The translations under genes were made by a program, and so were the position numbers. A DNA stretch of 64,000 bases, taken from the NCBI GenBank assembly GCA_977020255.1, contig CDROCS010004206.1, positions 1-64,000 on the forward strand. Direction: 5' to 3'. The stretch comes from Obrimoposthia wandeli (taxonomy: Eukaryota). Below are positions 1-64,000 of the stretch, piece after piece (the first letter of the stretch is position 1; every line of letters starts with the position of its first letter). The notes beneath the pieces were generated by a model. That model did no database searches. It was not told the origin of the DNA and worked only from the letters and a program-made list of their open reading frames with translations.

Positions 1-96
1 ATGCCGACATTAATCGGGGGGAATACCAACTCACCTACGATCATGATCGCAGCCAAAGCTGCGGATATGATACTAGCGGATCATTGCTCAATTTAA
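1..96 (+). CDS. 3' end of a GMC-family oxidoreductase (choline/alcohol dehydrogenase, AlkJ-like); gene starts before the window
   Basis: Frame 1 reads [31 protein letters not shown], the C-terminal GMC motif (P.liggNTnaptimIaEkaad). Too short for the ORF track. Confidence 0.85.
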
Positions 97-289
97 TCAT
101 TTTAGGGCATCAATAGATGCCCTATTCGTATAATAAACAATTAATAGCCCCAAAACATCAACTATGACACAACATATTGCCGAAAAACCTTATATTCAAT
201 GGCAATTTGCCATCATTCACCCCTTCTTTGCATTTATAGTTACCTCATCAATTAGTTAATCTTTTTTATTACTTCTTCAAGAAGTTTAG

Positions 290-2047
290 GTGCCCAAGAT
301 GAGCCAAGTTCAGACAAGCCATTTCAATCATAAAAAGTATCAATCTTTCCAGCAGAGCATGCCTGCGTTGAAAATGGAAAACCGCCAATGGCCGAGTAAT
401 AGCATTACTCAAGCGCCTCAATGGTGTGCGGTTGATCTACGTGATGGCAATCAAGCGTTGATTGAACCCATGTCAGTTACACAGAAGCAGCAGATGTGGC
501 ACTTGATGGTTAAGATGGGTTTTAAGCATATTGAAGTAGGCTTTCCTTCTGCATCACAACCCGATTTTGATTTCGTACGTTGGTTGATCGAAGAAGACCA
601 GATCCCTGAAGACGTCACGATTCAAGTATTAACCCAAGCGCGTGATGCATTAATCGAACGTACCTACCAGTCTTTAGACGGCGTCTCACAAGCCATTGTT
701 CACGTCTATAACTCTACGTCACCCGTGCAACGTGAAAAGGTTTTTGGTTTAGATAAACAAGGCATTATCGACATTGCTATTCGCGGTGCAGAAAAAGTAC
801 AAAGTGAATCCAAAAAATACCCGATGACCGATTGGACGTTCGAGTACTCACCTGAAAGCTTCTCTAGCACCGAAACAGATTTTGCTATTGATGTCTGCAA
901 CGCGGTCATTGATGTGTGGAAACCAACGCCAAGCAACAAGAGCATAATTAATTTACCGGCGACCGTAGAATGCGCTTCGCCTAATGTCTTCGCAGATCAA
1001 GTTGAAACCTTTTGCAACGGAGTCAATCAGCGCGAGAACATCATCATTTCAATTCATACCCATAATGATCGCGGCACTGCTGTTGCGGCTGCAGAAATGG
1101 CAATCTTAGCTGGTGCTGATCGTATTGAAGGTACCTTGATGGGCAATGGTGAACGCACAGGAAATATGGACTTGATCACCATCGCTATGAACTTGTACAG
1201 CCAAGGAATTGATCCCGAAATTGATTTGTCGATCGCTGATGAAATTGTCGCGACGGTTGAGAAATGCACTCAAATTAAAACGCACCCGCGTCACCCTTGG
1301 TTTGGTGAATTGGTCTATACCGCTTTCTCGGGTAGCCACCAAGATGCAATTAAAAAGTGCTTAACCATCCAAGAAACGAATGATGCAGAAGCAGCAGCGA
1401 AAAATACAGAAAGCCAATGGGATGTCGCTTACTTGCCGATCGACCCTAGAGACTTGGGGCGTGATTACCAATCCGTTATTCGAGTGAACAGCCAATCGGG
1501 TAAAGGCGGTGTCGCGTATATTATGGAATCTGAATTTGGTATTAACTTGCCACGCTGGATGCAAATTGAATTAAGCCAAGCCGTTCAAGCCTACAGCGTA
1601 AAGCACAGCTGCGAAGTAGATAGCGCAATGATTCATCAGATATTTCAGCAGAAGTTTGTGCAGAGAGATCATCAAAATGAACAGCAGTATCAAGTTTTAA
1701 GCTACGAGGTTCATAAACAAGGAGAGCAAGAATCTATTCAAGCAAGTATTTGCGATGGCAGCCTTCATGGAGAAGTTCAAACGATTCATGGCCAAGGAAA
1801 AGGTGTGATATCGGCATTGAGTGATGGTTTGCATAAATCCTTGGGCATTGATTTTCAAGTACAGCAGTTTGACCAAGTTGCTTTAAGCAAAGGGACCAAT
1901 GCCGTCGCGATGGCGTTTGTTCAAGTTAAAATCGATGGCAAAAAATACATTGGTATTAGTCAGCATCAAGACATAATGACTGCAACGATTAACAGTGTTT
2001 TAGCCGGCATTAATGGCTATCTACAAGGCATTGCCTTGGTCGCATAA
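290..2047 (+). CDS. leuA: 2-isopropylmalate synthase
   Basis: DLRDGNQALIEPM, HTHNDRG, GNGERTGN and VIRVNSQSGKGG motifs plus a C-terminal regulatory domain. Start may be ATG at 299. Confidence 0.95.
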   Translation: MPKMSQVQTSHFNHKKYQSFQQSMPALKMENRQWPSNSITQAPQWCAVDLRDGNQALIEPMSVTQKQQMWHLMVKMGFKHIEVGFPSASQPDFDFVRWLIEEDQIPEDVTIQVLTQARDALIERTYQSLDGVSQAIVHVYNSTSPVQREKVFGLDKQGIIDIAIRGAEKVQSESKKYPMTDWTFEYSPESFSSTETDFAIDVCNAVIDVWKPTPSNKSIINLPATVECASPNVFADQVETFCNGVNQRENIIISIHTHNDRGTAVAAAEMAILAGADRIEGTLMGNGERTGNMDLITIAMNLYSQGIDPEIDLSIADEIVATVEKCTQIKTHPRHPWFGELVYTAFSGSHQDAIKKCLTIQETNDAEAAAKNTESQWDVAYLPIDPRDLGRDYQSVIRVNSQSGKGGVAYIMESEFGINLPRWMQIELSQAVQAYSVKHSCEVDSAMIHQIFQQKFVQRDHQNEQQYQVLSYEVHKQGEQESIQASICDGSLHGEVQTIHGQGKGVISALSDGLHKSLGIDFQVQQFDQVALSKGTNAVAMAFVQVKIDGKKYIGISQHQDIMTATINSVLAGINGYLQGIALVA

Positions 2048-2083
2048 TGTGTAGTTAAAATGGATAAAGAAAGCACCAGAAAG

Positions 2084-4831
2084 CTAAATACTCTCTAGTG
2101 CTTTCAATAGTTTATCAATTAAAATCGGTTTCGATAAATGCCCAGTAAAACCGACCTCTTTCGCTTTTCGCTTACCTTCTTGTGTCACATCAGCCGTTAA
2201 AGCAAAAATAGGGAATTCCGTAAAACCCTTCATCTGACGTATCTGTTCAGTAGCTTTATAACCATCTAAAATAGGCATCTGGCAATCCATTAAAATCACA
2301 TCAAACTCTTCCTGCTGTACTCGTTCTACCGCTTTTAAGCCATTATCAACAACCACGGCCTTGATGCCTAAAATTTCAAGTAACGCTTCTATAACCAACT
2401 GGTTAATTTCATTATCTTCCGCTACTAGAATACGTAAATCTTTTACAGCCCGTTTTTCAGTGCTTGTGGTTACGGTTTTAAAGGTTTCTAACCCGTTCGG
2501 AATAATGCCTCCAAATTCCTGAGTAGGGGCAGGGATTTCTATCGACGTTTCCATTTCACATTGGAATATGAACTCAGCCCCTTCGCCCTCCTTACTTACA
2601 ATAGTGATATCGCCCTTCATTAAATGGCTAATCTCTTTTGATAACGCCAAACCTAATCCTGTTCCACCAAACTCTCTAGACGTTGAATCGTCTGCTTGCG
2701 TGAAGGCACTAAATAATTTCTTTTGATCATCGTCACTAATGCCAATACCACTGTCTTTTATCCGCACCACAATTTTATTAGTTAGATCATTTATGACCTT
2801 AACTTCAAGGGTGATTACGATAGAGCCATGCTTTGTAAACTTTAATGCGTTACTGCATAAATTAACCAGTACTTGCTCAAATCGAATTTGATCTCCTTTA
2901 AAATATAAAGCACTAGGAATGTTATTAATAAGATCCCATGTCAATCCTTTCTCTTCAGCCTGGGTTTGAAACAAAGTATTAATTTTTAGACAAGTCTGAG
3001 CTATATCAAAGCTTTCGAGAGACAAATCTAACTTATTAGCTTCTACTTTCGATATATCTAAAATATCATTTACAATATTGAGCAATAGCTCAGAAGAGAC
3101 TTCTATTTTTTTTAAATACCCCTGTATAACATCTTTATCATTGCTCAATCTTGCCAATGAAGAAAAACCAATAACGGCATTCATAGGGGTGCGTATTTCA
3201 TGACTCATATTGGCTAAAAATCGACTTTTTGCAAGACTTGAATCTTTCGACTTCTTCACCATTACTTTCAATAATTCGGTTCGTTTTTCGACTAAAACAT
3301 TCAGTTCTATTTGGCGACTATTCATCATAAGAATTAGTAACATGATAAAAGCGACTATGACAAATTCTAGAATAAATAAAATCAAATATGATTCGCTTTG
3401 CTGAAGAAAAGAGAACTCTTTATTTTCTTTTAAATATAGATTCCATAATTGGCCTGCAAGCTGAAATTCTAACTTTTCCGCATCACTATCGGTGCGTAAT
3501 AATGGATTATTATTATTTGATGAAAACCAAGCCTTAAATTCATGTTCATACAATTCATAATCAAAACGTCTATTACCCTCACTGCCTAATGCGTTATGCA
3601 TCATATTCTCTGCTAAAAATATTCCCGTCGCATACCCCTTAATCTCTTTATACTTATCGAATACAGGAAAAAACAGTAAATAGGCAGGTGCACTAACTTC
3701 TGACTGAACCAATTGAACAATCGGAGTTGCCTTAGGTTGAAAGCTAAACTCAGACTCCTTCAAGGTTACCTTTCGTTTTTTATCAGAGTACAAATTAAAC
3801 CCAATCGCTTTTATATTACCTTTCTCTGGCGCAATTAATCTCACATAGACAATAGGATCGGCGCCTAATATAGGTCTTCCACGGATAGAGATTTTGCGGC
3901 TATAAATAGCCTCAAGCTCAGCTTCGTTTTTCAGTATATCAGCTTGATTTATAATGGGATTCCATGACATTCCACTAATAGTTGGCTGATTAACAATCAA
4001 CTCATTAACAAAATTTCCGAATGTTACCCTATCAATATTTTTTGAGTTTTGAATGAAGCTGGCAAGATTTTGCAATTGTGCCATGCTGTTATTTAGCTCT
4101 CTATACAACCCATTTTCAATACTCTTAATTTCACGCTTTGTAGATTTATCTTCCGCATCATTGGAAAAATCAATAAAGAACTCAGTGAGTACTAAGACAG
4201 AAAAGAACAAAAAACTGGCAGATGACAAAATCAGTATTCGTGATTTCTTTTGCTGATACTCTATTTTGCTAAAGTTAATCAAGCTTAATAAAACAGGCGT
4301 CGCGAGTAACACCCCCATCGAATCCCCTAGCCACCAATAGAGAAAATTAATCCAATAGTTCTCTTGGCTATAGTCCGGATCAAAAGAGCTTAACGCATAA
4401 GTTCCAATACTCGATGAAATTAGATTAACCAAAATCCCGACGACTATAATTAAATATATTATTTTCTTATTTGAAGCTAAGTCCAGCGGATTCCCTAACC
4501 AGTATTTCAATAAGGCACTCCCCACCAGCGCTTGTAACGTAGCGCCCGTCGAAATTAGCATAAGCTCCGGACCATGCCCTACCAGCAAGTGATTAAAGCT
4601 ATCAGCAGGATGGACCGAATAATTAAACGCAAAAGAAGCAATAAAAACGGCAGGGAGGAATTTTAGCCACCAGATATAGCAGCCAACCAAGGCAAAACCT
4701 GCAGGCAACCAAATCGGGACAATATGTGATTGGAAGGAAATATTAGAGAGCAAGTGGCCAACCACGATATAGCCAATAAACAACCCCAAATATAGCCAAA
4801 TAGAACGTGATGAATCGGCAATCCGTACCAT
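2084..4831 (-). CDS. Hybrid sensor histidine kinase (MASE1-CHASE-HisKA-HATPase-REC)
   Basis: N-terminal multi-TM region with IVPIWLPAG and WWLGD (MASE1); periplasmic CHASE-like region; H-box FLANMSHEIRTPMN; N/G boxes NLCSNALKFT, DSGIG, GGTGLGL; receiver ILVAEDN...ILMDCQMP. Confidence 0.92.
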   Translation of the reverse strand: MVRIADSSRSIWLYLGLFIGYIVVGHLLSNISFQSHIVPIWLPAGFALVGCYIWWLKFLPAVFIASFAFNYSVHPADSFNHLLVGHGPELMLISTGATLQALVGSALLKYWLGNPLDLASNKKIIYLIIVVGILVNLISSSIGTYALSSFDPDYSQENYWINFLYWWLGDSMGVLLATPVLLSLINFSKIEYQQKKSRILILSSASFLFFSVLVLTEFFIDFSNDAEDKSTKREIKSIENGLYRELNNSMAQLQNLASFIQNSKNIDRVTFGNFVNELIVNQPTISGMSWNPIINQADILKNEAELEAIYSRKISIRGRPILGADPIVYVRLIAPEKGNIKAIGFNLYSDKKRKVTLKESEFSFQPKATPIVQLVQSEVSAPAYLLFFPVFDKYKEIKGYATGIFLAENMMHNALGSEGNRRFDYELYEHEFKAWFSSNNNNPLLRTDSDAEKLEFQLAGQLWNLYLKENKEFSFLQQSESYLILFILEFVIVAFIMLLILMMNSRQIELNVLVEKRTELLKVMVKKSKDSSLAKSRFLANMSHEIRTPMNAVIGFSSLARLSNDKDVIQGYLKKIEVSSELLLNIVNDILDISKVEANKLDLSLESFDIAQTCLKINTLFQTQAEEKGLTWDLINNIPSALYFKGDQIRFEQVLVNLCSNALKFTKHGSIVITLEVKVINDLTNKIVVRIKDSGIGISDDDQKKLFSAFTQADDSTSREFGGTGLGLALSKEISHLMKGDITIVSKEGEGAEFIFQCEMETSIEIPAPTQEFGGIIPNGLETFKTVTTSTEKRAVKDLRILVAEDNEINQLVIEALLEILGIKAVVVDNGLKAVERVQQEEFDVILMDCQMPILDGYKATEQIRQMKGFTEFPIFALTADVTQEGKRKAKEVGFTGHLSKPILIDKLLKALESI

Positions 4832-4918
4832 GTAGAAAAACTCGCTCTAAATTAACAACATATCCTTATAGGTATAGCTTAGAGCGCGGGGTTTTGCCGT
4901 ACATTTCTGCACTAATCA

Positions 4919-5788
4919 TTAAGCAATTTGCTTGAGATCATTCACTTGCTTTAGCCTTTGATCTATCTGCTTAACTGCCTGCTTGTAGCTCGGGCGTAAG
5001 TACTTCTTTAAATGCAGCGTCGCCTCCTTCGTCTTAATGCCCTTTAAACGACAAAAAAGTGCCAAAGCAAAAACACTATCCGGTTCTGTTAATGCTGGCT
5101 GACGATTTGCCATGGCGTTATAACAAGAGCCACAACCCCCTCGAAAGGTATAAGCCGAATTACTCAGTAATACCCCAAAACCCATCATACTGGCGAGTAC
5201 CTCACTGGCTTCAGCGAAAAACTGATTGCCACCCGGAGGCAGCTGCCCCGACTGAATAATCAAATGCTGAGCAATCACATGGGCATAACTCGCGCTTAAA
5301 TCTTCGGGTTTAAGGGTTTGCTGCGGATTATAGAAAACGAATAAAGGCTGCTCAGTCATGATCACAGGCACTTGCATACCATAAGCATCAGCACCTTCGT
5401 CAGCAATCGATGCATGCGGAAATGAATTACGGTGAATAAGCGCTAACTCATCCTGTGGCGCAGGCTGCACTTGGCATTCACTATTCACTTCGCGCTCAAT
5501 CATCGACTTAAGCTCAAACGGCCAATGGCGTAAACCTGCATAGCGTAACGTATGCTGAAAGATATTCTGCGCTTTTTCATCAACACTGTTCACAAGGCCA
5601 GGGAAAAACTCATTACTCGGGGCAACTAGCCGAGTTCGGTTAAAAAACTCTTCATGATCAAAGTTCTGCAGTATCCAAGCGACGGTAGAGAAAATGAAAT
5701 CAGCGCTATTTTGGTCAACCAAAGGCTTAGACTTGAATTTAGCGATTAAAAAATCAGGGGTTAAAAATGAAGGTAATAGACTTGGCAT
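4919..5788 (-). CDS. Conserved hypothetical protein with degenerate zincin-like motif and CxxC
   Basis: 289-aa ORF with normal composition; AHVIAQH...PPGG...GFGVLLSNSA...GGCGSC. Confidence 0.75.
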   Translation of the reverse strand: MPSLLPSFLTPDFLIAKFKSKPLVDQNSADFIFSTVAWILQNFDHEEFFNRTRLVAPSNEFFPGLVNSVDEKAQNIFQHTLRYAGLRHWPFELKSMIEREVNSECQVQPAPQDELALIHRNSFPHASIADEGADAYGMQVPVIMTEQPLFVFYNPQQTLKPEDLSASYAHVIAQHLIIQSGQLPPGGNQFFAEASEVLASMMGFGVLLSNSAYTFRGGCGSCYNAMANRQPALTEPDSVFALALFCRLKGIKTKEATLHLKKYLRPSYKQAVKQIDQRLKQVNDLKQIA

Positions 5789-5827
5789 TCGGCACTCTTA
5801 TCATAGCGATACAAATGGATAGAATTC

Positions 5828-5904
5828 AGCGTATTAACGTAGCAATAATCTAGTAAGAACCTAGCACTAACATAGTAAGAATCTAGTAATAATCTGGTAT
5901 TAAC
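5828..5904. repeat. Seven degenerate 11-bp tandem repeats in a divergent intergenic region
   Basis: Units: agcgtattaac, gtagcaataat, ctagtaagaac, ctagcactaac, atagtaagaat, ctagtaataat, ctggtattaac. Confidence 0.8.
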
Positions 5905-5942
5905 ATACCATAGACAGCAAATAGACGACAAAGATTCCCCCT

Positions 5943-6698
5943 ATGACGAATTTAGCAGCCCTTTTACCCGCCATTGAAATTGAATCACCGACTCATACCG
6001 CCACGGCTAGTATCATATGGCTACACGGTCTAGGCGCTAGTGGAAATGATTTTGCATCCCTCGTGCCTGAGCTAAAAAACCTGTGGCAGCAAGAAGGAAT
6101 GACTCAAAAAGACAGTTCTAAACAAGAAACAGGCTTCGATAACATTCGCTTCATCTTCCCCCATGCCGCTGAGATTCCCGTCACCATTAACGGTGGCGCA
6201 ACGATACCGGCGTGGTACGACATCTTAGACATGCCGACCCAAGTGAAAGCGGGACAATCTGCTGAGCGAAAAATCAATCAAAGCCAGCTTTTGGCTTCTG
6301 CAAAAGATATTCAACATTTAATTGATCGTGAAATAGCACGCGGCATCAAAAGTGAACGTATTTTAGTGCTTGGTTTTTCTCAAGGCGGCGCCGTCGCCTA
6401 TCACGCAGCACTGACTTATCCACAACCCCTTGCAGGCTTGGCTGGATTATCAACCTACTTCCCGATTCTGACCGACCCTAATACCTTCGTGCCGAATAAG
6501 AATAATCAACAGATCGATATTCAGATTTACCACGGCACCCTTGATGGTGTCGTCGATCAAAGCTTAGGTTTAAAAGCGCAGCAAGACCTCACCAGTCTTG
6601 GCTATCAACCGCAATACCAAGACTACCCAATGGAACATCAAGTTTGCTATGAACAAGTGCAAGACATCGCGCAGTGGATTCAGGCCAAGCTCAACTAA
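5943..6698 (+). CDS. Carboxylesterase/phospholipase (alpha/beta hydrolase)
   Basis: IIWLHGLGASG, FIFPHA, AWYDI, nucleophile GFSQGG, HGTLDGVV, MEHQV. Confidence 0.92.
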   Translation: MTNLAALLPAIEIESPTHTATASIIWLHGLGASGNDFASLVPELKNLWQQEGMTQKDSSKQETGFDNIRFIFPHAAEIPVTINGGATIPAWYDILDMPTQVKAGQSAERKINQSQLLASAKDIQHLIDREIARGIKSERILVLGFSQGGAVAYHAALTYPQPLAGLAGLSTYFPILTDPNTFVPNKNNQQIDIQIYHGTLDGVVDQSLGLKAQQDLTSLGYQPQYQDYPMEHQVCYEQVQDIAQWIQAKLN

Positions 6699-6721
6699 AA
6701 TCTGAACTAGAAAGCTCAATT

Positions 6722-6753
6722 AAAAAGCTAGGCTAATCAGCCTAGCTTTTTTT
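6722..6753. terminator. Bidirectional rho-independent terminator
   Basis: AAAAAGCTAGGCT-AATC-AGCCTAGCTTTTTTT between convergent genes. Confidence 0.9.
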
Positions 6754-6773
6754 GAATTATTGCTTCTGAATAA

Positions 6774-7385
6774 CTACTGCTTTTGAATAACCAAAAGACG
6801 ATTATTAGCCGGCATGGCTAGATTATCGATCAAGGCTAGACCTTGCTCTTTAGCCAACTGTTCAATATCAGCAATGTCTTTAATACCCGCCAAAGGATTC
6901 ACGCAGGTTTTAAGCCACTCATCCAAACCCGCATTACCTTCACTGGTATATTGCCCATTAACATTCACTGGCCCATAAATAACAAACGATCCTTTCTCTG
7001 GCAGTATCGCACTCACCTTAGTGAACATATTCACGACGCTTTCCCACGCAATGTAGTGAACGGTATTTGCGGTAAAAACATGAGATGCTGTGAATACTTG
7101 GTCGACTTCTATCAAGGGCCAAGGTTGATCAACATCCAAAACTAACGGCGGTAAAACATTGTCTAAAGCCGCATCCTCAATCCATTTCAGCATACCTTCA
7201 TGATGCTGAGGTAAGTCACTGGTCTGCCATTTAATATGCGGCAAAGCCTGTGCACAAAAAACCGCATGCTGCCCGGTACCACTGCCAATCTCTAAAACAT
7301 TCGCGGCGGTCGGTAATAAAGAATGCAGCGCATCCGCAATCGGCTGTTGATTACGTAAACATGCTTCTGAAAAAGGCTTCGTCAT
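6774..7385 (-). CDS. SAM-dependent methyltransferase (DUF938 family)
   Basis: KPFSEACLRN, VLEIGSGTGQHA, WQTSD, ANTVHY, YGP motifs. Confidence 0.88.
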   Translation of the reverse strand: MTKPFSEACLRNQQPIADALHSLLPTAANVLEIGSGTGQHAVFCAQALPHIKWQTSDLPQHHEGMLKWIEDAALDNVLPPLVLDVDQPWPLIEVDQVFTASHVFTANTVHYIAWESVVNMFTKVSAILPEKGSFVIYGPVNVNGQYTSEGNAGLDEWLKTCVNPLAGIKDIADIEQLAKEQGLALIDNLAMPANNRLLVIQKQ

Positions 7386-7492
7386 TTAATAATTCCTAAT
7401 AAGAAAAACACTAAATCAGTCAGCAAAACAATACTAAAGACTGATAGAGCTATAAAACGTAAATGCGTAATGTTGATTGAATACAAAATAAC

Positions 7493-7508
7493 AAAAACGA
7501 CTGTTTAA
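7493..7508. promoter_or_regulatory. Possible PsrA-like (TetR) operator upstream of the acyl-CoA ligase
   Basis: AAAAC-GACT-GTTTA, an AAAC-N4-GTTT core, about 20 bp before the start. Confidence 0.35.
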
Positions 7509-7528
7509 AATAATAAAAGGTATGCACT

Positions 7529-9151
7529 ATGTTAGGCAACATGATGGCCAAGCCGTTATTAATCTCTGACCTAATCGAGCACGCACAGCGCTCCAATCCA
7601 AAGTCTGAAATCGTCAGCCGCCGTTGTGAAGGCGACATCCATCGCTACACCATGAAAGACGCCGCACAGCGCAGTAAAAAAGCCGCCAATGCGTTAATAA
7701 AACTCGGCGCACAACCTTCAGATCGAATCGCTACTTTAGCATGGAACAACTACCGACATTTTGAATTGTATTTTGGCGTCTCCGGCATTGGCTCAGTGCT
7801 TCATACTATCAACCCACGCTTATTCCCCGAGCAACTGGTTTACATCATCAACCACGCAGAAGACCGCTGGATCTTTGTCGACCTCACCTTTGTGCCGTTA
7901 TTAGAATCGATTCAAGACCAGATTCCTAATGTCGAAGGCTTTGTCATCATGACCGACGAAGCCACCATGCCCACTACCACACTCAATAATGTCATCTGCT
8001 ATGAAAGCTTCATCCATGATGAGTCTGACCAAATAGAATGGCCAACGTTCGATGAAAATACCGCCGCCTCCCTCTGCTATACCTCAGGCACCACAGGCCA
8101 TCCTAAAGGCGTTCTATACAGCCACCGCTCAACCATGATCCACGCGCTATCAGAAATCAGCCGTGAAGCACTCGGCATCAGTAGCCTATCGTGTGTTTTG
8201 CCCGTAGTGCCGATGTTTCACGTGAATGCTTGGGGCGTGCCTTATGCCGCCGCCATGACCGGGGCCAAGTTGGTATTCCCAGGACAAGGTATGGACGGCG
8301 CATCGCTTTGGGAGTTAATTGAAACCGAAAAACCCGATCTATTATTGGGCGTACCCACCGTATGGCTGATGTTGCTCAATCACATGGACGAGATTGGTAA
8401 AACACTCGACTCGGTTGAAAACGTGGTTGTAGGTGGATCCGCGGCACCGCTTTCAATGATTAAAAAATTCGACGAAGTTCATAACGCATTTTTAATACAC
8501 GCTTGGGGCATGACAGAAATGTCACCGCTAGGCACTTCCAATGTGAAAACCCTCGCCATGGCAGATATGCCATTGGAAGAACGTTATAAATTACAGCAAA
8601 AACAAGGCAAGCCCGTTTTTGGTGTAGAGATGAAAATTGTAAACGACGAAGGTGTAATCCAACCCCACGATGGCATCTGCTTCGGTCGCTTATTCGTACG
8701 CGGACCTTGGGTCATTAGCCAATACTACAAAAATGAAGACATGAGCGGCTTTGAAGACGGCTGGTTAGATACTGGCGATGTGGCCACCATCGACGAAGAT
8801 CATTACCTCGGCATCGTCGATCGTTCTAAAGACGTCATCAAATCAGGCGGAGAATGGATCAGCTCGATCGACCTAGAAAATGAAGCCGTCGGCCATCCTG
8901 ATATTGTGGAAGCCTGCGTGATTGGCGTGCCTCATGAGAAATGGGATGAACGCCCTTTATTATTGGCTATTATGAAACCCGACTCAACTGCATCAGCTGA
9001 CGATATTAAAGAATTCTTAAGTGATAAAATTGCCAAGTGGTGGATGCCAGACGATGTAATATTTGTCGAAAGCTTGCCGCATACCGCAACAGGAAAACTA
9101 TTAAAAATTAATCTTAGAAAAGAATATCAAGATTATTTATTGAAGAGCTAA
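7529..9151 (+). CDS. Medium/long-chain acyl-CoA ligase (AlkK/DmdB-like)
   Basis: AMP-binding [50 protein letters not shown]. Confidence 0.93.
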
Positions 9152-9188
9152 CGTTTAGAAAGCCATTTGATCATCAAGTAGCTAAAAC

Positions 9189-9224
9189 AAAAAAGGCCCA
9201 TGCTGATTTCAACATGGGCCTTTT
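9189..9224. terminator. Bidirectional rho-independent terminator
   Basis: AAAAAAGGCCCATG-ctgatttcaa-CATGGGCCTTTT between convergent genes. Confidence 0.85.
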
Positions 9225-9265
9225 AATGATATTTCAAATGTCACACTTCAATCAATTACTCAGAA

Positions 9266-9739
9266 CTAATCTTGCACTTTAACAAGCATCACATTGCCTT
9301 CAACACCACAAATCTCAACACGCTCACCACTCTCAAGCGTTTCCAGGTTTGAGCTGGAATCTAAGCGGGCTTGCCAGTTAATCCCCGAATGGCGAATGCT
9401 GCCGCCATTACGTGTTACTTGCTCACTCACTGGTACAATTTGACCAATCATATCGCTGCTGCTATCACTGACTTTATTAGGTCCCTGCAACCTCTTGAGT
9501 GGCTTCCATAGAAGCACTGCATTTAATAAAGACAGAATGCCAACCGAAAAAACCTCCGCTTCCCAACTGCCTAATAAACCTGTCGTTACAAACACCCCAG
9601 TGATCGCGCAAGCAATGCCAATAAACAACAATGGCCCGCTTAATCCAAGTACGGTTAATTCTATAACCAGAAGAATACCGGCGAAGGCATACAATAACTT
9701 ATCGTGATTCTGCGAAAAATATTCTACAAGTTGTTCCAT
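9266..9739 (-). CDS. NfeD-family membrane protein (short form)
   Basis: Three N-terminal TM segments, C-terminal OB-fold (MIGQIV...GINWQAR...VEGNVMLV); directly downstream of an SPFH gene. Confidence 0.88.
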   Translation of the reverse strand: MEQLVEYFSQNHDKLLYAFAGILLVIELTVLGLSGPLLFIGIACAITGVFVTTGLLGSWEAEVFSVGILSLLNAVLLWKPLKRLQGPNKVSDSSSDMIGQIVPVSEQVTRNGGSIRHSGINWQARLDSSSNLETLESGERVEICGVEGNVMLVKVQD

Positions 9740-9772
9740 TTTTTTCTCTTCAGCTAATACTGTAGTGATTAC

Positions 9773-10747
9773 TTAATCGTTTAATTTTAAAGCACTGGAT
9801 ACAGAAATTGCCTGCGCGACCGTATTGGAAATATTATCGCCGGTATTACCATCGGTTAGAACAACCGTTCCTTCCGCAGCAATGGCTTTATGCGCTTCAA
9901 TAGCTTGCTGAGCCAAAGTCAATTCTACGGCTTTTATACCACCAGCCGTAGCAGCTTGCTCACCGATAGTTTTTAAAGCCATAGCATCCGCATCGGCAAC
10001 CAAGCGAATCGCTTCGGCCTTACCGGTGGCTTCCAGAACTTGCTGCTCTTTTACGCCTTCGGCCATTAATACCTGCTCTGCTTTTTGTCCTTCTGCCGCT
10101 AGAACCTGAGATCGTTTTTCACCTTCAGCTCTAGTAATAGCCGCCATTTTAACCCCTTCGGCCGTCAGAATAACCGAGCGTTTTTCACGTTCAGCGGTCA
10201 TCTGCTTTTCCATGTCTTCTTTAATAGACTGAGGCGGTGTGATGTCTTTGATCTCGTAGCGTGTTACCTGAACGCCCCAAGGCCCTGTTGCTTCTGTCAT
10301 CGCCATTAATATTTTAGCGTTAATAGCGTCTCGGTTTTGGAAACACTCATCCAACTCCATAGAACCAATCGCATTACGCATGGTAGTCATGGCTAGCTGG
10401 GTAACCGACATTTTGTAATCGGTAACATTGTTCGTCGCCGCCGCCGCATCCGTTACTTTCATGAACAGAATGCCATCAATCTGCAGGGTAATATTGTCTT
10501 TGGTAATGGCTGACTGAGAGCTGATCTCTAAAGACTGTTCTTTCAGGTTACGATCCGCTGCAACGCTCTGAATAAAAGGAATAACAAAGTTTAAACCCGC
10601 ACCCAAAGTACCGCTGTATTTACCCATAGTGTAAATAACATAGCCACGGTTTTGAGGTACGAACAGCACACCTTTCTTAAGTGCATACAAAACAACAACA
10701 GTGATCCACGCTAACGGGTTCGTTGCTATGTTTAAAAAAATGTCCAT
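9773..10747 (-). CDS. SPFH/stomatin-like (band 7) protein
   Basis: GKYSGTLGAGLNFVIPFI, AITKDN, RNAIGSMELD, WGVQVTRYEIKDI, QMTAEREKR. Confidence 0.92.
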   Translation of the reverse strand: MDIFLNIATNPLAWITVVVLYALKKGVLFVPQNRGYVIYTMGKYSGTLGAGLNFVIPFIQSVAADRNLKEQSLEISSQSAITKDNITLQIDGILFMKVTDAAAATNNVTDYKMSVTQLAMTTMRNAIGSMELDECFQNRDAINAKILMAMTEATGPWGVQVTRYEIKDITPPQSIKEDMEKQMTAEREKRSVILTAEGVKMAAITRAEGEKRSQVLAAEGQKAEQVLMAEGVKEQQVLEATGKAEAIRLVADADAMALKTIGEQAATAGGIKAVELTLAQQAIEAHKAIAAEGTVVLTDGNTGDNISNTVAQAISVSSALKLND

Positions 10748-10873
10748 ATTTCTAATATCCTATAATGTTGAAGGCCCATTGAAATATTTCAACAGGTACT
10801 TTGAATGCATAACCAAAAAATAACACTTTGCTGAGGAATACAGAAGGACATTTTATTATGGAAAGGTCATGAC

Positions 10874-11893
10874 TTAACCGCTAAAGCCAAATATCCCCCA
10901 AGACTCAGGAAAATCATCATCCCGTAGAATAATAGCCTCTGTTTGTCTAAGCTCTGATCGCCAAAGATCAAACAAATGAATCTCATAAGCGTGTAATAAA
11001 TGATGGGCCGTTAATAATCTTGTATGGTCAGCCTCAGTTAACGTTTTATCCAGTCGCTTTAAATAAAACTCCCCGTCATTACTGTAAATCTTATCCCCCA
11101 CAATGGGATGCCCTAAATAAGCTAACTGTGCACGAATCTGGTGTTTGCGCCCAGTGAATAACTCGCACTCAATCAATGAATAATTCATACCCTTTATAAT
11201 TTTAGTCGCCAAAACCTTGAACAGAGTACGGCTTTCTTTTCCTTCACCTTCAGGCACCACATGCATCTGGCTGCGGATACGGCTTCCGCCTTGGTTTTCA
11301 TCCAGAGTCCCTAGATCACAGGTAAAATCCTTGCTTACCCAAGCGGGTTTTCCGAATACAACCGCACGATAGACCTTACGTTTAATTAACTCGCCTAGAT
11401 TAGATTGATACCGACGCGCCATCGCATTATTTTGCGCGATTAAGATAAGACCCGAGGTTTCAAGATCTAACCGATGTAATAAATGCGCATCAGGCCAAGG
11501 GCTTTCACGGCGTAATAATTGAATCAGCGTATTATAGACATTACGCGTTGTTCGATTTACAGGAAGGTTGGCAGGTTTATGAATAGCAGCAATTTCATTA
11601 TTCGACCAAACTTGTGACCAAGCATCATCAACCTCCGCTTCTTGGTAATCATTAATGGTATAGCTGACGACTTGCCCCGCTAAAAGCACGACATCCGCAC
11701 AGACGAGAATGCCATCAATACTCACACTGCCACTAATCTCGTCTGTACTCGCACTTTTGATATTGCTTTTCACACCCAACAATAAAGTCTGCCACAGCTC
11801 TGGCTGTAGATAGGGAATTGCTGGCAATAAGCAGGCTAATAAATGCATATTAGCCTGCTTTGAATTAACAGTAAAAGAGAAGGTAGCGTTCAT
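10874..11893 (-). CDS. RluA-family RNA pseudouridine synthase
   Basis: HKPANLPV, catalytic HRLDLETSG, TGRKHQIR, GHPIVGDKIY. Confidence 0.9.
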   Translation of the reverse strand: MNATFSFTVNSKQANMHLLACLLPAIPYLQPELWQTLLLGVKSNIKSASTDEISGSVSIDGILVCADVVLLAGQVVSYTINDYQEAEVDDAWSQVWSNNEIAAIHKPANLPVNRTTRNVYNTLIQLLRRESPWPDAHLLHRLDLETSGLILIAQNNAMARRYQSNLGELIKRKVYRAVVFGKPAWVSKDFTCDLGTLDENQGGSRIRSQMHVVPEGEGKESRTLFKVLATKIIKGMNYSLIECELFTGRKHQIRAQLAYLGHPIVGDKIYSNDGEFYLKRLDKTLTEADHTRLLTAHHLLHAYEIHLFDLWRSELRQTEAIILRDDDFPESWGIFGFSG

Positions 11894-11950
11894 GTAATCG
11901 GTATTAATTCAGTAGGATACCGCTGAACTATACCATTAATGCATAGCCCA

Positions 11951-12508
11951 CTAGCTCAACAATACAATCACAATAAAAGAACCCACCCCAAGCAGAAAGG
12001 ACACCGTACTAAGCTTCTTCAGCTTAGGCGTTTGCCAAGCCATCATAAAGCCAGAGAAAAGCAGCAGCGCCAACGCTATCGCAAAGACTGCTGCATAAAC
12101 CTTAAAGACAAAACCGCCTTTGGCTTTATGAAGCTGAACCAGATTCCGATACCAACTCGTATGTTTAACCGTTAGCGATGCTATTAACGCATCTTCCGTT
12201 GGCTCTAGAATGATGTCCTTAGTAGAACCCGTCCATTCGAGGATGAAGTGAGTGCCTGAACGTTTAATTTTCGCCTTTCCTGTTGGCACATCCAGCTCAA
12301 GCTTGGCTAACTCATCGGTCGCCAACGTCTTAAGTTCCTGCAGTTCAGGCTGAATCGCCTGATTCAGGGAAACCGCATAAATCTCTTCCGTATAGCTGCC
12401 CTTTATACCCCAGGTATACAAAGCACCCGTGACTAGAAACATAGCCGCAACCGGAAAAATAAATGCCGCAAGCAATGCATGTACTTTCATTAACTGTAAT
12501 CTATTCAT
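11951..12508 (-). CDS. PepSY-associated TM domain protein (likely iron-related)
   Basis: HALLAAFIFP..TG N-terminal TM and QLHKAKGG before the C-terminal TMs; divergent from feoA. The ORF track starts at 12592; ATG at 12508 is more plausible. Confidence 0.75.
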   Translation of the reverse strand: MNRLQLMKVHALLAAFIFPVAAMFLVTGALYTWGIKGSYTEEIYAVSLNQAIQPELQELKTLATDELAKLELDVPTGKAKIKRSGTHFILEWTGSTKDIILEPTEDALIASLTVKHTSWYRNLVQLHKAKGGFVFKVYAAVFAIALALLLFSGFMMAWQTPKLKKLSTVSFLLGVGSFIVIVLLS

Positions 12509-12713
12509 AACCGACCTTTTTAAAACTGTCATTGTCTTATTACAGTGTAACGAGACGTTCGATAAAGCCAATTTAAACCATCCGTTATCCATTAATAACA
12601 GCGCAGCTCATGATATGAATCATCCATTTGAAGACAACCTCACGTTCGCAGATTTAAGCGTGATTCAATGTTAATTAACCGAAATATTCAGTAATTTTCA
12701 TTTAACTGTTTTA

Positions 12714-12753
12714 AATCAATGATCCCTCATACGCAATTGGCTATCATTCGCAT
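12714..12753. promoter_or_regulatory. Candidate Fur box(es) upstream of feoA
   Basis: 12733-12751 reverse complement GCGAATGATAGCCAATTGC matches GATAATGATAATCATTATC at 12/19. An adjacent AATGATCCCTCATACGCA is a second weaker box. Confidence 0.6.
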
Positions 12754-12779
12754 ATAGACACGTAAATCGAAGAGTTATT

Positions 12780-13034
12780 ATGTCCATAGAATTTTCACAG
12801 CTCAACGTCGGCGACAAAGCCACCATTGAAGAATGCCGAATGGTCGAATCAGCGTCTGGCAGCACTTCTTCTTCGCAAGTACAGCGCCTAATGATGATGG
12901 GGTTAATCCCCGGCACATCGTTCACCGTGGTACGTGTCGCACCGCTAGGGGATCCGATAGAGATCAAGGTCCGTGGTTTTAACCTCAGCTTACGCCGTGA
13001 AGAGGCATTAGGCCTTTGGGTAACAATATTATGA
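12780..13034 (+). CDS. feoA: Ferrous iron transport protein A
   Basis: RLMMMGLIPG...APLGDPIEIKVRGFNLSLRREEA. Confidence 0.95.
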   Translation: MSIEFSQLNVGDKATIEECRMVESASGSTSSSQVQRLMMMGLIPGTSFTVVRVAPLGDPIEIKVRGFNLSLRREEALGLWVTIL

Positions 13035-15211
13035 ATGCATCCTCTAAGACTGAAGCCAAGACCATCGCCTTAGTCGGTAACCCCAACTGCGGTAAAACGA
13101 CCCTATTCAACACCTTGACCGGAGCTCGTCAGCGCGTAGGCAACTGGCCAGGAGTCACCGTTGAACGAAAAAGTGGTGATTACACACACGCCGATACCGA
13201 ATACCAAGTCATCGACTTACCCGGCACTTACTCCATCGGTGCTGATCCTCGTACGAATAAAGAAGGGGCTACGAGCAGTGATTCGATTGACGAACAAATA
13301 GCCCAGCAGTTTGTACACAACAAAGAAGCCGACCTCATCATCAACGTGCTCGACGCTTCCAGCTTAGAGCGTGGCTTGTACCTGACCTCGCAACTGTTTG
13401 ATTCTGACATCCCGATGATCGTCGCGTTAAACATGATCGACGTTGCTCATAGCAAAGGCATGCACCTAGATCATCAAGCTCTGGCCGAACAGCTAGGCTG
13501 TCCTGTGGTGCCATTAGTCGCCAGTAAAGGCGATGGTTTAATCACCCTAATGGACAGCATAGAAACGCGCTTGCTGAAACCCAGCTATGAACAAAACTCG
13601 CTCAATTTTGATGAGTCTATTCAAGACAACGAACCCGCCTTAATTCAAATGCGTTATGAATGGGTCGATAAGGTCTGCAAAAACGTTATCGCATTAAGTG
13701 AACAAAAAAACAAAACCATTAGCGAATACATCGACGACATCGTTTTAAATCGTATCTTAGCCTTACCGATTTTCATGGCGGTCATGTATTTGTTATTTAT
13801 GTTCGCCATTAATGTCGGCAGCGCTTTTATTGATTTTTTCGACATTACCGCCGGCGCATTATTCGTTGAATCGCCGCGCTGGTTATTACAAAGCATCAAT
13901 GCGCCCGAATGGATAACCGCCCTCATCGCCGACGGTGTCGGTGGCGGCATACAACTGGTCGCGAGTTTCATTCCCGTTATCGCCGCGTTATTTTTATCGC
14001 TATCGTTTTTAGAAGACGTCGGTTTCATGGCCCGTGCTGCGTTTATTATCGATCGCATCATGCGCTCACTGGGCTTACCCGGAAAAGCATTTGTACCCTT
14101 GATTGTCGGCTTCGGCTGTAACGTGCCTTCGGTAATGGCTGCCCGAACGTTAAGCAGAGAAGGCGATCGCTTAATCACCACGTTAATGGCGCCCTTTATG
14201 TCTTGCGGTGCGCGCTTAACCGTTTACGTTTTATTCGCCTCTGCATTCTTTGTTGAGAACGGTGCAACCGTTGTATTTAGCTTATATGTGACTGGAATAT
14301 TGGTGGCCGTATTAAGCGCCTTTCTTGTGCGCCGCTTGATTCTACCGGCGGATGACAGCAGTTTTATTATGGAACTGCCCCCGTATTTATTACCGACCTT
14401 TCGTAATTTATGGATGCATACTTGGCACCGTTTAAAAGGCTTTGTATTGCGTGCAGGTAAAGCGATTGTCGCCGTGGTTGTAGTATTAAACGTATTAAAT
14501 TCCATGGGCACCGATGGCAGCTTTGGCAACCAGAACCAAGAGCAATCTGTACTCAGTGAAATCGGTCGTTTCTTAACACCCGCCTTCACCCCAATGGGAA
14601 TCGAACAAGATAACTGGCCTGCAACTGTGGGTATTTTCACCGGTTTATTTGCGAAGGAAGTCGTCGTCGGCACACTGGATGCACTCTACACATCGGGCAA
14701 TACCCAGTCGGATGATTTCAATTTATTAAGCAGCCTAAAAGATGCGGTAGATTCTATTTCCAAAAATTTAACCGACGTAGCGGATAACTTAGATGATCCG
14801 CTAGGGTTAAACATGGGAGACCTAAGCGATAGCCAAGCCATTGCGTTAACACAAGACATATCATTTAGCACAATTGAAGTGATTCAGCAGAAGTTTCACG
14901 GCGAATGGGGAGCTTTTGTGTATTTGTTATTTATCTTGCTGTACATGCCTTGCGTAGCAACCTTAGGTGCAATAGTAAAAGAACACGGTGCGTATTGGGC
15001 AGGCTTCAGTATGCTTTGGTCTTTCAGTGTGGCGTATGTATTAGCGGTAGGATTATTTCAAGCGGTTACTTGGCAGCAGCATCCTACGACCTCTTTAATG
15101 TGGATAGTAGGATTAGCGGTTTGGCAGGTTGTATTGACGATTTTGTTATTCAGAAGCGGTAAGAAGCAAGCGCTGAAAGAGAACTTGATTCCTATGGTCG
15201 ATGTTAGCTAG
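13031..15211 (+). CDS. feoB: Ferrous iron transport protein B
   Basis: G1 GNPNCGKT, VGNWPGVTVE, DLPGTYS, NMID, GFGCNVP, APFMSCGARL, LYMPCVAT. ATGA overlap with the feoA stop gives start 13031. Confidence 0.95.
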   Translation: MNASSKTEAKTIALVGNPNCGKTTLFNTLTGARQRVGNWPGVTVERKSGDYTHADTEYQVIDLPGTYSIGADPRTNKEGATSSDSIDEQIAQQFVHNKEADLIINVLDASSLERGLYLTSQLFDSDIPMIVALNMIDVAHSKGMHLDHQALAEQLGCPVVPLVASKGDGLITLMDSIETRLLKPSYEQNSLNFDESIQDNEPALIQMRYEWVDKVCKNVIALSEQKNKTISEYIDDIVLNRILALPIFMAVMYLLFMFAINVGSAFIDFFDITAGALFVESPRWLLQSINAPEWITALIADGVGGGIQLVASFIPVIAALFLSLSFLEDVGFMARAAFIIDRIMRSLGLPGKAFVPLIVGFGCNVPSVMAARTLSREGDRLITTLMAPFMSCGARLTVYVLFASAFFVENGATVVFSLYVTGILVAVLSAFLVRRLILPADDSSFIMELPPYLLPTFRNLWMHTWHRLKGFVLRAGKAIVAVVVVLNVLNSMGTDGSFGNQNQEQSVLSEIGRFLTPAFTPMGIEQDNWPATVGIFTGLFAKEVVVGTLDALYTSGNTQSDDFNLLSSLKDAVDSISKNLTDVADNLDDPLGLNMGDLSDSQAIALTQDISFSTIEVIQQKFHGEWGAFVYLLFILLYMPCVATLGAIVKEHGAYWAGFSMLWSFSVAYVLAVGLFQAVTWQQHPTTSLMWIVGLAVWQVVLTILLFRSGKKQALKENLIPMVDVS

Positions 15212-15228
15212 AACATAGCTTTCATATA

Positions 15229-15702
15229 TCAGACCAAAGGGTAAAAGGGATAGTCTTTTTGAAACTCGGTGAGTTTGAATTCTTTTTGCATTGTTTCTGC
15301 TAAATCTAAACGGCGGCTGCGGCGAGCATCTAGGCCATCGAATTTAAGCAGTTGTAAACATTCGATGCAGACGGTTTGATTCGTCGGTTGGTGCAGTCCC
15401 GCGATAAAATCTGATTTTTTATGACGACGTTTTTGCACTAGATCACAGGCCGCTAAGTGAAAGTTTTCATGTTCTGGCCAGCTTAACCATAAGCGGGTAT
15501 TTTTAAATCCAAAGGTTTTATCTTTTAGTATTCGTAAGCGATTACTCGGCACATTAAAGCTGCCTGTTTCTAATAACTCGCGTTCGCTATAGGTTATTTG
15601 TTTTTCGGGGTCGAAGAGTTCAAAGCTACCAAGTTTTTCTGCACCCATTTCTTTGCGCAGCTGATTAAACGGTTCGAAGTCTTCAAAATCTTTTATCCGC
15701 AT
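15229..15702 (-). CDS. zorE: ZorE N-terminal-domain-only protein (no HNH nuclease)
   Basis: FHLAAC, VCIECLQLLKFDG and FKLTEFQKDY match, from memory, FHIAWC, VCMNCLERLNYKG and FSLNEFFSDY of E. coli type II ZorE. ATG overlaps the zorB stop (TAATG). The protein ends where the HNH region would begin. Confidence 0.7.
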   Translation of the reverse strand: MRIKDFEDFEPFNQLRKEMGAEKLGSFELFDPEKQITYSERELLETGSFNVPSNRLRILKDKTFGFKNTRLWLSWPEHENFHLAACDLVQKRRHKKSDFIAGLHQPTNQTVCIECLQLLKFDGLDARRSRRLDLAETMQKEFKLTEFQKDYPFYPLV

Positions 15703-16409
15703 TAAAGCACCTGATCTAATATGGTGGCGATGCGGCTATCGGCATCGGTGCGGACTTTAAACTCTACTCGGCGCGAGCGTTCTGAATCTTCGTTGCCATT
15801 TTCGTCGCGTATTACTTTTGCTGATGATAAGCCGTTGGCGGTTAGGTATTGTTTAAGCCAGTCTTTATTCTGCTTTACTTCTGCTAGCCCCATAACAAAA
15901 CCCAAGGTTGAGCGCGTTCGGGCTTGGGATAAATCCATGTTCCGAATATAGGCGTCGTCGTCGTCGTATGCGCCGAGCCAGCCCGTTGAGGTATGGCCTT
16001 CGATTCGAATTTCTAAGATGTCGTCGTGATAGGCTTCCTGAGTAATGATGCGGATATAGCGCGGAAAGAAGTCAGCCAAGATGGCTTTAAATTGCTGCTT
16101 CAATTCTGACTTGCCGTTATCGAATAATATTTCGCTATCGTTAAAACGAAAGGACAAATCTTTATCCAGCTCGGCTCGCCATTTGGGCAAGTCTTCTGCA
16201 AATTCTTCTTGTAAGTCTTTATATAACTCTTGGCGTAGGTGATCGTATAAAATCGCTACGTCTTGAATGCGATCACGCTCGGTTTCTACGTCCACCATAA
16301 AGACAACTGAGATGAGCATGAAAATCATCATCAAGCCTGCCATTAGATCGCTTACCGCAACCCAGTGGCCTTCTTGTTCTTTTAGTTGTTCTAGTTCATT
16401 TTCGTGCAT
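15702..16409 (-). CDS. zorB: Zorya ZorB (MotB/OmpA-like), type II
   Basis: HWVAVSDLMAGLMMIFM TM with Asp21, then LFDNGKSELK, FFPRY, EIRIEGHTS, NMDLSQART, SRRVEFKV; closely resembles type II ZorB as recalled. Confidence 0.85.
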   Translation of the reverse strand: MHENELEQLKEQEGHWVAVSDLMAGLMMIFMLISVVFMVDVETERDRIQDVAILYDHLRQELYKDLQEEFAEDLPKWRAELDKDLSFRFNDSEILFDNGKSELKQQFKAILADFFPRYIRIITQEAYHDDILEIRIEGHTSTGWLGAYDDDDAYIRNMDLSQARTRSTLGFVMGLAEVKQNKDWLKQYLTANGLSSAKVIRDENGNEDSERSRRVEFKVRTDADSRIATILDQVL

Positions 16410-16433
16410 GCTGCGTTCTCTTAACTAGATGGC

Positions 16434-17687
16434 TCAGTTTGATGTTTCGCTTGAGCGTATTTCTTCAGCAAGCTTCACCACGTCTTGTAGCTTTTGCGTG
16501 AGCGGTGAGTAATCACTCACAAACTTCTCTGATAAGGCGGTGAGCTGCATGCCAAAAGATTGCAGCGCTTTATTCAATTCTTCTTCCATGGAATCGTCTA
16601 ATACCGCTACTTGGCGCTCTACTTTTTCGGCAATGCGTGTCAGTTGCTGTTGAGTCTGCTGTTGTTGCTGCTGTAATTGCGTACTGGAGTTTTCTAGCAC
16701 TGCGGATAGTTGCAACTGAATCCCTTCTTGGGCATTGGTGATGTGTTCAACGGTCCAACGCTGTTGCTCATGAACTTGTTCTGCAATGCCGGTCGTTAGC
16801 GTTGCAATACGTTCTTCTAATTGCGGTAATCCATCAGCCGCATTATTCACCACGTTGGCCAAGCCTCCGAGCTGATCTTGCAAGTTGGAACGCTGTGCGT
16901 CTAAGCCGCTGAGCATTTCTTGCAGAGATTCTGATATGCCATTAAACGCGTTGGCATGCTTCACCATGTATTCAAAAGCGTGACTGGCATCTTTCATCGA
17001 GCTAGCGGTGCGTTCTTGCTCATCGGTTAATTGTTGTAGCTGGGCGCGATAGTTATTTTGCCAATCCAGCATTTTGCCAACACTTTCGTTTAGGCGTTTA
17101 AAGTTATCGCCATATTGCTCGTTAATGCGCGCATTGAAGTCTTGCATCACCGCTTCAATCGCTTCCACCAGCGCTTTGGCGTTGGCATCGGCCATGCGTT
17201 CTTCGTAATGCTCTAATACATAAACGATTTTACCAACACCATTTTGATTATCTTCGTGCTGGCTTTTTAACAGTGCGGGCACGGATTCTGAATTTTGTGG
17301 ATTAAATTGATCGGCGAGCGATTTTAATGATGCATCAAGATCGTCGATGCTGGCTGCCCGTGTTTGATGCTTTGTACGTCTGCCAGATTGCGAGAAGGTA
17401 CTCCGTAGCTTGATGGTAAGTGCGCCAAGTAAGCCCGCAATCGACGACCAGAAAGCGGTTTTCAGACCATCCATCAGTTTCGGTACACTGCCATGAATGT
17501 CAGTGGTATCGAAACTCCACAAGCCTAATGCTACACCGAGGAAGGTACCGAATATGCCGATACTGGTCAGTATGTTTGGGGCTAACTCCACTGTTTTGGT
17601 GGAATAATGAAAAAAATGAAAATAGATCGTTAATACCGTAATGATGGCGATGAGTATTAAGGTCCATGGAGAGAACTGCTCCAGCAT
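16434..17687 (-). CDS. zorA: Zorya ZorA (MotA/TolQ/ExbB-like channel with long cytoplasmic tail)
   Basis: Three TMs in the first ~95 aa (IGIFGTFLGVALGL; LKTAFWSSIAG), short periplasmic loop, ~320-aa helical tail; 24 bp upstream of zorB. Confidence 0.83.
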   Translation of the reverse strand: MLEQFSPWTLILIAIITVLTIYFHFFHYSTKTVELAPNILTSIGIFGTFLGVALGLWSFDTTDIHGSVPKLMDGLKTAFWSSIAGLLGALTIKLRSTFSQSGRRTKHQTRAASIDDLDASLKSLADQFNPQNSESVPALLKSQHEDNQNGVGKIVYVLEHYEERMADANAKALVEAIEAVMQDFNARINEQYGDNFKRLNESVGKMLDWQNNYRAQLQQLTDEQERTASSMKDASHAFEYMVKHANAFNGISESLQEMLSGLDAQRSNLQDQLGGLANVVNNAADGLPQLEERIATLTTGIAEQVHEQQRWTVEHITNAQEGIQLQLSAVLENSSTQLQQQQQQTQQQLTRIAEKVERQVAVLDDSMEEELNKALQSFGMQLTALSEKFVSDYSPLTQKLQDVVKLAEEIRSSETSN

Positions 17688-18019
17688 GTAAATATCCCTG
17701 CGACAATTGAAAATCTATCCAAAGCTTAGTTCAAATTGAGCCATTCTTCCTTATTGGAATAAAAAAAGTCTCGAATGGAGAAAAATATTCTAACAATCAT
17801 AGATTATTCATTAGATAGAAGGCTTAAACCTTTATGGATCTGCGTCCGAGAAACATGTCTTTATTCAGAGTCATTCATCAATATAAGGTAGCTTTTCACC
17901 GCTTCGTACTGACATAAATTCACATTGTGAAATATTGTCTACACTTAATGAAATAGGTTCAGAAATGAACTGCCTGATTGTTGTGAAAAAACTTATATTC
18001 TATTTCCTAGGAGAGAGTT

Positions 18020-18445
18020 ATGAAGAAGAAACAAGGACAAAAAATAGTACTGCTCGCGAGCTTGTTATTATTTAGTAGTTTGTCATTATCTGATATGGCC
18101 GTCATTGTGCACCCAGAAAATACTTCTACATTCAATAATGCGATTATTAAAAAAATATTCTTAGGCAAACAAACTAAGTTTACTAATGGGCAGATAGCCC
18201 TTCCAATGAATGCCACGGAAACATTGCCGACTTACGATGCTTTTAATGACAATGTTATTGGAAAATCAAGAACTCAAATTAATGCTTATTGGGCTAGATT
18301 AGTATTCACAGGTAAGGGAGACCTACCGAAGATATTAACTTCTGATAGCGACATAGTTTCAACCGTCTCGACAAATCAAGGAGCCATCAGCTACGTTGAC
18401 TCATCTTCAGTAACCGATAAAGTTAAAGTTATCGCGAATTTCTAA
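18020..18445 (+). CDS. Small PstS-like periplasmic substrate-binding protein
   Basis: Signal peptide, AVIVHPEN, IFLGK, YWARLVFTGKG, GAISYV. Confidence 0.8.
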   Translation: MKKKQGQKIVLLASLLLFSSLSLSDMAVIVHPENTSTFNNAIIKKIFLGKQTKFTNGQIALPMNATETLPTYDAFNDNVIGKSRTQINAYWARLVFTGKGDLPKILTSDSDIVSTVSTNQGAISYVDSSSVTDKVKVIANF

Positions 18446-18457
18446 CGGAGCTAAATC

Positions 18458-19587
18458 ATGAAATTACTAAAAACAATATCCATTGCTTCATTAGCGGTGA
18501 TGCTCGCATCCCCTACACTGGCAGACGTTAAATTCAGCGGATTCGGATCTCTGGTTGCTGGTCAAACATTAGAAGATGACGAAAAGTTAAACGCTGACTT
18601 CTATGATGTGGGCCAATATGAAAATACCACAACATTTAAAGCAGAAAGTGTTCTAGGTTTGCAAGTTTCAGCAGACATTGCGCCTGATTTGAAAGCAACG
18701 GGGCAATTGCTTGCAAAAGGTACTGACGAATTTAAACCTGAACTTGATTGGTACTATCTAACCTATAAGGCTACTGATGATTGGACGCTAATGGCAGGCC
18801 GCCGGAATATTCCGATGTACTATTATTCTGAGTTCTCTGAAGTTGGTTATGCTTATCCTTGGATTCGCCCACCATCAAATTTGTATTGGTGGCAGGTTAC
18901 GCAGTTTGATGGTTTCCATGCGAGCTACGATTTTAGTACAGATAATTATACGAATAGCATCACTGCATTTTACGGCAATGAGTATTCATACAGACAATAA
19001 AAGAAATGCTTTATTATGCGAGATAAGTAATACAACTAATTGGTCCAATGGTATCTATCGACGAAGATTGGACTGATATTGCGGGCTTTAATGTCAATAT
19101 TATTGGTGAATCATTTGATATGCGCATGGTTTACTTCCAGAATGACCGTAAAAGAATTGATACCAATGTGAATGGTGAAACCGCTGTTAGAGCAAGTGCT
19201 TCTGGTTTCTCTCAGCAATTCTTTGGCGTGGGTGGTAACGTGAACATAGATAACCTTACTATTATTTATGATGCGAACTACGTAGCTTATGATGATGATG
19301 TAGGTACCGTATTCCCTACTTATTTGATTTCGACTGTCTATAACATTGGTCAATACCAGCCTTATTTGTCGTATTCAAAAGCTGATCATTGGCAAACAAA
19401 GTCGGACAATGAAAAGAACTATGAAGAGCATTACATGGCGAGCATAGGCGTGCGCTATAACCTCAGCTCAAAGGCCTCAGCCAAGCTTCAATTCGATCAC
19501 TTCGAAGATGAAGGCGATAAAGCAACGGGTTGGGACTATCACGGTAACTCACAAACCGTTACTGCCGGTGTAGACTTTATTTTCTAA
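18458..19587 (+). pseudogene. Outer-membrane porin split into two ORFs (18458-19000, 19048-19587)
   Basis: Signal peptide, KFSGFGSL, SVLGLQ, YPWIRPP in ORF1; barrel C-terminus ending VDFIF in ORF2. At least two lesions lie within 18990-19050. Could be sequencing error. Confidence 0.75.
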
Positions 19588-19609
19588 TTCCATTCTCTCT
19601 AGCTAAAAG

Positions 19610-19641
19610 CTCCTTCTCATTGTATTTTGCATGAGAAGGAG
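19610..19641 (+). terminator. Stem-loop after the porin gene
   Basis: CTCCTTCTCAT-loop-ATGAGAAGGAG, 11-bp perfect stem; weak U-tract. Confidence 0.6.
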
Positions 19642-19889
19642 TGTCCTTTCAGTTATCCGTTAATATTCCGCATAACAAACTCCTATCGAATAAGTCCCTA
19701 CTCTTCTTCCTAGATATTACAAAGTTGGCAAATACCTTAAAAAATCGTGTATTTATTTATCGGTCATTATGCGCCCAAGCCATTCTCCTAAGACGGTTAA
19801 AGACGGCTATCGTATCTAAAATATCTATTCATAGAGAGAGTCTTAGCGAATAACGATGATTAATGAGAACAAATCAACAATCCAATCAT

Positions 19890-19907
19890 TTCAAACGCTC
19901 GTATGAT
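19890..19907. promoter_or_regulatory. Candidate PsrA operator upstream of fadE
   Basis: TTCAAACGCTCGTATGAT versus consensus TTCAAACRNNYGTTTGAA; PsrA controls fad genes in several gammaproteobacteria. Confidence 0.6.
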
Positions 19908-20059
19908 ATTGAAGCATTTGCCAATAATTGGTTAAATGCGGGAAGAGGTTCATTGCAAGGTGTTTGGCCTTTAAACATCAGAGGTGCCCTGCAACTCAGT
20001 ACGCCCTATCAGTCAAAGTAATTTGGCTGCCAATAAAAGCAACTAAATAAGGGGTCATT

Positions 20060-22555
20060 ATGACTACCACAATTTGGACAGCGTTATTAATCGTAGCGTT
20101 TATCGGTTTGGCTTATAAAAAAGCGAACTTAAAAGTTTCAACCGTAGTAATCGCAACTATTGCTGTTGTGTCTTACTTTGCCGATGCAGCAACTGGCTTT
20201 ATCGTTACAGCAGCAATCTTCACTGCCGTATTCGGTGTATTGAGCCTTTCGGGTCTTCGTGCCAATACGTTAACTCGTCCAATCTTCGCTATTTATAAGA
20301 AGATTTTGCCAGAGATGTCTGAAACTGAATCAACTGCTTTAGAAGCAGGCACGGTTTGGTGGGATGGCGAATTATTTGCAGGTAAGCCTAACTGGCACAA
20401 ACTGATGGATCATCCGAATCCTCAGCTACGTCCTGACGAGCAAGCGTTCTTAGATAACGAAGTTGAAACTTTGTGCTCTATGATCAACGAATACGAAATC
20501 AAAGAAAATGGCGATATGCCTGTTGAGCTTTGGGACTACATTAAAGCTAACCGTTTCTTCGCGATGATTATTCCAAAAGAATACGGCGGTTTAGCGTTTT
20601 CTGCTCAAGCACAGTCTGCTGTTTTGCAGAAGCTTGCAGGCCTTTCAAGTACTGTTCTTTCTACCGTTGGCGTTCCTAACTCATTAGGACCTGGTGAGTT
20701 GTTGCTTAAGTACGGTACTGAAGATCAAAAAAATCACTACCTTCCACGTTTAGTCGATGGTCGTGAAATTCCTTGTTTTGGTTTGACTGGCCCACGCGCC
20801 GGTTCTGATGCGACGTCTCTTCCTGACACAGGTGTTGTGTGTAAGGGCATGTGGGAAGGTGAAGAAGTTCTTGGCCTTAAGATGAACTTCAACAAGCGTT
20901 ACATCACACTAGCACCGGTTGCTACGGTTGTTGGTTTAGCGTTCCGCATGTTTGACCCTGAAAAATTATTAGGCGATACCAACGACATCGGTATTACCGT
21001 TGCTTTGTTACCGCGTGAACTTGAAGGCATGGACATTGGTAGCCGTCATAACCCGATTGGTTCTCCGTTCATGAACGGTCCTATCTTCGGTAAAGACGTT
21101 TTCATTCCATTAAGCTTCATTATTGGTGGTGCAGAGAATGCAGGCCAAGGTTGGAGAATGCTGGTTGAGTGCTTGTCGGTAGGTCGTTGTATTACGCTGC
21201 CTTCTTCTGGCGCTGGCGGTGGTAAGTACGCTGTTGCAACAGCCGGTGCTTATGCTCGAATTCGTCGTCAGTTTGGTATTCCAATTTCTAAGCTTGAAGG
21301 TGTTCAAGAGCCACTAGCGCGTATCGCCGGTAACTCTTACATCAACTCAGCCGCAGCTCGCGTAACAGCGATCTCGATTGATAACGGTGAAAAGCCTTCT
21401 GTACCTTCTGCAATTTTGAAGTACAACCTAACTGAATCTGCTCGTCAGTTATCGATTGATAGCATGGACATTCATGGTGGTAGCGCGATTATGCGTGGCC
21501 CGAATAACTATGTTGAATCGGGTTACTCTTCAGTACCTGTTGCGATCACCGTTGAAGGTGCCAACATTCTTACCCGTACTATGATCACATTTGGTCAAGG
21601 TGCAATTCGTTGTCATCCATTCGTTTTACCTGAAATGAATGCGGCGAAAGAAAACAACTTGGCGGCGTTTGATAAAGCATTATTCGGTCACTTTGGTTTC
21701 ATCTTCTCGAACATTGCGCGCTCTTTCGTATTGAGCACAACCAATGCTGCGTTCACTTCTGTTCCGGCTTCTGGCCCAACGAAGAAGCATTACAAGCAGA
21801 TCAACCGTTATGCTGCGAACTTTGCACTCTCTGTTGATATGGCGATGTTCTCTTTGCAAGGCGATTTGAAGTTCCGCGAACTGATCTCTGCACGCTTAGC
21901 TGACATGCTTTCTAAATTGTACTTAGCGTCGATGACGTTGAAGCACTGGGAAGATCAAGGCCGCCAGAAAGACGATTTACCATTAGTTGAATACGCGATG
22001 GCTAAGTTGTTCTCTGAGTTTGAAGACGCTTTAGACGGCTTCTCTAAGAACTTGCCTGCTCGTCCTGTTGGTTGGTTGGTGCGCGCACTAACGATGCCTC
22101 TAGGCCGCAGTGTTGCTAAGCCAAGCGATAAGCTGGTTGCTAAAGTTGTTGACCTGACTACGGGTGCTACCGCAACTCGTGAGCGTTTGATCGTTGGTAC
22201 TTACCGTGGTGATAACGGCCGCAACCCAATGTTCAAGTACGATTCATTGTTAACGCGCGTTGATCAAGCTGATCCAATCTATAAGAAGATTGGTATCGCA
22301 TTGAAAGCTGGCCAATACGATGAGTCGAACCTAACGATCGAAAACCGCATTACTGATGGCGTAGCGATGGGTGTTCTAACGCAAGAAGAAGGCGACTTCA
22401 TGATTGCGTTTGAGAAAGACGTGCTAGAAATGGTTAACGTTGATCACTTCCCGCTTGAAAGCTTAGGTCCTGTTTCTGTTAAGCATGATGCACCTGCAAA
22501 AGCCGAAAAGAAGCCTGCTAAAAAGAAAGCTAAGAAATCTGAAGAAACAGCATAA
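20060..22555 (+). CDS. fadE: Acyl-CoA dehydrogenase FadE
   Basis: EAGTVWWDGELF, VPNSLGPGELL, FGLTGPRAGSDA, KRYITLAPVAT, VEGANILTR; 831 aa. Confidence 0.95.
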   Translation: MTTTIWTALLIVAFIGLAYKKANLKVSTVVIATIAVVSYFADAATGFIVTAAIFTAVFGVLSLSGLRANTLTRPIFAIYKKILPEMSETESTALEAGTVWWDGELFAGKPNWHKLMDHPNPQLRPDEQAFLDNEVETLCSMINEYEIKENGDMPVELWDYIKANRFFAMIIPKEYGGLAFSAQAQSAVLQKLAGLSSTVLSTVGVPNSLGPGELLLKYGTEDQKNHYLPRLVDGREIPCFGLTGPRAGSDATSLPDTGVVCKGMWEGEEVLGLKMNFNKRYITLAPVATVVGLAFRMFDPEKLLGDTNDIGITVALLPRELEGMDIGSRHNPIGSPFMNGPIFGKDVFIPLSFIIGGAENAGQGWRMLVECLSVGRCITLPSSGAGGGKYAVATAGAYARIRRQFGIPISKLEGVQEPLARIAGNSYINSAAARVTAISIDNGEKPSVPSAILKYNLTESARQLSIDSMDIHGGSAIMRGPNNYVESGYSSVPVAITVEGANILTRTMITFGQGAIRCHPFVLPEMNAAKENNLAAFDKALFGHFGFIFSNIARSFVLSTTNAAFTSVPASGPTKKHYKQINRYAANFALSVDMAMFSLQGDLKFRELISARLADMLSKLYLASMTLKHWEDQGRQKDDLPLVEYAMAKLFSEFEDALDGFSKNLPARPVGWLVRALTMPLGRSVAKPSDKLVAKVVDLTTGATATRERLIVGTYRGDNGRNPMFKYDSLLTRVDQADPIYKKIGIALKAGQYDESNLTIENRITDGVAMGVLTQEEGDFMIAFEKDVLEMVNVDHFPLESLGPVSVKHDAPAKAEKKPAKKKAKKSEETA

Positions 22556-22579
22556 GTTTCGTTAGAGTTTAAACGCTTT

Positions 22580-22628
22580 TAAGAGCCCTGCTCGATTGTC
22601 AGAAATGATAATTTAGTGGGGCTTTTTT
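22580..22628 (+). terminator. Rho-independent terminator of fadE
   Basis: AAGAGCCC..ATTGTCA-GAAA-TGATAAT..GGGGCTTTTTT. Confidence 0.75.
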
Positions 22629-22653
22629 GTGCCCTTTTTACTAGCTTGGCTTT

Positions 22654-22776
22654 TCTCTGTGTACTCGGTGCCTCGGTGGTTGATAGCTTTTTCATGAGCT
22701 AACCAATAATGCAGAATGACAACCTACGAGAAAAGAGCTTCACCACCGAGGCACAGAGCGCTTCACTACACAGAGG
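22654..22776. repeat. Imperfect ~120-bp inverted-repeat element
   Basis: ctctgtgta / tacacagag, gtgcctcggtgg / ccaccgaggcac and agct..ttttc / gaaaa..agct arms. Confidence 0.75.
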
Positions 22777-22927
22777 AAGAATAAATAGAAAAGTCAAAGT
22801 TAAAGACTTTTTGGAACACTTTATTCCATTCCCTTTCGTCATTAATTTTCTTGCTTCCCTATTCCCTTAGTTTCCATTCAATTAAGATAGCTTTAATAAT
22901 TCTATTTTGATAAATCATGGAAGTCTC

Positions 22928-23611
22928 ATGGAAACGTTTTTCGATATTCAACAACGTGCTGCCAAGCGTAAAGGCGGCAAAGCGGCACTAGCTTCGATTA
23001 TCCATAAGCCGTTAACTCCTAAGCAGTTATTAAAAGTCTCTGATGATGAATGGCTAGAAGAATTCACCCGTAAGATTTTCCAGAGCGGTTTTTACTGGTC
23101 GGTTATCGACAAGAAGTGGCCAGGTTTTCGTGAAGTATTTTGGGATTTTAATATTAAAAAATTATTAATGATGCCCCCTGAAATGTTAGAGGAAAAGTCT
23201 TCTGATGAGCGCATTGTGCGTAATTACAATAAGGTGAAAACCGTTCCTGCTAATGCGTCGATGATTCATTTTTCTGCGAAAGATGAAGGTAAGCCTTTCA
23301 ATCAGTTAGTGGCTGAATGGCCGACCGACGATATCATTGGTTTGTGGGCGTGGCTGAAGAAGCACGGTTCTCGATTAGGTGGTAATACGGGCCCGTATAC
23401 GCTGCGCCAGCTAGGCAAAGATACCTTTTTGTTATCTCGTGATGTTGAGGCGTATTTACGCGCTAATGAGATCATCGATGGTGGCCTGCAAACTAAAAAG
23501 TCATTGAAAGCAGCGCAGGCTTTCTTTAATCAGATGCAAGAAGAAAGCGGCTTATCGCTGCAGGAGATCAGCCAGACGATTTCTTATAGTGTTGGGGATA
23601 ACGTGGTTTGA
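22928..23611 (+). CDS. DNA-3-methyladenine glycosylase I family protein
   Basis: DDEWLEEF...FQSGFYWSVIDKKWPGFREVF, RIVRN, RLGGNTG. Confidence 0.85.
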   Translation: METFFDIQQRAAKRKGGKAALASIIHKPLTPKQLLKVSDDEWLEEFTRKIFQSGFYWSVIDKKWPGFREVFWDFNIKKLLMMPPEMLEEKSSDERIVRNYNKVKTVPANASMIHFSAKDEGKPFNQLVAEWPTDDIIGLWAWLKKHGSRLGGNTGPYTLRQLGKDTFLLSRDVEAYLRANEIIDGGLQTKKSLKAAQAFFNQMQEESGLSLQEISQTISYSVGDNVV

Positions 23612-23687
23612 TATGGATGACGGCCTATCATCAAACCATAAGCCGTCATTATTCAGATTGTAATAGCTCGTGAATCTGGATAGCTTT

Positions 23688-23740
23688 CTAGGATTCGCGG
23701 ATCCCGAAGAGAGTCTACAGGGATCGTATTTTTACCTCGC
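23688..23740. repeat. Member of dispersed palindromic (REP/MITE-like) repeat family
   Basis: ggattcgcggatcc palindrome followed by gtctacagggatcgtatt, matching the cores at 31241-31264 and 31467-31501. Confidence 0.55.
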
Positions 23741-23823
23741 TGAAGTAAAGTAACTGCTGAAATATTGTTCAGGTTTTGTATAATTGCCGCCCTCAATTTC
23801 AGGTAAGCGAAGGCATTAACTCG

Positions 23824-24729
23824 ATGGAAGCCCAGTACGACTATTTACAAACTTCTGCCGAAGCAGATATTATTGCGCTGTCCACGCCCAAGGCTGACCC
23901 CACGACACCTGATTGGGAAAACATTACCCTACCCGATACCTGGCCGGATACCCTTAATCTTGGCACACTAAAAGACTTAGCCTACTTTTTGAAGTGCATC
24001 GTCGGCACACGTAAGCCGATTGAAATACCCGATGACTTAATGGGAAAGTCATGTATCCCTAAATATGTTCAGCAAGAATTTCACAACTTACCCAACGGTA
24101 ATTACTCAAACTCCTTAACGCATGGCTATATCACCGGTTTTGAGTATTCAATGCTGAATAAGGTAGCTCCTGCTCGTGAATTCATAGCCCATGAACTGAA
24201 AGACTGTAAGAGTGTACTAGACCTAGGTACCGCAGGCGGAAAAACCGCCGCGGCGGTAAAACGTAAAGGCGTAGAAGATGTTTGGGGACTAGACCCTTCT
24301 CCCTACTTGCTGCAATACGCAGCGCGAGCGTTTAAAGATATAAATTTTGTCCAAGGTGTGGCCGAAAATACGGGCTTCCCTGACCAACGATTCGATGGCA
24401 TATCGGCCTGTTTTGTACTGCATGAAATTCCGCCGCGACACGCTAACGAGGCAATACAAGAATGCCACCGTATTTTAAAACCTGGTGGTAAGTTAGTCTT
24501 TGGCGAGCCCTCGGCGATACACTTTGATGAAAACAATCTGTTTAAGCTCGTGAAACAGGCCGGATTTTCAGCTCTATACTTTCGCTGGCTTGCTCGATTT
24601 GTTTATGAGCCTTTTGTCGTCGCTTGGCATAAAAAAGATATTAAACAGTGGTTAGAGGATAATGGCTTTGATTTGATTGCCGATAACGACCAGTGTCCTA
24701 TTCGCACCGTAGTGGCACAAAAGCGTTAA
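23824..24729 (+). CDS. Class I SAM-dependent methyltransferase
   Basis: VLDLGTAGG, GLDPSPYLL, QGVAENTGF, FVLHEIP, ILKPGGKL. Confidence 0.88.
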   Translation: MEAQYDYLQTSAEADIIALSTPKADPTTPDWENITLPDTWPDTLNLGTLKDLAYFLKCIVGTRKPIEIPDDLMGKSCIPKYVQQEFHNLPNGNYSNSLTHGYITGFEYSMLNKVAPAREFIAHELKDCKSVLDLGTAGGKTAAAVKRKGVEDVWGLDPSPYLLQYAARAFKDINFVQGVAENTGFPDQRFDGISACFVLHEIPPRHANEAIQECHRILKPGGKLVFGEPSAIHFDENNLFKLVKQAGFSALYFRWLARFVYEPFVVAWHKKDIKQWLEDNGFDLIADNDQCPIRTVVAQKR

Positions 24730-25062
24730 TAATGGCTCATCTATTACCCATTATTTCTCAACGGCCTCTTCAAAAACTTGAATATAAGCACTGTAGTTTT
24801 CATATTGAGGCATATCGCTGCACCTACAAATGTGTCCTAAAAGAGGGATCTTTTAACAGAGCTTACATGGAAGTACTTGCAGCGTACCGCAAAAAAATAC
24901 TTAACGGCTATCTTCGAGCGGATCATGCCACGCTTTATAATTAGGGCGCTTAACCTAAATCAAATCAACGATGCCCTTCGCTACAAATTTGCTCAATAAT
25001 AAACGCCAAAATCTGCTAGAATCACACTATTAACCATCTTTGACTTCTTTGAGAATTCCCCC

Positions 25063-25578
25063 GTGACTAATAACGACGTATTACGCCGCATTCGCTATAC
25101 CTTTGATTTTAGCGATTCAAAAATGATCAGCCTATTTGCTTTAGCAGGTGAGACAGTTACTCGTGAGCAAATCAGCTGCTGGTTAAAGAGAGACGACCAT
25201 GATGATTATAAAGGCCTGAAAGACTATCTTTTGGCGACTTTCCTCAATGGTTTGATCAATGATAAACGTGGTGTAAAAGAAGGCGAGCCTGCTCCGATTG
25301 AGAAAGAGCTTACCAACAACATCGTTTTACGTAAGTTAAGAATTGCGTTGAATTTTGTTGATAACGATATGGTTGACGTAATGGCATTGGCCGACTTCCA
25401 AATCAGTAAGCCAGAGCTAACAGCGTTCTTCCGCCGTCCAGGTCACAAACATTATCGTATATGCAAAGATCAGATCTTACGTAATTTCTTGCAGGGTATT
25501 CAGATTAAATATCGTTCACAGAATTCGACGGATGCAGAGCAGCCGTCTAGTTTTGAAACGCCAAGCGAAGAGCTATAA
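25063..25578 (+). CDS. DUF1456 family protein (YehS-like)
   Basis: MTNNDVLRRIRY, FLNGLINDKRG, NNIVLRKLRIAL, ELTAFFR, CKDQILRNFL. Confidence 0.9.
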   Translation: MTNNDVLRRIRYTFDFSDSKMISLFALAGETVTREQISCWLKRDDHDDYKGLKDYLLATFLNGLINDKRGVKEGEPAPIEKELTNNIVLRKLRIALNFVDNDMVDVMALADFQISKPELTAFFRRPGHKHYRICKDQILRNFLQGIQIKYRSQNSTDAEQPSSFETPSEEL

Positions 25579-25597
25579 CGTTTAAAAGTAGTCAGAA

Positions 25598-25650
25598 AAT
25601 GCGTACTGACCAAAAGGTACGCAATCTGGCGACAAGAGCTTGCCGCCAGA
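25598..25650. terminator. Twin hairpins between convergent genes
   Basis: TGCGTAC..GTACGCA followed by ATCTGGCG..CGCCAGAT. Confidence 0.6.
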
Positions 25651-25661
25651 TAAAGCCTTAA

Positions 25662-27752
25662 TTATTCAACCAATGAAACAGCCATCTCATCAATATTTTT
25701 AACATCTGCACCAAAAGTAAAGACAGGCGATATCATCTGTTCTTGCCCCTTACGTGGCGCGATCACAAAACGATACTGACCACCAGCAACTGGGTTATAC
25801 CAGCGTGTTTGATACTCAGCCATGCCTTTATCTTCTTCATCAAGAAGGCGCACTTCAATATCGTAACCATCATCTGTTATTGGCTCGCCGGCATTGTGCA
25901 TATCTACCCATTCGCCATTCGCTAACGTCTCAACCTTTACCAGAGGATTGTGCAATTCAATTTCACTTGCGCCTACGTCTAACCATTCGAACGATACATA
26001 ATGTTCTTCATTAGCGGCTTCTGCCGTATACGCTTCAGGCTGTTCTAATATTTTACGCTTGCCTTGGCTCGTTTCTGAAGCTGGGAAAAATTCGTTCACG
26101 ACTAGCTCATAAGACCAATCATCGGCCAACTCAACAATCGAGCCTTGCTTGATCATATCCGTCGCTAAACGTCCTAGCTGCGCTGATAAATAAGGCGTGG
26201 TATAGCGGCCGTATAAAGTATGGCCACCTTCATAGTTCTGGCGAGTGTATTCTTCTTGAGTCGTGCTATAACCAAAGTAACCGTTGGCATTACCCGCTAT
26301 CCAAGCATGTTTAATCTCTTGCCCTGCTTGCTTATAAGCTTGGCTAACACTGGCGGCCATACGGTGACCTGCTTCGGTCGTGATCTCGAACGGTAATGGC
26401 ATAACAACCGTATCGTTGATTTTTATTAACTGGAATAAAACCGTATTCGGAAAGCTGTCTTTGGGTTCTAAAAGAGGCTGTAAATATTTGAAACCTAGAT
26501 GCGTTTTATTACCTTGGCAGCCATCGGTGAACATCCAGCTACGGGACATAACATTGCCACCTTTCAAGAAAGGAATCGCGGCTAAGAAAGGTGTACGGCG
26601 TTCATAAGCACCTGCGGCAAGCGGAGCACCAATGGCTGCATCTTGGCAAAGTTCAATATCACCTACTTTATTATTTTCACGAATATTTAATTCACGAGCC
26701 GCCGTCGCAATTGAAATATCACTGGTCAGTTCACTGCCCAGCTCTTCAAATAAAGCGATGGCTTCTTTACCGATACCTTGCCCCAGTTTTTTAGCTTCTT
26801 TCCAGTTAACATCAAAATGACCAAAGGTATTATCGCCATCTTCAGGTAATGCAGGAGCCATATCACCTTGGGTGCCGGTGGTTAAACCGTGAACCACTTT
26901 CCAAGGTGTATCGTACTTACGTTCAATCGCCCACTCTAAATCTTTTTGTGCATAGGCAAATAAATCAGCGTTATATACTTCAACAGGAACGCTCAACGCG
27001 GTGGCATGAACTGAGAAGCTGGAAAAAGCAGCCAACGGCTTGTATTCGCCTTGAGTATCAAGCACATCAACGCGGATCATATACATCGCGGGATTAACCG
27101 CTTTGAACACGGCCTTAGGATCTTCTAGATCGATGCCTGAAACATTGTCATTTAATACGTAAGAATCAATCGAGCGATTGCGGTTGTAGCCATAGATGTC
27201 TTTACGACCGGTAGCGACTTTGGCAGGACGACGACTTTTATGTGCGCTCAAGATGCCGTTTGCAATACGCTGACTGGCAAAGTTCAAAAACTTTTCTTCT
27301 AAACCTTGGCCATTCGACATGTGCTTATTGTAGAAATCATTTTCGAAATGATTCACAGGAGCTGAATGACTATGCGATGAGGTGATCACAATATCACTGG
27401 CTTTTAAGCCTGTTTTTTCAGCAACTGCAGCGACCACTTGATGCTGAACCAATAATGAGCCAGCCGTTAAATCAGTTTGTACCAGCGCCGTTGAATGACC
27501 TTTGCCATCATTGATATAAACAATACGAGCTTTTAAACGCGTACGGAAACCTTGCCCGTAGTTTGCCATCACGGAATAACCTCCCATTGGCATTCCAGGA
27601 GGCGGTGTAATATCGACGGAGATCGCGCCAGCAGTGGCAATGCCTGTCACTTCAACATTCATCGGTGTCGGTTGAATAACGGTAATTTCTTTAACCGTTG
27701 CACACGCGGTAAGCGTTGTAATAGCCAGTACAAGTATCGAGAGAGAACGCAT
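25662..27752 (-). CDS. Neutral/alkaline ceramidase (probable lipoprotein)
   Basis: Lipobox LTAC; DITPP..MGGY, RLKARI, SHSHS, HATA, GTQGDMAP, PFEITT..G.R, ANGYFGYSTT.EEY..QNYEG..TLYG. Confidence 0.88.
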   Translation of the reverse strand: MRSLSILVLAITTLTACATVKEITVIQPTPMNVEVTGIATAGAISVDITPPPGMPMGGYSVMANYGQGFRTRLKARIVYINDGKGHSTALVQTDLTAGSLLVQHQVVAAVAEKTGLKASDIVITSSHSHSAPVNHFENDFYNKHMSNGQGLEEKFLNFASQRIANGILSAHKSRRPAKVATGRKDIYGYNRNRSIDSYVLNDNVSGIDLEDPKAVFKAVNPAMYMIRVDVLDTQGEYKPLAAFSSFSVHATALSVPVEVYNADLFAYAQKDLEWAIERKYDTPWKVVHGLTTGTQGDMAPALPEDGDNTFGHFDVNWKEAKKLGQGIGKEAIALFEELGSELTSDISIATAARELNIRENNKVGDIELCQDAAIGAPLAAGAYERRTPFLAAIPFLKGGNVMSRSWMFTDGCQGNKTHLGFKYLQPLLEPKDSFPNTVLFQLIKINDTVVMPLPFEITTEAGHRMAASVSQAYKQAGQEIKHAWIAGNANGYFGYSTTQEEYTRQNYEGGHTLYGRYTTPYLSAQLGRLATDMIKQGSIVELADDWSYELVVNEFFPASETSQGKRKILEQPEAYTAEAANEEHYVSFEWLDVGASEIELHNPLVKVETLANGEWVDMHNAGEPITDDGYDIEVRLLDEEDKGMAEYQTRWYNPVAGGQYRFVIAPRKGQEQMISPVFTFGADVKNIDEMAVSLVE

Positions 27753-27832
27753 TAAGCTTTCCTATTTATTGGAAGTATTATTTTTATAGTTAGGCACGAT
27801 AGTACACATTTTATCAGTAAAAAGGAATGTCT

Positions 27833-28162
27833 CTAAGGAATTAACAAGTCCCAGTTCTGTATCAATTCAGGACAACTGATGAGTTGTTCTTTTTTCGATT
27901 TGGGCAACTTTTTGATACGATATTCGACCTGAGAAGCGATACTACGATCAGCCACAGGGTAAGTGAACTCTAGGGTTAATGGCCCTTTCCCTTTCAGTGC
28001 CTTAGCCGCTTTTGGCCCACTGCTTTGGTGCTCTGAAAATCGACGTTCAACGTCTGTGGTTATGCCAGCGTATAAAGCATTTCGGTTATTACGGACGAGG
28101 TAGATAAACCAAGGCTTTGCTATGCGGGGTTTTGAGGCGCTGTTTATTGGTGTATTGGTCAT
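27833..28162 (-). CDS. GIY-YIG nuclease family protein (UPF0213/YhbQ-like)
   Basis: WFIYLV...[16 protein letters not shown]...AKAL.GKGPL...EYRIKKL. Confidence 0.88.
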
Positions 28163-28257
28163 AGAGGTATAGCACCATACTCTTTCCGTTTAATCACTAA
28201 TTTTGTATTGAATCCGTGTAGACTGGCTGCAAACACTCTATTTATGGATGATTTAAC

Positions 28258-28926
28258 ATGTCGAATTCGACAACTACTGCTCCAATTCCCTCCCGTTTTC
28301 GTGATCCCTTTAGCGGCTTTAGCCACTTATTCGGTGCCTTAGTCGGTTTGGTTGTGCTGTGCTACTTTGTGTTCTTAGCCAGTATTGAGGGGGATGTTTG
28401 GCAGGTAGTCTCGGTGGCTATTTTTGGGGTCTGCATGATTCTAATGTTTGGTAGCAGTGCCGTTTATCATCTCGCTCAGGGCAGTGATGAGAAAATTTTA
28501 AAACTTAAGCGTATTGATCACATGGCTATTTTTGCCATGATTGCGGGCACTTACACGCCTATCTGCTTAATTGCGTTACGTGATACGTTTGGCTGGACGT
28601 TGCTGATTGCCGTTTGGAGCTTGGCTTTTTCAGGCATCCTATTAAAGATTTTTTGGATTGGCGCGCCACGCTGGTTATCGACGTTAATATACTTAGGTAT
28701 GGGCTGGGCTTGTGTCTTTGGTCTATCTACGATGAAGGAGGTTATGCCTGTTGCTTCGTTTGATTGGTTATTCTATGGCGGTATTGCTTATACCTTAGGC
28801 GCTGTTGTGTACGGTACTAAACGACCGAACCCTTGGCCTGATTCTTTTGGGTTTCATGAAATTTGGCACATTTTTGTTATGGCAGGCGCATTTGGCCACG
28901 CTATCGCGATTTATCATTTGTTGTGA
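28258..28926 (+). CDS. Hemolysin III / PAQR family membrane protein
   Basis: SHLFG, SSAVYH, RIDHMAIF..IAGTYTP, YLGMGW, FHEIWHIFV. Confidence 0.92.
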   Translation: MSNSTTTAPIPSRFRDPFSGFSHLFGALVGLVVLCYFVFLASIEGDVWQVVSVAIFGVCMILMFGSSAVYHLAQGSDEKILKLKRIDHMAIFAMIAGTYTPICLIALRDTFGWTLLIAVWSLAFSGILLKIFWIGAPRWLSTLIYLGMGWACVFGLSTMKEVMPVASFDWLFYGGIAYTLGAVVYGTKRPNPWPDSFGFHEIWHIFVMAGAFGHAIAIYHLL

Positions 28927-29022
28927 AGGTTTAAGTCCGTGGGAAGCTTTATCAAGGTCTGAGAAAAGCCTCCCTGTCATCTGCATGTCTGGCCCTCCAT
29001 GGCCAGCCGTAAAAAGCTTCGC
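28927..29022. repeat. Palindromic element between convergent genes, probably the same REP-like family
   Basis: aagcttt..aaagctt arms, ctccctgt core and ctggcc-ctccat-ggccag hairpin. Confidence 0.45.
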
Positions 29023-29025
29023 TTT

Positions 29026-29526
29026 TTACTCCTCAGGGTTTCGCCAGCGCTTAAAACGGCTATTAACGCCGTTTGAAATTTTCAACAGGTAGTCTTCCAG
29101 AAAATCGACGCCTGCGAGTACTGCAACCACGACGATGGCGAGTTTAATCGCCGTCGCCAGTTCGCCAATCGCGATACAAACCCCTATTGATGCCATACAC
29201 CAGATAGTTGCCGCTGATGTCACGCCAAATACGACACCCCGCCGCGTTAACATTACCCCTGCGCCTAAAAAACCAACCCCGGTGATAACTTGACCAATAA
29301 TCCGTGAAGGATCTGTCATTTCACTGCGAATGGATAACGCACACACTATGAATGCGTAGGTGCCCAGAGTGATTAATGTTGCTGTGCGTATACCAACGGG
29401 CTTGCCACGCATCTGCCGTTCAGCGCCGACAATGGTGCCGCATAACAGAGAAGTTGCAACGCCTTGCCAAGTAAAAGGATCGAAATTTAACAAACTTGCG
29501 ATAAAGCTTATATCATCAGACATCAT
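29026..29526 (-). CDS. MgtC/SapB family membrane protein
   Basis: GAERQ.RGKPVGIRT, DPSRIIGQVITGVGFLGAG, GVTSAATIW. Confidence 0.92.
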   Translation of the reverse strand: MMSDDISFIASLLNFDPFTWQGVATSLLCGTIVGAERQMRGKPVGIRTATLITLGTYAFIVCALSIRSEMTDPSRIIGQVITGVGFLGAGVMLTRRGVVFGVTSAATIWCMASIGVCIAIGELATAIKLAIVVVAVLAGVDFLEDYLLKISNGVNSRFKRWRNPEE

Positions 29527-29741
29527 GTCCTCCTTAATGATCTATCTTAAGAATTGGCCACAAATGGTGATTTATCAAATTTAAGCTCGAATTTACTGTC
29601 CCATTCAGTCCTTACTGCCTCTCTAATTCGCCCACTAGCTCCCCACTTAAGCAGCGGTAACAAAGGCTATACTGCAACATTAGAAAGTTCTGGTATAATG
29701 GCTTTTTCTGCTAGACCAGCCCCTTTTCGTGGAGTTTCACC

Positions 29742-31124
29742 TTGAGCCAACCAGCCAAATTTTCCTCTCTTGCGCTACCGCAAGGCATGATCGATAACCT
29801 AGACCAAATGGGTTATGTGAGCATGACACCGATTCAAGCCGAAGCTTTGCCTTTTGTTATTGAAGGCCGTGATGTATTAGCCAAAGCCCAAACCGGTAGT
29901 GGTAAAACAGCCGCTTTTGGCGTCGGTATTTTAGCCAAGCTGAACCAGCGTAACTTCGGCTGTCAGGCATTGGTTTTATGCCCGACTCGCGAATTGGCGA
30001 CTCAGGTTGCGGATGAAATCCGTACGCTTGCGCGCTACCAGCAAAACATCAAAATTCTAACCTTGTGTGGTGGCCAATCTATCGGTCCACAGATCGGTTC
30101 TTTGGAACACGGCGCACACATTGTTGTCGGTACTCCGGGTCGTATTGCTGATCACATTAACAAAGGCACGCTGGATTTAAACTCCGTCGAAACCGTTGTT
30201 TTGGATGAAGCTGACCGCATGCTAGACATGGGTTTTGTTGATGAGATCACTAAGATCATCAGCCACACGCCGTATGACCGCCAGATGTTGTTATTTTCTG
30301 CGACGTATCCAGAAGGTATTCAGTCTCTGAGTAAAGAATTTCAGCACGAGCCAGAAACCATTACCATCAAAGACGAGCAAGCAAAAAGCACGATTATTCA
30401 GCGCTTTTATGATGTGCCAAAGATGAAAGATAAAGATGAAGCCTTGCTAACCTTGTTAGGCAGCAAAGCGTCTGAGTCGACTGTGATTTTCTGTAATACT
30501 AAGTTAGCTTGTTACGACGTTTTAGAATTTTTACGCGAACGTGGCTATCACGCACTTGCTCTAATAGGTGAGATGGAGCAGCGTGAACGCGACCAGGTAT
30601 TGGTTCGTTTCTCGAATAAGAGTGCCGCTATTTTGATTGCGACTGACGTAGCGTCTCGTGGTTTGGATATCGATGATCTTGATTTGGTGATCAACTACGA
30701 TGTGACGCGTGACCCTGAAGTTCACGTTCACCGTATTGGCCGAACGGGCCGCGCGGGTAAAGAAGGTTTAGCGCTTTCGTTAATGGCGGCTTCTGAAATT
30801 AAGAAGATGTTCGCGATTAATGAATACATGAATACCAAATACGATACCAGTGATATCAGTAAGCTAAAAAGCCCTTACGAGCCAAAGAAGCCGAACATGA
30901 TTACCTTGTGCATCGATGGCGGCAAGAAGAGCAAGTTACGCCCAGGTGATATTTTAGGTGCGTTAACGGCTGGCGGTGAAGTGCCGGGCACTGACGTTGG
31001 CAAGATCAATATGTTCCCGAACCACGCGTATGTTGCTGTTGCCCGCCCTAGTGCGCGCATTGCATTGCGTTTGATTCAAGAGCAAAACATGAAGGGTCGT
31101 CGCTTCCGCGTTCGTCGCCTTTAA
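29742..31124 (+). CDS. dbpA: ATP-dependent RNA helicase DbpA
   Basis: AQTGSGKT, PTRELA, GTPGR, DEAD, SAT, HRIGRTGR and C-terminal GGKKSKLRPGDILGAL domain. Confidence 0.95.
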   Translation: MSQPAKFSSLALPQGMIDNLDQMGYVSMTPIQAEALPFVIEGRDVLAKAQTGSGKTAAFGVGILAKLNQRNFGCQALVLCPTRELATQVADEIRTLARYQQNIKILTLCGGQSIGPQIGSLEHGAHIVVGTPGRIADHINKGTLDLNSVETVVLDEADRMLDMGFVDEITKIISHTPYDRQMLLFSATYPEGIQSLSKEFQHEPETITIKDEQAKSTIIQRFYDVPKMKDKDEALLTLLGSKASESTVIFCNTKLACYDVLEFLRERGYHALALIGEMEQRERDQVLVRFSNKSAAILIATDVASRGLDIDDLDLVINYDVTRDPEVHVHRIGRTGRAGKEGLALSLMAASEIKKMFAINEYMNTKYDTSDISKLKSPYEPKKPNMITLCIDGGKKSKLRPGDILGALTAGGEVPGTDVGKINMFPNHAYVAVARPSARIALRLIQEQNMKGRRFRVRRL

Positions 31125-31216
31125 AGCATAAGAGCCTTTAAAAGCATCTAGAGCGTTGGCTTCGAACTTAAGAGCATTTAAGCTTTTGGCTTCGAATCGC
31201 CTTCGCTTGATATCGA

Positions 31217-31343
31217 TATGAGGTGTGTCGTTAGGCGGCACGCCGTGAATATGTCCCTATAGGCTCGAAGATCCCCGGTCGTTGCAGGTATTCACGCCGC
31301 TTCGCTCCCTGGGATCTAACGGCCTTAAACGCCACACCTCATA
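31217..31343. repeat. Palindromic element with 11-bp terminal inverted repeats
   Basis: tatgaggtgtg / cacacctcata ends; internal agatccc / gggatct; core cgccgtgaatatgtccctataggc. Confidence 0.8.
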
Positions 31344-31412
31344 CCGGTACGCGAAGGCTTTAAGCATCCAATATTTGTGACTATTCAGGTAGTTCAAATT
31401 AAGACACTATAA

Positions 31413-31531
31413 GATCCATTATTGGGTGTTTGTGGATCAAATATGCGAGGCATGGAGCCGAACTAAGGCTACAGGGAGAGCGAAGCGATGTATTCACGCC
31501 GTTTTGTGGAATAAATACCCATTCATTGATC
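31413..31531. repeat. Second palindromic element of the same family
   Basis: gatc..tgggtgttt / aaataccca..gatc arms; core ggcatggagcc..ggctacaggga-gagcgaagcg-atgtattcacgccg. Confidence 0.75.
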
Positions 31532-31600
31532 GGTTTATAAAACCTGCTGAACAGTTACAAATAGATTATAAATATCGACGATTAATTTAACGAGAACAAA

Positions 31601-32146
31601 ATGGCAAAGACATTACAAGAACAGCTGCTATCCATGGGGCTAACGGATAAGAAAAAAGCTAAGCAAGCTGAGAAGCAAAAAAAGAAAAACGTTAAAGAAG
31701 CCCGTAATGGCGCTGAAGTTATTGACGAAGCTAAAGTTCTCGCCGATAAAGCCAAGCAAGATAAACTCTCTCGCGATAAAGTGCTTAACGCTGAAAAGAA
31801 AGCCGCTGCCGAAGAAAAAGCCATTGGCGCGCAGATTAAACAACTGATCCAAATGAATACCATCAAGGTGAATGGCGATGTTGCCTATAACTTCACGGCG
31901 GGTACTAAGATCAAAAAGATTTACGTGGATGACGATATTCAATATCGCCTGAGCCGTGGCAGACTGGCTATTACTAGCCCAGAGCAAGACAATAAAACCT
32001 TCGTCGTTATTCCATTGGGTGTCGCTGAGAAGATTCGCCAGCGTGATCAAGATTGCTTTATTTATATCGCAGAAAGTCAGTCAGATGAAGTTGAAGAAGA
32101 TGATCCATATGCTGATTATCAGATTCCAGATGATCTAATGTGGTAA
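31601..32146 (+). CDS. DUF2058 family protein (YaiL-like)
   Basis: TLQEQLLSMGL, IKQLI, YNF...KIKKIYV, DDPYADYQIPDDLMW. Confidence 0.92.
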   Translation: MAKTLQEQLLSMGLTDKKKAKQAEKQKKKNVKEARNGAEVIDEAKVLADKAKQDKLSRDKVLNAEKKAAAEEKAIGAQIKQLIQMNTIKVNGDVAYNFTAGTKIKKIYVDDDIQYRLSRGRLAITSPEQDNKTFVVIPLGVAEKIRQRDQDCFIYIAESQSDEVEEDDPYADYQIPDDLMW

Positions 32147-32195
32147 AGGTTTCGTACAACGGATACCTATTTTCAACTTAAAGGAATAATAATAA

Positions 32196-32879
32196 ATGAT
32201 TACCCTTCACCACTTGAACAACTCACGGTCTCAACGGATTATTTGGCTATTAGAAGCGCTTGATATTGAATACACGATCAAGCACTACCAGCGTGATAAA
32301 AAGACTAGCTTGGCCCCTGCAGAGTTACTAGAGATTCACCCTTTAGGTAAGTCTCCCGTTATAACCGATGGCGACAAGGTTATTGCTGAGTCGGGCTTAA
32401 TTATTGAGTATCTTTGTGAAACCTACGGTGGTGATCAAGCTTTCATGGGCAATGATGAAAATCGTTGGGATGTGAAATATTGGTTACATTATAGCGAAGG
32501 CTCGTTAATGCCATTAATGGTCATGAAGTTGGTATTCGATAAGATTAAGTCTGCACCAAAACCCTTTTTCATTAAGCCAATAGCCAACGCAATTGTTGAT
32601 AAAGGTATGGCTGGTTATGCTGGCCCAAACATCGTCAAGAACGTTGCCTACATCGAGCAGCACTTAGCCGATAATCAACTGCACGGAAACGATTACATGT
32701 GTGGCACGCAACCAACAGCGGCTGACTTTCAAATGATTTTCCCACTGGAAGCTCTTGCAGCGAAACAGAAAGATATCGCTGAGAAATTGCCAAGCATTCA
32801 TGCCTATGTAAAACGTATTCATGCATTGCCTGCATATCAAAAAGCACTACAATCTGGTGGTCAATACGATTACGCATAA
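32196..32879 (+). CDS. Glutathione S-transferase
   Basis: HHLNNSRSQRIIWLLE, HPLGKSPV, AESGLI.EYL, WLHYSEGSLMP. Confidence 0.93.
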   Translation: MITLHHLNNSRSQRIIWLLEALDIEYTIKHYQRDKKTSLAPAELLEIHPLGKSPVITDGDKVIAESGLIIEYLCETYGGDQAFMGNDENRWDVKYWLHYSEGSLMPLMVMKLVFDKIKSAPKPFFIKPIANAIVDKGMAGYAGPNIVKNVAYIEQHLADNQLHGNDYMCGTQPTAADFQMIFPLEALAAKQKDIAEKLPSIHAYVKRIHALPAYQKALQSGGQYDYA

Positions 32880-32999
32880 GAAGTTTTAGTAATGAGTAGG
32901 TGGAGCTTCAACAAGCTCTCACCTATTGATTATTACTCTGCTAAGATAAAACAACCTGTCGTCCCCCCCTTCCAATAAGACATAAAGCCTAGACTGACT

Positions 33000-33358
33000 A
33001 TATCAGTACTCGAAGTCATCGATTTACTCAACCAATACTTTCTAAAAATGAGTCAGGTTATTCAGCGTTACAATGGAACGATCGATAAGTTCATGGGCGA
33101 TGCCAGAATTCAATATTGTGAGCCATTTAAAAAGCTATCCCGCTTTATTCATGGGCATTGGTATTAATACTGGCGAAGTTGTTGCTGGACAATTGGACTC
33201 CTATATTCATAGCGAATATACCGTAATCATATGCTCGGGTGATTAGAATGAATAAGCTTGAGCATCAATGGGAAGTAAACTTAGAATTCACCGCTATACA
33301 CCAAGAAGCGCAGGCGGCAATTAAGGATTTTGTTGATCAACAAATTGAGAGAGTGTAA
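33000..33358 (+). pseudogene. Eroded class III adenylate/guanylate cyclase gene, possibly with a C-terminal PilZ domain
   Basis: Fragments: EVIDLLNQYF..VIQRYNGTIDKFMGDA (33009-33104); shifted-frame MGIGINTGEVVAG..HSEYTVI (33148-33246); LEFTAI..EAQAAIKDFVDQ (33248-33358). Intervening parts are deleted. Confidence 0.8.
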
Positions 33359-33476
33359 TAACGAGAAACCCAGCTTAATACCCCTGTTGATTATAGCAAT
33401 ATTAGAATATTAGAGATAAAATGCGTGCAATAATTTTTCACATGGACAGTGCGAAAATGCACACCAAAAGGATTCT

Positions 33477-36400
33477 ATGCGTATCTCATTAGCTAATGCT
33501 ATTCCAACCCTCTTTTTCTCTGCCTCTCTATTACTACTTCAAGGCTGTATCCCAGAAACTGAAGAAGATCCTGAACAGACAGATAAAGGCCCCAAACAAA
33601 CGGTAGAAAACCACTTAGTTGGAGAATGGATCTATGTTGATTCCGGACGCAGCTTCTATCTGGATGCTTTCTCAGAAATAGATTTTACAGAGAAAGATGA
33701 CAACCTCATAGAAATCCCTACTGACGATGACTACAGTCGTTTTGCTATCCGTTCTGGTATAAGCAATAGCACGATTAACGGAAGCGTCTATATTCCTTCA
33801 GAATTTGCCTCCGTTAGCCCTGCTAGTTACCGGGCACTTAGTGCGCAATCATCAGGCATCAGTGGCATCGCCGGTATCGATGTAATCTTACAAAACATCG
33901 AAGATGACTCAATCAAAATTGTAACCACAACAGATGATAATGGTAACTTTAACTCCGATACTATTCCAACGGGTGATTATGCGATTACCGCCAAGAATGA
34001 GAATGGATCGTTCAAAACTGAGGCAAGTATTAGCGGCACAGATACTGATTTAGGTATTTATACCTTAAATGAAGGCGATGAATATAATTTTAAAGCGAGT
34101 ATCGACATAGGCTTTGTTTATGGAGATTACCAAGAAGTTCGAGGCAGTATCTCAGTCCATAATATCGGCACCAAACGTGGCGATGGCTTAAGCTACGACT
34201 TTACTTGTGAGCACGAATTAATAGAAAGCTGCACTATCGATAAAGAACCCGGTTCAATAAACCCTGGCTCTAGCAAATCTTTTCCAATTAAAATCAAACT
34301 TAAATACTTAACCAATGACCTTGAAAAATTTACCATCCCAGTAGTTATTCGTGATGTAAATTATAAAGAGTGGAACGACTATGTCACCTTTACAGCATAT
34401 AAACGTTTTACCAGTATTAACATCAAAGCAAACTCTTCTCGGGTTAGCGGTTATTTAATTTCACCGGGCCACCTGCCGTTAAAGATCAATACCAGTTCCA
34501 GTACAATTAAAGTTCCCTATATAACAGGAGAGCAATACCAACTAGTTTTTGCTAATACGAGTATTTCAGCAGAAACCGCTTATTCAGTAGGTATCGATAT
34601 CGCGGTTAATGATATTGAAGGGTTTGATGATACTGGGTCTTATGAACCTAACAACTCCGAAAGCGATGCTATTGCACTGCAACCTTTGCAGGCTATTTCC
34701 TCCTATCTTCATATTGGTGATGTTGATTATTACACCATCGATATGCCAGCCGACTTCACTCAGGCTGCCAATCTAGAGTTTTATTCACTAGTACCCGTTT
34801 TTGATGGTGACAGTTACGGGAATGGTGATGGCATATTGTCTAAAGGCGAAACAGTCAGGTTTGATTTTGCAATTAAGAATTCAAGCTTTATTAACGTTGA
34901 AGATGTCTTAGTCGAAATTAGTTCTGAAGATACCTACATTAGTGTCAAAAGTGTTCGAGTGTTTTCATTAAAAGACTTTGCTAGCAATACAGTTACGGAT
35001 ACAGAGGGTTACCAACAATCTCATGAATACTTTGGGAATGGCAATTCAAATGCAAATTTCTCTGCAACGGCATCCTTAGATACCCCTGAAAATCATTCAG
35101 CCACGATTAACGTTATCATGACTGACAAATTTGGTAATCAATGGAGTGATACCTTCCAAATTTCTACCCAGAAAACTGCTGCAAATTTAGTCTTTCATTC
35201 GATGTCTGAGCTATATGACGATAATTATTCTAACTATGCCAGCGGCAATAATGATTCTATCCTCAATCAAGGTGAATCAGCTCAATTCAAGTTGGCAATT
35301 GAAAATACAGGGTTATCGGCAGCAATTGATGTGGTATTAGAAATTTCTACAACAGATGCCTATTTATCAGTTGATAACAGAACAGAAGATGCCTATAGAA
35401 AAACCTCTATCAACCCTACAGCAGTTGTAGATAGTAATACCTACGAAAAAGATGGTAGATACAGTGAGCACTTTTTATCAAGAAGTTCCAGTGGAGATTT
35501 CACTGTAACAGCTGCGGCTAACACCCCAGCAGGACATAAAGCTACAATCAATCTCACAATGACTGATCAGTATGGGAATACTTGGTCGGATTCATTTGAG
35601 ATTACTGTTGAAGGTATTGCAGCGAGTCTAAATTTCATTCAATATCCGAATTATATGACGATAATTATTCCAACTATGCCATCGGCAACAATGACTCTAT
35701 ACTTAATCAAAGTGAATCAGCTCAATTCAAGTTGGCAATTGAAAATACAGGATTATCGGCAGCAATTGATGTGGTATTAGAAATTTCTACAACAGATGCC
35801 TATTTATCAGTTGATAACAGAACAGAAGATGCCTATAGAAAAACCTCTATCAACCCTGCAGCAGTTGTAGATAGTAATACCTACGAAAAAGATGGTAGAT
35901 ACAGTGAGCACTTTTTATCAAGAAGCTCCAGTGGAGATTTCACTGTAACAGCTGCGGCTAATACCCCTGCAGGACATAAAGCTACAATCAATCTCACAAT
36001 GACTGATCAGTATGGGAATACTTGGTCGGATTCATTTGAGATTACTGTTGAAGGTATTGCAGCGAGTCTAAAATTTCATTCAATATCCGAATTATATGAC
36101 GATAATTATTCCAACTATGCCACCGGCAACAATGATTCTATACTTAATCAAGGTGAATCAGCTCAATTCAAGTTGGCAATTGAAAATACAGGATTATCAG
36201 CAGCAATTGATGTGGTATTAGAAATTTCTACAACAGATGCCTATTTATCAGTTGATAACAGAACAGAAGATGCCTATAGAAAAACCTCTATCAACTCTGC
36301 AGCAGTTGTAGATAGTAATACCTACGAAAAAGATGGTAGATACAGTGAGCACTTTTTATCAAGAAGTTCCAGTGGAGATTTCACTGTAACAGCTGCTGCC

Positions 36401-36496
36401 AACACCCCGGCAGGCCACACAGCAACAATAAACCTGACGATGACAGACTCTTTTGGCAATACCTGGGAAGATACCTTTGAAATAACTTGTGAATAA
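33477..36496 (+). pseudogene. Large surface lipoprotein with tandem Ig-like repeats, frameshifted at 35630-35632 (~1006 aa if restored)
   Basis: Lipobox LQGC; YEPNNS..DA motif; four repeats. Copy 2 has gagtctAAAttt where copy 3 has gagtctAAAAttt, which explains the split into ORFs 33477-35780 and 35732-36496. Confidence 0.85.
35178..36496 (+). repeat. Three near-identical 441-bp (147-aa) tandem repeats
   Basis: Copies at 35178-35618, 35619-36058 (440 bp, one base short) and 36059-36496; a diverged copy at 34764-35177. Confidence 0.92.
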
Positions 36497-36518
36497 CTAA
36501 CTTTCTATTCCACAAACA

Positions 36519-36557
36519 AAAATGCCCTAATAAAATTCAATTTTACTAGGGCATTTT
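36519..36557. terminator. Bidirectional terminator
   Basis: AAAATGCCCTA-ATAAAATT-C-AATTTTAC-TAGGGCATTTT between convergent genes. Confidence 0.85.
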
Positions 36558-36578
36558 ACTTTCAGAATCAGTATTTAA

Positions 36579-37469
36579 TCAAAATCGCTGATCAAACCCC
36601 AAAGTAATAAAATCAGCTTTAGTGGTCTCCGAATTAACCCCATTATCAGACGTCAGCTCTTGGTGAGTAACCCCAATACTTGGGTTCAATCCCGCAACAG
36701 ATTGCTTAAATATGAATAACAGACTGTAGCGTAACGTCGAGTCTTCTTGCGATATTTCCTGATCGCTATAACTAATCAAGTCAGAGTTCAAAACACTCAC
36801 CGTATAATCTAATGGTAAAATTCGATATTCAGCATTAAACCCAATACCAAAATTTGGCGTTAAGCTAAATAAACTTTCGGCATAAACTTTATAACTGGTT
36901 TGTTGCTTACCCGTCGCTTTACTTTTAGTTTTCGCAGCCTGCTGATACTGAAACCCAGTCTCTTGCTCAACTTCTAAATCAGCACCCATTGACACACTAG
37001 CACCGGAGCGAAACGAAATCAGATTAGAGCTATAGGTAATATCAGCAGCAATGCTAGGTGTCTTGCTTGTTATTTCAACATTATTTTCAATAACGAATAA
37101 ATCTGTATTATTGCCAATGCTTAATTCGCCATAACCGAACTGAGTTTTATCAAGAGTGAGGTATTCATAATTCAAAGATCCTGCTACTTGCAGGGCGCCA
37201 AAGTCTTTCTTATATCCCAACAGCCCTAGCTGAATAAGGTCTTGCCTTATAGAAGTTGCACTACTGGTGGTCATCTCAGAACCGCCTGTATTGGTGGTGC
37301 TTGTACTTGAATAACTTAAGCTAGAAAAAAGATGTTGATTCCAAGAGAATGGCACACTAAATTCAGGTGCTGCCTTGCCCTCTTCATCAAACTGCAAATC
37401 GATATTCATACGGTCCGCAGATGCCTGCGATGCAGCCATTAATGACAATAATATTAAACGTGTTTTCAT
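36579..37469 (-). CDS. Hypothetical outer-membrane beta-barrel protein
   Basis: Signal peptide (AASQASA), alternating amphipathic strands, C-terminal LGFDQRF. Confidence 0.7.
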   Translation of the reverse strand: MKTRLILLSLMAASQASADRMNIDLQFDEEGKAAPEFSVPFSWNQHLFSSLSYSSTSTTNTGGSEMTTSSATSIRQDLIQLGLLGYKKDFGALQVAGSLNYEYLTLDKTQFGYGELSIGNNTDLFVIENNVEITSKTPSIAADITYSSNLISFRSGASVSMGADLEVEQETGFQYQQAAKTKSKATGKQQTSYKVYAESLFSLTPNFGIGFNAEYRILPLDYTVSVLNSDLISYSDQEISQEDSTLRYSLLFIFKQSVAGLNPSIGVTHQELTSDNGVNSETTKADFITLGFDQRF

Positions 37470-37520
37470 AGTGTCCTTACTACCTTGTCCTTTATTTTAC
37501 TAATATGATCTCAACGCGAG

Positions 37521-37802
37521 TTAAGAGCGATACAAAACCTGTATCAAGTGAAAACCAAACTGTGTTTTCACTGGCCCATGCACTTTAATCAATTCACTCT
37601 TAAAAACTATCTTATCAAACTGACGAACCATTTGGCCGGGTTTAACTTCCCCTAAATCACCACCCGCTTTTTGACCCGATGGGCACTGAGAAAACTGCTT
37701 TGCTAGCTTGGCAAAATCAGCGCCTTTAACGATACGATCGCGTATTCGATTGGCTTCTAAACTGGTTTTTACAAGAATGTGGCGTACACCGGCTACTGGC
37801 AT
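37521..37802 (-). CDS. ppiC: Parvulin peptidyl-prolyl isomerase
   Basis: RHILVK, FAKLAKQFSQCPSG, GGDLG, QMVRQFD, GPVKTQFGFHLI. Confidence 0.92.
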   Translation of the reverse strand: MPVAGVRHILVKTSLEANRIRDRIVKGADFAKLAKQFSQCPSGQKAGGDLGEVKPGQMVRQFDKIVFKSELIKVHGPVKTQFGFHLIQVLYRS

Positions 37803-37991
37803 GGTCGTTCCTAAAATGATCTATTTCAGCCATTTTACCAGTTATCCCCTTAAATGGCTGCTGCTACAAAATAACCTCAGAGCACATTCTTCCTACTTTT
37901 CCTGACCAGTTGGACAAAAACATGACAAAACCCCCTCACATTTGGGCTAATGTGTGTAAAAATGGAAAAAATCTCAGCCGGATCAAAAACC

Positions 37992-38618
37992 ATGTCAGTA
38001 TTTGAAATCAAACACCCTCTCGTTCAACACAAAATCAGCCTAATGCGTGCTAAAGATATGAGCACACGTAGCTTTCGTCAGCTAGCCGCAGAAGTTGGCT
38101 GCTTGCTAACGTATGAAGCAACAAAAGATTTGGAGCTAGAAGACTTTCAAATGGAAGGTTGGGACGGCGAGTTAACAGGCCAGAGATTGGTTGGTAAAAA
38201 AGCAACGGTTGTCCCTATTCTACGTGCAGGTATTGGCATGCTAGACGGTGTTTTAGAGCTTATGCCTAGTGCAAAAATCAGCGTTGTTGGTCTTTATCGT
38301 GATGAAGAAACTCTGGAGCCAGTGACCTACTTCGAAAAGCTAACCAGTGATATTAGCGAGCGTATGGCTTTAATTATTGACCCTATGCTAGCGACTGGCG
38401 GATCATTAAATGCCACTATCGACTTACTGAAAAAAGCCGGTTGTAACGATATTCGTGCACTAATATTAGTCGCGGCGCCAGAAGGTATTGCTAAGGTAGA
38501 AGCTGCTCACCCTGATGTTGATATTTATACCGCCTCAATTGATGACCATTTAAACGAGAATGGCTACATCATTCCAGGTTTGGGTGATGCGGGCGACAAG
38601 ATTTTCGGTACTAAATAG
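37992..38618 (+). CDS. upp: Uracil phosphoribosyltransferase
   Basis: [42 protein letters not shown]. Confidence 0.97.
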
Positions 38619-38661
38619 TCTTTTAATAATAAAAATTAACCCTAACGTTTAAGGATTCAAT

Positions 38662-39990
38662 ATGCCTGACAACTCTTTGCCAAATACTGGCGTTGATCAA
38701 AGCAGTTTCAACCAACCGACTTGGCGCAACATGCTGGCGGGCTTACAGATGCTGTTCGTTGCCTTTGGTGCACTGGTATTAATGCCACTGATTACCGGCC
38801 TTGATCCTAGCGTTGCGTTATTCACTGCGGGGATCGGCACATTGATCTTTCAGTTTATTACTAAGCAACAAGTGCCTATCTTTTTAGCGTCTTCGTTTGT
38901 CTTCATCGCACCGATTGCGTATTCCGTTCAAACCTGGGGTGTTGCTGCGGCAATGGGTTCTTTGTTTGTTTCTGGCTTAGTCTATGTTGCGATTGCGACG
39001 CTGGTTGCAGTTCGCGGCGCTGGGTTCTTACACCGCTTGATGCCACCCGTTGTGACGGGTCCAATCATCATGGTGATTGGTTTAGGTTTAGCACCGATTG
39101 CTGTGAATATGGCGATGGGTAAAACCGGCGATGGCGCGGCTGAATTATTTCCTTATATCGATTCTTTAATCGTTTCTATGTCAGCACTACTCACAACACT
39201 TTTGGTAGCGACTTTAGGTAAAGGCATTATGCGCTTACTGCCTATTATGGCCGGCGTTCTTGTCGGCTATATTATGGCGTCAATCATGGGCATGGTGAGT
39301 ACAGAAGCCGTAGCGAGCAGTGAATGGTTTGCGATACCGAACTTCATCACTCCAGAGTTTAATATTGCAGCAATATTGTTCATGTTACCTGTGGCTATTG
39401 CCCCCGCCATCGAGCACGTGGGCGATATTTTAGCGATCGGCAGTGTAACGGGTAAAGACTATACAAAAAGCCCTGGACTGCACCGTACTCTGTTAGGTGA
39501 TGGCATCGCGACATCAACAGCCGCTTTATTAGGCGGTCCTCCAAACACGACTTATTCTGAAGTGACTGGCGCCGTAATGCTGACTAAGATGTTTAACCCT
39601 CGCATCATGATCTGGGCAGCGTGTTTCGCGATCACCTTGGCCTTTGTCGCTAAGTTTGGGATCGCATTGCAGACTATTCCTGCTCCTGTAATGGGCGGCA
39701 TATTGATTCTATTGTTTGGGTCTATTGCAGGTGTCGGTATGAACATTTTAGTGAAAGCTCAAGTCGATCTAGCCGATCAGCGCAATCTAGTGATTGTATC
39801 AACGACTCTGGTATTTGGTATTGGTGGTATGGCGATTGGTAACGCTGACTTTAGCCTGCAAGGCATTAGCCTATGTGGCTTGGTCGCTATTGCGATGAAC
39901 CTATTATTACCACAGACTAAGGTCGACGATGAGTCTCTTGTGCAAGAGCAAGCGATTGCGGAAGATCTGGTTGATCATAAACGTTCTTAA
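38662..39990 (+). CDS. uraA: Uracil permease
   Basis: QMLFVAFGALVLMPL, FLASSF, IEHVGD, GPPNTTYSEVTGA. Confidence 0.95.
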   Translation: MPDNSLPNTGVDQSSFNQPTWRNMLAGLQMLFVAFGALVLMPLITGLDPSVALFTAGIGTLIFQFITKQQVPIFLASSFVFIAPIAYSVQTWGVAAAMGSLFVSGLVYVAIATLVAVRGAGFLHRLMPPVVTGPIIMVIGLGLAPIAVNMAMGKTGDGAAELFPYIDSLIVSMSALLTTLLVATLGKGIMRLLPIMAGVLVGYIMASIMGMVSTEAVASSEWFAIPNFITPEFNIAAILFMLPVAIAPAIEHVGDILAIGSVTGKDYTKSPGLHRTLLGDGIATSTAALLGGPPNTTYSEVTGAVMLTKMFNPRIMIWAACFAITLAFVAKFGIALQTIPAPVMGGILILLFGSIAGVGMNILVKAQVDLADQRNLVIVSTTLVFGIGGMAIGNADFSLQGISLCGLVAIAMNLLLPQTKVDDESLVQEQAIAEDLVDHKRS

Positions 39991-40029
39991 AGCAGAATGT
40001 GATACCGCTCTTTATTGAACGGCATTAAC

Positions 40030-40069
40030 AAAAAAAGGCCCCTAACTGATTCAGTTAGGGGCCTTTTTT
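40030..40069. terminator. Bidirectional terminator
   Basis: AAAAAAAGGCCCCTAACTGA-T-TCAGTTAGGGGCCTTTTTT. Confidence 0.92.
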
Positions 40070-40103
40070 ATAAAGCGGTGTTAAGTAATATTGAGATCAA
40101 TCA

Positions 40104-40574
40104 CTAAGCGCTTTCTTTCAATTCTTTTTCTAAATTCATACTGGCCTTACGACGCTTTTCTGCACTGATCCAACGTGAACGTTGCTCATCAGTATTCAAT
40201 ACTAATGGCGGTACTTTTGTCGGCTTACCATCATCATCCACTGCAATCATGGTGAAGAAGCAAGTATTGGTATGACGCACTGACTTACCTTTCAAATCTT
40301 CGGCAATAACCTTGATACCGATTTCCATGGAAGTACGACCGGTATAATTCACAGTCGCCAATAGTGTTACGAGTTCACCGATAAAAATCGGCTCACGAAA
40401 TACCACTTTATCAACCGATAAGGTCACGCAATAAAAACTGCTATAACGCATGCCACAAGTGAGTGCTGCTTTATCCAGCAACTTCAATAATTCTCCACCG
40501 TGCATCTTGCCAGAAAAGTTGGCCATTCCTGGAGACACGAGCTCGGTCATTTCTGTGGTAACAATTTGTGGCAT
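40104..40574 (-). CDS. Acyl-CoA thioesterase (hotdog fold, YciA-like)
   Basis: ANFSGKMHGGELLKLLD, VTLSVD, GRTSMEIG, FTMIAVD. Confidence 0.9.
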   Translation of the reverse strand: MPQIVTTEMTELVSPGMANFSGKMHGGELLKLLDKAALTCGMRYSSFYCVTLSVDKVVFREPIFIGELVTLLATVNYTGRTSMEIGIKVIAEDLKGKSVRHTNTCFFTMIAVDDDGKPTKVPPLVLNTDEQRSRWISAEKRRKASMNLEKELKESA

Positions 40575-40837
40575 AACCGTCTCTTCATAATTCTTTAGGG
40601 AGTTGACTTGCTTAAAGCACATACCAAGCCAACTGCACTAATTTGAATCAATTTAGCGGTTAATTGCACCACAACATACGCTTAGCAATTAACAAAGTTG
40701 ACATTTCGTCAGAACCGCATGATAACAGGTCTTTTTAGTCTGGGCCATCGTATAAATTTTGCACTAACGCTGTGCATATAGTGTCAGGTTAGGCACCTTA
40801 AATGAGCACTCAAAATACTATGGTGACCCCATAAGCG

Positions 40838-41761
40838 TTATTTTTTTCCATTAGCAGGCTTGCCACCCGAACGTAGGTTTATCACCTTGCCAATACTTGA
40901 GAACCAAAAATCAGCACCCATAGACGCTGCAAAGGCACTGATAAACCAGCCTAGTATCATCAGTAACCAGTCATACCACTGGAATGACTGGCTGATAAAC
41001 CCAAAGCCATGCCAGCCAATTGGAAGCTCCAATGTTTCAAGCTCGTTGGTTGTTTTCTGCAGCACCTGATAGCGTTTTTTCAACAATTCGACATCGGTTA
41101 TTACAGCGCCATTGGATTGAATTTCTTTACCATTCTCCCCTCCTACAACAAACAATCCCTTCTGTGGTAGCAATTTGGGTAGCTGCTTAACCATTTCAGC
41201 TCTTAATTCGCTATCGTGAGGGATATCACGCGCAATTCGAATAGAATCTATGTTCATTAGGGCCGCCAATATAAACGCGACCAGCAATAAGACTTTTTGA
41301 ATTTGGCGCTTATACCAACCACTGACTCGGACCATATTGCCGCTGAACCAGTCTTCAAGTTTATCTTTAAATACCTGTTCGTCATTATCAGAATCCAGCC
41401 AAATAGCCGTCAATGATTGGCGTAACCCTCCTTCTGGAAGTTCATTTAAGCAGTCGATGAATTTTTTATCGTTATGGGTATAGAGCTGCAGGCTATCAAT
41501 CAGTGCAATGCGGAAGTTTTCTGCAGGAATATACGAAGCTTTGCGATAGTTGTCTGAAAGTTTGCTAAGCATTGAATGATTTAATAATCCTTCTGACATG
41601 CCTTCGTCTTCTATCAAATAACGAATACCGCGTTCAAGTTGCTTACCCCGTAAAGATAATACCCCTGCGATGAATTCCACCAAGGTGCTGCATAACAAGC
41701 TAAATACGAGATAAACGGCGGCAAGTCCTAAAGCGACTTCGACTATGATGTGATCAAACAT
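40838..41761 (-). CDS. Conserved hypothetical membrane protein
   Basis: N-terminal TM, WFSGNMVRVSGWYKR motif, central TM and C-terminal TM with GADFWF. Confidence 0.75.
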   Translation of the reverse strand: MFDHIIVEVALGLAAVYLVFSLLCSTLVEFIAGVLSLRGKQLERGIRYLIEDEGMSEGLLNHSMLSKLSDNYRKASYIPAENFRIALIDSLQLYTHNDKKFIDCLNELPEGGLRQSLTAIWLDSDNDEQVFKDKLEDWFSGNMVRVSGWYKRQIQKVLLLVAFILAALMNIDSIRIARDIPHDSELRAEMVKQLPKLLPQKGLFVVGGENGKEIQSNGAVITDVELLKKRYQVLQKTTNELETLELPIGWHGFGFISQSFQWYDWLLMILGWFISAFAASMGADFWFSSIGKVINLRSGGKPANGKK

Positions 41762-41811
41762 GTAACGTCCTTGTGAATTTCAACTTAATCATCCATCACT
41801 GGATCATTATT

Positions 41812-42660
41812 TTATGCTTTCCGCGCTTGGCGAACTTTATCGTAAGCGGTTTGAATATCTTGTGTTTTTTCTTTTGCTAGCTTCATCATTTCTGCAGGTA
41901 AGCCTTTTGCCACCAACTTATCTGGGTGATGTTGACTCATAAGCCTGCGATATTCTTTTTTCAAATCCGTGTCGCTAATATCCGCTTTAACCCCGAGTAC
42001 GGCATACGCGGTTGCTATTTCAGAGGCTGCGCTTTGTCTGGCCTTAGAGCCCCTGCCATTAGAACCGTTATTAGTATTCCAGCCACCTGCAATTGCGGCT
42101 TTTACTCGTGAATGAATCCATTCAAACTGAAACGCTGAGATACCTAAGTCACGGCAGATTCTATCTAATACCCTGCGTTCCTCTAGGGTTAACTTGCCAT
42201 CGCTATAGGCCACGCTGAGCTGTATTTCTAGGAACATTTGAGACAGAGATGCTTGATGACTAAGTGCTTCTTTCAATCTTCGTAAGTCAGGGCCTAGGTC
42301 AAAACCTTCATCCTTGCCATCGGTAAAAAATTGAATGGCTTGCTGACGCATATCACCATTGAGTCCCATTTGACTCATGATGTGCTTTGCAGCTGTAATT
42401 TCTTCGGTTGAGACATGGCCGTCAGCCTTAGCAATGCGCCCCATCACTCGAAAGGTTGTGCGGAAAAATATTTGCTGTATCTGCAACTGCAGAGATGAAT
42501 CTACATCAGCATCAGTCTTCTGCGCATCCGCTCCCAGCATATTCCGTTCGATAAACTGATCAAATAGGTGCCCTGCTATCATGCCAATGATAATGCCAAA
42601 TGGTCCGCCGCTGAAAAGCCCAAACGTCGCGCCGGTGATTTTCCCTATCCAAATTTTCAT
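41812..42660 (-). CDS. djlA: Co-chaperone DjlA
   Basis: WIGKITG, GHLFD, TerB-like IAKADGHV and J-domain HHPDKL. Confidence 0.95.
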   Translation of the reverse strand: MKIWIGKITGATFGLFSGGPFGIIIGMIAGHLFDQFIERNMLGADAQKTDADVDSSLQLQIQQIFFRTTFRVMGRIAKADGHVSTEEITAAKHIMSQMGLNGDMRQQAIQFFTDGKDEGFDLGPDLRRLKEALSHQASLSQMFLEIQLSVAYSDGKLTLEERRVLDRICRDLGISAFQFEWIHSRVKAAIAGGWNTNNGSNGRGSKARQSAASEIATAYAVLGVKADISDTDLKKEYRRLMSQHHPDKLVAKGLPAEMMKLAKEKTQDIQTAYDKVRQARKA

Positions 42661-43397
42661 TATGTACCTGCTACCTGTTTCGCTGCCTGCGTTGCCACTT
42701 TTTTAGCTATGAGCAGGCCTTCTACTTGCTGTAAACGTTCTGGTGTCCCTACATCGACCCAATGACCTGAATAAAGTTCACCTGTTGCGCGACCTTGTGC
42801 CATAGCCTCTCTTAATAATGGCGCGAGTGGAAATGCTCCCTCTTTAGAGCTTTTAAACAACGCAGGTTTAATTAGGCTAATACCACTAAAGGTAAACGCA
42901 GCATCACCATCAGGGTTCTGTTTATTTCTATCGAATACGGCATTCGATGCCGTTAATAAAAAGTCACCCGCGGGGTTATGATCAGGATTTTTGACCAACC
43001 ATAAATGGCAAAGACCTTTGATTTTTTGATGCAACTGTATGCGCTCCCAGTCCAACCAAACATCACCATTCACTAGAAGAAAGGGCTGCTCTTCGTCCTC
43101 GTTAGCTATCAACAAAGGCAGTGCGTTATAAATGCCACCACCAGTTTCTAGCGCTTCTTGCTCAGCAGAATACTGAATACAGCAACCAAACTGACTGCCG
43201 TCACCCAAGGCTTCTTCAATCATATGACCCAGATACGCATGATTGATTACGATGTCTAAAATACCCAATTTAACCAATTGTTCAATGTGATGAACAATTA
43301 AGGGTTTGCCTGCGACGGGCAATAAAGGTTTAGGACAATTATCCGTTAAAGGCCGCATTCGACTTCCTAAACCCGCCGCAAGAATCATCGCTTTCAC
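42660..43397 (-). CDS. murU: MurNAc-1-phosphate uridylyltransferase
   Basis: KAMILAAGLGSRMRPLT..PKPLL, LETGGGI, VNGD, WVDVGTPERL; downstream of amgK. Confidence 0.9.
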   Translation of the reverse strand: MKAMILAAGLGSRMRPLTDNCPKPLLPVAGKPLIVHHIEQLVKLGILDIVINHAYLGHMIEEALGDGSQFGCCIQYSAEQEALETGGGIYNALPLLIANEDEEQPFLLVNGDVWLDWERIQLHQKIKGLCHLWLVKNPDHNPAGDFLLTASNAVFDRNKQNPDGDAAFTFSGISLIKPALFKSSKEGAFPLAPLLREAMAQGRATGELYSGHWVDVGTPERLQQVEGLLIAKKVATQAAKQVAGT

Positions 43398-43411
43398 GTT
43401 ACTATTCCTTT

Positions 43412-44455
43412 CTAATCTTTTTTCAACGCAGGCAAGAATACCGATTCCAGCCATGCACTGAACGCTTCAAATTCCGGGTATAAACGGGCCGTTTTAACGA
43501 TGTATTCACACGTTCTTGGTACATCGTTTAAATAATCATGCTTACCGTCACGAATGCTCAAGCGGGCAAAAATTCCGGCCGCTTTTAAATGTCGCTGCAT
43601 GCCCATTAGGTCGAAGTTACGAATTAACTGATTTTCAGTAACACCGGTTATTTGAGTGCTATTTTCTTTAATACTCTTGGCCCTAAAGTAAGCCAACCAA
43701 GCTAAGACCTGTTCACGAGGCCATTGGATATAACAATCTTTTAGCAATGAAACCAAGTCATAGGTAATTGGCCCATAAACCGCATCTTGAAAATCAATAA
43801 TGCCAATAAATTTTTCATTATGCAGAGGAGGATTCGCTTTGCAGACCATGAGGTTACGTGAGTGATAATCACGATGAACCATAACTTGAGTCTGAGCTAA
43901 GGCAGAGTTAGCCAAGGTTTCAAATACTTGCTTCAACATGGCTTTGTCAGTATCACTAAGCACTAACTTTAAATGTTCTTCACACAGCCAATCAGGGAAT
44001 AAAGCCATTTCGCGATCTAATAATTCACGATTGTATTCGGGTATATTTTCGGTACGCGGCAGCTGCTGCAACTCGATCAAAGAGTCGATCGATGATTTAT
44101 AAAGTCCATCAGCGGCGTCTGCGGTTAACTCTGGGTGCAATAACACATCACCAAAGTCTTCTAGCAGCATAAACCCTTGAGCCTCATCAAAAGCTAATAC
44201 AGTGGGAACTTTCACCCCTGCAGAGGACCAAACATTGGCGATATCAACAAATTGGCGGCTATTTTCATGCTCAGGAGGCGCATCAACGGCGATCCACTGC
44301 TTTTGCACGCCCTTTTCATTATAAATGATGCGAAAATATCGCCTAAAACTAGCATCACCCGATACGGTTACCATTTGAGCAGGTATACTGTGCTGATATA
44401 GTTGCTCGATCCGATCGGCGGCCCAGTGGGCTAAAACGTCCTGACGCTGATCCAT
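43412..44455 (-). CDS. amgK: Anomeric MurNAc/GlcNAc kinase
   Basis: GDASFRRYFR, DAPP, LLEDFG, HRDYHSRNLM, IDFQDA, QRHLKAAGIFARL. Confidence 0.9.
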   Translation of the reverse strand: MDQRQDVLAHWAADRIEQLYQHSIPAQMVTVSGDASFRRYFRIIYNEKGVQKQWIAVDAPPEHENSRQFVDIANVWSSAGVKVPTVLAFDEAQGFMLLEDFGDVLLHPELTADAADGLYKSSIDSLIELQQLPRTENIPEYNRELLDREMALFPDWLCEEHLKLVLSDTDKAMLKQVFETLANSALAQTQVMVHRDYHSRNLMVCKANPPLHNEKFIGIIDFQDAVYGPITYDLVSLLKDCYIQWPREQVLAWLAYFRAKSIKENSTQITGVTENQLIRNFDLMGMQRHLKAAGIFARLSIRDGKHDYLNDVPRTCEYIVKTARLYPEFEAFSAWLESVFLPALKKD

Positions 44456-44523
44456 ACTAGCCTCTTAATTATTCAACTTTTACGCACCATAGCATAAGGA
44501 TCGATCGGATTCTCCGATTTAAC

Positions 44524-46995
44524 ATGAACAAAGTATTTTCCCTGTTAATTACGATTTTTAGTACATTTTCTACTCAGTTTGCCAGTGCAAACGATGGCGT
44601 GGAAGATTACTCTTTTCAGCCTCTATCTTGGTATCCGCTTGAAGCGCTAACGCCGGCCGAGGCCGAAGCGTTGCCTGAGTTCTGTACCGGAAAATATCGC
44701 CCTGTCGCGATCACTCCTCGTAGCGAAAAAAGCATTCTCATCGAAGCCGCTGAATCTTCCGCTAATAAAGATGGCGACGCGGTCTTCAAGGGTAATGTCG
44801 AATTTAGCCAACAGAACAAAAAGATATTCAGCAATCATGCAACTTGGTCACAAAATAATCGTACGGCTAACTTCACGGGGAACGTAAACATAATCACTCC
44901 TGATTTAATCATGTCAGGCGAACGTGCTCTAATCGATGATAACGATCAAATCAAAAAGAAAACGGCCACAGTTGAGCAAAGCGAATATTCTATTCCTAGT
45001 GCTCACATGCGTGGTACTGCGGGCAGTATCGATAGCGAAGGCGAAACGTTCATCCAATTAACCGATTCAACGTATACTTTTTGTGAACCGGGTAATAATG
45101 ATTGGGATATTAAAGCCAGCGAGATTAATCTTGATCGTGAAAATGGTATCGGCAGCGCATGGCATACGCAGTTAAGAATTAAAGAAGTTCCTATAATGTA
45201 CCTGCCGTATTATCGTTTTCCTATTGACGATAGACGCATGACGGGCTTTTTAGACCCAACTTTTAGCATCAATGGTGAAGTGCAAGCCACTGATATGTCG
45301 ATCCCTTTTTATCTCAATTTACACCCACAAGTTGATGCGACGATTACGCCAAAAGAGTTGCTAGATCATGGCTTACTGTGGCAAGGCCAAGTTCGTCATC
45401 TCACTAGTATTTTTGGTTATGGTGAATTCAACTATGGCGAGCTAAAAAATGATCGTGAGTATTTACAAGACCAAACTAAGATTGATTCTGTCACTGGCGA
45501 TACTGTAAAAATCGATACACCAAGACAAGATCGCTGGTTAATTAACTATCAGCAGCGCGGCGACATAAATGCTAACTGGCATCACCGTTGGGTCTATAAC
45601 GAAGTAAGTGACAATGATTATCTAAACGATACAAAATCTAACATCGGGGTTAATCGTGAAACTCACATGCCGACTCGGGGTGAAATTTACTTTGATCAAA
45701 GCGCATGGCACTTTGATATCTTAGGTGAAAGTTTTCAGACCGTTGACGATACCATTGCCTTATCTTCTCGCCCTTATAAACGCCTACCGCAACTGAACTT
45801 AAATTACTCACCTGGTTCTTTTTCTGGGTTCACAGGCACCGTAAAAAGCCAAGCGACCAAGTTCAAACGCGATAATGATGAGCTCACCGGAACCAGTGCC
45901 ATTAACGGCACGCGTTTAGTATTAGATTCTTCGGTCAGTTATACCTTTGAATGGCCGTTCGCTTACATTACCCCCAAGGCAGACTATAACGTTCGACAAT
46001 ATCAACTCGACGATGTAGAACAAAGTTTACTTGATAGTGGTTATGAGGAGAATCCTAACATCACGATTCCTAAATACAGCCTTGATGCGGGATTATTTTT
46101 TGAGCGTGAATTTTCAGCCTTTAACTCGGCGTATATCCAAACCCTTGAACCCAGAATAATGCATCTTCAGGTGCCTTATTATGATCAAAGTAAAATCCCT
46201 GACTTTGATAGCAGCGTTCTCACATTTAACTCCAGTCAATTATTTCGTGATTATCGCTTTAACGGCAACGACAGGGTCGGCGATGCCAATCAGACAACTC
46301 TAGGTTTAACCACTCGTTTTCTACAAGACAGCGATGGCAGCGAAACGTTCAATGCCAGTATTGGTCGTATTTATTATCATGAAGACAGACGCGTTCAGTT
46401 GTCAGGTACTACGATAAGCGAGGCCGATAGCCGAAAGAAATCTTCAACCATCGCTGAAAGTACTTGGAACCCTTATGATGAATGGCGCCTGTATAGCATG
46501 GTCGAATACGGCGAATTGCCAAAAGTGAGCGGTGAAGACTCTGAACAAGATATTTTGCAAAAACAATTCAGCATCGAATATAACGATCAATTAAATCACA
46601 TGGCCAACATTAGCTTGCGTGAAAATAAAAGTGAAAGCATTCGCCAATTAGACCTTGGGGTTTTCTGGGCCATCAATGATTCTTGGGCATTAATTGGTAG
46701 TCGTAAAAAAGATTTATGGGATTATGAAAGCGGTGAGTTAAAGCCAGTAGACCCAGTGATTGAAGCACTTGCCGGTTTCGAATATCAAAGCTGCTGCTGG
46801 CGCGCACAAGTTTTATATCAAGAACAAAGCAAACGAATTACCGATGACGAGTCGAATACCGATAAAACGTATGGCTGGTTATTACGCATAGAATTAAAAG
46901 GCCTCGCCAGTTTTGGGGCAAATCCAGACGACATTATGAATCAATCAATCCGCGGATATTCAACCCGCCGCTATTTTGATTTTGAAAGCGAATAA
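44524..46995 (+). CDS. lptD: LPS-assembly protein LptD
   Basis: Signal peptide, FCEPG..W, PIMYLPY, TLEPR, DRVGDANQ, YQSCCW; upstream of surA. Confidence 0.93.
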   Translation: MNKVFSLLITIFSTFSTQFASANDGVEDYSFQPLSWYPLEALTPAEAEALPEFCTGKYRPVAITPRSEKSILIEAAESSANKDGDAVFKGNVEFSQQNKKIFSNHATWSQNNRTANFTGNVNIITPDLIMSGERALIDDNDQIKKKTATVEQSEYSIPSAHMRGTAGSIDSEGETFIQLTDSTYTFCEPGNNDWDIKASEINLDRENGIGSAWHTQLRIKEVPIMYLPYYRFPIDDRRMTGFLDPTFSINGEVQATDMSIPFYLNLHPQVDATITPKELLDHGLLWQGQVRHLTSIFGYGEFNYGELKNDREYLQDQTKIDSVTGDTVKIDTPRQDRWLINYQQRGDINANWHHRWVYNEVSDNDYLNDTKSNIGVNRETHMPTRGEIYFDQSAWHFDILGESFQTVDDTIALSSRPYKRLPQLNLNYSPGSFSGFTGTVKSQATKFKRDNDELTGTSAINGTRLVLDSSVSYTFEWPFAYITPKADYNVRQYQLDDVEQSLLDSGYEENPNITIPKYSLDAGLFFEREFSAFNSAYIQTLEPRIMHLQVPYYDQSKIPDFDSSVLTFNSSQLFRDYRFNGNDRVGDANQTTLGLTTRFLQDSDGSETFNASIGRIYYHEDRRVQLSGTTISEADSRKKSSTIAESTWNPYDEWRLYSMVEYGELPKVSGEDSEQDILQKQFSIEYNDQLNHMANISLRENKSESIRQLDLGVFWAINDSWALIGSRKKDLWDYESGELKPVDPVIEALAGFEYQSCCWRAQVLYQEQSKRITDDESNTDKTYGWLLRIELKGLASFGANPDDIMNQSIRGYSTRRYFDFESE

Positions 46996-47017
46996 GTTAC
47001 AGGAATAAGCAAACCCT

Positions 47018-48301
47018 ATGAATAAAAAAGCTCTTTTAGGCTTAGTGACCTTTTGTACTGCCTTTAGCCTTGCAGTGAATTCAAATGCAGCCCCCGTCGA
47101 CATAGATCGTATTGCCGCTATCGTCGATGAAGGTGTCATCATGCAAAGCGAACTCGATGCGCGCATGGACTCTGTTAAGCGTCAGATGGGTGGACAAATT
47201 CCTCCTGACAGTTTGTTGCGTCCACAAGTACTTGAACGTTTGATTCTAGAAAACATTCAATTACAAATGGCTGATCGCGGCGGTGTACAAGTTTCAGATC
47301 AACAACTGACTGAAACGGTTAAGCGCATCGCTAAGCAAAATGGCATGACAATTGAACAATTCAGCGCCGCGTTACAAAAAGATGGCCTTTCGTATCGCGA
47401 AGCGGTTGAGCAAATTCGTACAGAGATGATTATTAGCCGCGTTCAAAAATTCCAAGTGAATAATCGCGTACAGATTTCACAGCAAGATATTGATTATTTT
47501 TTAGCGTCTAAAGCCGGACAAATGGCTGCTGAAGCGGAATACCGCTTAAGCCATATATTGATTTCAATTCCTAGCCAAGCCAGTGCAAGCGAAATTAAAG
47601 CAGCCCGCACTAAAGCCAATAAGATCGTCGCCGATATTAAAGCCGGAAAGAATTTCCAGCAGCAAGCCATTGCACAGTCAAACGGTCGTAACGCATTAAA
47701 AGGCGGTGATTTAGGCTGGCGTAAGCAAGCACAGCTTCCTTCTTTATTTGCTGATGCCGTGATCGATTTAACACTCGGTGAAGTATCGCAGCCAATCAAA
47801 AGCGCCAGTGGTTTTCATATTATTCAAATTGCTGAAAAGCGTGGCGGCTCGACCATGATGGTACTGCAAAATAAAGTACGCCATGTATTGGTGATGCCCA
47901 ATGAAATTCGTTCCGATGCGGATTCTGAAGCGCGTATTAAGCAAGTTTACAAGAAGCTTGATAATGGCGGCGACTTTACTGAGCTGGCTAAAAAATACAG
48001 TGATGATCCAGGCAGTGCTGCCAATGGTGGCGATCTAGGCTGGGTTAACCCAGGTGATATGGTGCCTGCCTTTGATCGTATTATGAGTGAAATTGAACCG
48101 GGTAAATTAAGTAAGCCCTTTAAGAGTAAATTCGGCTGGCACATTCTGCAGGTTGAAGAACGTAAAGAAACCGATTTAGGTGAGCAGGTTCAACGCAACC
48201 AGATTCATCAAATGCTGCAGTCTCGTCAGTTCGAAGAAGAGCTGCCTATTTGGCTGCGTAAGATTCGCTCAGAATCTTATGTTGATATTAAAGAGTCGTA
48301 A
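47018..48301 (+). CDS. surA: Chaperone/PPIase SurA
   Basis: DRIAAIVDEG, two parvulin domains (SHILI..GGDLGW; RHVLV..GGDLGW). Confidence 0.95.
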   Translation: MNKKALLGLVTFCTAFSLAVNSNAAPVDIDRIAAIVDEGVIMQSELDARMDSVKRQMGGQIPPDSLLRPQVLERLILENIQLQMADRGGVQVSDQQLTETVKRIAKQNGMTIEQFSAALQKDGLSYREAVEQIRTEMIISRVQKFQVNNRVQISQQDIDYFLASKAGQMAAEAEYRLSHILISIPSQASASEIKAARTKANKIVADIKAGKNFQQQAIAQSNGRNALKGGDLGWRKQAQLPSLFADAVIDLTLGEVSQPIKSASGFHIIQIAEKRGGSTMMVLQNKVRHVLVMPNEIRSDADSEARIKQVYKKLDNGGDFTELAKKYSDDPGSAANGGDLGWVNPGDMVPAFDRIMSEIEPGKLSKPFKSKFGWHILQVEERKETDLGEQVQRNQIHQMLQSRQFEEELPIWLRKIRSESYVDIKES

Positions 48302-49348
48302 TTGATGACGGTTTCTAATTCTGCTACTCATACTCAGACAATACCTGTTCTAGCAATCACAGCGGGTGAACCTGCTGGCATCGGTCCTGACCTGTGTGTG
48401 CAAATTGCACAGCAAGCTTGGGATTATCAGATTTTAGTAATCTGCGATAAGCAACTATTGCTCGAGCGTGCAAAACAACTCGGCTTACCTTTAGTTATTT
48501 CAGACTTTGACGAGAATCAACCGGCACAATCGCATACCATTGGCCATCTCTGGGTTAAACATGTTCCTTTAGGCCAGGTCAGTATTGCCGGTGAATTAAA
48601 TACAGCTAATAGTACCTATGTATTGAAGACGTTAGATATTGCGACTCAAGGTTGCCTTGATGGCCACTGGCACGCGATGGTGACCGCACCACTGCATAAA
48701 GGTGTGATCAATGATTCTGTTGAAATAGTGACAGGATCTTTTACTGGCCATACCGAATATTTGCGCGATTTTTGCGGCTGCGAAGAAGTCGTTATGATGC
48801 TAGCAACGGAAGATTTAAGAGTCGCACTCGTAACGACTCACTTACCTTTAAGAGACGTCGCTGATGCGATCACTCCAGATCGAATCAGTCGCGTTGCGCG
48901 TATTTTACATCACGACCTACAGCAATTCTTTGCCATCGAGCAACCTAGGATTCTGGTCGCAGGTTTAAACCCTCACGCAGGTGAAGGTGGTCATTTGGGT
49001 ATGGAAGAGATTGAGATTATTGAGCCAACCTTAAAGGCGCTTAATAACGAAGGTTTAAACCTAATTGGTCCCCTTCCCGCTGATACCCTTTACACACCGA
49101 AACATCTTGAACATGCCGATGCTACATTAGCCATGTATCATGATCAGGGTTTACCGGTATTAAAGTTTCATGGATTTGGCAGAGCCGCTAACATTACATT
49201 GGGCCTTCCCATCATTCGAACCTCTGTTGACCATGGCACCGCGCTTGATTTAGCCGGTTCAGGTACAGCAGATTCAGGCAGTTTAGAAACCGCTTTAAGA
49301 GTTGCCGCACAAATGGCTGTGGCATATCAAACCAAGAGAACATCATGA
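48302..49348 (+). CDS. pdxA: 4-hydroxythreonine-4-phosphate dehydrogenase
   Basis: GEPAGIGPD, GHTE, GLNPHAGE, MYHDQGL, RTSVDHGTA. Confidence 0.95.
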   Translation: MMTVSNSATHTQTIPVLAITAGEPAGIGPDLCVQIAQQAWDYQILVICDKQLLLERAKQLGLPLVISDFDENQPAQSHTIGHLWVKHVPLGQVSIAGELNTANSTYVLKTLDIATQGCLDGHWHAMVTAPLHKGVINDSVEIVTGSFTGHTEYLRDFCGCEEVVMMLATEDLRVALVTTHLPLRDVADAITPDRISRVARILHHDLQQFFAIEQPRILVAGLNPHAGEGGHLGMEEIEIIEPTLKALNNEGLNLIGPLPADTLYTPKHLEHADATLAMYHDQGLPVLKFHGFGRAANITLGLPIIRTSVDHGTALDLAGSGTADSGSLETALRVAAQMAVAYQTKRTS

Positions 49349-50256
49349 GTGATTTTAATGCCCCGCGTTCAACGGGCAATCGTAAAAAAGCAGGTCGACA
49401 AAAATCTGCAGCACAGAAAGTTTTAACCGCCAATCAAGGGCATAAAGCCCGTAAGCGCTTTGGTCAAAACTTTCTGCACGACGCTAATATCATTAATAAG
49501 ATCGTGCTTGCGATCAATCCAAAAGAAGGCCAAAACTTGGTTGAAATTGGACCGGGTATGGGCGCAATTACTGGGCCGGTATTAGAAGCCACTGGTGCGT
49601 TGAACGTTGTAGAAATCGACCGTGATTTGATTCCACGCCTACGGACACAGTTCTTTAATTACCCAAACTTTAAAGTCTATGAAGGCGATGCCCTTCAGTA
49701 TGACTTTACTCAGCTAATTGATAAAGAAGCCGAAAATCCAGCCCCGCTGCGTATTATTGGTAACTTGCCTTATAACATTTCGACGCCGCTGATTTTTCAT
49801 CTGTTGAGCTATACCAAAGAACACTTAGTGCATGACATGCATTTCATGCTGCAAAAAGAAGTAGTTCAGCGTTTAGCAGCCGCTCCAGGTACATCAGACT
49901 ACGGCCGCTTAAGTATCATGGCGCAATACTGGTGTCGTGTAGAACCTTTGTTTATTGTAGGCCCAGGTGCGTTTAATCCGCCGCCTAAAGTAGATTCGGC
50001 CATCGTGCGCTTAGTGCCTCACGATGACTTGCCTTTTCCTACTAAAAGCGTTACTACGTTTCAAAATGTTGTTCGCCAAGCGTTCAACATGCGCCGCAAG
50101 ACCTTGCGTAATACGCTTAAAAGCATGATTACTGCAGAAAACATCGAAAGTTTAGATATTGATGCTGGCTTACGTCCTGAGCGCTTAAGCTTGGAAGAGT
50201 ACGTAAGAATTGCTGATTTTGTTTTCGAAAATCCATTAGTGACGGATGATCAATAA
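49345..50256 (+). CDS. rsmA: 16S rRNA m6(2)A dimethyltransferase
   Basis: RKRFGQNFL, EIGPG, EIDRDL, GNLPYNIS, MLQKEV, PPPKVDS. Confidence 0.95.
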   Translation: MSDFNAPRSTGNRKKAGRQKSAAQKVLTANQGHKARKRFGQNFLHDANIINKIVLAINPKEGQNLVEIGPGMGAITGPVLEATGALNVVEIDRDLIPRLRTQFFNYPNFKVYEGDALQYDFTQLIDKEAENPAPLRIIGNLPYNISTPLIFHLLSYTKEHLVHDMHFMLQKEVVQRLAAAPGTSDYGRLSIMAQYWCRVEPLFIVGPGAFNPPPKVDSAIVRLVPHDDLPFPTKSVTTFQNVVRQAFNMRRKTLRNTLKSMITAENIESLDIDAGLRPERLSLEEYVRIADFVFENPLVTDDQ

Positions 50257-50257
50257 A

Positions 50258-50695
50258 ATGGCTGATCTAGACGCGAGCAGCATTTTACCTGCGCACGAAA
50301 TACCTGAGGTCATCGTTACGGTGCAGCCTCAGTATATTGAAGCTCAATCTCTTCCTAAAGAGCAGCGCTACGTATTTGCCTATCATGTTGATATCTATAA
50401 CTCTGGCCACCACCCGATACAGTTGATGACTCGTCATTGGTTAATTACCGATGGTGATGGCAAGTTAGAAGAAGTGCAAGGTGATGGCGTTGTCGGCGAA
50501 AACCCGACCATTAGCCCTGGAGATAGCTATCAATACTCTAGTGGTGCCGTTCTTAATACGCAGGTCGGCAGTATGAGCGGCCACTACGGTATGCGAGTAT
50601 GTTTAGAAGCGGAAGAAGAGACAGACGTTGATGCGGTATTATTTGATGCCCAAATCCCTGTATTTACTTTAGCCGTTCCTTCGGCACTAAATTAG
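50258..50695 (+). CDS. apaG: ApaG protein
   Basis: YVFAY, QLMTRHWLITD, GDGVVGE.P, YSSG. Confidence 0.93.
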   Translation: MADLDASSILPAHEIPEVIVTVQPQYIEAQSLPKEQRYVFAYHVDIYNSGHHPIQLMTRHWLITDGDGKLEEVQGDGVVGENPTISPGDSYQYSSGAVLNTQVGSMSGHYGMRVCLEAEEETDVDAVLFDAQIPVFTLAVPSALN

Positions 50696-50708
50696 AGGTT
50701 TGTAACGA

Positions 50709-51518
50709 GTGGCTACTTACGCAATTGGTGATGTTCAAGGCTGTTATGATTCGTTAATGGCCTTGTTAGAAAAAATCGATTACGACGATAACAAAGATAC
50801 CCTTTGGTTTGCCGGCGACTTGGTTAATCGTGGCCCTAAATCACTAAAAACATTACGTTTTATTAAGGGCTTAGGGGATAAAGCGATATCTGTGCTCGGT
50901 AATCACGACCTGCATTTATTGGCCCTATACTTCAATGAGAACAACCCTAAAAAGTCGGATACTTTAGAAGAAATACTTAACGCTAGCGATAGCGAAGAGC
51001 TGATGCACTGGCTAAGACATCAACCACTTGTGCACCATGATGAAAGCCTAAATGCACTGATGGTACACGCGGGAATTCCACCTAAATGGAGTGCTAAAAA
51101 AGCACTTAAACGATCTTTAGAAGTTGAAGCCTTTATTCAATCTGCTGATTTCCGTGAATTCTTTAATGCCATGTATGGCAATATCCCTGATCAGTGGGAT
51201 AAGTCTTTGGTCGGTATGGACCGTTTACGCATCATCGTAAACTATTTCACTCGCATGCGTTTTTGCACTCAAGACGGTCAACTCGACTTATTGACCAAAG
51301 AAGGCTTAGATAAGAAGCCTCTGGGCTTTAGCCCTTGGTTTGAGCTCGAGCGTAAAGCAAAAGATACCCGTATTTTCTTTGGCCACTGGGCAGCGCTAGA
51401 AGGCAAGACAGACGTCGATAATGTCTTTGCCCTTGATACGGGCTGCGTTTGGGGTGGAAAGCTCAGTGCTATGCGCTTAGAAGACGAAACTTGGTTTCGA
51501 GTTAGCGCACAAGATTAA
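50709..51518 (+). CDS. apaH: Symmetrical bis(5'-nucleosyl)-tetraphosphatase
   Basis: IGDVQGC, GDLVNRG, LGNHDLHL, FGHWAAL, LDTGCVWG. Confidence 0.95.
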   Translation: MATYAIGDVQGCYDSLMALLEKIDYDDNKDTLWFAGDLVNRGPKSLKTLRFIKGLGDKAISVLGNHDLHLLALYFNENNPKKSDTLEEILNASDSEELMHWLRHQPLVHHDESLNALMVHAGIPPKWSAKKALKRSLEVEAFIQSADFREFFNAMYGNIPDQWDKSLVGMDRLRIIVNYFTRMRFCTQDGQLDLLTKEGLDKKPLGFSPWFELERKAKDTRIFFGHWAALEGKTDVDNVFALDTGCVWGGKLSAMRLEDETWFRVSAQD

Positions 51519-51602
51519 TACAGTCGTTAGCGCAAAAGAATTAAAAACCCTTGATAATATTAGATTAATTTTAATCAAACTTAATTAGTTTTAGGAACCA
51601 TT

Positions 51603-51926
51603 ATGACGGCAAGTTTCACTCGTATCAGCGCTAATGACGCAAAAGATTTAATAGAACAAGGCACTAGCCAGATTATTGATATTCGTGATGCAATGAGCTT
51701 TCAAGCCAGTCACATGAAAGATGCGATACGCATCGATAATGAAGGTGTTCCTCACTTTATGGCTCAAGCTGATCAACAGGCGCCGTTAATTATTTGCTGC
51801 TATCACGGTAATTCAAGCCAAAGCGCCGCGCATTATTTTAGCGAGCAAGGCTTTAAAGAGGTTTACAGCCTTGATGGTGGTTTTGAACAGTGGAAAGTTT
51901 TACATCCTGATTTATGTGAAGCTTAA
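51603..51926 (+). CDS. glpE: Thiosulfate sulfurtransferase
   Basis: IIDIRD..SF, CYHGNSSQSAA, YSLDGGF; follows apaH. Confidence 0.93.
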   Translation: MTASFTRISANDAKDLIEQGTSQIIDIRDAMSFQASHMKDAIRIDNEGVPHFMAQADQQAPLIICCYHGNSSQSAAHYFSEQGFKEVYSLDGGFEQWKVLHPDLCEA

Positions 51927-52399
51927 CCTGCCATGAACTAATGGGTGAAGATTGATCGGCATCTCGTCCATTAGTCACTTCACCCTTTGGTCATCACCCT
52001 CAGTATCTCTCTCATCCTATCTAGCATTTGTTCACCTACCTTCAATTTTCTTATATTGTCAGATTTTCATTTATAATTTTTCTTTATTCAGTTTTCGCAT
52101 AATAAAATATTATAAGAATTCTAGGCATACTCTATGCGTGTCTTTAAACATTCCTAGAGTTATTCATTTTATTGACGTTTGTTAACGCATTAATAATTTA
52201 TAACTCCCATTTTATTATAAATTTTCTGCTGACTTTTTACTAAACTTACAAACTAAGGATGATAAAAATTGTCAAAATATAATATATTGAAACAAGGCTT
52301 ATCAACCTTCCACCCATCATTCACCGTTTAACAATCATTTTACGAGTAGAAATATGCAGTAGCCATTAAAAATATCAAGCATCAGTCAGGGGTATTATT

Positions 52400-54322
52400 A
52401 TGAGTATTTTCAACCACTTCCAGTCGCGCTACCACTCGACCCAAGAGGAGGTTATTTCATTACAGGATTACCTCGATCTGTGTAAACAAGATCCTAGTGT
52501 TTACGCCTCATCTGCCGAGCGTATGCTAATGGCGATTGGTGAGCCCGAATTAATTGATACCGCACAAGATACCCGTTTAAGCCGAATATTTTCCAATAAG
52601 GTCATAAGACTCTACCCCGCGTTCTCTGAATTTTACGGTATGGAAGAAGCGGTTGAGCAAATTGTTTCTTTCTTCCGTCACGCAGCTCAAGGCTTAGAAG
52701 AAAAGAAACAAATTCTCTATTTATTAGGCCCTGTTGGCGGTGGTAAGTCCTCACTAGCAGAGCGTTTAAAAGAACTGATTCAGCACATCCCTTTTTATGC
52801 GATAGAAGGCTCCCCTGTATTTGAATCCCCTCTCAGTTTATTCGACGTTAAAGAAGACGGGAAAATTCTCGAAGAAGATTTTGGCATTCCTGCACGCTCT
52901 CTACATAAAATCATGTCTCCTTGGGCGGTTAAACGTCTGCACGAATACGGTGGTGACATTAGCCAATTTAAAGTCGTTAAACTATATCCATCTATTCTTG
53001 ATCAAATCGGCGTCGCGAAAACTGAACCCGGTGATGAGAACAACCAAGATATTTCCTCTCTCGTTGGTAAGGTCGATATTCGTAAGCTGGAAGACTTCTC
53101 TCAAGATGATCCTGATGCTTATAGCTATTCAGGCGCGTTATGCAGAGCGAACCAAGGTTTAATGGAATTTGTCGAGATGTTTAAAGCGCCCATTAAGGTG
53201 CTACACCCATTATTAACAGCAACTCAAGAAGGTAACTATAACGGTACAGAAGGTACTGGATCACTGCCTTTTGAAGGCACAATTTTAGCGCACTCAAACG
53301 AATCAGAGTGGACTGCGTTCAGAAATAACAAAAATAATGAGGCATTTTTAGATCGGGTTTATATTGTTAAAGTCCCTTATTGCTTGAGAGCCAGTGAAGA
53401 GGTGAAGATTTATCAAAAGCTATTGGATAATAGCGCCTTATCCGAAGCGCACTGTGCGCCCGATACGCTTAACATGCTGGCAAAATTTATCGTACTGTCC
53501 CGCCTTAAGGACTCCGACAATTCCAGCATCTATTCAAAAATGCGTGTTTATGATGGTGAGAATCTAAAAGACATTGATCCTAAAGCTAAATCTTTGCAAG
53601 AATATAAAGACGCTTCTGGCGTTGATGAAGGCATGAATGGGTTATCGACCCGCTTTGCATTCAAAATTTTGTCGCGCGTATTTAACTTTGACAATACTGA
53701 AATTGCCGCCAACCCGATCCACTTGCTTTATATTCTTGAGCAAGCAATCGAACAAGAGCAGTTCCCCGCTGAAACTCACGATCGCTTATTAAACTTTATT
53801 AAAGAATACATTGCCGCAGAATACGTCGATTTTATTGGCAAAGAAATTCAAACGGCCTATTTAGAATCTTATTCAGAGTACGGGCAGAATGTATTCGATC
53901 GCTATGTAACGTATGCTGATTTTTGGATACAAGATCAAGAGTATCGTGATCCAGAAACAGGACAGATCCTCGATCGCAGTGCGATTAATGAAGAGCTGGA
54001 GAAAATAGAGAAACCTGCTGGCATTAGTAACCCGAAAGATTTCCGTAATGAAAGTGTGAATTTTATTTTACGGGCTCGCGCAAACAATAACGGAAAAAAT
54101 CCTTCATGGCAGAGTTACGAGAAAATGCGTTCGGTTATCGAGAAAAAAATGTTTTCAAATACGGAAGACCTACTACCGGTTATTTCATTCAGTGCCAAGT
54201 CCTCTTCGGAAGATCAGACTAAACATGATGACTTCGTTAATCGCATGATTAACCGAGGTTACACCGAGAAGCAGGTACGCTTATTAGCGGACTGGTACTT
54301 ACGCGTCCGTAAATCTCAATAA
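52400..54322 (+). CDS. prkA: PrkA/YeaG serine protein kinase
   Basis: EEKKQILYLLGPVGGGKSS, EPGDENNQDIS, MFKAP, HSNESEW. Confidence 0.96.
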   Translation: MSIFNHFQSRYHSTQEEVISLQDYLDLCKQDPSVYASSAERMLMAIGEPELIDTAQDTRLSRIFSNKVIRLYPAFSEFYGMEEAVEQIVSFFRHAAQGLEEKKQILYLLGPVGGGKSSLAERLKELIQHIPFYAIEGSPVFESPLSLFDVKEDGKILEEDFGIPARSLHKIMSPWAVKRLHEYGGDISQFKVVKLYPSILDQIGVAKTEPGDENNQDISSLVGKVDIRKLEDFSQDDPDAYSYSGALCRANQGLMEFVEMFKAPIKVLHPLLTATQEGNYNGTEGTGSLPFEGTILAHSNESEWTAFRNNKNNEAFLDRVYIVKVPYCLRASEEVKIYQKLLDNSALSEAHCAPDTLNMLAKFIVLSRLKDSDNSSIYSKMRVYDGENLKDIDPKAKSLQEYKDASGVDEGMNGLSTRFAFKILSRVFNFDNTEIAANPIHLLYILEQAIEQEQFPAETHDRLLNFIKEYIAAEYVDFIGKEIQTAYLESYSEYGQNVFDRYVTYADFWIQDQEYRDPETGQILDRSAINEELEKIEKPAGISNPKDFRNESVNFILRARANNNGKNPSWQSYEKMRSVIEKKMFSNTEDLLPVISFSAKSSSEDQTKHDDFVNRMINRGYTEKQVRLLADWYLRVRKSQ

Positions 54323-54349
54323 AGTAGTGCTTTTATTAAGGAGCAGCCT

Positions 54350-55648
54350 ATGTCGTACTTTATTGATCGCCGATTAAACGGTAAAAATAAAAGTTTAGTG
54401 AACCGCCAGCGTTTTATGCAGCGTTATAAAAAGCATATTAAGCAAGCCGTTGCCGAAGCCATTAATAAACGCTCCATCACCGATATGGATCGTGGTGAGA
54501 ACATTAGTATTCCTAGCCAAGATACCCATGAACCTATCATTAGCCATGGCCAAGGTGGTCAGCAACATAGAGTTTATCCGGGGAATAAGCAGTTTGATGC
54601 GGGTGACCAAATTGATAAACCCAAAGGCGGTGGTGCCGGTTCAGGTAGTGGTAAAGCGGGTAACTCTGGCGAGGGCGAAGATGAATTCAGCTTTTACATC
54701 AGCAAAGAAGAGTTCTTAAACTATATATTTGAAGACCTAGCTCTGCCTAATATGGTTAAAAAATCGCTATCGACTCAAGATGAGTTTGAAATTAAGCATG
54801 CAGGATTTGTTACCGAAGGCACCGCAAATAATTTGTCTATTGTTCGCTCAATGCGTAATGCTCACGCACGGCGTATTGCTCTGACTGCAGGTAAAAAACG
54901 AAAACTAAAATTACTCTTATTAGAACAGAGCGAGCTAGAATCAAACCCAGACGGTTTTAACAATCAGACGCGGCTATTAGCGATTACTGAAGAGATATCA
55001 ATACTAAGGTCTCGCATTAAGAAAGTGCCTTACTTAGATACCTTTGATTTACGTTATCGCAGCCAGGTGAAATACCCAGTTCCAACCAGTAAAGCCGTTA
55101 TGTTCTGTTTAATGGATGTATCAGGTTCAATGACCCAAGATATCAAAGAAATTGCTAAGCGATTTTATATCTTACTGTATTTATTTCTACAAAAAAATTA
55201 CGACAAAATTGAACTGGTATTTATTCGCCACCATACCAGTGCTAAAGAAGTTACCGAAGAGGAGTTCTTTTATTCCCGTGAAACTGGCGGCACTATTGTC
55301 TCTAGCGCTCTTAAATTAATGCATGAAATCGTGCAGGATCGATATTCCGCGAGCGAATGGAATATTTACGCGGCACAAGCCTCTGATGGCGACAACTGGG
55401 ATGATGATAGCCCTCAATGTGCTTCGCTATTAAGCAAAACAATTCTGCCAGAAGTGCAGTATTTTTCTTATATTGAAATAACACCACAAGACCATCAAGC
55501 CTTATGGCATGCCTACAAAGCACTTGGAGCTGAATGGCCTAACGAGTTTGCAATGGCTCAAATAAAAGAACCTGGAGATATTTATACCGTATTTCGTGAG
55601 TTGTTTGCTAAGCAGCCAAAGGGTAGCCTTAAAGGAGAGCGGGCATGA
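54350..55648 (+). CDS. yeaH: YeaH/YhbH (DUF444) vWA protein
   Basis: [36 protein letters not shown]. Confidence 0.93.
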
Positions 55649-57150
55649 GCTATATATCAACCGACTCAGAGTGGACCTTTGAATTATTAGAAGCCTACGA
55701 TAAAGAAATCAGACGTATTGCCGAAAGTTTCAAGCTGGATACCTATCCGAATCAAATTGAAGTTATCAGCGCTGAACAAATGATGGATGCCTATGCATCC
55801 GTCGGTATGCCTCTAGGTTATCACCACTGGTCTTACGGAAAGCACTTTCTAACGACGCAAAAAAACTACCAACGTGGTGCGATGGGTTTAGCCTATGAAA
55901 TAGTGATTAATTCCAGCCCTTGTATTGCTTACTTAATGGAAGAAAATACTCTACCAATGCAAGCGTTAGTCATTGCCCATGCTTGCTATGGCCATAATTC
56001 TTTTTTTAAAGGTAACTATTTATTTAAAACTTGGACCGATGCAAGTGCGATTGTTGATTATCTGGTTTTTTCTCGAGCTTATATAAAGAAATGTGAAGAG
56101 CGCTACGGCATCGAAGATGTTGAAAAAGTACTCGACGCCTGTCATGCATTAATGAACTATGGCGTTGACCGCTATAAACGCCCTAAGCCCATCTCCGCAG
56201 AAGAAGAAGCTCATCGCCAAGAAGAACGTGAGAAAATACTACAGCAGCAAGTTAATGATTTATGGCGCACCATTCCAAAAGGTCATGAGGAAGAAGCGGA
56301 GAAAATGCAGCGTAATTTCCCTTCTGAACCTCAAGAGAATATTTTGTATTTTATTGAAAAAAATGCTCCCTTACTAAAACCCTGGCAAAGAGAATTAATA
56401 CGTATTGTCCGCAAGATGGCCCAATACTTTTATCCACAGCGCCAAACCCAAGTCATCAATGAAGGCTGGGCCACTTTTTGGCACTATACATTACTGCATA
56501 CACTTTATGATGAAGGCTTAGTGAACGAAGGTTTCATGCTAGAGTTTTTAACTTCCCATACCAATGTCGTTGCCCAACCCGCATTCGACTCACCAAATTA
56601 CAACGGTATTAATCCCTACGCACTGGGCTTTAATATGTTTCAAGATATAAAACGTATTTGCCAAGTCCCAAGCCAAGAAGATAAAGAGTGGTTCCCTGAG
56701 ATTGCAGGATCTGATTGGTTAGAAACCCTACATTTCGCTATGAAAAACTTTAAGGATGAAAGTTTCATTCAGCAGTATTTATCTCCAAAATTAATTCGTG
56801 ATTTTAAACTGTTCAGTTTATATGACGATGAACACTCACCGAAGTACCTAGTCGATGCGATTCATAATGAAAAAGGTTACCGCATGATTAGAGAAAAATT
56901 ATCTCAGCAATACGATTTATCTTATCGTGAACCCAACATACAAGTTTGGTCAGTTGATTTAAGAGGCGACCGATCACTTACGTTACGCCATACAATGCAA
57001 AGTAATATTCCATTATCAGACGACAGTACTGAGGTAATAAAACATTTACATTCACTTTGGGGATTTGATATTCACTTAGAGACTTATAGCAACGGTGAAA
57101 AAGTAAAAGACCAGTCTTGTCCTAGTAAAAGTACTGAAGATAAAGACTAG
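55645..57150 (+). CDS. spoVR: SpoVR family protein (YcgB)
   Basis: [38 protein letters not shown]. Confidence 0.95.
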
Positions 57151-57153
57151 GCG

Positions 57154-58386
57154 CTACCAGGCAATCACAATGTCGTCTCGCTGTATTGATAACTGCTGAG
57201 CTGACATTGTAAGATCAGCCACAATAAACTGTGGCTGAACTTGCTTAACCGTCGCTTGCATATCGGTATTGGTTAATTCTATACGAGGCTCTAAATCTAA
57301 ATTATAAAAAGTACCACTGCGATAAATACTAAACTTATCCCCAGGACGAATACCTGCGCCAGCCAATGCCTCTATATGTAAACGCTTACCCTCTGTTTTT
57401 ATTATTTTAGCCATAAAGGGCTGGCAACGTAGAGACATGGAAACATCATCAATAGCTCCCGCTAATAAATTCTTCACCGAGTGCCCATACTTACTTTGCC
57501 AAAAAGCAGGACTCGCAAAGCGAACATTGGCCATACGATCTAGATTCCACTGACCCTGTGTCGCATAGCTATTACTGAAAATTAACGCACCACTGAAACC
57601 ATCATGAACAAAAACATCGATCGCAAACTGACGTTCAGCAGGCTCATCATTTAAACCCACAAGCGACAACCAAGTCTCATCATTCTGAGCCTTATCAGCG
57701 ACTGTGGATAACGTATCTAAACCACGAACGATACCTGAGACAATATATTGCGCGCCTAGGTTTTGCGCCAGTGTCATAGAGGTGGTTAGATGACGCTGCT
57801 GGTTTTGCGTTGAGGGTGCATACGCCGGATTTTCATACAATCCAATATGGCTCGCATCTAATGCATGTATCTGGCCGCTGTCATTAAGCGTATTGATAAA
57901 TACTCGTGCCAAGTCCTGCTCAATATTCTGTAGCTGTCCTAGGGAGGTTTGCTTCGGAGATACAAGCCCGAAGCCAGTGATCGCAACCGCTTTTCTTAAA
58001 TTATTACCTTGGCTTTGACACATTTGAACTGGCTTAACATCCGCTCGAATAGCAACACTATAAATGCCATTTTTCGAATCTTCCCAAAGCACCTCAACGT
58101 CTTTCACCTTGCCTTGGCTCTTTAATTTAATCTCATCTTTCTGCATCACACCCTTACTCATCAGCTGAGTACTAACAACGTGCGCTTCTGCACGTAAGCT
58201 TGCCTGTCGCATTGCATCTTCCAATGCTTGCTGGCGTGCATGACTTACACTTCCTGTAATCGGCGCTTGCCCTTCTACTTCTACAACATAGGCATGGACA
58301 TTTGAGAATGAAAGCCAACTAACAATTAGTATTAATAAAAATCTCATCACAAATGCCTCATCTATATTTATCCAATAGGTAACCAA
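57154..58386 (-). CDS. flgT: Flagellar H-ring assembly protein FlgT
   Basis: ARQQALEDAMRQA, CQ..GNNLRKAVAITGF, CQPFMAKII, GIRPGD. Confidence 0.88.
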   Translation of the reverse strand: MVTYWINIDEAFVMRFLLILIVSWLSFSNVHAYVVEVEGQAPITGSVSHARQQALEDAMRQASLRAEAHVVSTQLMSKGVMQKDEIKLKSQGKVKDVEVLWEDSKNGIYSVAIRADVKPVQMCQSQGNNLRKAVAITGFGLVSPKQTSLGQLQNIEQDLARVFINTLNDSGQIHALDASHIGLYENPAYAPSTQNQQRHLTTSMTLAQNLGAQYIVSGIVRGLDTLSTVADKAQNDETWLSLVGLNDEPAERQFAIDVFVHDGFSGALIFSNSYATQGQWNLDRMANVRFASPAFWQSKYGHSVKNLLAGAIDDVSMSLRCQPFMAKIIKTEGKRLHIEALAGAGIRPGDKFSIYRSGTFYNLDLEPRIELTNTDMQATVKQVQPQFIVADLTMSAQQLSIQRDDIVIAW

Positions 58387-58399
58387 TTAAAGGTAACAA

Positions 58400-59008
58400 C
58401 TAATCAATAAAGTAATAACCGGTCTCAGGAATCGTCGCTTCTTTTTGAATGCGCTTACGCTGGCTTTGAGCAAAGTTAGTTGAGTCATTACCTAAAGGCG
58501 CACGGCAATCAATATTATATCGCTGACTATCCATGGTCGATAAGCAATTACGGAACCCTTGGTCAATCACCATTTCCAGAAGTGTTTCCACCGTTCCATC
58601 AGACATAATGTCACTAGAAATCACTCGAGCTCCGTGAATGTAAGTATCTACATAAGTACGGAAACGATCATTCTGAACCGCTAAATCTCTGACAGTAGTA
58701 CTACCTTGTAGAGCCGTTCCATAAACACGCTCTACCATCGATCGATAAGCATCAAGTTTTGAAGCACGAATAGCCATCAATTTACTCTGTGCTGGCGTTA
58801 ATGATTTGTTCGTAATCGTGGCTCCATAGCCCACAACCCGAAGCACCATGGGCGCAATAGGATCGACCTCTTGCTCAACGGGTTGAAAGAAAGCTTCAGG
58901 CTCGGATGAAATCGAATCTTCATCCACGAACATACTAGAACATGCCGTTAATAAAATACTGCTGAACACAATGGCAAGCTGGCTCAATGTTAGTTTTGTC
59001 ATATTCAC
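58400..59008 (-). CDS. flgP: Flagellar lipoprotein FlgP (LPP20 family)
   Basis: Lipobox LTAC, VVGYG, AIRASKLDAYRSMVERVYG, IHGARV; adjacent to flgT. Confidence 0.85.
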   Translation of the reverse strand: MNMTKLTLSQLAIVFSSILLTACSSMFVDEDSISSEPEAFFQPVEQEVDPIAPMVLRVVGYGATITNKSLTPAQSKLMAIRASKLDAYRSMVERVYGTALQGSTTVRDLAVQNDRFRTYVDTYIHGARVISSDIMSDGTVETLLEMVIDQGFRNCLSTMDSQRYNIDCRAPLGNDSTNFAQSQRKRIQKEATIPETGYYFID

Positions 59009-59050
59009 TCCAATTGCTCTCTTTGCTGATACTTCTGTGGCTTGGAATGT

Positions 59051-59077
59051 TTATCGGCCTTAACTTCAATATATTTA
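59051..59077 (-). promoter_or_regulatory. Sigma28 (FliA) promoter for flgP-flgT
   Basis: Minus strand reads TAAA-tatattgaagttaag(15 nt)-GCCGATAA, a perfect consensus, ~45 bp before flgP. Confidence 0.88.
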
Positions 59078-59452
59078 ACTTTTTTTATTCTTGATAGCTT
59101 TCAACCCTAACCTCTGGCTGCATAGAAACACTCTCATCAATGAATCGAACATTTAATGAGCATCTAATTTATTTATAGTTTTAGTCGATATAATGAATAG
59201 AACTTAAACACTCATTATTGATTGGTTTTTCTTCTATCAAACCCAACAATAGAGCGCTATACCCGCCTTAGGAAGTCTAGTAGCAATGATTAATTACATA
59301 AATTAGCAAAAGTCGTCATAGTATTAGTAAAACAGGCATGCAAGAGGCAAATTTATTCACTATGCTAAAGGTATAAACTTGCTATTAAACATTTTGTTTA
59401 CGCTATAAATGCCGTAATTAATAGACTTGGCATCCCTTAAGGACTCGAGGTT

Positions 59453-61123
59453 ATGATCAAACGCGCACTGCTCGCTACCAGTATCGCCATTGCATTTATG
59501 CAACAAGCCGCTGCGACGCCATTGTTACCGATTGATGCACGTGGTCTTGCCATGGGTAGCACGGGAGTTGCGAGCGCTAAATTAGCGCATGCACCACAAT
59601 ATAACCCTGCACTATTATCAACCGCTAATGAAGAAGATGATTTTGCCATTATCTTGCCTCAAATTGGCTTTATTGTTGCCGATGAAGATTCCTTAGTTGA
59701 TTCTTTTGATGATATCGTTAACGAAGATTATGCCGATGACGGAACTGGGAACCAAGAGCCTATCATTGACCACTTTGATACGATTTTAACGAATCTTGAT
59801 AACATCTTAACCAATGGCCCAAACTCGGTTGAACAACAAATATCCAACCTTGATAATCTATTGCCTACTGGAAATATTGATCCATTAGTATTTGATACAG
59901 CGGCTCTGCGTACGACCGCTGCTAGCTTAGATACCTCCATTGGTAATGTTCAATTTCAAACAGCCGATCTAACTCAAACTACGTTTGATTTAACCTCCGA
60001 ACTGGACACCCTTTCTGGCAGTCCTCTCAGAGGGTCTTTAGGTATAAATGGCGCCATTGCTATTCCAAGTAAAATGTTTGCCGCTGCGGTATCTGTTTCA
60101 GGCTCTGCTTATTTTTCTGGCCGACTATTTTTTACCGCTGATGACCAAGCACTGTTAAATGATTACGCAGGAGCCATAGATGAATATGCTGGGGAAGTTA
60201 AGGATTATACCGCAGCAACAACAGTATTAGCCGGCACCCTCGATAATGCCAAAGCCGTCTGTACCGCAACACCAAACTCTCTTCAATGTTTAGCTTTAGG
60301 CGCGCAAGTAGAAGCACAACTATCGACGACTAATAACGAGCTAGAAGATCTAAATAACTTTACGAAATCGAGCGGCGATACCGTTATTATTGGCACGGAT
60401 ATCAATGGCAACCTCGTTATTACTGAAGATCCTGATCTCACCTCTAATGTACAAATAATTGCCGTAGCCATTACTGAAATCGGCCTTACGCTATCCAGTA
60501 ATTTTTCTATTGCAGGCGAAGATATTGCAATAGGCATCACGCCTAAATTACAAACAATTAAAACCTTTAACTACGTAGCAAATGTAGAAAGCGAAGAGAT
60601 TGACGAGGAAGAGGTAAAGGAAACAGAACAAGACTTCTCTGATTTCAATATTGATATCGGCATGGCTTATCAATTTGGCCAAGACAAGCAATGGCAAATG
60701 GGCCTTGTCGCTAAAAATCTATTGAGCAAAGAGTATGAGACTTTCAGTAACGATACTGGGACTGCCGCGACTCCGCAAATAACCACGACCACAGTAAGCC
60801 TAGATACTCAAATACGGGCAGGTATTTCCCATACAACAAATTGGACAGTCATTGCCATTGATCTTGATTTAATGGAAAACGACCCGGTTGCATTTGAAGC
60901 AGCAACCCAATACGCCTCCATCGGCGCCGAATTTGATCTATTTGATACCATACAACTTCGTGCAGGTTATCGTACTAATCTAAGTGTTTCCGATGCTTCT
61001 GTTGCTTCCATCGGGGCGGGCTTCTCTCCTTTTGGCTTACACCTGGATGTTGCGGTTATGGCTAATCCTAACTCGCCCAAAAAAGAAACTGGTGCTGCAC
61101 TAGAGCTAGGCCTCTACTTTTAA
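59453..61123 (+). CDS. TraF_2-like / FadL-like outer-membrane barrel protein with large helical insertions
   Basis: Signal peptide, DARGLAMGSTGVA..YNPALL, FNIDIG, QIRAG, LRAGYR, C-terminal GLYF. Confidence 0.8.
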   Translation: MIKRALLATSIAIAFMQQAAATPLLPIDARGLAMGSTGVASAKLAHAPQYNPALLSTANEEDDFAIILPQIGFIVADEDSLVDSFDDIVNEDYADDGTGNQEPIIDHFDTILTNLDNILTNGPNSVEQQISNLDNLLPTGNIDPLVFDTAALRTTAASLDTSIGNVQFQTADLTQTTFDLTSELDTLSGSPLRGSLGINGAIAIPSKMFAAAVSVSGSAYFSGRLFFTADDQALLNDYAGAIDEYAGEVKDYTAATTVLAGTLDNAKAVCTATPNSLQCLALGAQVEAQLSTTNNELEDLNNFTKSSGDTVIIGTDINGNLVITEDPDLTSNVQIIAVAITEIGLTLSSNFSIAGEDIAIGITPKLQTIKTFNYVANVESEEIDEEEVKETEQDFSDFNIDIGMAYQFGQDKQWQMGLVAKNLLSKEYETFSNDTGTAATPQITTTTVSLDTQIRAGISHTTNWTVIAIDLDLMENDPVAFEAATQYASIGAEFDLFDTIQLRAGYRTNLSVSDASVASIGAGFSPFGLHLDVAVMANPNSPKKETGAALELGLYF

Positions 61124-61294
61124 TGACACAATCTTATGGTAATTTCAGCCGATTGAGAAAATTAACATAAGATGATAAATGACCTATACTTACCATTCTT
61201 TACTTTAATAGGTAATGATATTTAAATTACACATAAATACAATTACCTATTAAAGTAATATTTATACAACTGTCGCAAGGATTCAACGACTCTT

Positions 61295-62617
61295 ATGAAA
61301 AAAATAATCCCCCTATTGGGCTGTTTACTACCCGCGTTATCACAAGCAGCGCCTGTAATGACACAACCGGGTTCTTTATTAACGATGGGAACCGGTGCTA
61401 CACCTCAGTCGGGATTATCCGTGCTCTATAACCCGGCTGCTGGCGAAGTTGTTGTTGAAGAAGGTGAGAGTTTTCGCTGGGGTTATTTAGCCTCTATTGG
61501 CATGGCAGTTGAACTAGGTAATGCAAGTGATTTTACTGACGATGTTAATGACCTTATCGATACATTAGATTCAGAGAATGTAACCGCTGAAGAAGGTGAC
61601 AAAGCCATCAATAATTACAATGACAATCTTCGTCAAAAACTAGGCCAAGAAGGCTACTTTAAACTAGGCGTTCATGTCGTTGCTCCTTTAGCGCCATTCT
61701 CTATCCGATCTGAGTTATTAGGCGGTGTATTGTCAGTCGATGCCATGGCTGGATTAACGCTTAAAGCCTCCATTTTAGATGATGATATTAAAGTTAATAC
61801 CGTCACACAGAAATTTGAGACCAATACCGCGATTTACTTAAAAAGTGTTGAATATACTTCCATTGGCCTAGGCTTTAGCCGTGCTATCGATCATGCGCTC
61901 GTCACTCAATTTACCGATCAACTAGGCGGTCGTTTCTTAATCGGTGCTCGAGGTAATTTACACAGCCTTAATCTATCTAAGCAAGTTGTAGGATTATTGA
62001 ATATTGATGAAGACGATGAGCTAGGCGATGTTATTAAAGACGACCTTAGTGCAAATAAGAAATCTTCTTCCGCCATTGGCATGGATCTAGGTCTAATTTG
62101 GCAAGCGCCTAATTATCACCTTGGTTTCACATGGCGTAACCTTAATGAGCCAGAATTTGAATACGGTAGTTTAGGCAGCGCCTGTACAAGCAAAGAAACT
62201 TCAACGTCTATGAGTAATTGCTTCACCGCCTTATATTTCTCGGGTGAAGGCCGCATTATCCTTAATGAAACTTACGTAATGACTGCTCAAACCAGTGTTG
62301 ATGCAGCATTAAATACCGAGAATAAGCGCTGGCGCATAGCGGCCTCTTACGACATGCAACCCTTACGCGACCCTATTGGCGATGAATACCAGTGGGCTTC
62401 TGTTTCAGCCGCATATGTAAGCTCATCCTGGATTGGCGCACGCGTAGGCTTAAGCAAAAACCAAGCAGGCAGTGAATTAACGATGGCAAATGCGGGCTTG
62501 TCGCTATTTGGTGGTATGAATTTAGATGTACGCTATAGCTTAGATACGATTGATGCAGACGGTAGCTCGATACCTCGCGCATTCGGTATTAACTTAGGAT
62601 TTGAAAACAGCTTTTAA
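61295..62617 (+). CDS. Second TraF_2-like outer-membrane barrel protein
   Basis: Signal peptide, LTMG..LYNPAA, GMDLGL, NLNEP, ARVG, C-terminal FENSF. Confidence 0.75.
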   Translation: MKKIIPLLGCLLPALSQAAPVMTQPGSLLTMGTGATPQSGLSVLYNPAAGEVVVEEGESFRWGYLASIGMAVELGNASDFTDDVNDLIDTLDSENVTAEEGDKAINNYNDNLRQKLGQEGYFKLGVHVVAPLAPFSIRSELLGGVLSVDAMAGLTLKASILDDDIKVNTVTQKFETNTAIYLKSVEYTSIGLGFSRAIDHALVTQFTDQLGGRFLIGARGNLHSLNLSKQVVGLLNIDEDDELGDVIKDDLSANKKSSSAIGMDLGLIWQAPNYHLGFTWRNLNEPEFEYGSLGSACTSKETSTSMSNCFTALYFSGEGRIILNETYVMTAQTSVDAALNTENKRWRIAASYDMQPLRDPIGDEYQWASVSAAYVSSSWIGARVGLSKNQAGSELTMANAGLSLFGGMNLDVRYSLDTIDADGSSIPRAFGINLGFENSF

Positions 62618-62664
62618 TTTTTAATTAACTGCTTGTCATAAATTGATTAATTAGGAAGATAACA

Positions 62665-64000
62665 ATGAAATTTAATAAAAGTTTATTAGCTGTCGCCATT
62701 ACTTCAGTTACTGCTTTAACGCTTTATGGTTGTGGCACCGAAGACAAACAAGATCAGAGCTCCAATACCGAAAGCCAGAGATACTCCCTGAGTGGCCTAG
62801 CGGTTGATGGCCCTATTGCACGCGCACTTGTTTATTATGACTTAAACAACAACGGTAAAAAAGACTCATTCGAGCCTGGGGCTTTGACTGATAATAATGG
62901 GCATTATAATAAATTCCCTGTTTATGAGGGTACTAAATTTGTAAAAACGATTGACTATTGTAACGGCTCAGAAGCCCGCCCAGAGTTTTGTCTCAAGCTT
63001 ACTACAACTCAGGCAGCGGAGTTCTCTGACGATACAAAATTAATCGTCACCGGCGGCTATGACTTGTATACTGGCGAGCCTTTTGAAGGCACATTATCGA
63101 CTCCGGCTGATAATAGCTATAAGAACATAATTGGCAATATTGCTATCACCCCTATGAGTTCAATGATCAGTAATGGTGGATTCTCTGAATTATTCATTTA
63201 TTTACAGTCTCTACCTGGAATTTCCGGAACCACTTTCCCCGGGGCTTATACTCGGGAAACCATCTTTAATCTTAACTTCCTTGAAAGTGAAGCTAAATTC
63301 AACGCACCCGCTTTCGCTATCACATACCGTTTGCATAAGTACGTCTCTGTTATTGGAGACTGGGTAAAAGATCAATCTGCTTACTCAGAAATAAAAGATG
63401 GCGAAAAACTAAACTCTGATATTAGCGGACTTATTTATCTAGAGTATCAAAACTTAAATGATGCAAACTTTACAACCGCGTGGGCAGCAATCGAGACTAA
63501 AATTCAGGCTTTATATAATAGCGCGGGTTTAACAGCACCAAATGCACCCGACACAGCCGATACAGACGCTCTAATACAGTTTTTAACAGACATAAAGACA
63601 GCCACCGAGAGTGCCTTTGGTCAGGCGGCATATTTGGATACTACAACAAATGAAAACATAGAGGCTTATTTAGGTAATAAACTCACCTTCGCAAATGTTA
63701 AAGGTCGTACCCGCGGTGTTGAAGTGGTTGTACTTAAAGTTATCCGCGGCGCTCCTCATGCGTCAGCCATAACAGCACTCGATGATAACAGCTATTTAGC
63801 CAGCCTAGAGGGAGCTGCAGGCACGACTGATGCAGACGGCAAGGTTACTGAGGAGAAAGGAAGTTTCAACTTCACTCAGCTTGTAGAGGCAACAGGGACT
63901 TCTACCGAAATCATTGCAGCAGCAAATGCGGCTAAAAACAGTACAGGTAGCAGCTTAAGTAGTGACCTTGCAGGTAAGATGCTGGACTTTGAAGATGATG
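62665..64000 (+). CDS. Large lipoprotein, truncated by the window end (absent from the ORF track)
   Basis: RBS AGGAAG; MKFNKSLLAVAITSVTALTLYGC lipobox; GLAVDGPIARA.VYYDLNNNGKKDSFEP; open for 445 codons with no stop. Confidence 0.9.
   Translation, partial: MKFNKSLLAVAITSVTALTLYGCGTEDKQDQSSNTESQRYSLSGLAVDGPIARALVYYDLNNNGKKDSFEPGALTDNNGHYNKFPVYEGTKFVKTIDYCNGSEARPEFCLKLTTTQAAEFSDDTKLIVTGGYDLYTGEPFEGTLSTPADNSYKNIIGNIAITPMSSMISNGGFSELFIYLQSLPGISGTTFPGAYTRETIFNLNFLESEAKFNAPAFAITYRLHKYVSVIGDWVKDQSAYSEIKDGEKLNSDISGLIYLEYQNLNDANFTTAWAAIETKIQALYNSAGLTAPNAPDTADTDALIQFLTDIKTATESAFGQAAYLDTTTNENIEAYLGNKLTFANVKGRTRGVEVVVLKVIRGAPHASAITALDDNSYLASLEGAAGTTDADGKVTEEKGSFNFTQLVEATGTSTEIIAAANAAKNSTGSSLSSDLAGKMLDFEDD

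Follow-up and report, generated by a model that had tools for sequence, protein, structure and literature searches.

Background

Type II Zorya consists of three genes, zorA, zorB, and zorE (zorABE), and its ZorE carries an HNH nuclease at the C-terminus. Type I uses ZorC and ZorD, while type III uses ZorF and ZorG. In current models of Zorya, sensing and recruitment are all that the ZorAB motor does, and the killing falls to a nuclease. In type II, ZorAB recruits ZorE to the membrane upon infection, and ZorE, both in E. coli and in the study by Mariano et al., is the nickase effector and is required for defence. In type I, deletion of the ZorA tail tip abolishes effector recruitment (Hu et al.). 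The N-terminal domain of E. coli ZorE is named DUF8245 in a 2026 preprint. The operon described here resembles zorABE, except that its third gene encodes a free-standing DUF8245 protein (mini-ZorE) that lacks the HNH nuclease.

Organization of the operon

The operon lies at positions 15229-17687 of the 64-kb stretch of DNA that was analysed (the window) and consists of three tightly linked minus-strand genes in the order zorA, zorB, and mini-zorE (Table 1), as seen both in the ORF list and by direct reading. In the sequence, a spacer of 24 nt separates the zorA stop from the zorB ATG, and the zorB TAA overlaps the mini-zorE ATG as TAATG. Only 17 nt lie between the mini-zorE stop (15229-15231) and that of the convergent feoB gene (15209-15211), which leaves no room for a frameshifted HNH remnant. 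The region upstream of zorA has one weak sigma-70-like match (18024 to 17997, 9/12 consensus), of a kind no more frequent there than in shuffled sequence. The flanking genes are housekeeping genes (feoAB, porin, fadE, SPFH/NfeD, and RNA helicase), and no integrase, defence gene, or nuclease is found among the ORFs of at least 130 aa in the part of the window from about 2 to 31 kb. An earlier sequence-only reading had described the same tight minus-strand operon, with its 24-bp gap and TAATG overlap and no integrase or defence gene beside it, and the ORFs and junctions bear it out.

Table 1. Features of the zorA-zorB-mini-zorE operon (window coordinates)
Feature	Position	Strand	Description
zorA	16434..17687	(-)	417 aa; ZorA2-type; three N-terminal TM helices and long coiled-coil cytoplasmic tail
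zorB	15702..16409	(-)	235 aa; ZorB2-type; plug/TM Asp21 and C-terminal OmpA-like peptidoglycan-binding domain
mini-zorE	15229..15702	(-)	157 aa; free-standing DUF8245 protein, i.e., ZorE without the HNH nuclease domain
ZorA tail tip	16488..16547	(-)	aa 381-400, ALSEKFVSDYxPLTxKL; candidate docking site for mini-ZorE
Mini-ZorE N-terminal ~30 residues	15613..15702	(-)	putative ZorAB-coupling peptide
Mini-ZorE predicted zinc site	15358..15459	(-)	His82/Cys86 ... Cys112/Cys115
Upstream intergenic region	17688..18024	(-)	AT-rich (GC 0.36); presumed operon promoter region

The ZorA and ZorB motor

ZorA matches the PADLOC ZorA2 profile (PDLC00637) end to end (residues 5-410; E = 1.8e-114, 380.8 bits), with far lower scores against the ZorA1 and ZorA3 profiles (50.7 and 32.3 bits, respectively). 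ZorB matches the PADLOC ZorB2 profile (PDLC00641) with E = 6.9e-95. Among solved structures, both proteins come closest to the type II ZorAB chains of S. kujiense (PDB 8VVI; E = 3.4e-52 for ZorA and 7.2e-51 for ZorB). The score of ZorA against the NCBIfam ZorA2 model is 143.8 bits, under the cut-off of 700, and a canonical HNH-bearing control reaches only 150 bits. Two Pfam families also remain under their cut-offs: MotA_ExbB on ZorA (16.9 bits; cut-off 22.9) and OmpA on ZorB (26.3 bits). The profile picture is the same for ZorA and ZorB of a canonical HNH-bearing system (L041), whose ZorA has 397 aa. The window ZorA is 32% identical to it over 390 aa, and ZorB is 53% identical to its counterpart.

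In the translation, the N-terminal hydrophobic helices of ZorA are at about residues 8-27, 36-58, and 77-95. Thr48 sits in a GIFGTFLG motif, Ser81 and Ser82 are present, and Asp21 of ZorB immediately precedes the TM helix; the channel residues noticed by the sequence-only reading are thus intact. ZorB also retains the N-x2-L-x3-R spacing of N152, L155, and R159 of EcZorB, the peptidoglycan-binding residues that were mutated experimentally. By profile, solved relatives, and key residues, the predicted proteins show ZorAB to be a peptidoglycan-anchored, ion-driven membrane motor of the ZorA5B2 type. The most conserved part of ZorA is the TM2 block. The coiled-coil tail is ~320 residues long, and the per-block conservation of its tip (0.88) matches that of the channel helix block (0.89). 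The tail-tip motif is common to the HNH-type ZorA of L041.

Mini-ZorE and the absence of the HNH nuclease

Mini-ZorE matches the PADLOC ZorE2 profile (E = 1.3e-12) only at positions 4-106 of 282, and its relatives align only to positions 3-186. In the alignment it is colinear over its full length with the N-terminal ~190 aa (DUF8245) of HNH-bearing ZorE and terminates at a YPxxP motif, exactly where canonical ZorE runs on into the linker and HNH. The precomputed label PF26739 (DUF8245) is carried by all 65 near relatives and also by the orthologues in the fetched loci. A Pfam scan of the 157-aa protein itself gives no family, the Pfam copy presumably being without PF26739. An NCBIfam scan also gives none; the ZorE model NF041791, which scores 136-157 bits with canonical ZorE, has no match. 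An HMM of the HNH module detects both canonical controls but no ZorE-type HNH in the 64-kb window or in the roughly 540 kb of sequence surrounding 37 HNH-less loci; its two weak matches (E = 0.0015 and 0.012) are at the noise level. These results support the genuine absence of the HNH domain, and with it the sequence-only reading of a type II-like Zorya operon whose third gene lacks HNH rather than having lost it by a frameshift: the protein ends before the linker, close to the feoB stop.

What remains of ZorE is well conserved. His82, Cys86, Cys112, and Cys115 show no variation across alignments of 16 and of 49 sequences, and their conservation is 0.98-1.00 in both HNH-less and HNH-bearing ZorE. 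They are predicted to form a zinc site. The histidine has a counterpart in E. coli ZorE, His90, which falls in a predicted zinc site, and H90A abolishes defence (preprint). D61, T63, K67, R70, and E40 are conserved in both types of ZorE as well. A PD-(D/E)xK nuclease reading of D61...K67 was rejected, since the residue two before K67 is Ala and there is no fold match. The N-terminal ~30 residues are the best-conserved part between HNH-less and HNH-bearing ZorE (F6, L15, R16, M19, A21, G25, and F27, among others); within the HNH-less loci, no other segment is so conserved. In the AF2 model of mini-ZorE (pLDDT 88) their pLDDT, at 66-80, is below that of the core.

Other properties set the short form apart. 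HNH-less proteins are near neutral (median pI 6.6) compared with the DUF8245 part of the long forms (9.2), and mini-ZorE has FDP and GxDxxRxR motifs of its own instead of the conserved Tyr/Arg motifs YIRD and RRYV of canonical ZorE, whose DUF8245 part has a basic, conserved surface of the RRYV type. A DNA-binding role of mini-ZorE is weakened by its near-neutral pI and the missing Tyr/Arg motif. No solved relative of the fold is found, either by Foldseek against PDB (best E = 3.4) or in a wide VIA-align fold search (best Z = 2.1), and the scores of a protein atlas search are under the useful range. A search of AFDB clusters with the mini-ZorE model gives other DUF8245 proteins only.

Conservation, selection, and inheritance

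Using an 11-sequence alignment to retrieve genome loci, the triad was found in all 32, among them those of Oleispira, Thalassolituus, Bacterioplanoides, Marinospirillum, Oceanospirillum, and Bermanella; it is also present in Cellvibrionales and the most diverged members. The 65 near relatives of mini-ZorE are of constant length, which holds across 29-98% identity and about 60 lineages (154-213 aa in all 32 genome loci), and HNH is lacking in 61 of 78 full-length representatives. For the closest pair, dN/dS is 0.037 for zorA, 0.019 for zorB, and 0.050 for mini-zorE; overall it is about 0.02-0.05 (~0.03, ~0.02-0.03, and ~0.05, respectively). The sequence-only reading had asked whether an HNH-less third gene recurs with dN/dS well below 1, which it does, or whether close relatives carry full-length ZorE, whereas the short form is found in them throughout. 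As selection, profiles, and alignment show at the level of sequence, the operon is a complete relative of type II Zorya that selection maintains, with a third subunit that lacks the HNH nuclease. Because the HNH-less triad is kept under strong selection across marine Gammaproteobacteria, the ZorAB motor must work here without its known nuclease.

In an unrooted tree with sampling biased towards relatives of the query, HNH-bearing ZorE forms a single clade (support 98) and ~60 deep HNH-less lineages lie outside it. In the triad tree each genus forms a monophyletic group, and the label changes are the minimum possible. Synteny is conserved within genera or groups; for example, Oleispira loci share fadE, those of the Thalassolituus group M48/YbjQ, and those of Cellvibrionales bolA. 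Plasmid and phage tblastn searches give no match, no conserved fourth gene is found near the triad in the loci compared, and the 121 proteins encoded by neighbouring genes include no recurring family of known defence function, although the loci L001 and L021 adjoin Abi_2, SNF2, and DUF2971 genes. The triad is chromosomal, syntenic, and vertically inherited. Its core-genome position, genus monophyly, and lack of plasmid or phage copies in these searches are unusual for a defence system.

Possible function

On balance, the operon probably combines a type II-like motor with mini-ZorE as a non-catalytic output or adaptor recruited by the ZorA tail tip, its anti-phage output being only putative. 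As in Zorya I and II, ZorB would anchor to peptidoglycan upon envelope perturbation, and ion flow via Asp21 would turn ZorA. The tail tip would engage the N-terminal ~30-40 residues of mini-ZorE; we infer from co-conservation only that this N-terminus may dock there. Mini-ZorE would then be the non-catalytic output. Most likely it would serve as an adaptor whose exposed GxDxxRxR loop, specific to the family, recruits or activates some factor with a gene elsewhere; it may instead directly occupy a nucleic-acid or protein target. In E. coli, HNH-site mutants of ZorE still support synergy against phage Bas37, while mutants with H90A or E99A in DUF8245 fail to do so (preprint), making a non-catalytic role plausible. 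However, H226A, which replaces the histidine that is probably catalytic in HNH, eliminated defence and synergy alike (preprint), and Zorya II defence depends on ZorE, the nickase, so that a system without the nuclease may give no protection. The lack of a conserved partner gene near the triad leaves the adaptor idea without a named target.

A serious rival, though a doubtful one, is that ZorAB and DUF8245 form a domesticated or ancestral module with no part in defence, a vertically inherited sensor of envelope integrity or stress in marine Gammaproteobacteria, in which mini-ZorE would relay the motor state to a cellular process rather than act against phage DNA. The housekeeping flanks, the synteny within genera, the genus monophyly with minimum label changes, the very low dN/dS (0.02-0.05), the lack of plasmid and phage copies and of a recurring defence family in the searches above, and the lost basic character of DUF8245 all argue for it. 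Core-genome context and vertical inheritance give domestication, which the sequence-only reading had put beside ion flux and an effector in trans, more weight than that reading had implied. Yet every characterised ZorAB system is anti-phage, L001 and L021 do adjoin Abi_2, SNF2, and DUF2971, and a chromosomal defence system may also be stably inherited. An evolutionary extension, considered unlikely, is that the triad would be an old, vertically inherited sensor of envelope perturbation that works without DNA cleavage, and that the gain of an HNH nuclease by its DUF8245 adaptor would have given rise to canonical type II. If true, all type II motors would use DUF8245 as their coupling module, and the motor would have a role in the cell that goes beyond phage defence.

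Abortive infection by ion flux, in which the ZorAB channel would depolarise the cell and mini-ZorE would only regulate or plug the tail, is improbable: it would accord with the intact channel residues (ZorB Asp21; ZorA Thr48 and Ser81/82), the conserved TM2 block, and the failure of the HNH-module HMM to find a nuclease, but Zorya I and II were tested for depolarisation and none was seen, ZorAB of type II alone causes no DNA damage and gives no defence, and in type I Hu et al. expressly refute this model. Strong selection on the tail tip and mini-ZorE favours a cytoplasmic output instead. It is very improbable that DUF8245 is itself a cryptic catalytic domain, such as a metal-dependent nuclease, and the system not effector-less. 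The invariant His/Cys3 set, the five other residues conserved in both types of ZorE, and the loss of defence in H90A would fit catalysis, and a fold with no solved relative leaves room for it. Against this, the preprint models a structural zinc site, with which the His/Cys3 pattern agrees, no likeness to any nuclease fold was found, and H226A kills defence and synergy of canonical ZorE despite an intact DUF8245. A decaying zorABE remnant truncated in one strain, or an ordinary MotAB/ExbBD pair beside an unrelated small gene, has in its favour just the absence of HNH and the sub-cut-off NCBIfam scores, and the canonical HNH-bearing system falls under the same cut-offs. The constant length over ~60 lineages, purifying selection, and the position of HNH-less forms outside the HNH clade refute decay. 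Sub-threshold Pfam MotA_ExbB, very strong PADLOC ZorA2/ZorB2 matches, the 8VVI chains as best solved relatives, and full-length alignment of the third protein to DUF8245 refute the stator reading, which the sequence-only note had raised together with a PADLOC check. Both readings keep a negligible probability.

The non-catalytic adaptor remains the preferred reading. A widespread, strongly selected type II-like system without a nuclease implies either that the ZorAB motor yields a useful output without DNA cleavage or that DUF8245 is a general adaptor to effectors encoded elsewhere. The HNH-less triad is a natural separation-of-function allele, in which the ZorAB-coupling part of ZorE stands apart from the catalytic part; the role of DUF8245, essential in E. 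coli as judged by H90A, is therefore directly testable. The core-genome, vertical context also raises the question of housekeeping roles for some "defence" motors. A literature search found no published description of an HNH-less ZorE subtype. The 2026 preprint retained only ZorE "containing a recognisable endonuclease domain", so that short ZorE was filtered out, and PADLOC- or DefenseFinder-based censuses probably include HNH-less loci among ordinary Zorya II.

Comparison with known systems

Short ZorE-like sequences are already in PADLOC, since one of its ZorE2 profiles (PADLOC-DB PDLC00646, 162 positions) covers the DUF8245 region only (residues 8-164 of canonical ZorE) and matches an HNH-less Oceanospirillum protein (E = 2.4e-06). 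It does not match mini-ZorE of the window at E <= 1, and it is labelled generically "HNH endonuclease".

The closest described system is Zorya type II of E. coli and S. kujiense (ZorA5B2, PDB 8VVI). The gene order and tight operon are alike, the proteins are of the ZorA2 and ZorB2 type, with similar ZorA length and a similar tail tip, and the third protein is homologous to DUF8245 of ZorE and shares its His/Cys3 site. The third protein of the window, in contrast, has no HNH nuclease, the domain by which ZorE is defined as the effector, and is also without the basic character, YIRD, and RRYV; it has FDP and GxDxxRxR. HNH-less loci are also chromosomal, syntenic, and vertically inherited rather than borne on islands or mobile genetic elements. 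With Zorya types I (zorABCD) and III (zorABFG) the operon shares the ZorAB motor and a long ZorA tail of the kind that recruits soluble partners, although the tail is shorter than in type I. ZorC/D and ZorF/G genes are absent, in agreement with the sequence-only reading and with the far weaker ZorA1 and ZorA3 matches. The 5:2 stator motors MotAB, ExbBD, and TolQR have a distant common fold and a TM Asp/Thr ion path, while the combination of a long coiled-coil tail and a DUF8245 partner is specific to Zorya.

Operon structure and protein identities

The operon encodes a type II-like Zorya that is conserved and has no nuclease; its DUF8245 subunit is free-standing. This subunit is the product of the third gene, mini-zorE, and corresponds to ZorE without its HNH nuclease domain. 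Read directly, the junctions are a 24-nt spacer from the zorA stop to the zorB start, a TAATG overlap of the zorB stop with the mini-zorE start, and 17 nt from the mini-zorE stop to the convergent feoB stop. As only 17 nt separate these two stops, an HNH remnant, frameshifted or decayed, would not fit between them, in agreement with the sequence-only reading, which had called the domain absent rather than frameshifted. The ORF call reproduces the positions of that reading exactly, and the channel residues it named (ZorB Asp21, ZorA Thr48, and ZorA Ser81/82) are all found in the translations. Operon and flanks are similar in GC content (0.43-0.48 for the operon).

Genes of the Zorya-like operon in the window
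Gene	Position (nt)	Strand	Feature
zorA	16434-17687	minus	ORF, 417 aa
zorB	15702-16409	minus	ORF, 235 aa
mini-zorE	15229-15702	minus	ORF, 157 aa

ZorA matches the 420-position PADLOC ZorA2 model end to end (E 1.8e-114) and ZorB matches ZorB2 (E 6.9e-95). The 157-aa protein matches ZorE2 (E 1.3e-12) only at profile positions 4-106 of 282. An ordinary stator pair was rejected, since Pfam MotA_ExbB and OmpA each score under their cut-offs for ZorA and ZorB. The two proteins are also under the NCBIfam ZorA2 and ZorB2 equivalog cut-offs. The canonical HNH-bearing control locus L041 (397, 242, and 299 aa) gives the same result, so these cut-offs are simply narrow. Compared with this control, the window ZorB is 53% identical and ZorA 32%. 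The best solved relatives of ZorA and ZorB are chains of PDB 8VVI, the S. kujiense type II ZorA5B2 complex (E 3.4e-52 and 7.2e-51). The earlier observation of a type II-like Zorya whose third gene lacks the HNH domain is confirmed, and its core interpretation is supported.

The HNH-less ZorE

Close relatives of the 157-aa protein are labelled DUF8245 (PF26739) in precomputed Pfam annotation. E. coli ZorE begins with a DUF8245 domain, and an HNHc domain occupies its centre; His90 lies in a predicted zinc site and H90A abolishes defence (2026 preprint). In an alignment of short and long forms, the DUF8245 part of long ZorE and the 157-aa protein are colinear, and His82, Cys86, Cys112, and Cys115 are invariant in both. 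The 157-aa protein terminates at a YPxxP motif, at the very point where long forms go on to a linker and a CxxC...HHxNG...NLxxLCxxCH module. Other HNH-less members cover ZorE2 profile positions 3-186 of 282 and none goes beyond. The AF2 model of mini-ZorE is confident (pLDDT 88, pTM 0.76). Fold searches with it found no solved structural relative, and its AFDB matches are DUF8245 proteins only, including one canonical HNH ZorE and a cold-shock-domain fusion. In this fusion (C6I003, 320 aa), residues 118-318 form the DUF8245 fold behind the nucleic-acid-binding cold-shock domain with no HNH after it, which again suggests that DUF8245 is a module joined to varied partners.

Some members vary in length. 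The 194-aa mini-ZorE of Thalassolituus sp. LLYu03 (P0065; L022:8001-8585 / L004:6001-6585) has a tandem peptide repeat of the TGNAA type that separates the His/Cys half of the zinc site from its CxxC half, in the loop where canonical ZorE has an insertion of ~20 aa. Many HNH-less proteins outside the Oleispira group (e.g., P0078, P0080, P0085, P0089, P0101, and P0105) have ~10 extra C-terminal residues after YP[LIV] with a hydrophobic-Phe end, which may be a short docking tail. The window protein lacks this extension.

Literature searches did not find a description of HNH-less Zorya. PADLOC-DB PDLC00646, a 162-position model named ZorE2 / 'HNH endonuclease', covers no more than the DUF8245 region of a canonical ZorE (residues 8-164), and its label is misleading for HNH-less proteins. 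Given the PADLOC coverage thresholds, we presume that HNH-less loci can be called as Zorya type II. The 2026 preprint kept only ZorE 'containing a recognisable endonuclease domain', which implies that HNH-less variants were seen earlier and set aside.

Distribution and selection

A word-indexed search returned 65 clusters at 39-98% identity, nearly all of 155-166 aa (three shorter, one 194 aa). An exhaustive search gave 101 representatives, 78 of them full-length; the HNH module is absent from 61 of the 78 and present in 17. In the DUF8245-region tree, HNH forms are in one clade (SH-aLRT 98), which also includes six short rows, probably fragments or decayed copies. About 60 other HNH-less rows, including the window's, are outside it in many deep lineages; as the tree is unrooted, it fits either gain or loss of the HNH module.

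Scanning species-representative genomes returned 32 loci, from Oleispira, Bacterioplanoides, Thalassolituus, Marinospirillum, Oceanospirillum, Terasakiispira, Bermanella, and Saccharospirillaceae. All have the same gene order, zorA (412-457 aa), zorB (235-274 aa), and mini-zorE; only at L037 is the triad incomplete, as the contig breaks off within mini-zorE. The same triad is found in the most diverged members and in Cellvibrionales (Aurantivibrio). At the diverged locus L040 (655-1941), zorA is called in two pieces (305 and 113 aa), followed by zorB and a 150-aa mini-ZorE; a frameshift or a decaying copy is possible. L015 and L016, on two contigs of one Oceanospirillaceae SAT97 MAG, have near-identical triads and the same neighbours; the likely cause is redundancy of the bin or strain heterogeneity, not true duplication.

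For the closest Oleispira orthologue pair (dS 0.7-0.9), dN/dS is 0.037 for zorA, 0.019 for zorB, and 0.050 for mini-zorE; medians over all usable Oleispira pairs are 0.03, 0.03, and 0.06, with dS near saturation for most pairs. In the concatenated triad tree each genus is monophyletic with strong support and the six label changes are the minimum possible, which fits mainly vertical inheritance. The window triad groups with Oleispira and is 95% identical to that of Oleispira sp. 9NakV-01.

Genomic context

The flanks in the window are housekeeping genes: feoAB, a PepSY-TM protein, pseudouridine synthase, SPFH/NfeD, porin, fadE, methyltransferase, and the DbpA helicase. Just upstream of zorA and divergent from it, two plus-strand ORFs of ~180 aa in different frames (18458-19000 and 19048-19587), the second matching Pfam Porin_4, look like one frameshift-interrupted porin gene. 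Neighbour comparison found no universal fourth gene across the triad loci. Synteny is confined to single lineages: Oleispira loci share a fadE-like gene, those of the Thalassolituus group an M48 peptidase and two YbjQ genes, and those of Cellvibrionales bolA. Of 121 neighbour proteins taken from 15 diverse loci, no two match the same PADLOC family. An HMM of the HNH module had no match in the window's 64 kb or at the HNH-less loci, and searches found no plasmid or phage copies.

A few loci (L001, L021) adjoin Abi_2, SNF2, and DUF2971 genes. In one Oceanospirillaceae lineage (L001:8839-12474, also L002, L003, and L021), a cluster of NucS_C-like, Abi_2, DUF2971, and SNF2-helicase genes is 2-6 kb downstream of the triad; only these loci look like defence islands. 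In Oleispira (L006-L012), the mini-zorE-feoB interval holds 0 to 5 extra genes, and contigs of sequencing runs X2-X4 diverge right at 15229/15233 (region 15212-15233). The site directly downstream of the otherwise fixed operon looks like a variable spot.

Possible function

ZorE is a nickase effector brought to the membrane by ZorAB upon infection. Type I effectors are recruited only if the motor rotates and the tail tip is present, and for this type the depolarisation model has been refuted; abortive infection by ion flux is given little weight here. Some ZorE mutants in the HNH site retain synergy with Druantia against phage Bas37 and DUF8245 mutants do not. A cryptic catalytic activity of DUF8245 is improbable, and so is decay of a canonical system. 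The main rival, a non-defence role in envelope sensing, is supported by the core-genome, vertically inherited context, but we consider it rather unlikely. A non-catalytic output or adaptor coupled to ZorAB is the somewhat probable reading.

Under this ZorAB-coupled reading, the N-terminus of DUF8245 would dock onto the ZorA tail tip. The tip motif (ALSEKFVSDYxPLTxKL) is common to HNH-less loci and the canonical HNH-type system, and its conservation is 0.88 against 0.89 for the channel helix. The ZorE segment common to HNH-less and HNH-bearing types is the N-terminal ~75 residues. In mini-ZorE, conservation within HNH-less loci is highest over the first 40 residues; model confidence for the N-terminal ~30 is below that of the core. 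The rest of DUF8245 may have been reshaped in the HNH-less family so that its output is non-catalytic; it would most likely act as an adaptor to a factor encoded at another locus. This family has its own motifs, FDP and GxDxxRxR, the latter in an exposed, lower-confidence loop. DUF8245 parts of canonical ZorE are basic (median pI 9.2) with conserved YIRD...P-FH and RRYV motifs. Both motifs are missing from the HNH-less family, whose median pI of 6.6 is near neutral (window protein 7.7).
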